Source: a virus (lineage: Duplodnaviria; Heunggongvirae; Uroviricota; Caudoviricetes). Taken from it: DNA of 14,438 nucleotides. The DNA is taken from IMG/VR virus record IMGVR_UViG_2606217109_000003, positions 1 to 14,438 of that record. The stretch is one strand, 5' to 3'. This document shows positions 1 through 14,438 of this stretch, one piece after another. How positions within the stretch are numbered: position 1 is the first letter of the stretch; each line of letters opens with the position of its first letter. The translations under genes were made by a program, and so were the position numbers. The notes beneath the pieces were generated by a model. It made no database searches. It saw nothing but the letters and a program-made list of their open reading frames with translations, and was not told the DNA's origin.

Positions 1-1152
1 ATGAGACGAACATTTACAGCAGAGGAAAAAGCCTCTGTTTTTGAACTATGGAAGAACGGAACAGGCTTCAGTGAAATAGCGAATATCCTGGGTTCAAAAC
101 CCGGAACGATCTTCACTATGTTAAGGGATACTGGCGGCATAAAACCCCATGAGCGTAAGCGGGCTGTAGCTCACCTGACACTGTCTGAGCGCGAGGAGAT
201 ACGAGCTGGTTTGTCAGCCAAAATGAGCATTCGTGCGATAGCTACTGCGCTGAATCGCAGTCCTTCGACGATCTCACGTGAAGTTCAGCGTAATCGGGGC
301 AGACGCTATTACAAAGCTGTTGATGCTAATAACCGAGCCAACAGAATGGCGAAAAGGCCAAAACCGTGCTTACTGGATCAAAATTTACCATTGCGAAAGC
401 TTGTTCTGGAAAAGCTGGAGATGAAATGGTCTCCAGAGCAAATATCAGGATGGTTAAGGCGAACAAAACCACGTCAAAAAACGCTGCGAATATCACCTGA
501 GACAATTTATAAAACGCTGTACTTTCGTAGCCGTGAAGCGCTACACCACCTGAATATACAGCATCTGCGACGGTCGCATAGCCTTCGCCATGGCAGGCGT
601 CATACCCGCAAAGGCGAAAGAGGTACGATTAACATAGTGAACGGAACACCAATTCACGAACGTTCCCGAAATATCGATAACAGACGCTCTCTGGGACATT
701 GGGAGGGCGATTTAGTCTCAGGTACAAAAAACTCTCATATAGCCACACTTGTAGACCGAAAATCACGTTATACGATCATCCTTAGACTCAGGGGCAAAGA
801 TTCTGTCTCAGTAAATCAGGCTCTTACCGACAAATTCCTGAGTTTACCGTCAGAACTCAGAAAATCACTGACATGGGACAGAGGAATGGAACTGGCCAGA
901 CATCTAGAATTTACTGTCAGCACCGGCGTTAAAGTTTACTTCTGCGATCCTCAGAGTCCTTGGCAGCGGGGAACAAATGAGAACACAAATGGGCTAATTC
1001 GGCAGTACTTTCCTAAAAAGACATGTCTTGCCCAATATACTCAACATGAACTAGATCTGGTTGCTGCTCAGCTAAACAACAGACCGAGAAAGACACTGAA
1101 GTTCAAAACACCGAAAGAGATAATTGAAAGGGGTGTTGCATTGACAGATTGA
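1..1152 (+). CDS. insI: IS30 family transposase (InsI)
   Basis: Full-length 383-aa ORF with ATG at 1 and TGA at 1150-1152; the sequence is recognisable as IS30 InsI. Confidence 0.93.
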   Translation: MRRTFTAEEKASVFELWKNGTGFSEIANILGSKPGTIFTMLRDTGGIKPHERKRAVAHLTLSEREEIRAGLSAKMSIRAIATALNRSPSTISREVQRNRGRRYYKAVDANNRANRMAKRPKPCLLDQNLPLRKLVLEKLEMKWSPEQISGWLRRTKPRQKTLRISPETIYKTLYFRSREALHHLNIQHLRRSHSLRHGRRHTRKGERGTINIVNGTPIHERSRNIDNRRSLGHWEGDLVSGTKNSHIATLVDRKSRYTIILRLRGKDSVSVNQALTDKFLSLPSELRKSLTWDRGMELARHLEFTVSTGVKVYFCDPQSPWQRGTNENTNGLIRQYFPKKTCLAQYTQHELDLVAAQLNNRPRKTLKFKTPKEIIERGVALTD

Positions 1153-1159
1153 ATCTACA
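1134..1159. repeat. IS30 right terminal inverted repeat (about 26 bp)
   Basis: Terminal sequence of the IS overlapping the 3' end of the transposase ORF; the element boundary at 1159 is defined by the switch to cII codons on the minus strand. Confidence 0.75.
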
Positions 1160-1203
1160 CTCTCGATTCGTAGTGCCTCGTTGCGTTTGTTTGCACGAAC
1201 CAT
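1160..1203 (-). pseudogene. cII: cII 5' fragment (first ~15 codons), truncated by the IS30 insertion
   Basis: Minus-strand reading from ATG (complement of 1201-1203) gives MVRANKRNEALRIES, the N-terminus of lambda CII, then runs into the IS30 end. The rest of cII must lie beyond the IS, outside the window. Confidence 0.85.
1181..1194 (+). promoter_or_regulatory. pRE CII-binding repeat TTGC-N6-TTGC (-35 region of pRE, reading toward cro antisense and cI)
   Basis: TTGCgtttgtTTGC overlaps the cII start codon, as in lambda. Confidence 0.6.
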
Positions 1204-1282
1204 ATGTAAGTATTTCCTTAGATAACAATTGATTGAATGTATGCAAATAAATGCATACACCATAGGTGTGGTTTAATTGGAT

Positions 1283-1297
1283 GCCCTTTTTCAGGGC
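1283..1297 (-). promoter_or_regulatory. nutR boxB hairpin
   Basis: GCCCTTTTTCAGGGC on the plus strand is the reverse complement of lambda nutR boxB GCCCTGAAAAAGGGC, located downstream of cro in the pR transcript. Confidence 0.75.
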
Positions 1298-1321
1298 TGT
1301 GATGTGTAAGAGCGGTGTTAT

Positions 1322-1531
<210 letters not shown>

Positions 1532-1548
1532 TTAGTACATGCAATTAT

Positions 1549-1612
1549 TATCACCGCTAGAGGTAAAACAGTCAACACGCACGGTGTTAGATATTTATCC
1601 CTTGCGGTGATA
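1549..1612. promoter_or_regulatory. Right operator OR1 (1549-1565), OR2 (1573-1589), OR3 (1596-1612) with divergent pR (toward cro) and pRM (toward cI)
   Basis: Three 17-bp lambda-type operators: TATCACCGCTAGAGGTA, CAACACGCACGGTGTTA, TATCCCTTGCGGTGATA. pR -10 GATAAT / -35 TTGACT are present on the minus strand; pRM TAGATA (1588-1593) and TAGATT (1611-1616) precede the leaderless cI ATG at 1623. Confidence 0.9.
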
Positions 1613-1619
1613 GATTTAA

Positions 1620-2336
<717 letters not shown>

Positions 2337-2375
2337 TGAAACCACTTTTATCTACAATTTACAGGGCGGTAAACA

Positions 2376-2933
2376 TTGGCAAAAATAGATGATTATCAGC
2401 CAAGCCAAGTAGAAGTTGATAAAGTACTTTATTGTAAAAAAATAGTTAACTTTTCTGGCGTTAAATGGAAACAGAAACCAAGTCGCTCTGATATGTGGCT
2501 ACAAGCTCATATCATCCCCTTGGATGAGGATTGTATACCTATACAAGGGCTAAAGTTTGAACTGAAATGGAAACCAGATCAGGATTCAGAACCTGATGAC
2601 CCGATTTCTTACCCTAAAATAAATATTATTGCTTTCTATCATAACAAGAGGGTTTTCGCGGTAGATACCTATCACTTTGACAAACACACGAATAGTTACA
2701 AGGTCGATCATCCGAAGTACCAAGATATCATTTACGGTGCTCATTACCATGTATACTATGAAGAAGCTGGATACTATAGTGATAGAATAGCGTTTCCAAT
2801 CGAAGATGACATAAACCCAGATGACCTGGTAGGGTATTGGAATTACTTCTGTAAACATCTGAACATAACTTACTCTGGGAGAATACCTTTACCGCTTGAA
2901 GATGAGTCGGGGCAAATGGGGTTTGGAATATGA
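2376..2933 (+). CDS. hypothetical protein, cassette gene A in the rexA position (185 aa, acidic, Tyr/His/Asp-rich, no TM segment)
   Basis: ORF immediately downstream of cI on the same strand. The first in-frame start is TTG at 2376 (a TAA lies in frame at 2370-2372), with a G-rich SD-like cagggcgg upstream. It overlaps the next ORF in an ATGA arrangement. Not RexA by length or sequence. Confidence 0.6.
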   Translation: MAKIDDYQPSQVEVDKVLYCKKIVNFSGVKWKQKPSRSDMWLQAHIIPLDEDCIPIQGLKFELKWKPDQDSEPDDPISYPKINIIAFYHNKRVFAVDTYHFDKHTNSYKVDHPKYQDIIYGAHYHVYYEEAGYYSDRIAFPIEDDINPDDLVGYWNYFCKHLNITYSGRIPLPLEDESGQMGFGI

Positions 2934-3682
2934 TGTGCTCAACAGTGATCTCACAACTAGGTTTCGAATGCCATCCAATAGGCAAGACCTTGAGAATTAT
3001 CAGTCCATTCACTTACTGTGATGATGGAGAGCATGTCGGTGCCTTTATCCGTGAAGTCAATGGTAGGTATTTAGTTAGTGACAGATGCGATGCCTTAATG
3101 AATATGGAGGCAAGAGGGATCTCGCTTACCAAAAAACGACTTGATGAGATACGACAATTACTGCTTAAAGAAGGCGCAGAACTCAATGCTCGAGGAGAAA
3201 TCATTGCTTGGGCAACAGAAAAGGATGTCGGTGCGATTACATCGAACATAATTAGAGCTGGTATACTCGCATCAACTTTGTCGTTAGACTGGTATCAGCC
3301 AGTTCAAGCTGAAAAGTTTGAAAGTATGGTTATTGATTATCTATATCACACAGAGCTTAGAGAGGCACTTTCTCTTCGTGAAAACGTATATGGCTTGAGT
3401 GGACATCAAATTACCGTCCCTGTAACAATAAAAACCGACATACCTAAATACGTTTTTACATCAAGCGTGAAACACGGAGGAAGCTGGAATAGTGCTTACT
3501 CATTGCTTGGGAAACTAATTGATCTTAAAGCTTCAAGTGAGGAGTATAACAACAGATTTGTTGTTATAGACAGCGAAGCAATTGGTGATCAAATGCAACA
3601 ACTCTCCTTACTCTTCCATGAATCAAGCCAAGTTCTACCATTCTCCAAAAGAGAGACTTGGATTAAGAGACTTGCAGCATAA
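2930..3682 (+). CDS. hypothetical protein, cassette gene B in the rexB position (250 aa, soluble-looking)
   Basis: ATG at 2930 (or 2933) overlaps the stop of gene A (ATGATG / TGA 2931-2933), implying translational coupling. Followed at once by a rho-independent terminator. Not RexB (RexB is a 144-aa polytopic membrane protein). Confidence 0.65.
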   Translation: MMCSTVISQLGFECHPIGKTLRIISPFTYCDDGEHVGAFIREVNGRYLVSDRCDALMNMEARGISLTKKRLDEIRQLLLKEGAELNARGEIIAWATEKDVGAITSNIIRAGILASTLSLDWYQPVQAEKFESMVIDYLYHTELREALSLRENVYGLSGHQITVPVTIKTDIPKYVFTSSVKHGGSWNSAYSLLGKLIDLKASSEEYNNRFVVIDSEAIGDQMQQLSLLFHESSQVLPFSKRETWIKRLAA

Positions 3683-3686
3683 TACA

Positions 3687-3713
3687 ACCCGGCCTCAGCG
3701 CCGGGTTTTCTTT
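3687..3713 (+). terminator. rho-independent terminator ending the cI-cassette transcript (tImm-equivalent)
   Basis: aCCCGGC-ctcagc-GCCGGGt stem-loop followed by TTTTCTTT, 5 bp after the gene B stop. Confidence 0.65.
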
Positions 3714-3870
3714 GCCTCACGATCGCCCCACCTAAAAACACATAACCAATTGTATTTATTGGAAAATAAATAGATACAACTCACTAAACAACGCAATTCT
3801 GATCTCTCCTTACATCGCCGAGGCAATACACTCACTCGAAAAAATAAATCCATATAAAAAACATACAGAT

Positions 3871-3933
3871 AACCATTTGCGGTGATAAAATATCTCTAGC
3901 GGTGTTGACACAAATACCACTAGCGGTGATACT
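3871..3933 (+). promoter_or_regulatory. Left operator OL3 (3871-3887), OL2 (3891-3907), OL1 (3915-3931) with pL (-35 TTGACA 3905-3910, -10 GATACT 3928-3933) reading toward N
   Basis: AACCATTTGCGGTGATA, TATCTCTAGCGGTGTTG, TACCACTAGCGGTGATA: lambda-type 17-mers, each with one difference from the canonical sequences as I recall them. Confidence 0.88.
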
Positions 3934-3989
3934 TAGCTCGTCAGCAGGACGCACTAACCACCATTGAAGGTGAGGCTCTTAAAAATTTA

Positions 3990-4004
3990 GCCCTGAAGAA
4001 GGGC
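3990..4004 (+). promoter_or_regulatory. nutL boxB (boxA-like GCTCTTAAAAATTTA lies just upstream at about 3975-3989)
   Basis: GCCCTGAAGAAGGGC is the lambda nutL boxB hairpin, between pL and N. Confidence 0.85.
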
Positions 4005-4114
4005 AGCATTCAAAGCAGAAAGCTTTGAGTAGCGCGAAATGCAGCTGCAAGACAGCAACCGTGGGGATAAGCATCACGGCGCGTTACTCAAAGCTAACTG
4101 ACAGGAGAATCCAG

Positions 4115-4438
4115 ATGGATGCACAAACACGCCGCCGCGAACGTCGCGCAGAGAAACAGGCTCAATGGAAAGCAGCAAATCCCCTGTTGGTTGGGGTAAG
4201 CGCAAAACCAGTTAACCGCCCTATTCTCTCGCTGAATCGCAAACCGAAATCACGAGTAGAAAGCGCACTGAATCCGATAGACCTTACAGTGCTGGCTGAA
4301 TACCACGAACAGATTGAAAGCAACCTGCAACGTATTGAGCGCAAGAATCAGCGCACATGGTACAGCAAGCCTGGCGAACGCGGCATAACATGCAGTGGAC
4401 GCCAGAAAATTAAGGGAAAATCGATTCCTCTTACCTAG
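4115..4438 (+). CDS. N: antitermination protein N
   Basis: 107-aa ORF from ATG 4115 (MDAQTRRRERRAEKQAQWKAANPLLVG...), with the arginine-rich boxB-binding motif at the N-terminus. The ORF-track start at 4025 is an upstream in-frame extension through the nutL leader. Confidence 0.95.
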   Translation: MDAQTRRRERRAEKQAQWKAANPLLVGVSAKPVNRPILSLNRKPKSRVESALNPIDLTVLAEYHEQIESNLQRIERKNQRTWYSKPGERGITCSGRQKIKGKSIPLT

Positions 4439-4993
4439 TTACTTAGATATTGGCCTTGGCTTTATCTCAATATTATATGGATCATAGCTGGCAACTAATT
4501 CAGTCCAGTAAATATCCTCAATAGGGAATAATATATGCTTCCCGTTCCATCGGGAAAAAGTTTTGTTCAACACACCAAGCTCAATCAACTCACTAATGTA
4601 TGGGAATTGTTTTGATGTAACCACATACTTCCTGCCTTCATTAAGGGCTGCGCACAAAACCATAGATTGCTCTTCTGTAAGGTTTTGAATTACCGATCGC
4701 ACTTTATCGTTTTGCATCTTAATGCGTTTTCTTAGCTTAAATCGCTTATATCTGGCGCTGGCAATAGCTGATAATCGATGCACATTAATTGCTAGCGAAA
4801 ATGCAAGAGCAAAGACGAAAACATGCCACACATGAGGAATACCGATTCTCTCATTAACATATTCAGGCCAGTTATCTGGGCTTAAAAGCAGAAGTCCAAC
4901 CCAGATAACGATCATATACATGGTTCTCTCCAGAGGTTCATTACTGAACACTCGTCCGAGAATAACGAGTGGATCCATTTCTATACTCATCAA
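4439..4993 (-). CDS. sieB: superinfection exclusion protein B (membrane protein)
   Basis: 184-aa minus-strand ORF with two hydrophobic segments, at the lambda sieB position (convergent with N, between N and ral). The exact start is uncertain (MMSIEM... versus the internal MDPLV...). Confidence 0.8.
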   Translation of the reverse strand: MMSIEMDPLVILGRVFSNEPLERTMYMIVIWVGLLLLSPDNWPEYVNERIGIPHVWHVFVFALAFSLAINVHRLSAIASARYKRFKLRKRIKMQNDKVRSVIQNLTEEQSMVLCAALNEGRKYVVTSKQFPYISELIELGVLNKTFSRWNGKHILFPIEDIYWTELVASYDPYNIEIKPRPISK

Positions 4994-5117
4994 ACTGTAG
5001 GGGTTGTAATAGTTTATCCGATTTCTCGCTGTAGGGGTACACGAGAACCACCGAGCCTGATGTGGTTAAAAGACAGGCACAATCTTTACTACCGCAATCC
5101 ACTATTTAAGGTGATAT

Positions 5118-5204
5118 ATGGAAGAAGAATTTGAAGAGTTCGAAGAGCATCCGCAGGATGTAATGGAACAGTACCAGGACTATCCGTATGACTACGACTA
5201 TTGA
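5118..5204 (+). CDS. small acidic ORF, 28 aa (lambda orf28-like)
   Basis: ATG 5118 to TGA 5202-5204 encodes MEEEFEEFEEHPQDVMEQYQDYPYDYDY and overlaps the ral start. Below the 60-aa cutoff of the ORF track, found by reading the sequence. Confidence 0.5.
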   Translation: MEEEFEEFEEHPQDVMEQYQDYPYDYDY

Positions 5205-5367
5205 TAAGAATCAATGGTGTGGACAATTCAAGCGATGCAATGGATGCAAGCTGCAATCGGAATGCATGGTTAAGCCTGAAGAAATGTTTCCTGTAATGGA
5301 AGATGGGAAATATGTCGATAAATGGGCAATACGAACGACGGCAATGATTGCCAGAGAACTTGGTTAA
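5188..5367 (+). CDS. ral: restriction alleviation protein Ral, apparently truncated at codon 60
   Basis: MTTTIDKNQWCGQFKRCNGCKLQSECMVKPEEMFPVMEDGKYVDKWAIRTTAMIARELG, then TAA (5365-5367). The next codons in frame read QNNKAA then TGA (5386-5388), which matches the C-terminus of the 66-aa lambda Ral as I recall it. Confidence 0.75.
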   Translation: MTTTIDKNQWCGQFKRCNGCKLQSECMVKPEEMFPVMEDGKYVDKWAIRTTAMIARELG

Positions 5368-5524
5368 CAGAACAACAAAGCTGCCTGATAGTGGCCTTTC
5401 TTTTTGGCATAAATAACAGAATAAACACTGCACTGTGTATTCATTCCAACGAGTGAATACACGGAGCAATGTCGCTCGTAACTAAACAGGAGCCGACTTG
5501 TTCTGATTATTGGAAATCTTCTTT

Positions 5525-5551
5525 GCCCTCCAGTGTGAGGGCGATTTTTTA
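5525..5551 (+). terminator. rho-independent terminator in the early-left transcript (tL-type)
   Basis: GCCCTC-cagtgt-GAGGGC stem-loop followed by gATTTTTTAT. Confidence 0.6.
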
Positions 5552-5570
5552 TCTATGAGGATATGAACAG

Positions 5571-5939
5571 ATGTCAAACATCAAAAAATACATCATTGAT
5601 TACGACTGGAAAGCATCAATAGAAATTGAAATCGACCATGACGTAATGACAGAGGAAAAACTTCACCAGATTAATAATTTCTGGTCAGACTCTGAATACC
5701 GACTCAATAAACACGGCTCTGTATTAAATGCTGTATTAATCATGCTGGCGCAACATGCTCTGCTTATAGCAATTTCAAGCGACTTAAATGCATATGGTGT
5801 TGTGTGTGAGTTCGACTGGAATGATGGAAATGGTCAGGAAGGATGGCCTCCAATGGATGGTAGCGAAGGAATAAGAATTACCGATATCGATACATCAGGA
5901 ATATTTGATTCAGATGATATGACTATCAAAGCCGCCTGA
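5571..5939 (+). CDS. ea10: early-left protein Ea10-like (122 aa)
   Basis: 369-bp ORF with SD tGAGGA, at the position and with the length of lambda ea10 between ral and cIII. Confidence 0.65.
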   Translation: MSNIKKYIIDYDWKASIEIEIDHDVMTEEKLHQINNFWSDSEYRLNKHGSVLNAVLIMLAQHALLIAISSDLNAYGVVCEFDWNDGNGQEGWPPMDGSEGIRITDIDTSGIFDSDDMTIKAA

Positions 5940-6011
5940 GCGCGGCGTTACCGCATACCAATAACGCTTCACTCGAGGCGTTTTTCGTTATGTATAAATA
6001 AGGAGCACACC

Positions 6012-6176
6012 ATGCAATATGCCATTGCAGGGTGGCCTGTTGCTGGCTGCCCTTCCGAATCTTTACTTGAACGAATCACCCGTAAATTACGTGACGGATG
6101 GAAACGCCTTATCGACATACTTAATCAGCCAGGAGTCCCAAAAAATGGATCAAACACTTATGGCTATCCAGACTAA
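6012..6176 (+). CDS. cIII: CIII (FtsH inhibitor stabilising CII)
   Basis: 54-aa [57 protein letters not shown] with SD AAGGAG. It is below the ORF-track cutoff; the 6019-6288 track ORF is a different-frame artefact running into kil. Confidence 0.9.
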   Translation: MQYAIAGWPVAGCPSESLLERITRKLRDGWKRLIDILNQPGVPKNGSNTYGYPD

Positions 6177-6288
6177 ATTCACTATCGCCACTTTTATTGG
6201 CGATGAAAAGATGTTTCGTGAGGCCGTCGACGCTTATAAAAAATGGATATTAATACTGAAACTGAGATCAAGCAAAAGCATTCACTAA
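6145..6288 (+). CDS. kil: Kil (host cell-division inhibitor)
   Basis: 47-aa [50 protein letters not shown] overlapping the cIII 3' end and the gam 5' end, as in lambda. Confidence 0.85.
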
Positions 6289-6659
6289 CCCCCTTTCCTG
6301 TTTTCCTAATCAGCCCGGCATTTCGCGGGCGATATTTTCACAGCTATTTCAGGAGTTCAGCCATGAACGCTTATTACATTCAGGATCGTCTTGAGGCTCA
6401 GAGCTGGACGCGTCACTACCAGCAGCTCGCCCGTGAAGAGAAAGAGGCAGAACTGGCAGACGACATGGAAAAAAGCCTGCCCCAGCACCTGTTTGAATCG
6501 CTATGCATCGATCATTTGCAACGCCACGGGGCCAGCAAAAAAGCCATTACCCGTGCGTTTGATGACGATGTTGAGTTTCAGGAGCGCATGGCAGAACACA
6601 TCCGGTACATGGTTGAAACCATTGCTCACCACCAGGTTGATATTGATTCAGAGGTATAA
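6243..6659 (+). CDS. gam: Gam (RecBCD inhibitor)
   Basis: 138-aa ORF recognisable as lambda Gam ([55 protein letters not shown]...). Confidence 0.95.
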
Positions 6660-6664
6660 AACGG

Positions 6665-7450
6665 ATGAGTACAGCACTCGCAACGCTGGCTGGGAAGCTG
6701 GCTGAACGTGTCGGCATGGATTCTGTCGACCCACAGGAACTGATCACCACTCTTCGCCAGACGGCATTTAAAGGTGATGCCAGCGATGCGCAGTTCATCG
6801 CATTGTTGATCGTCGCCAACCAGTACGGCCTTAATCCGTGGACGAAAGAAATTTACGCCTTCCCTGACAAGCAGAACGGCATCGTTCCGGTGGTGGGCGT
6901 TGATGGCTGGTCCCGTATCATCAATGAAAACCAGCAGTTTGATGGCATGAACTTTGAGCAGGACAATGAATCATGTACATGCCGGATTTACCGCAAGGAC
7001 CGTAATCATCCGATCTGCGTTACCGAGTGGATGGATGAATGCCGCCGCGAACCATTCAAAACCCGCGAAGGCAGAGAAATCACCGGACCGTGGCAGTCGC
7101 ATCCCAAACGGATGTTACGGCATAAAGCCATGATTCAGTGTGCCCGTCTGGCCTTCGGATTTGCTGGTATCTATGACAAGGATGAAGCCGAGCGCATTGT
7201 CGAAAATACTGCATACACTGCAGAACGTCAGCCGGAACGCGACATCACTCCGGTTAACGATGAAACCATGCAGGAGATTAACACTCTGCTGATCGCCCTG
7301 GATAAAACATGGGATGACGACTTATTGCCGCTCTGTTCCCAGATATTTCGCCGCGACATTCGCGCATCGTCAGAACTGACACAGGCCGAAGCAGTGAAAG
7401 CTCTTGGATTCCTGAAACAGAAAGCCACTGAGCAGAAGGTGGCAGCATGA
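6665..7450 (+). CDS. bet: Red beta single-strand annealing protein
   Basis: 261-aa ORF recognisable as lambda Beta; its stop overlaps the exo start (ATGA). Confidence 0.97.
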
Positions 7451-8127
7451 CACCGGACATTATCCTGCAGCGTGCCGGGATCGACGTGAGAGCTGTCGAA
7501 CAGGGAGATGATGCGTGGCACAAATTACGGCTCGGCGTCATCACAGCTTCAGAAGTTCATAACGTAATAGCAAAACCCCGCTCCGGAAAAAAGTGGCCTG
7601 ACATGAAAATGTCCTACTTCCACACCCTGCTGGCTGAGGTTTGCACCGGTGTGGCTCCGGAAGTTAATGCTAAGGCGCTGGCCTGGGGAAAACAGTACGA
7701 GAACGACGCCAGAGCCCTGTTTGAGTTTACTTCCGGCGTGAATGTTACTGAATCCCCGATCATCTATCGCGACGAAAGTATGCGCACCGCCTGCTCTCCC
7801 GATGGTTTATGCAGTGACGGCAACGGCCTTGAACTGAAATGCCCGTTTACCTCCCGGGATTTCATGAAATTCCGGCTCGGTGGTTTCGAGGCCATAAAGT
7901 CGGCTTACATGGCCCAGGTGCAGTACAGCATGTGGGTGACGCGAAAAGATGCCTGGTACTTTGCCAACTATGACCCACGAATGAAGCGTGAAGGCCTGCA
8001 TTATGTCGTGGTTGAGCGGGATGAAAATTACATGGCGAGTTTTGACGAGATGGTGCCGGAGTTCATCGAAAAAATGGACGAGGCACTGGCTGAAATTGGT
8101 TTTGTATTTGGGGAGCAATGGCGATGA
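7447..8127 (+). CDS. exo: Red alpha 5'-3' exonuclease
   Basis: 226-aa ORF recognisable as lambda Exo (MTPDIILQR...GEQWR). Confidence 0.97.
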
Positions 8128-8306
8128 CGCATCCTCACGATAATATCCGGGTGGGCGCGATCACTTTCGTCTACTCCATTACAAAGCGAGGCTGGGTATT
8201 TCCCGGCCTTTCTGTTATCAGAAATCCCCTGAAAGCACAGCGACTGGCTGAGGAGATAAATAATAAACGGGGAGCTGTATGCACAAAGCATCTCCCGTTG
8301 AGTTAA
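8124..8306 (+). CDS. small early-left protein, lambda orf60a-like (60 aa from ATG 8124)
   Basis: ATG 8124 overlaps the exo stop (ATGA); the 183-bp length matches lambda orf60a. The ORF-track start at 8118 is two codons further upstream. Confidence 0.6.
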
Positions 8307-8470
8307 GAACGAGTATCGAGATGGCACATAGCCTCGCTCAAATTGGAGTCAGGTTTGTGCCAATATCAGTAGAAACAGACGAAGAATTTCATACGTTAGC
8401 CGCATCCCTTTCACAAAAGCTGGAAATGATGGTGGCGAAAGCAGAAGCAGATGAGAGAGACCAGGTATGA
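8279..8470 (+). CDS. small early-left protein, lambda orf63-like (63 aa)
   Basis: 192-bp ORF overlapping the 3' end of the preceding ORF, at the lambda orf63 position. Confidence 0.6.
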   Translation: MHKASPVELRTSIEMAHSLAQIGVRFVPISVETDEEFHTLAASLSQKLEMMVAKAEADERDQV

Positions 8471-8550
8471 CAACCACTGAATGCATTTTTCTGGCAGCGG
8501 GCTTCATATTCTGTGTGCTTATGCTTGCCGACATGGGGCTTGTTCAATGA
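8467..8550 (+). CDS. putative small hydrophobic peptide (27 aa)
   Basis: MTTTECIFLAAGFIFCVLMLADMGLVQ; the ATG overlaps the stop of the upstream ORF (ATGA) and its own stop overlaps the next ATG (ATGA). Hydrophobic enough for a single TM helix. Confidence 0.3.
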   Translation: MTTTECIFLAAGFIFCVLMLADMGLVQ

Positions 8551-8762
8551 CACCTCAGCAAGAAAACGCCCTTCGCAGCATTGCCCGTCAGGCTAATTCT
8601 GAAATCAAAAAAGCCAGACAGCAGTTTCCGGATAAAAACGTCGATGACATTTGCCGTAGCGTACTAAAGAAGCACCGCGAAACGGTAACGCTGATGGGAT
8701 TCACACCGACTCATTTAAGCCTGGCGATCGGCATGTTGAACGGCGTCTTTAAGGAACGGTGA
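8547..8762 (+). CDS. hypothetical small basic protein (71 aa from ATG 8547; a 93-aa upstream extension is possible)
   Basis: ORF-track ORF 8481-8762. I prefer the internal ATG at 8547, which is translationally coupled to the upstream small ORF. Lies in the lambda orf61 region but the ORF structure differs from what I recall for lambda. Confidence 0.45.
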   Translation: MTPQQENALRSIARQANSEIKKARQQFPDKNVDDICRSVLKKHRETVTLMGFTPTHLSLAIGMLNGVFKER

Positions 8763-8860
8763 ACATGAAAAGCAAAATCATCAGGGAGCTACAGGCTCCT
8801 TTTTTATTATTCGCATTCACCCTCAAGCGTATTAACCAACAATTCAGGGATTAATGAAAG

Positions 8861-9082
8861 ATGGCAGACATAATTGATTCAGCATCAGAAATTGAAGAAT
8901 TACAGCGCAACACAGCAATAAAAATGCGCCGCCTGAACCACCAGGCTATATCTGCCACTCATTGTTGTGAGTGTGGCGATCCGATAGATGAACGAAGACG
9001 ACTGGCCGTTCAGGGTTGTCGGACTTGTGCCAGTTGCCAGCAAGATCTGGAGCTTATCAGTAAACAGAGAGGTTCGAAGTGA
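8861..9082 (+). CDS. TraR/DksA-family C4 zinc-finger protein (lambda Orf73-like)
   Basis: 73-aa ORF with CCECGDPID...CRTCASC, the typical TraR/DksA C-terminal zinc finger, at the position of lambda orf73. Confidence 0.8.
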   Translation: MADIIDSASEIEELQRNTAIKMRRLNHQAISATHCCECGDPIDERRRLAVQGCRTCASCQQDLELISKQRGSK

Positions 9083-9486
9083 GCGAAATTAACTCTCAGG
9101 CACTGCGTGAAGCGGCAGAGAAAGCCGGTGAAGATAAGTGGCAGGCTAAAAAAATAAATGGTGATTTTTTCGTTATTCGTCACGGTAGTTATACAAGACA
9201 GCATGGCTACACATCGTATCAACCCATTGCGGAGATTGATTGTAAGCCAGTCCGGGATTTTGTTGCCAAGGCTAATCCGGCTACCGTGCTGGAATTACTG
9301 GATGAACTGGAAGCAGCAAAAAAGCGCATTGCAGAACTGGAAGCGCGGGAAATACTGCTCCCGGAACGTAGCAGCATGCTTCATCGAACAGATTTTCACG
9401 ATGATTACCAAACGGTAATGGCATACAAAGTTTCTGAAGTCATCGATGCAATCCGCGCTACTGGCATTCGCATCAAAGGAGAGTGA
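9079..9486 (+). CDS. ea22: Ea22-like protein, short allele (135 aa, GTG start)
   Basis: Begins (M)SEINSQALREAAE and ends IRIKGE like lambda Ea22 as I recall it, but is about 47 aa shorter than the 182-aa lambda protein. Central coiled-coil segment (ATVLELLDELEAAKKRIAELEAREIL). The GTG start overlaps the orf73 stop (GTGA). Confidence 0.6.
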   Translation: MSEINSQALREAAEKAGEDKWQAKKINGDFFVIRHGSYTRQHGYTSYQPIAEIDCKPVRDFVAKANPATVLELLDELEAAKKRIAELEAREILLPERSSMLHRTDFHDDYQTVMAYKVSEVIDAIRATGIRIKGE

Positions 9487-9487
9487 G

Positions 9488-10243
9488 ATGATTCACTACC
9501 ACGGTGGGCCTATTACTCCTGATACGTGCGCAATGAGAGCATGGAAAGGGCGACATGCGTTTATCAGTTTTGCGCATTCAGGCCAGATCAATCTCGCGGC
9601 TGAATACTGTCAGTCGTTCGCGCTGGACAACGGTGCATTCACCGCCTGGAAAGCAGCTGGCAAAAACAAAATCGACTGGAGCGATTACTACGAGTTTGTT
9701 GCTCGCTGGAAGAATCACCCAGGATTCGATTTTGCCATTATCCCGGATGTTATTGATGGCGGAGAGGAGGAAAATGATGCGCTTCTGAATGAGTGGCCTC
9801 ACGGAAAACTAGCTGGCGTTCCAGTGTGGCACATGAATGAAAGTGACGAGCGATTTATTCATTTGTGCAATGAGTTTCCGCGAGTGGCTATCGGTAGTTG
9901 TGGCGACTATGACGTAAAGCGCCCAACTCTTGCGGTAGCCAGAATGAAAGACCTGATTCGTCACATTGTTGATGGGCATGGTCAGCCGGTTACGAAACTA
10001 CATGGATTGCGCATGTTAAATCCGCTGATATTCACAAAATTACCCTTAGCCAGCGCAGATAGTACGAACGTCGCTCGAAACATCGGTATTGATAAAGCCT
10101 GGTCTGGGGCTTATGCACCTGCAAGTAAAGAGACACGCGCAGCATTAATGGTAGAACGGATTGAGGCACACAATAGCCCTGGTTCTCTTGCGTATTGTGA
10201 ACAACGCGACCGCTTTGAAATGCAATTGCAACTAGCAGTTTAA
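9488..10243 (+). CDS. hypothetical protein with tRNA-guanine transglycosylase (TGT)/DpdA-like motifs (251 aa)
   Basis: ATG 9488 with strong SD AAGGAGAG, 1 bp after the ea22 stop. The motifs FALDNGAF and ADSTNVARNIG resemble TGT DSGGFQ and D...TRNARNG in the same order and with similar spacing. No counterpart in lambda as I recall it. The functional call is a hypothesis. Confidence 0.65.
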   Translation: MIHYHGGPITPDTCAMRAWKGRHAFISFAHSGQINLAAEYCQSFALDNGAFTAWKAAGKNKIDWSDYYEFVARWKNHPGFDFAIIPDVIDGGEEENDALLNEWPHGKLAGVPVWHMNESDERFIHLCNEFPRVAIGSCGDYDVKRPTLAVARMKDLIRHIVDGHGQPVTKLHGLRMLNPLIFTKLPLASADSTNVARNIGIDKAWSGAYAPASKETRAALMVERIEAHNSPGSLAYCEQRDRFEMQLQLAV

Positions 10244-10253
10244 GGACTAACAA

Positions 10254-10829
10254 ATGACCACTATTACCAAAGAACGTATTGAATTGTTCATTAAAAATCC
10301 GCTTGAAAACGGGCTTACTCGTGGCGAACAAATGGAACTGGCACGAATTGCACTGGCATCACTGGGAGCAGAACCTGTAAGCCAAACTTACAACTTGCCA
10401 GAATTAATCGAAGGCATGGAGGTTTCCATTGATGTAAGCACTTGTGATGCGGATTTAGGTAATCGCTATTTCGGTACCGTCACCGAGGCGTTAGAACTTG
10501 ATACTGCCAAGAATGGTTACATCCTCCTGGTTCAGGACGCAGAGCCAAACTTCGATATAAATGGCAATTCTCCGGTAACTCCGGATGGTTGGGTTATAGT
10601 GCCGAAGAAACTAACCGCTGAGAACGGCGCTAAGGGTGTGCTATCCGGTGAATTTTCAGAAACTACGTTTATAAGCTGCCCGGAATGCTTTGGTGATGAT
10701 GATTGCGAAACTTGTGACGGCAGCGGAAGAATCGAAATCAAGGTTCCAGTCAGTTGGACAACTATCAAAACTATTTGGGCTAAAGGGTGTGAGTACTTTT
10801 CAATAGTAGCACCGCAGCAAGATGGGTGA
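10254..10829 (+). CDS. hypothetical acidic protein with C-terminal zinc-ribbon-like CPEC...CETCDGSG motif (191 aa)
   Basis: ATG 10254 with SD TAAGGA, 10 bp after the previous stop. CxxC-N8-CxxCxGxG motif. No lambda counterpart as I recall it. Confidence 0.65.
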   Translation: MTTITKERIELFIKNPLENGLTRGEQMELARIALASLGAEPVSQTYNLPELIEGMEVSIDVSTCDADLGNRYFGTVTEALELDTAKNGYILLVQDAEPNFDINGNSPVTPDGWVIVPKKLTAENGAKGVLSGEFSETTFISCPECFGDDDCETCDGSGRIEIKVPVSWTTIKTIWAKGCEYFSIVAPQQDG

Positions 10830-10913
10830 TGAAAACAAGTATTTATAACTTAAAAGCATTAAAAAATCGCTTATAGATCAAAAGAAATCTACGTCAAATA
10901 TTACTATATTTCA

Positions 10914-11198
10914 ATGTGTTATAATTACCCCGTCCATAAAATGGGGGGACACAAAATGTTCAAACGCTGCATCACCAAGTGTGGAAGCACACCTGACATC
11001 CAAGCTTTTATTAATGAAGATGGTAAGCTTGTTGTTGAGAGGAGTGGTCCTTTTATTAGCAAACAACTTATCATTACCTCTCCAGCGGAGATGGCCGGGG
11101 AATGGATAGTTTCTGAACCAGAGGAGTTGCACATCCCGCTTCCTTATGGCCCTCAGGGACTGATTTATAACCGTTATGTTCAGAAGGAGGCGGGTTGA
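10914..11198 (+). CDS. hypothetical small protein (94 aa, or 80 aa from ATG 10956)
   Basis: ORF preceded by an AT-rich, promoter-like intergenic region (10830-10913). Cys/His-rich N-terminus if 10914 is used; a G-rich SD-like run precedes the ATG at 10956. Confidence 0.45.
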   Translation: MCYNYPVHKMGGHKMFKRCITKCGSTPDIQAFINEDGKLVVERSGPFISKQLIITSPAEMAGEWIVSEPEELHIPLPYGPQGLIYNRYVQKEAG

Positions 11199-11457
11199 CA
11201 ATGTCAGGCATAACATCGCCGAGAAATCGAAAGAAAAACAGAACAAGGTAAACGTTGACCTTGCAGCATCAGGCATGGAGTACAGAGAGCGCCTTAACAT
11301 ACCTGTTATCACTGAGCAGGTATCATGAGAGCAACCTGAGCACTCACGCGAGTATTTCATGGAGCGCATCAGATACTATCGCGAGCAGTCGTTAAACATG
11401 CCCAAGGGAAGCAACCCATGGTATATCGATATGGATGAACAGAACGCCAAGAAGTAA
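11176..11457 (+). pseudogene. ea8.5: ea8.5-position ORF (93 codons) interrupted by a single in-frame TGA at codon 51
   Basis: ATG 11176 to TAA 11455-11457 is exactly 282 bp with one in-frame TGA (11326-11328). Both halves have protein-like, helical, charged composition. Size and distance from xis match the lambda ea8.5 coordinates as I remember them. Confidence 0.4.
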
Positions 11458-11477
11458 ACGCAATTTGAACGAATGCG

Positions 11478-11503
11478 AACCCGCCGAGTGCGGGTTTTCT
11501 TTT
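11478..11503 (+). terminator. rho-independent terminator
   Basis: aaCCCGC-cgagt-GCGGGtt followed by TTTCTTTT, 20 bp after the ea8.5-position stop. Confidence 0.55.
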
Positions 11504-11546
11504 ATCTGAACTCGCTACGGCGAGTTTTGTTTTATGGCGATGATAA

Positions 11547-11714
11547 ATGCACTTCCGAGTTACAGGTGAATGGAATGGAGAACCATTCAACAGAGTTATC
11601 GAAGCCGAGAACATCAGCGACTGCTATAACCACTGGATGCTGTGGGCGCAGATAGCACATGCAGACGTAACCAATATTCGAATTGAAGAACTGAAAGAAC
11701 ACCAAGCCGCCTGA
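11547..11714 (+). CDS. small ORF, 55 aa (hypothetical; lies between ea8.5 and xis)
   Basis: MHFRVTGEWNGEPFNRVIEAENISDCYNHWMLWAQIAHADVTNIRIEELKEHQAA; protein-like composition but weak SD. Not in the ORF track (under 60 aa). Confidence 0.4.
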   Translation: MHFRVTGEWNGEPFNRVIEAENISDCYNHWMLWAQIAHADVTNIRIEELKEHQAA

Positions 11715-11727
11715 TGGCGGTTTTTTC
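11706..11727 (+). terminator. rho-independent terminator upstream of xis
   Basis: GCCGCC-tgat-GGCGG followed by TTTTTTCTT. Confidence 0.5.
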
Positions 11728-11753
11728 TTGCGTGTAATTGCGGAGACTTTGCG

Positions 11754-11972
11754 ATGTACTTGACACTTCAGGAGTGGAACGCTCGCCAGCGACGCCCAAG
11801 AAGCCTTGAAACAGTTCGTCGATGGGTGCGCGAATGCAGGATATTCCCTCCTCCGGTTAAGGATGGAAGAGAATATCTGTTCCACGAATCAGCGGTAAAG
11901 GTTGACTTAAATCGACCAGTAACAGGTAGCCTTTTGAAGAGGATCAGAAATGGGAAGAAGGCGAAGTCATGA
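11754..11972 (+). CDS. xis: excisionase
   Basis: 72-aa ORF MYLTLQEWNARQRRPRSLETVRRWVRECRIFPPPVKDGREYLFHESAVKVDLNRPVTGSLLKRIRNGKKAKS, matching lambda Xis as I recall it; overlaps the int start. Confidence 0.97.
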   Translation: MYLTLQEWNARQRRPRSLETVRRWVRECRIFPPPVKDGREYLFHESAVKVDLNRPVTGSLLKRIRNGKKAKS

Positions 11973-13020
11973 GCGCCGGGATTTACCCCCTAACCTTTAT
12001 ATAAGAAACAATGGATATTACTGCTACAGGGACCCAAGGACGGGTAAAGAGTTTGGATTAGGCCGAGACAGGCGAATCGCAATCACTGAAGCTATACAGG
12101 CCAACATTGAGTTATTTTCAGGACACAAACACAAGCCTCTGACAGCGAGAATCAACAGTGATAATTCCGTTACGTTACATTCATGGCTTGATCGCTACGA
12201 AAAAATCCTGGCCAGCAGAGGAATCAAGCAGAAGACACTCATAAATTACATGAGCAAAATTAAAGCAATAAGGAGGGGTCTGCCTGATGCTCCACTTGAA
12301 GACATCACCACAAAAGAAATTGCGGCAATGCTCAATGGATACATAGACGAGGGCAAGGCGGCGTCAGCCAAGTTAATCAGATCAACACTGAGCGATGCAT
12401 TCCGAGAGGCAATAGCTGAAGGCCATATAACAACAAACCCTGTCGCTGCCACTCGCGCAGCAAAATCAGAGGTAAGGAGATCAAGACTTACGGCTGACGA
12501 ATACCTGAAAATTTATCAAGCAGCAGAATCATCACCATGTTGGCTCAGACTTGCAATGGAACTGGCTGTTGTTACCGGGCAACGAGTTGGTGATTTATGC
12601 GAAATGAAGTGGTCTGATATCGTAGATGGATATCTTTATGTCGAGCAAAGCAAAACAGGCGTAAAAATTGCCATCCCAACAGCATTGCATGTTGATGCTC
12701 TCGGAATATCAATGAAGGAAACACTTGATAAATGCAAAGAGATTCTTGGCGGAGAAACCATAATTGCATCTACTCGTCGCGAACCGCTTTCATCCGGCAC
12801 AGTATCAAGGTATTTTATGCGCGCACGAAAAGCATCAGGTCTTTCCTTCGAAGGGGATCCGCCTACCTTTCACGAGTTGCGCAGTTTGTCTGCAAGACTC
12901 TATGAGAAGCAGATAAGCGATAAGTTTGCTCAACATCTTCTCGGGCATAAGTCGGACACCATGGCATCACAGTATCGTGATGACAGAGGCAGGGAGTGGG
13001 ACAAAATTGAAATCAAATAA
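11950..13020 (+). CDS. int: tyrosine integrase
   Basis: 356-aa ORF recognisable as lambda Int (N-terminal arm-binding domain, C-terminal catalytic domain with the R...HxxR...Y signature). Confidence 0.97.
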   Translation: MGRRRSHERRDLPPNLYIRNNGYYCYRDPRTGKEFGLGRDRRIAITEAIQANIELFSGHKHKPLTARINSDNSVTLHSWLDRYEKILASRGIKQKTLINYMSKIKAIRRGLPDAPLEDITTKEIAAMLNGYIDEGKAASAKLIRSTLSDAFREAIAEGHITTNPVAATRAAKSEVRRSRLTADEYLKIYQAAESSPCWLRLAMELAVVTGQRVGDLCEMKWSDIVDGYLYVEQSKTGVKIAIPTALHVDALGISMKETLDKCKEILGGETIIASTRREPLSSGTVSRYFMRARKASGLSFEGDPPTFHELRSLSARLYEKQISDKFAQHLLGHKSDTMASQYRDDRGREWDKIEIK

Positions 13021-13108
13021 TGATTTTATTTTGACTGATAGTGACCTGTTCGTTGCAACAAATTGATAAGCAATGCTTTTTTATAATGCCAACTTAGTAT
13101 AAAAAAGC
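13021..13108. other. attL: attL: prophage P' arm (Int arm-type and IHF sites) plus the 15-bp core TTAGTATAAAAAAGC (13094-13108)
   Basis: The core is the reverse complement of the lambda att core GCTTTTTTATACTAA. An arm-type site TGATAGTGACCTG lies at about 13036-13048. Host ybhC sequence begins about 47 bp after the core. Confidence 0.85.
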
Positions 13109-13154
13109 AGGCTTCAACGGATTCATTTTTCTATTTCATAGCCCGGAGCAACCT

Positions 13155-14438
13155 GTGAACACATTTTCAGTTTCCCGTCTGGCGCTGGCATTGGCTTTTG
13201 GCGTGACGCTGACCGCCTGTAGCTCAACACCACCCGATCAACGTCCTTCTGATCAAACCGCGCCTGGTACCTCTTCTCGCCCGATTCTGTCGGCAAAAGA
13301 AGCGCAGAATTTCGATGCTCAACACTATTTTGCATCCCTGACACCAGGTGCTGCAGCGTGGAATCCTTCCCCGATTACCCTGCCTGCGCAACCTGACTTT
13401 GTTGTCGGCCCGGCGGGTACTCAAGGTGTAACGCATACCACGATTCAGGCGGCGGTAGATGCGGCAATTATCAAGCGCACTAACAAGCGCCAGTATATTG
13501 CCGTGATGCCTGGTGAGTATCAGGGAACGGTGTATGTCCCTGCTGCTCCGGGTGGAATTACTCTGTACGGTACAGGTGAAAAACCGATTGATGTGAAGAT
13601 TGGGCTTTCCCTTGATGGGGGCATGAGCCCTGCCGACTGGCGTCACGACGTCAACCCGCGCGGCAAATATATGCCAGGTAAACCAGCGTGGTATATGTAC
13701 GATAGCTGCCAGAGCAAACGCAGCGACAGTATCGGTGTTCTCTGCTCTGCGGTCTTCTGGTCACAAAACAATGGCCTGCAACTGCAAAATCTGACCATCG
13801 AAAACACGCTGGGCGATAGCGTAGATGCAGGTAACCATCCGGCGGTGGCACTGCGTACTGATGGTGACCAGGTACAGATTAACAACGTTAACATTCTCGG
13901 TCGTCAGAACACCTTCTTTGTCACCAACAGCGGTGTGCAGAACCGTCTGGAAACCAACCGTCAGCCGCGTACGCTGGTGACCAACAGCTACATTGAAGGG
14001 GATGTGGATATCGTTTCTGGTCGCGGCGCAGTGGTGTTCGATAACACCGAATTCCGCGTGGTGAACTCACGTACTCAGCAAGAAGCGTATGTGTTTGCAC
14101 CGGCTACGCTGTCCAACATTTACTACGGTTTCCTCGCCGTAAACAGCCGTTTCAATGCTTTCGGTGATGGTGTGGCGCAACTGGGCCGCTCGCTGGATGT
14201 TGATGCCAATACCAACGGTCAGGTGGTGATCCGTGATAGCGCCATCAACGAAGGTTTTAACACGGCTAAACCGTGGGCCGATGCGGTGATCTCTAATCGT
14301 CCGTTTGCGGGTAATACCGGCAGCGTAGATGATAACGACGAAATACAGCGCAATCTGAATGACACTAACTACAACCGCATGTGGGAATACAATAACCGCG
14401 GCGTGGGTAGTAAAGTGGTTGCAGAGGCGAAGAAGTAA
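13155..14438 (+). CDS. ybhC: host outer-membrane lipoprotein YbhC (pectinesterase-fold family)
   Basis: 427-aa ORF with GTG start and lipoprotein signal (lipobox LTAC). Degenerate pectinesterase-like motifs (GEYQGTVYV, AVALR, DIVSG). It is the gal-side neighbour of att-lambda in E. coli. Confidence 0.88.
   Translation: MNTFSVSRLALALAFGVTLTACSSTPPDQRPSDQTAPGTSSRPILSAKEAQNFDAQHYFASLTPGAAAWNPSPITLPAQPDFVVGPAGTQGVTHTTIQAAVDAAIIKRTNKRQYIAVMPGEYQGTVYVPAAPGGITLYGTGEKPIDVKIGLSLDGGMSPADWRHDVNPRGKYMPGKPAWYMYDSCQSKRSDSIGVLCSAVFWSQNNGLQLQNLTIENTLGDSVDAGNHPAVALRTDGDQVQINNVNILGRQNTFFVTNSGVQNRLETNRQPRTLVTNSYIEGDVDIVSGRGAVVFDNTEFRVVNSRTQQEAYVFAPATLSNIYYGFLAVNSRFNAFGDGVAQLGRSLDVDANTNGQVVIRDSAINEGFNTAKPWADAVISNRPFAGNTGSVDDNDEIQRNLNDTNYNRMWEYNNRGVGSKVVAEAKK

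Follow-up and report, generated by a model that had tools for sequence, protein, structure and literature searches.

An IS30 element in codon 15 of cII in a lambda-like prophage with an intact immunity region

The 14,438-nucleotide stretch of viral DNA analyzed in this work, referred to here as the window, represents the int-to-cII arm of a lambda-like prophage located at the lambda attachment site (attB) by ybhC. Very probably, a canonical 1,221-bp IS30 element was inserted in codon 15 of the cII gene of this prophage, duplicating a CT dinucleotide and leaving a CII-null prophage in which immunity is kept. The window forms the start of draft contig JNRY01000020.1 (GCA_000704945.1) and was identical to it across the 1,700 bp that were aligned. 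The first base of this contig is IS30 base 6, 57 bp before the start of the window, so that the draft assembly breaks at the far edge of the element, and the left IS30 junction, the duplication and the other half of cII are consequently absent from it. The preliminary description had stated that the left end of the element lies outside the window, in agreement with the start of the source contig itself within IS30.

Window positions 1 to 1159 correspond to IS30 bases 63 to 1221 and showed 100% identity to copies annotated as "IS30-like element IS30 family transposase"; at least 80% of this segment is present in 3,109 of the 5,426 complete E. coli genomes. The transposase ORF (positions 1 to 1152, plus strand; element bases 63 to 1214) is intact, encodes 383 aa with an HTH_38 domain (PF13936, E=1.6e-23) and an rve (DDE) domain (PF00665, E=4e-14), and shares its orientation with cI and pRE. 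The 26-bp right inverted repeat, IRR (tgttgcattgacagattgaatctaca, ending in gaatctaca), occupies positions 1134 to 1159 on the plus strand. Given that the ATG is IS30 base 63, the end of the element at 1159 corresponds to a total of 62+1159=1221 bp, which is the canonical length. The left repeat, IRL, was read in the genome of strain STLEFF_47 (locus L001), where a comparison by eye showed 23 of its 26 positions to be complementary to IRR, and it is also readable, minus 5 bases, in the source contig (L011). A transposase of about 383 aa with HTH and rve domains, 26-bp imperfect repeats and a length of 1,221 bp together identify the element as IS30. At IS30 base 20, within positions 1 to 25 of the source contig (IS30 bases 6 to 30), a T is found (GTCAATGCAAC), whereas STLEFF_47 and other copies have a C; this T is the base at the mirror position of the right repeat and could be a copy variant, the product of end-to-end conversion or a contig-end error.

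The nucleotides that follow the element were found to be those of cII. The reverse complement of positions 1160 to 1203, ATG GTT CGT GCA AAC AAA CGC AAC GAG GCA CTA CGA ATC GAG AG, represents the first 44 nt of a lambda-type cII gene on the minus strand, namely 14 codons encoding MVRANKRNEALRIE plus 2 nt of the codon for Ser15. The same 44 nt start the gene for the intact 97-aa CII (MVRANKRNEALRIESALL..., PF05269) in nine IS-free relatives and, as the match ends there, the break falls after the second base of codon 15 (Ser, AGT). The reading frame is homologous to CII and follows cro and nutR, in keeping with the characteristic place of cII between tR1 and O and overlapping pRE. All coordinates of the preliminary description were correct, and its proposal that the right end of IS30 at 1159 abuts minus-strand codons for the CII N terminus is borne out by both the IRR end and the 44-nt match. 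It had further placed the insertion after about codon 15; cII is indeed split, but the break is inside this codon. At the junction, a "Ser15" codon is rebuilt from the terminal T of IS30, and the frame then continues for 28 codons into the element. The ORF across the junction (MVRANKRNEALRIES followed by VDSICQCNTPFNYLFRCFELQCLSRSVV) is a chimeric dead end that extends from the cII ATG into IS30 (1072 to 1203, minus strand, within the listed ORF 1072-1263) and comprises 43 aa, of which 15 are of CII type and 28 are IS encoded. No record of this exact chimeric N-terminal cII/IS30 protein was found in the protein collections looked up. The right-hand copy of the 2-bp target duplication would be the CT at 1160 to 1161, as seen in STLEFF_47.

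The remainder of the window shows the gene order of a lambda-like prophage. The bacterial gene ybhC (13155 to 14438) is followed by int (11950 to 13020) and xis (11754 to 11972), and exo, bet, kil, cIII and sieB are found, in this order from the int side, between xis and N. The ORF for the 107-aa N antiterminator is located at 4115 to 4438 (plus strand), with an N36 domain (PF11438) detected at the equivalent position of the source contig. The intact cI repressor gene (1623 to 2336, plus strand; 237 aa) is of the mEp332-type lambda immunity, and the immunity region shares 99.2% identity with phage mEp332, its closest relative, and 96.4% with lambda. A promoter scan placed pR (TTGACT-17-GATAAT) within oR at 1547 to 1575 on the minus strand, the strand that also carries cro (1322 to 1522; 66 aa; PF09048, E=3e-34) and nutR (1283 to 1314), with boxB (gccctttttcagggc) at 1283 to 1297 and boxA (taagagcg) at 1307 to 1314. 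In lambda records, rutA/rutB and cro are annotated over the nutR stretch of the window, in which the gene order cro-nutR-cII is kept. The genes and sites cro, oR, cI, N, nutR and the CII boxes of pRE and pI are all intact.

Several further features of this arm were recorded. The oR region (1540 to 1622) differs from lambda at several positions, and at the oR1 position the window has TATCACCGCTAGAGGTA as compared to TATCACCGCCAGAGGTA in STLEFF_47, the latter being also the lambda sequence. Two overlapping genes at 2376 to 3682 are situated between cI and N, exactly in the place of lambda rexA/rexB. For their products, of 185 aa (weak DUF6978 match) and 250 aa (DUF1828), PADLOC gives matches to a candidate defence pair, PDC-M24A (E=5e-4) and PDC-M24B (E=6e-10, over the full length); the cargo at the same position in STLEFF_47 is different and includes an NYN-domain protein. 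A zinc-finger motif, CxxCxGxxxCxxCxGxG (CPECFGDDDCETCDGSGRIE), is present in the 191-aa prophage protein encoded at positions 10254 to 10829; this protein is named "molecular chaperone DnaJ" in the sources, is found on more than 1,000 contigs and has no match in Pfam or PADLOC.

A copy of the same prophage without the IS was identified in the Logan assembly ERR13951101 (L002). Its sequence and that of the window agree without a mismatch for 11,177 bp rightward of the junction, and its empty site, ...GTTAAGCAACGCA[CT]CTCGATTCG, corresponding to AACGCA[CT]CTCGATT, is uninterrupted. The comparison with an IS-free copy that the preliminary description had proposed is thus available, and it reveals an intact 97-aa CII as well as O, P, ren, the nin genes, Q and the lysis genes. 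Eight more relatives have the same empty site. The identity of the IS-free copy over 11.2 kb indicates a recent insertion in the lineage of the window; compared with the sequence divergence within this prophage lineage, it is very young.

The second source of information is the complete genome of STLEFF_47 (NZ_CP058874), in which cII is interrupted by IS30 at the identical nucleotide, with the element in the orientation seen in the window. A search for both junctions showed that either of them occurs in only 1 of the 5,426 complete E. coli genomes, namely STLEFF_47, and the exact junction patterns had no matches in viral contigs (right and left junctions) or in metagenome contigs (right junction). 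The prophage of this strain is full length, from the tail fibres to int, and is located beside ybhC at the same ybhC/attB site as that of the window. Its filled site reads ...GCACT followed by TGTAGATTC on the left and ...GAATCTACA followed by CTCTCG on the right; compared with the empty site, two base pairs of the target, CT, are duplicated. The left repeat borders directly on the remaining part of cII, and O and P follow. The leftward extension that had been proposed to recover IRL, the duplication and the remainder of cII/O/P has thus been achieved in STLEFF_47, in which the duplication is observed, but not in the source contig, which ends inside IS30. The context of the replication and late genes is complete in STLEFF_47 and extends up to the lysis genes in the contig of the IS-free copy, whereas the window and its contig cover the int-to-cII arm only. 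An IS2 element is nested in the IS30 copy of STLEFF_47 (L001 2669 to 4005), flanked by a 5-bp ACACT duplication equivalent to window positions 1093 to 1097. It truncates the IS30 transposase to 370 aa, and the IS30::cII allele of this strain is therefore fixed in place and older than the IS2 insertion.

The left junction has also left a trace in protein databases. The 87-aa protein WP_032267558.1 (L001 1259 to 1522), annotated by PGAP as "lambda phage CII family protein," consists of four codons of the IS30 left repeat and CII residues 15 to 97. It is an annotation artefact of the IS30/cII junction and no real CII variant. This exact chimeric protein was found on four contigs in a collection of 15 billion proteins, three of them besides STLEFF_47, and since such a chimera arises only at the left junction, a few further carriers of this junction exist.

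These data bear on whether the join seen in the window is real and whether it reflects a simple insertion. IS30 is a repeat and is located at the end of a draft contig, as would be expected if the join at 1159/1160 were a chimera made in the repeat during assembly. Such an artefact is exceedingly improbable, given that the same junction, to the nucleotide, recurs in the complete genome of another strain that was sequenced independently, the two hosts differing by 47 mismatches in 2,946 bp across int-ybhC, and that the junction coincides with the exact IS30 terminus instead of an arbitrary position of the repeat. The alternative that in the source genome the left end of IS30 joins unrelated DNA as a result of a deletion, an inversion or IS30-IS30 recombination, leaving a prophage truncated at cII and devoid of O, P and the late genes, deserves more weight, although it too is unlikely. 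The contig stops at IS30 base 6, and the assembly provides no link from the element to the remaining part of cII. Deletions, inversions and cointegrates are among the known products of IS30 activity (PMC9333248), and several natural IS30 copies were found to have nonmatching flanks, consistent with later rearrangement. However, a break at a multicopy IS is the usual outcome of short-read assembly and as such no sign of rearrangement, and the sole complete genome with the junction, that of STLEFF_47, shows both a clean duplication of CT and the remainder of cII. In addition, the left-junction chimeric ORF is present on the three contigs other than STLEFF_47, and the RefSeq number of WP_032267558.1 may point to its origin in a 2014-era genome like JNRY01. 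That the genome of the window carries a simple insertion, and not a deletion or inversion caused by IS30, is inferred from the sequence of the different strain STLEFF_47, and few other sequences bear it out. According to this preferred reading, IS30 would have entered codon 15 by its normal copy-out/paste-in route, duplicating CT, and the left junction of the source would read GTTAAGCAACGCACT directly followed by TGTAGATTCAATTGG.

The presence of the same allele in two prophage haplotypes that are about 2.5% apart, those of the window and STLEFF_47, raises the issue of one event or two. Both known IS30::cII alleles share the site, the orientation and the att site, and their IS30 sequences are identical over 1,097 bp. 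Furthermore, a block from -650 to +137 bp around IS30 is identical between STLEFF_47 and the IS-free copy, and hence on the right side also to the window itself, and is bordered by about 2% divergence, like a recombination tract. A single ancestral insertion spread between prophage haplotypes by homologous recombination might account for these observations, but this is held to be doubtful. The prophage of the window has an IS-free twin with no difference in 11.2 kb, and between STLEFF_47 and the window there are 31 mismatches in the adjacent 1,178 bp as well as a different cargo between cI and N. The identical block corresponds to cII and the 5' end of O, which are conserved among lambda-like prophages anyway. 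Moreover, IS30 is strongly site selective (PMC9333248), and the left half-site in cII, TTGTTAAGCAACGCA[CT], resembles the natural targets AAATTGTTAATAAAGGTA[CT] and ATATTAAAAAAGGCT[AC]. Because of the IS-free twin and the known selectivity of IS30, independent insertions at a preferred target seem somewhat more probable than the transfer of one insertion by recombination.

The best-known IS30 target in lambda is a different one. According to Olasz et al. 1998, as cited in PMC9333248, the hot spot LHS is located at lambda positions 33244 to 33498. It lies in the kil/cIII overlap, corresponding to positions 6173 to 6198 of the window, where it is conserved and unoccupied, so that identity of the cII site with this hot spot was ruled out. 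Insertion at LHS appears similar to that in cII in that IS30 enters a lambda-type genome by a 2-bp staggered cut at a partly AT-rich, imperfectly symmetric target; however, the targets differ, and a crude target matrix fits the cII site no more than modestly. For this matrix, species-representative genomes were scanned with the right repeat, yielding 19 loci with 18 distinct half-sites, and the sequence of the IS-free copy was scored. Of 20,678 positions, the cII site ranked 1,290 (top 6%) and LHS 345 (top 2%), and as even the known hot spot is not near the top, the matrix has little power. Codon 15 of cII (AACGCA[CT]CTCGATT) is tentatively proposed as a previously unrecognized natural IS30 target that may have been hit independently in different lineages.

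As far as function is concerned, the sequence makes it likely that CII is null. The 5' fragment of cII would yield the 43-aa dead-end peptide, and the 3' part would have neither its own start codon nor its own ribosome site. The pRE and nutR elements, which the preliminary description had located on the cro side of the insertion along with an intact cI/pRM, are all present. The CII-binding -35 region of pRE (TTGCGTTTGTTTGC; 1181 to 1194, plus strand) is the same in IS-free relatives, and AAGTAT at 1208 to 1213 on the same strand is taken to be its -10 element on the basis of established knowledge of lambda; the expected pRE start is about 60 bp downstream of the IS30 boundary. The CII box of pI (TTGCGTGTAATTGC; 11728 to 11741, plus strand) is situated 13 bp upstream of xis, which starts at 11754. 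These are exactly the two copies of TTGC-N6-TTGC in the window, a count that is not significant given 0.9 expected copies, and the identity of the boxes is based on homology of position and not on copy number. By their sequence and homologous positions, they are assigned as predicted lambda-type CII-dependent promoter sites. The promoters pRE, pI and paQ, the last of which is beyond the window, should lose their activator and answer only to CII supplied in trans. In contrast, cI, pRM, oR, cro and N should be unaffected, and the lysogen should be stably immune.

An additional promoter provided by the element was considered. IRR holds an outward-facing TTGACA -35 hexamer at 1141 to 1146, and the IR-IR junction of IS30 forms the strong promoter Pjunc from TTGACA (PMC9333248). 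A hybrid outward promoter, which would be independent of CII and directed toward cI and the antisense strand of cro, was rejected, since the only hexamers at a distance of 16 to 18 bp in the flank, TCGATT, CGATTC and GATTCG, do not provide a -10 element; a promoter scan of the region comprising TTGACA and the IRR flank found no promoter either.

It had also been proposed that the IS may affect induction by separating the immunity region from O/P and the late genes. This is probably overstated. After induction, N would modify the pR transcripts at nutR, which is intact, as is N, and lies upstream of IS30. Modified in this way, the transcripts would probably traverse the antisense IS30 sequence (1.2 kb) and reach O, P and the late genes, and N antitermination would probably limit polarity on O/P. 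A scan of the minus strand of IS30 detected no intrinsic-terminator-like site. Classical precedents exist in lambda, where IS knockouts of this kind have been known since the 1970s; r14 is an IS1 insertion in cII and r32 an IS2 insertion nearby. The element in r14 and r32 follows nutR/tR1 and precedes O and P, as in the window, and inactivates or separates cII. Both insertion elements enhance termination, yet wild-type hosts support plaque formation by these phages, which fail only on nus mutants (PMC4807359). The termination signals added in r14 and r32 are overcome by N antitermination. In the window the element is IS30, whose polarity would presumably be limited; moreover, r14 and r32 are laboratory phage mutants, whereas the window stems from a natural prophage of a wild isolate. 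No report on N-controlled read-through of IS30 specifically was found in the literature searched. By analogy to these mutants, induction is expected to give a clear-plaque cII phage that lysogenizes poorly and not a locked-in prophage.

The same outcome is familiar from cII-null mutants of lambda, which form clear plaques, have lost the activator of pRE, pI and paQ and retain an intact cI with normal maintenance and defective establishment of lysogeny. The window resembles these mutants in the loss of the activator with an intact cI but differs from point mutants in that a 1.2-kb mobile element is present, with possible polarity and a substrate for IS30-mediated rearrangement. Another related concept is that of IS-mediated prophage decay, or "grounding" (reviewed in PMC6379469). 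Similar to this process, a host IS interrupts a prophage regulatory gene, and STLEFF_47 adds a nested IS2; in contrast, the visible arm of the prophage in the window is otherwise intact and identical to an IS-free copy, and decay has barely begun. No description of IS30 in cII was found in the literature searched. The insertion represents an ordinary inactivation of a prophage regulatory gene by an IS, has close precedents among the classical cases and implies no new mechanism.

The meaning of this insertion is mainly annotational, in that the prophage is to be regarded as a cII mutant and the IS30 marks the break of a draft assembly. The strain and the IS-free twin would form a natural pair for the study of the effects of an IS in cII on induction and lysogenization. 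That two diverged prophages carry IS30 at one and the same nucleotide and in one orientation gives a small hint on how the element chooses its targets. If codon 15 of cII was indeed hit independently in different lineages, this would represent a recurrent route in E. coli to a phage that is unable to establish lysogeny, while the host keeps immunity and the cargo genes.

Follow-up and report, generated by a model that had tools for sequence, protein, structure and literature searches.

The question raised by this locus is which genes stand in the place of rexA and rexB in a lambda-type prophage, and whether they serve in defence against other phages. The window, i.e., the whole stretch of 14,438 nt analysed (IMG/VR record IMGVR_UViG_2606217109_000003), is a lambda-type prophage that runs in lambda's leftward direction, and its features are listed in Table 1. 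Between the repressor gene cI and the operators ahead of N lie two genes, designated here as A and B, which had been put forward as candidates for an undescribed defence system. This cI–N slot is a documented hotspot of mosaicism, housing also BstA and RexAB (PMC8585504).

Alignment of the window to lambda revealed three collinear blocks, at window positions 1158–2337 (lambda 38405–37226, 96.4% identity), 3686–4027 (lambda 35826–35496, 88.3%), and 4089–6473 (lambda 35386–33002, 99.2%). Homology first breaks off at the stop codon of cI (window 2337, lambda 37226) and is back at window position 3686, equal to lambda 35826, which is the first base past the stop of rexB (35825–36259 in lambda). 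No DNA homology to lambda was found in this alignment between the cI stop and tIMM. Window positions 2338–3685 thus stand exactly in place of rexA-rexB, and the original prediction, which placed the cassette in the rexA-rexB slot, was correct to the base. It was also right in placing the cassette on the strand of cI with its end at a rho-independent terminator. This terminator is lambda's own tIMM, a hairpin at positions 3686–3707 followed by a T tract, with folding energy of -17 kcal/mol and z = -3.4. Of the six lambda-type operators claimed, the five other than OR2 were matched with at most three mismatches (1549–1612 and 3871–3931). The claimed AT-richness of the cassette was found as well, with G+C content of 37–43% versus 51–54% in bet and exo. 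As a sign of horizontal acquisition, however, the low G+C content says little by itself, because the lambda immunity region is AT-rich in general.

Table 1. Features of the 14,438-nt window (positions in nt; cells are empty where no entry applies)
Feature	Position	Strand	Basis or remark
IS30-family transposase	1–1152		
cro	1322–1522	minus	
OR operators with pRM/pR region, upstream of cI	1549–1612		operator matches 1549–1565 and 1596–1612; 96% identity to lambda
pR-like promoter	1575–1547	minus	
cI repressor, 237 aa, lambda immunity type	1623–2336	plus	HTH_3 and Peptidase_S24; 96.4% nt identity to lambda
cI-to-A spacer, 39 nt	2337–2375	plus	purine-rich AGGGCGG (2363–2369) ahead of TTG
Gene A	2376–2933	plus	
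Gene B	2930–3682	plus	
Rho-independent terminator	3686–3713	plus	homologous to lambda tIMM downstream of rexB
OL1–3 operators with pL	3871–3933		downstream boundary of the slot; matches 3871–3887, 3891–3907, and 3915–3931
pL-like promoter	3905–3933		
N	within ORF ending at 4438		
sieB	4439–4993	minus	
Recombination genes, xis, and int, followed by a terminal chromosomal gene	remainder of window		

Gene A codes for an acidic (pI 5.3), beta-rich protein of 185 aa from a TTG start, and gene B for a protein of 250 aa. Both ORFs were confirmed in position and length. The same coding sequences are carried by E. coli Nissle 1917 in RefSeq, with 558 bp for A (WP_001062368.1) and 753 bp for B (WP_000968518.1, annotated as DUF1828 domain-containing protein). 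The TTG at 2376 could be accepted as the start of A, since its homologues all begin with M-A-K aligned with this codon. The stop codon TGA of A (2931–2933) overlaps the ATG of B (2930–2932), forming a 4-nt ATGA overlap. When orthologues were compared, synonymous sites were saturated in both genes (pS 0.7–0.93), while pN was only 0.08–0.45; pN being far below the saturated pS, A and B are genuine genes rather than ORFs arisen by chance. The dN/dS ratio, where estimable, was 0.03–0.2 for both genes, and A and B are under strong purifying selection. The predicted absence of transmembrane helices held as well, with maximum 19-residue Kyte-Doolittle scores of 0.45 in A and 1.19 in B.

The 39-nt gap between cI and A is found also in E. 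coli loci. No terminator and no promoter above chance level separates cI from the cassette, and within the cassette promoter-like sites are no more frequent than chance would give (6 seen versus 6.1 expected). As the genes share the strand of cI and end at tIMM, the natural inference is that they are transcribed together with cI from pRM, and the lysogen would express cI, A, and B on one transcript.

Conservation of the pair was followed in 97 loci: the window itself, 80 viral contigs of IMG/VR, and loci in genomes of E. coli, Aeromonas, and others. All of them have a homologue of A directly upstream of a homologue of B, and the 4-nt overlap recurs throughout, in agreement with the translational coupling proposed before. 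One locus (L042) has A frameshifted beside an intact B. Five representatives of A with 21–25% identity, one of them without a precomputed Pfam hit, are always followed by a DUF1828-type gene for 231–258 aa, which overlaps in four cases and stands behind a 59-nt gap in the fifth. In a Pseudomonas D3-like phage, an unannotated homologue of A overlaps the homologue of B. Over 43 unique pairs, identities of A and of B are correlated (r = 0.93), with A evolving faster than B in 96.5% of comparisons. The identities of A and B differ by at most 0.25 in any pair, giving no sign that the two genes have been shuffled against each other. A and B are an obligate pair.

Such a compact two-gene operon, with a conserved overlap and strict co-inheritance, could also be read as a toxin-antitoxin or addiction module that stabilises the prophage, one partner being toxic and the other neutralising it, with phage exclusion as a by-product. 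The start codon of A fits this reading: it is GTG or TTG in 30 of 31 distinct upstream contexts, which suggests selection for low synthesis of A, with B translated via coupling, and points to the importance of the A:B ratio. DS-6B, a protein containing DUF1829 as B appears to do (see below), was proposed to be an antitoxin-like partner of the kinase DS-6A (PMC13092281). Nevertheless, we regard an addiction module as unlikely. No known toxin or antitoxin family was matched by either protein in Pfam, NCBIfam, or PADLOC. Both are also bigger than is usual for classical type II components, and the frameshifted A beside intact B in L042 shows that loss of A is not obviously lethal. Toxin-antitoxin and abortive-infection roles can moreover coexist.

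Linkage of the pair to repressors is deep. Among 44 distinct ORFs immediately upstream of the cassette, HTH_3 was recognized in 38 and Peptidase_S24 in 37. Identity of these ORFs to lambda cI is down to 13% in the lowest case, and the repressors span dozens of immunity types, reaching from E. coli to phages of Aeromonas and Pseudomonas. The order repressor-A-B was found also in Aeromonas caviae prophages, in a distant prophage of GCA_001998905.1, and on metagenomic contigs, and a Pseudomonas phage has one extra gene between the repressor and the pair. The linkage to S24 repressors offers a simple rule for locating more cargo expressed in lysogens.

At the same time, the cassette moves as a module. 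Compared with Nissle 1917 and phage PhiR57_1, homology of 97.9% extends from the middle of cI (window 1926) to position 3847. Compared with locus L040, homology of 98.8% covers only positions 2309–3804, and there the cassette stands behind an unrelated repressor. Locus L093, on the contrary, has a lambda-type cI (93.6% nt identity) and OL, but its cassette allele is only 52% identical in protein. Modular exchange together with allelic divergence is what would be expected of conflict-related cargo.

The same observations bear on another reading, in which the cassette is an accessory of the lysis-lysogeny switch and modulates repressor stability, SOS-dependent induction, or establishment of lysogeny. 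It draws on the fact that a same-strand Peptidase_S24 repressor upstream is the sole context feature kept family-wide, even at 21% identity, and a place behind the repressor fits a regulatory or addiction role equally well as defence. We consider it improbable, since the same cassette (98–99% nt identity) stands behind unrelated repressors and the lambda cI/OL frame takes an allele of 52% identity; a cassette swapped between repressors in this way is not matched to any particular one. Lambda itself works without the cassette and has an exclusion system in that place, and a nuclease fold with a chaperone-like fold is unlike known switch components.

Of 5426 complete E. coli genomes, 241 have the cassette at 99% or higher identity; each has a single copy, which is always chromosomal. 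In the same genomes rexAB was found in 99, and if the cassette serves in defence, it would be over twice as frequent as rexAB there. It is also in seven phage records, including an Stx1a-converting phage. The phages PhiR57_1 and PhiR63_2 (host ECOR13), whose source we take to be Brenes & Laub 2025, bear it. Relatives with 47–84% protein identity were found in Salmonella, Yersinia, Providencia, Xenorhabdus, Photorhabdus, Serratia, Klebsiella, Pantoea, Edwardsiella, Thorsellia, and Aeromonas.

Hosts of the cassette among E. coli are commensal, probiotic (Nissle 1917), and pathogenic strains alike, and the cI–N slot of some lambdoid phages also carries non-defence cargo; both facts would suit a moron, with a function in lysogenic conversion that does not concern phage, for instance in host fitness or stress. 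Such a function seems very improbable to us, as the family is essentially confined to immunity regions of temperate phages, its modular exchange and allelic divergence are typical of conflict systems, and two independent predictors (PADLOC and DefensePredictor) score the pair as defence.

The original prediction assigned no family to either protein, and this could not be upheld. B matches Pfam DUF1828 (PF08861) above the gathering threshold at residues 26–110. In the HHpred results of DefensePredictor (Table S5), the RefSeq protein of B was assigned to DUF1828 with 99.5% and to DUF1829 (PF08862, clan PDDEXK) with 98.8% (PMC13092281). The AlphaFold model of B (pLDDT 83) has two domains. B appears to consist of an N-terminal DUF1828 domain with YbjN/type III chaperone-like fold and a C-terminal DUF1829 domain with PD-(D/E)xK fold. 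It also matches the PADLOC model PDC-M24B in full length (E = 5.8e-10, residues 2–248 on profile positions 4–253 of 256), and a second PDC-M24B model with E = 1.1e-7. Across distant homologues, S25, P26, D32, D51, E90, and I91 are invariant in the first domain, as are F130, S157, G158, W186, and D198 in the rest of the protein, where H159, T177, and R209 are nearly so. H159 lies at the start of strand 2 and K173 at that of strand 3, the latter residue varying among distant homologues. The catalytic D...(D/E)xK expected on these two strands is not conserved across distant homologues, which leaves a classical nuclease effector unsupported and counts against the defence reading; B is not called an active classical nuclease here. 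In this the B family differs from PD-(D/E)xK nucleases such as the restriction enzymes NgoMIV, PspGI, and BstEII, and Can2 and Bax1, whose catalytic signature it misses.

A is much more isolated. Its match to Pfam DUF6978 (PF22398) reached 22.0 bits, below the gathering cut-off of 29.6, and covers residues 104–164 only; this family was matched by 5 of 15 diverse members of the A family at E <= 0.01. The match to PDC-M24A is weak as well (E = 4.8e-4, residues 104–163 on profile positions 79–134 of 148, about a third of the model), and each of three PDC-M24A models was matched by one to three of the 15 members. No other family was matched by these 15 proteins. Among viral models, the sole significant match of A was to one uncharacterised siphovirus protein, and an exhaustive profile search of 1.84 billion proteins recovered just 20 cluster representatives of the A family at E <= 0.001. 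PHROGs gave matches of unknown function only, phrog_2017 for A and phrog_1960 for B, and NCBIfam has no family for either. Searches with profiles of A and of B against solved structures yielded nothing meaningful; a designed Kelch-like propeller (8pjr) was dismissed, as its low E-value is the sum of six repeats, each with E of 32–120. Family-wide invariant residues of A are K22, W31, R92, D97, N106, G121, H123, H125, F158, and P173, and H104 is nearly invariant. The DUF6978 and PDC-M24A matches fall on the conserved His/Asn/His-x-His core, and the cluster of D97, H104, N106, and H123-x-H125 suggests a metal-dependent active or sensing site. A is probably a fold without solved structural relative, and appears to be a distant relative of DUF6978 and PDC-M24A.

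Taken together, the exact slot, deep repressor linkage, modular exchange with allelic divergence, a domain of nuclease fold, and the scores of two independent predictors argue for a two-protein anti-phage (superinfection) defence operon, expressed in the lysogen on the cI transcript and replacing rexAB. This is the reading that we prefer, with somewhat more confidence than doubt. Besides the points named above, it is weakened by the DefensePredictor experiments, whose tested units (Tables S6–S8) do not include the pair, and by the matches of A to DUF6978 and PDC-M24A, which are below curated thresholds, PDC-M24 being itself a candidate.

If the pair is a defence operon, its action could be as follows. 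The lysogen would express the cassette on the cI transcript from pRM to tIMM, and the conserved non-ATG start would hold A at a low level. A and B would work as an obligate pair, probably in a complex. In B, the DUF1828 domain may bind a protein or ligand, e.g., a phage protein, and the nuclease fold of DUF1829 may bind nucleic acid or cleave it in an unconventional way. A would supply the probable metal-dependent catalytic or sensing site (Asp/His/Asn/His-x-His) and may be the enzyme. An infecting phage would trigger the pair, and its replication would be blocked either by direct attack on nucleic acid or by abortive infection. The analysis itself gives the anatomy, the pairing, the link to repressors, purifying selection, and the folds; expression from pRM, a defence function, a complex, and the roles given to A and B are our inferences. 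A more specific proposal is a system that aborts infection or interferes with phage by a new mechanism, in which A would be the effector, its fold having no solved relative and being built around an Asp/His/Asn/His-x-His metal site, while the degenerate nuclease-fold/chaperone-like B would sense a phage component and control A, and which would be a commoner occupant of the rex slot than RexAB in natural E. coli; it is put forward tentatively, as a possibility that we doubt more than we believe.

As a defence system, the cassette would be the third, mechanistically distinct occupant of the cI–N slot, after RexAB and BstA. It would provide the first function for DUF1828 and the DUF6978-like family and the first test of the PADLOC class PDC-M24. 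Because it is present in Nissle 1917 and an Stx1-converting phage, it could affect phage therapy, spread of Stx phages, and engineering of probiotics.

The novelty of the system was overstated in part. In DefensePredictor (Science 2026), WP_000968518.1 (log-odds 5.6) and WP_001062368.1 (log-odds 4.9–5.4) both carry the label 'Predicted novel defense gene' (Tables S5 and S10), and both accessions are absent from Tables S6–S8 with 94 tested units (PMC13092281). A study on Nissle 1917 examined a different gene of the same prophage and states that the others there were left untested (PMC5987069). Full-text literature searches turned up no study on the function of DUF1828, DUF1829, DUF6978, PDC-M24, or the two WP accessions, and no experimental report of phage resistance conferred by the pair was found in the literature searched. 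The cassette is thus a well-supported defence candidate already catalogued by two computational screens. To read it as PDC-M24-like, repressor-linked prophage defence cargo appears reasonable, and is partly pre-empted by PADLOC and DefensePredictor.

Among known systems, RexA-RexB shares with the cassette the slot, the strand, the terminator, the number of genes, and the expected co-transcription with cI, but there is no sequence or fold similarity between their proteins, and neither A nor B gave a Rex match in PADLOC or Pfam. RexB was described as an ion channel (PMC8585504); as A and B have no transmembrane segment, membrane depolarisation is unlikely for the cassette. BstA of prophage BTP1 and its relatives is a defence protein whose gene is conserved directly downstream of the repressor, with a shared promoter presumed (PMC8585504). 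Its position behind a prophage repressor is like that of the cassette, but BstA is a single protein, and the PADLOC models of BstA matched neither A nor B. A search of repeats for an aba-like self-immunity element gave only short, two-copy matches at chance level.

By its profile matches, the cassette is a divergent relative of PDC-M24, a candidate system proposed computationally in PADLOC. Both have the same architecture of two adjacent, co-oriented genes, with B aligned over the full PDC-M24B model, but the match of A is weak (E = 5e-4) and below the Pfam gathering score. The clade of the cassette is small and tied to prophage repressors, a link compared for this clade only. A more distant likeness is that of DS-6/HipAD, a validated DefensePredictor pair of a HipA-family kinase (DS-6A) and a DUF3037-DUF1829 protein (DS-6B) (PMC13092281). 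It has, as the cassette, two genes, and one product ends in DUF1829 of the PD-(D/E)xK clan, as B appears to do, but it combines a kinase with N-terminal DUF3037, where the cassette has a DUF6978-like A and N-terminal DUF1828 in B. Another validated unit of DefensePredictor, DS-34, is described as 'CI repressor + hypothetical protein' (PMC13092281).

The same immunity frame can host deeply diverged alleles of the A-B pair. On two IMG/VR contigs (L093 and L095, positions about 2387-5044), the cassette is enclosed by a lambda-type cI and OL region, and cI is 93.6% nt identical to that of the window, with only about 52% identity of the cassette proteins. In the prophages of Nissle 1917 (L001) and PhiR57_1 (L002), homology to the window begins at position 1926, in the middle of cI. 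Their repressors have the C-terminal Peptidase_S24 half in common with lambda cI, and the N-terminal DNA-binding half is different; they are predicted to be chimeric, with different immunity.

Across the window and loci L001-L096, gene A is preceded by 31 distinct sequence contexts; its start codon is GTG or TTG in 30 of these, and ATG in the remaining one. The start codon (2376 in the window) is directly followed by Ala-Lys in every context. Such consistently weak start codons suggest that a low A:B ratio is under selection.

An unannotated 194-aa ORF of Pseudomonas phage VB_PaD_phPA-G (L105, AC No. PP083311.1, positions 2920-3504) is a homologue of protein A in which R, D, H-x-N, and H-x-H are conserved. 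It shares 4 nt with the B homologue, which is annotated. The gene order there is CI-like repressor, one extra gene coding for 216 aa, A homologue, and B homologue. A 518 bp contig from an actinomycete assembly labelled Actinomadura rugatobispora (L016, AC No. NZ_JBHSON010000334.1) codes for the C-terminal part of A and the N-terminal part of B, with 82% identity to the enterobacterial proteins. It is most probably a contaminant in the assembly.

Other genes annotated in the window are listed below. The IS30-family transposase gene adjoins the prophage. The first base with lambda homology is 1158, which corresponds to lambda 38405 inside cII, so cII is truncated, and the prophage is probably defective in the establishment of lysogeny, or rearranged. 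A Pfam match was sought for the 265-aa and 191-aa ORFs and none was found; they represent more uncharacterised cargo where lambda has the b region, and are flanked by an Ea22-like gene and xis/int.

Further annotated features of the window
Feature	Position	Strand	Basis
IS30-family transposase gene, complete, 383 aa	within 1-1157		HTH_38 and rve
SieB superinfection-exclusion gene	4439-4993	-	Pfam SieB, E = 1e-29
ORF, 265 aa	9446-10243	+	without Pfam match
ORF, 191 aa	10254-10829	+	without Pfam match

The SieB gene is situated just past N. If the cassette is an exclusion function, the immunity region would hold two functions of the exclusion type, the cassette and SieB. Among 5426 complete E. 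coli genomes, the cassette is commoner than rexA-rexB, as it was found in 241 of them versus 99 with the lambda pair.

Follow-up and report, generated by a model that had tools for sequence, protein, structure and literature searches.

The DNA analyzed here (the window, 14,438 nucleotides) comes from a lambda-like, lambda-immunity prophage of Escherichia coli, located at attB-lambda next to ybhC. Two closely spaced genes of its pL (early-left) operon, ORF1 and ORF2, raise the question of whether this prophage encodes an enzyme that modifies DNA. A preliminary description, made from the sequence alone, proposed that ORF1 is a DpdA-type relative of the tRNA-guanine transglycosylases (TGT) that lacks the zinc subdomain, that ORF2 is its zinc-ribbon partner and that the modification protects phage DNA against restriction.

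The non-lambda segment of the early-left operon

The region contains the following features.

9121..11491 (+): non-lambda substitution segment of 2.4 kb in the pL operon, delimited by BLASTN against lambda NC_001416
9079..9486 (+): Ea22-like gene directly upstream of the dpdA-like gene (Pfam PF13935, E 2.6e-17)
9488..10243 (+): ORF1, dpdA-like gene, 251 aa; probable lone ('singleton') phage DpdA, a minimal TIM barrel without the zinc subdomain
10254..10829 (+): ORF2, 191 aa; acidic mosaic protein of the ea region
10914-11198: ORF of 94 aa within the non-lambda segment

In the BLASTN comparison, window positions 4089-9120 corresponded to lambda 35386-30354 (98% identity) and 11492-13108 to lambda 29340-27724 (98.6% identity), whereas 9121-11491 had no lambda counterpart. 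This segment stands in place of the body of lambda ea22 and of ea8.5, and contains the C-terminus of the Ea22-like protein, the dpdA-like gene, ORF2 and the 94-aa ORF. TBLASTN of ORF1 and ORF2 against lambda gave zero matches, in agreement with the initial impression that neither gene is found there. In phage BTP1, dpdA also follows an Ea22-like gene (PF13935), as it does in 20 out of 80 related viral loci. An IS30 element of the prophage adjoins cro and appears to interrupt cII.

Both genes possess Shine-Dalgarno sequences, as originally noted: AGGAG at 9477-9481, 6 nt 5' of the ATG of ORF1, and AAGGA, 7 nt 5' of the ATG of ORF2. The stop codon of the Ea22-like gene (9484-9486) is separated from the ATG of ORF1 by 1 nt, and ORF1 and ORF2, on the same strand, by 10 nt; a search of 8000-12000 for promoter-like sites on the plus strand was negative. 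The motifs on which the first assignment had been based were also located, with FALDNGAF at residues 44-51 and ADSTNVARNIG at residues 190-200 of ORF1, and CPEC...CETCDGSG in ORF2. Homologues of ORF1 are 248-252 aa in length across genera and begin with MIHYHGGP, and 9488 is therefore taken as the true start; a longer reading frame from the ATG at 9446 was ruled out by these lengths and by the position of the Shine-Dalgarno sequence.

Both ORFs are real genes and not chance reading frames; ORF1 is under purifying selection (dN/dS ∼0.02 against the copy in Salmonella phage BTP1), and its homologues number in the thousands. It is highly improbable that ORF1 is carried by a defective prophage as a passenger that is decaying or without function. 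The IS30 insertion beside cro and the name 'hypothetical protein' given to the identical CDS in RefSeq (WP_000582234.1) would suit such a passenger; however, the low dN/dS, the steady length of the protein, the conservation of its catalytic residues and the presence of the gene in the active phages BTP1, SPN3UB, SfI and AH07 already contradict decay.

Family membership, fold and active site of ORF1

ORF1 matched phrog_887, 'queuine tRNA-ribosyltransferase', with an E value of 2e-103. Its identity is 93% to the proteins of BTP1 (SIU02687) and SPN3UB (YP_007011024), 68% to those of SfI (YP_009147480) and Vibrio phage Athena1 (AUG84879) and 36% to those of HK106 (YP_007151699) and Salmonella phage 7-11. 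The BTP1, SPN3UB, SfI and Athena1 proteins were listed as DpdA without a preQ0 pathway by Hutinet et al. (2019, Nat Commun, Supplementary Data 1). These five singleton DpdAs of temperate gamma-proteobacterial phages, BTP1, SPN3UB, SfI, HK106 and Athena1, belong to the same protein family as ORF1; they are ∼250 aa in length, and none is accompanied by preQ0-synthesis genes. In BTP1, SfI and HK106, dpdA occupies the same position as ORF1, between the recombination genes and xis/int. Nothing substantive distinguishes ORF1 from the five proteins, and it is the allele carried by an E. coli prophage with lambda immunity. Of 5426 complete E. coli genomes, at least 204 (3.8%) have dpdA, and the wider family comprises 1552 representative clusters (E <= 0.001).

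Homology is also detectable to the DpdAs of CAjan and 9g (Queuovirinae), for which transglycosylation of DNA with preQ0 has been validated by experiment. In CAjan, ∼32% of G is replaced and deletion of dpdA abolishes dPreQ0 in the phage DNA, while expression of 9g DpdA alone in E. coli yields dPreQ0 in plasmid DNA. The CAjan protein (306 aa, compared with 251 aa for ORF1) is ∼21-25% identical to ORF1, was matched by BLASTP with E 3e-9 over 152 aa and by hhalign with a probability of 93% and E 3e-7, and has the LDxGAF, H, IGG, KLH and DS motifs in common with it.

Searches against general resources were negative. ORF1 matched no Pfam family at E <= 1, PF01702 included, no NCBIfam family and not the bacterial DpdA model of PADLOC; against PDB sequences, phmmer and a 54-sequence profile gave chance matches only. 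An hhalign comparison of a 23-sequence profile with the single sequence of E. coli Tgt was not significant (probability 0.9%). A search for PF01702 had been proposed as a check. Pfam scans of six other phage DpdAs were also empty, and because the validated CAjan DpdA is among them, the PF01702 search is invalid as a refutation test and its negative result for ORF1 is uninformative. Neither CAjan DpdA nor ORF1 has a CxCxxC zinc motif. E. coli Tgt carries CDCYTC at residue 302, whereas ORF1 has five scattered Cys residues, ends 60 residues past Asp191 and has neither the zinc subdomain nor the C-terminal parts that bind tRNA.

The AlphaFold2 model of ORF1 (pLDDT 81.7) is an eight-stranded TIM barrel, that is, a TGT-like (beta/alpha)8 barrel. 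Among solved structures, its best matches were Cap10, the DpdA of S. Montevideo (PDB 7UI4) and archaeosine TGT; a BFVD search gave 27 matches at E <= 1e-3, all named ones being phage DpdA, after which the scores fall sharply. The match to Cap10 of type IV CBASS could suggest an enzyme that attaches a 7-deazaguanine to protein instead of DNA. This is very improbable: the likeness is in fold only, the sequence similarity of ORF1 is to phage DpdAs, the window has no gene for a QueC-like Cap9 or a CD-NTase, and none of the 80 related loci has a gene for a QueC-like protein within 6 kb.

Four active-site codons were assigned in ORF1.

9626..9628 (+): Asp47, in the LDNGAF motif; putative general acid/base
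9746..9748 (+): Asp87, in the IIPDVI motif; putative base-recognition aspartate
9830..9832 (+): His115, active-site residue
10058..10060 (+): Asp191, in the ADSTN motif; putative catalytic nucleophile

The roles are those described for the catalytic residues of bacterial DpdA (PMC10164549). From strand order and spacing, the counterparts of Asp47, which lies at the end of strand 3 in the model, would be Asp95 in the DpdA of S. Montevideo and Asp89 in E. coli Tgt; Phe51 follows Asp47 by four residues, like Phe99 in the bacterial enzyme. Asp87 and His115 would correspond to Asp130 and His181 of bacterial DpdA. Asp191, which aligns with the SCDSS motif of CAjan, would match Asp256 of the bacterial enzyme and, within the FDCVMPTRNARNG motif, Asp264 of E. 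coli Tgt. Conservation was evaluated in alignments A1, A2 (eight diverse DpdAs, including CAjan) and A3, and in a set of 104 sequences (ORF1 and 103 family representatives 33-55% identical to it). Asp47 and Asp191 are invariant in all three alignments and present in 101 and 92 of the 104 sequences, respectively; Asp87 is invariant in A2, CAjan included (102/104), and His115 in A2 and A3 (101/104). The residues D47, F51, D87, H115, G136, H172 and D191 are conserved in all eight proteins of A2, and the same set is kept among the 103 representatives. The two motifs singled out originally do hold conserved catalytic aspartates, Asp47 and Asp191.

In its dimensions, ORF1 departs from the bacterial enzyme. 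S. Montevideo DpdA (7UI4) is a 413-aa chain with the large Ins8 insertion (PMC10164549) and a zinc site, none of which ORF1 has. It belongs to a restriction-modification system encoded by an 11-gene dpd cluster, in which DpdA depends on the ParB-like ATPase DpdB (PMC10164549); ORF1 is accompanied by neither the cluster nor DpdB.

The phrog_887, phage DpdA, CAjan and structural matches agree with the original view of ORF1 as a DpdA-type member of the TGT superfamily, and ORF1 is probably a lone phage DpdA, a DNA-guanine transglycosylase by family. The idea is not new, since the family as such had been recognized before: lambdoid and P22-like carriers of this protein are in the 2019 list of Hutinet et al., and the RefSeq viral records of BTP1, SfI and SPN3UB already read 'queuine tRNA-ribosyltransferase', so that little is gained by the identification alone. 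NCBI PGAP labels are misleading at this locus, with E. coli copies of dpdA named 'hypothetical protein' and ORF2 'molecular chaperone DnaJ'.

ORF2 and the genes beside dpdA

ORF2 is acidic (pI 4.2) and consists of a common leader module (residues 1-40) and a conserved module (residues 41-191), the latter with a single CxxC...CxxCxGxG zinc-knuckle motif at residues 142-158. It belongs to phrog_60, of unknown function; its sole Pfam result was Anti-TRAP (E 0.68), and its AlphaFold2 model, from 22 near-identical input sequences, was unusable (pLDDT 37). The DnaJ label was rejected, since it has a motif-only basis and ORF2 has no J domain, and has one CxxC and one CxxCxGxG in place of the repeated CxxCxGxG motifs of a DnaJ cysteine-rich domain.

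The zinc motif, the 10-nt spacing of two genes on one strand, the separate Shine-Dalgarno sequences of the two and the requirement of bacterial DpdA for its partner DpdB would suit a two-component modification system, in line with the partnership first proposed, in which ORF2 would be a zinc-ribbon DNA-targeting or accessory subunit. However, the distribution of the genes does not bear out such a partnership. The pair occurs in 30 E. coli genomes (at >=80% of the 1.5-kb query), compared with 204 for dpdA and 1806 for any part of the query. The C-terminal module of ORF2 is present in 3-5 of the 80 viral dpdA loci and mostly occurs without DpdA, being fused to Ea22-like, DUF550 or DUF551 N-termini in other prophages. 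The genes downstream of dpdA fall into 32 unrelated clusters in these loci, and the downstream gene differs each time in BTP1, SfI, AH07, HK106 and MED16. This co-occurrence pattern already contradicts pairing and leaves the two-component system very unlikely; ORF2 is an independent, recombinationally shuffled gene of the ea region and not a partner of DpdA.

No ParB-like (DpdB) or DpdC-like ORF was found in the window. A ParB-like gene beside dpdA in Pantoea phage AH07 was considered as a DpdB analogue and rejected, as it had an HTH_ParB domain only and no PADLOC DpdB match.

Supply of preQ0 and the role of lone DpdAs

The dpdA gene of CAjan lies within a folE-queD-queC-queE cluster, whereas ORF1 has no such cluster. 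There are no preQ0- or G+-synthesis genes among the ORFs of the window, which covers 14.4 kb of the prophage, and FolE, QueD, QueC, QueE or YhhQ was encoded within 6 kb in 0 of 80 related viral loci. Because of this absence, both here and in the related loci, ORF1 would have to use preQ0 from the host. In the wider family, a homologue in Caulobacter phage DMCA shows translational coupling to QueD, there are proteins in which DpdA is fused to QueD or to Dam, and a Dam or MT-A70 methyltransferase gene directly adjoins the homologue in 14 of the 80 viral loci.

Phages with such an arrangement whose DNA has been analyzed include Pantoea phage MED16 and Salmonella phage 7-11, whose DpdAs are 35-38% identical to ORF1 over most of its length. 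Like the prophage of ORF1, they have a lone dpdA dependent on host preQ0, although both are virulent and ORF1 comes from a temperate lambdoid prophage. Their DNA contains dADG and not dPreQ0, at 0.13% of G in MED16 and 0.02% of G in 7-11; the restriction enzymes tried on MED16 DNA were still able to cleave it. Mycobacteriophage Orion, also with a lone DpdA, has no modification. The trace levels of dADG in the two modified phages leave strong anti-restriction protection unproven. The protective role first envisaged is thus weakened, and any such effect of ORF1 is inferred only. No experimental work on the clade of ORF1 was found in the literature on DpdA with BTP1, SfI, HK106 or lambdoid phages, and the BTP1 transcriptome paper does not mention the gene.

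The same measurements bear on whether ORF1, with a TGT/DpdA fold, has a shifted activity, such as the use of another base (ADG, CDG or preQ1), a tRNA target or mainly base removal as a glycosylase. Lone-DpdA phages have dADG rather than dPreQ0 and no known DpdC-like amidase, and substrates are known to vary among DpdA subfamilies (DpdA2 and DpdA3). Furthermore, singleton DpdAs cluster apart in the 2019 similarity network, whose authors raised possible functional divergence, and ORF1 is far smaller than bacterial DpdA (251 versus 413 aa in the 7UI4 chain) and lacks Ins8. However, the full set of base-exchange active-site residues is conserved, the genomic context ties the family to QueD and DNA methyltransferases and not to tRNA genes, and every DpdA tested so far puts preQ0 or preQ1 into DNA. 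A shifted activity is accordingly regarded as rather unlikely.

In the explanation judged probable overall, ORF1 is a lone phage DpdA, a TGT-superfamily enzyme with a minimal TIM barrel and no zinc. Its expression, from the N-antiterminated pL transcript, would probably be limited to the time after infection or induction. If it acts like characterized DpdA and TGT enzymes, it would flip a guanine out of double-stranded DNA and put a 7-deazaguanine base in its place. As the prophage has no synthesis genes in this stretch, this base would be preQ0 made by host FolE, QueD, QueE and QueC, and it may afterwards become ADG. The expected outcome would be a low density of 7-deazaguanine marks on phage DNA, probably at specific sequences, and these marks may blunt some DNA-targeting defences. 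The analysis shows the family membership and fold of ORF1, its conserved active site, purifying selection and the lack of synthesis genes; substrate, product, extent of modification and any protection are inferred. Counted against this explanation are the Pfam, NCBIfam, PADLOC and PDB negatives, the negative hhalign comparison with E. coli Tgt, the tiny dADG levels, the cleavage of MED16 DNA, the unmodified DNA of Orion and the lack of a DpdB gene in the window.

The remaining question is the role of lone DpdAs, given that the two phages analyzed contain dADG in traces only and are not clearly protected from restriction. Owing to the availability of induction, recombineering and queC/queD/queE/queF host mutants, a lambda-immunity E. 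coli prophage is the most tractable setting in which to address it. A tentative possibility is that the lone DpdA of lambdoid and P22-like phages is no bulk anti-restriction modifier and is instead a zinc- and DpdB-free writer of a few sequence-specific dPreQ0 or dADG marks from host preQ0. If this is true, the marks could pass as 'self' for Dpd-type systems, which restrict DNA without 7-deazaguanine, or could alternatively have an epigenetic signalling function in the lytic cycle.

ORF1 as a singleton phage DpdA

The preliminary description had claimed two ORFs with particular motifs (ORF1 residues 44–51 and 190–200; ORF2 residues 142–158) and good Shine–Dalgarno sequences, all of which were confirmed:

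9488–10243, plus strand: ORF1, 251 aa, dpdA-like gene; AGGAG Shine–Dalgarno sequence 6 nt upstream
10254–10829, plus strand: ORF2, 191 aa, proposed zinc-ribbon partner; AAGGA Shine–Dalgarno sequence 7 nt upstream

A start of ORF1 at 9446, called by a mechanical ORF finder, was rejected; the homologues are 248–252 aa long and begin with MIHYHGGP, and the RefSeq product WP_000582234.1 has 251 aa.

No Pfam, NCBIfam or PADLOC match was obtained for ORF1, and sequence searches of the PDB were likewise empty. The Pfam comparison with PF01702 that had been proposed as a check was therefore negative, and ORF1 differs from canonical TGTs in this respect as well as in having no zinc subdomain. The motif-based assignment to the TGT/DpdA group nevertheless proved correct. 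ORF1 belongs to phrog_887, 'queuine tRNA-ribosyltransferase' (PHROGs, E 2e-103), and TBLASTN matches were found in 108 phage genome records. Identity is 93% to the proteins of BTP1 and SPN3UB, 89% to that of Pantoea phage AH07, 68% to those of Shigella phage SfI and Vibrio phage Athena1, and 35–38% to those of HK106, SEN1, 7-11 and Pantoea phage MED16. BTP1, SPN3UB, SfI, HK106, SEN1, 7-11, SE131, PEAT2 and Athena1 are all included in Supplementary Data 1 of Hutinet et al., in which the singleton DpdAs of gamma-proteobacterial phages form their own cluster; ORF1 falls within the singleton phage DpdA cluster by every criterion tested. Similarity also extends to the DpdA of CAjan (BLASTP 3e-9; hhalign 93%, E 3e-7), a phage in which deletion of dpdA removes the dPreQ0 that otherwise replaces ∼32% of G in the DNA. 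The ORF1 family comprises 1552 representative clusters (E ≤ 1e-3). The identification is already known: near-identical proteins from phages of the lambdoid and P22-like groups appeared as DpdA in a 2019 publication, and RefSeq viral records name them in line with this identity.

Fold, active site and selection

An AlphaFold2 model of ORF1 built from 54 homologues is an eight-stranded beta/alpha barrel (pLDDT 81.7, pTM 0.82). Comparison with predicted viral structures gave 27 matches at E ≤ 1e-3, the next having E 0.047, and all of the named matches among the 27 are phage 'queuine tRNA-ribosyltransferase'. Among the residues that are invariant when ORF1 is aligned to its counterparts in BTP1, SfI, HK106, MED16, 7-11, Caulobacter phage DMCA and CAjan are L46, D47, G49, A50, F51, D87, H115, G136, H172, D191 and S192. 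Loss of the catalytic aspartates in homologues, named beforehand as evidence against the assignment, was not the pattern observed: across ORF1 and 103 aligned family representatives of near-full length (33–55% identical to ORF1), D47 is retained in 101/104 sequences, D87 in 102/104, H115 in 101/104, G136 in 97/104, H172 in 94/104 and D191 in 92/104. The conserved residues lie at the ends of strands 3 to 8 of the model.

In Salmonella Montevideo DpdA, the corresponding set comprises D95 (acid/base), F99, D130, H181, G206/G207, L236 and D256 (nucleophile), and D95A and D256A each abolish guanine exchange (PMC10164549). The order and spacing of the conserved ORF1 residues suggest that they are equivalent to this set. 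The earlier comparison with Tgt motifs was also reasonable, as E. coli Tgt has DSGGFQ at 89, GLAVG at 214 and FDCVMPTRNARNG with D264, and D47, G136 and D191 of ORF1 occur in the same order. The CxCxxC zinc motif is absent from both ORF1 and CAjan DpdA, whereas the zinc site is retained in bacterial DpdA (PMC10164549); loss of the zinc subdomain is thus a trait of these phage enzymes and not of all DpdAs. Between ORF1 and the BTP1 gene, dN/dS is ∼0.02 (dN 0.041; dS ∼2, saturating).

Gene neighbourhood and prophage context

The neighbourhood was surveyed in 80 viral contigs encoding homologues 67–100% identical to ORF1. FolE, QueD, QueC, QueE and YhhQ were found within 6 kb of dpdA in 0/80 loci, so that the ORF1 clade is genuinely 'singleton'. 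The flanking genes differ widely between loci and fall into 38 clusters upstream and 32 downstream. In 14 of the 80 (including loci L060, L062, L071 and their clusters), dpdA immediately adjoins a gene for a Dam or MT-A70 DNA methyltransferase, suggesting that a 'DNA-modification corner' recurs in these phages. Among distant relatives, the dpdA homologue of Caulobacter phage DMCA is translationally coupled to QueD (locus L009, 3705–4726), and family proteins P0379 and P0358 are fusions, one QueD(PTPS)–DpdA and the other D12 Dam methyltransferase–DpdA, although these may be gene-calling artefacts. In contrast to the bacterial Dpd system, ORF1 matches no PADLOC model and is accompanied by no DpdB; its operon context does not fit Cap10. 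In Pantoea phage AH07, the first 4 nt of the dpdA homologue are shared with a 440-aa ParB-like gene (locus L004, 1682–3004; HTH_ParB domain), an arrangement recalling the bacterial DpdA–DpdB pairing; the ParB-like product matched no PADLOC model, and genes of this kind also occur no more than 6 kb from dpdA in 4–9 of loci L011–L090.

ORF2 is acidic, as described (pI 4.2), and belongs to phrog_60, of unknown function; its structure model was unusable (pLDDT 37). The NCBI name 'molecular chaperone DnaJ' rests solely on the CxxCxGxG motif. The proposal that ORF2 is a partner of DpdA proved wrong. dpdA occurs in 204 of 5426 E. coli genomes; a 1.5-kb query spanning both genes matched partially in 1806, with at least 80% of the query matched in only 30. 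The C-terminal module of ORF2 is present in 3–5 of the 80 viral loci, and the gene downstream of dpdA is an EaA-like dATP/dGTP pyrophosphohydrolase in BTP1, small hypothetical ORFs in SfI, RusA in AH07 and a lambdap35 homologue in HK106. This low co-occurrence and these varied neighbours argue against a partnership. Residues 41–191 are nearly invariant and in other prophages are joined to different N-termini, including Ea22-like (PF13935), DUF550 and DUF551, which is typical ea-region mosaicism. Annotation of ORF2 is inconsistent across genomes: in some with 100% identical DNA, RefSeq splits it into a pseudogene fragment and a shorter 'molecular chaperone DnaJ' CDS, as in E. coli O157:H16 98-3133 (locus L001, 9855–10430), where an IS66-family element (11202–13817) also lies between the ea region and xis.

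The window corresponds to the left arm of a prophage with lambda immunity, inserted beside ybhC. The pL direction is that of the plus strand, and the order is cro (minus strand), cI, N, sieB (minus strand), ea10, cIII/kil, gam, bet, exo, three small ORFs, DksA/TraR-like ORF, Ea22-like ORF, ORF1, ORF2, 94-aa ORF, xis, int, attL and ybhC. In BLASTN against lambda (NC_001416), 4089–9120 is 98% identical to lambda 35386–30354 and 11492–13108 is 98.6% identical to 29340–27724; 9121–11491 has no counterpart and stands in place of the ea22 body and ea8.5. TBLASTN against lambda was empty for both ORFs, in agreement with the preliminary description. No promoter-like site was found on the plus strand at 8000–12000, and by analogy with lambda the simplest reading is that ORF1 would be expressed from pL with N antitermination upon infection or induction.

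Several other features of the arm were observed. An IS30-family transposase gene (1–1152, plus strand; HTH_38 and rve domains) precedes the start of lambda homology at 1158, equivalent to lambda 38405 within cII (38360–38653). The element thus seems to disrupt cII immediately to the right of cro, which may have left the prophage defective or changed its lysogeny control. Directly downstream of cI, a position expressed in lysogens, rexA/rexB are replaced by overlapping plus-strand ORFs (2376–2933 and 2930–3682; 185 and 250 aa; DUF6978-like and DUF1828). The pair matches the PADLOC candidate defence system PDC-M24 (subunit B E 5.8e-10, full length; subunit A weakly, E 4.8e-4) and may represent a so far uncharacterised defence cassette of the prophage. 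The 73-aa DksA/TraR-type C4 zinc-finger ORF (8861–9082, plus strand; PF01258 E 5e-9, phrog_54) is 97% identical to lambda NC_001416 30395–30613, between orf61 and ea22, which has no annotated CDS in the RefSeq record. The 94-aa ORF (10914–11198, plus strand; phrog_9613, function unknown, E 3e-51), also part of the non-lambda segment, occupies approximately the place of ea8.5 and is shared by only 2/80 related dpdA loci.

Proposed activity and significance

By homology, ORF1 would exchange guanine in double-stranded DNA for 7-deazaguanine through a covalent Asp191–deoxyribose intermediate, with preQ0 presumably supplied by the host. In E. coli, preQ0 is synthesized by FolE, QueD, QueE and QueC. 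When 9g DpdA was expressed alone in E. coli, plasmid DNA contained 790 dPreQ0 per 10^6 nt. The DNA of two lone-DpdA phages contains dADG rather than dPreQ0, at 50 per 10^6 nt (0.02% of G) in phage 7-11 and 354 per 10^6 nt (0.13% of G) in MED16, the DNA of which is cut by the restriction enzymes tested; mycobacteriophage Orion, the host of which lacks the pathway, has no modification. Judging from these three phages, the size of any modification effect of ORF1 is doubtful, and a strong anti-restriction role for lone DpdAs is not established. The remaining interest lies in the biological role of lone DpdAs, which lambda genetics would make easy to test.
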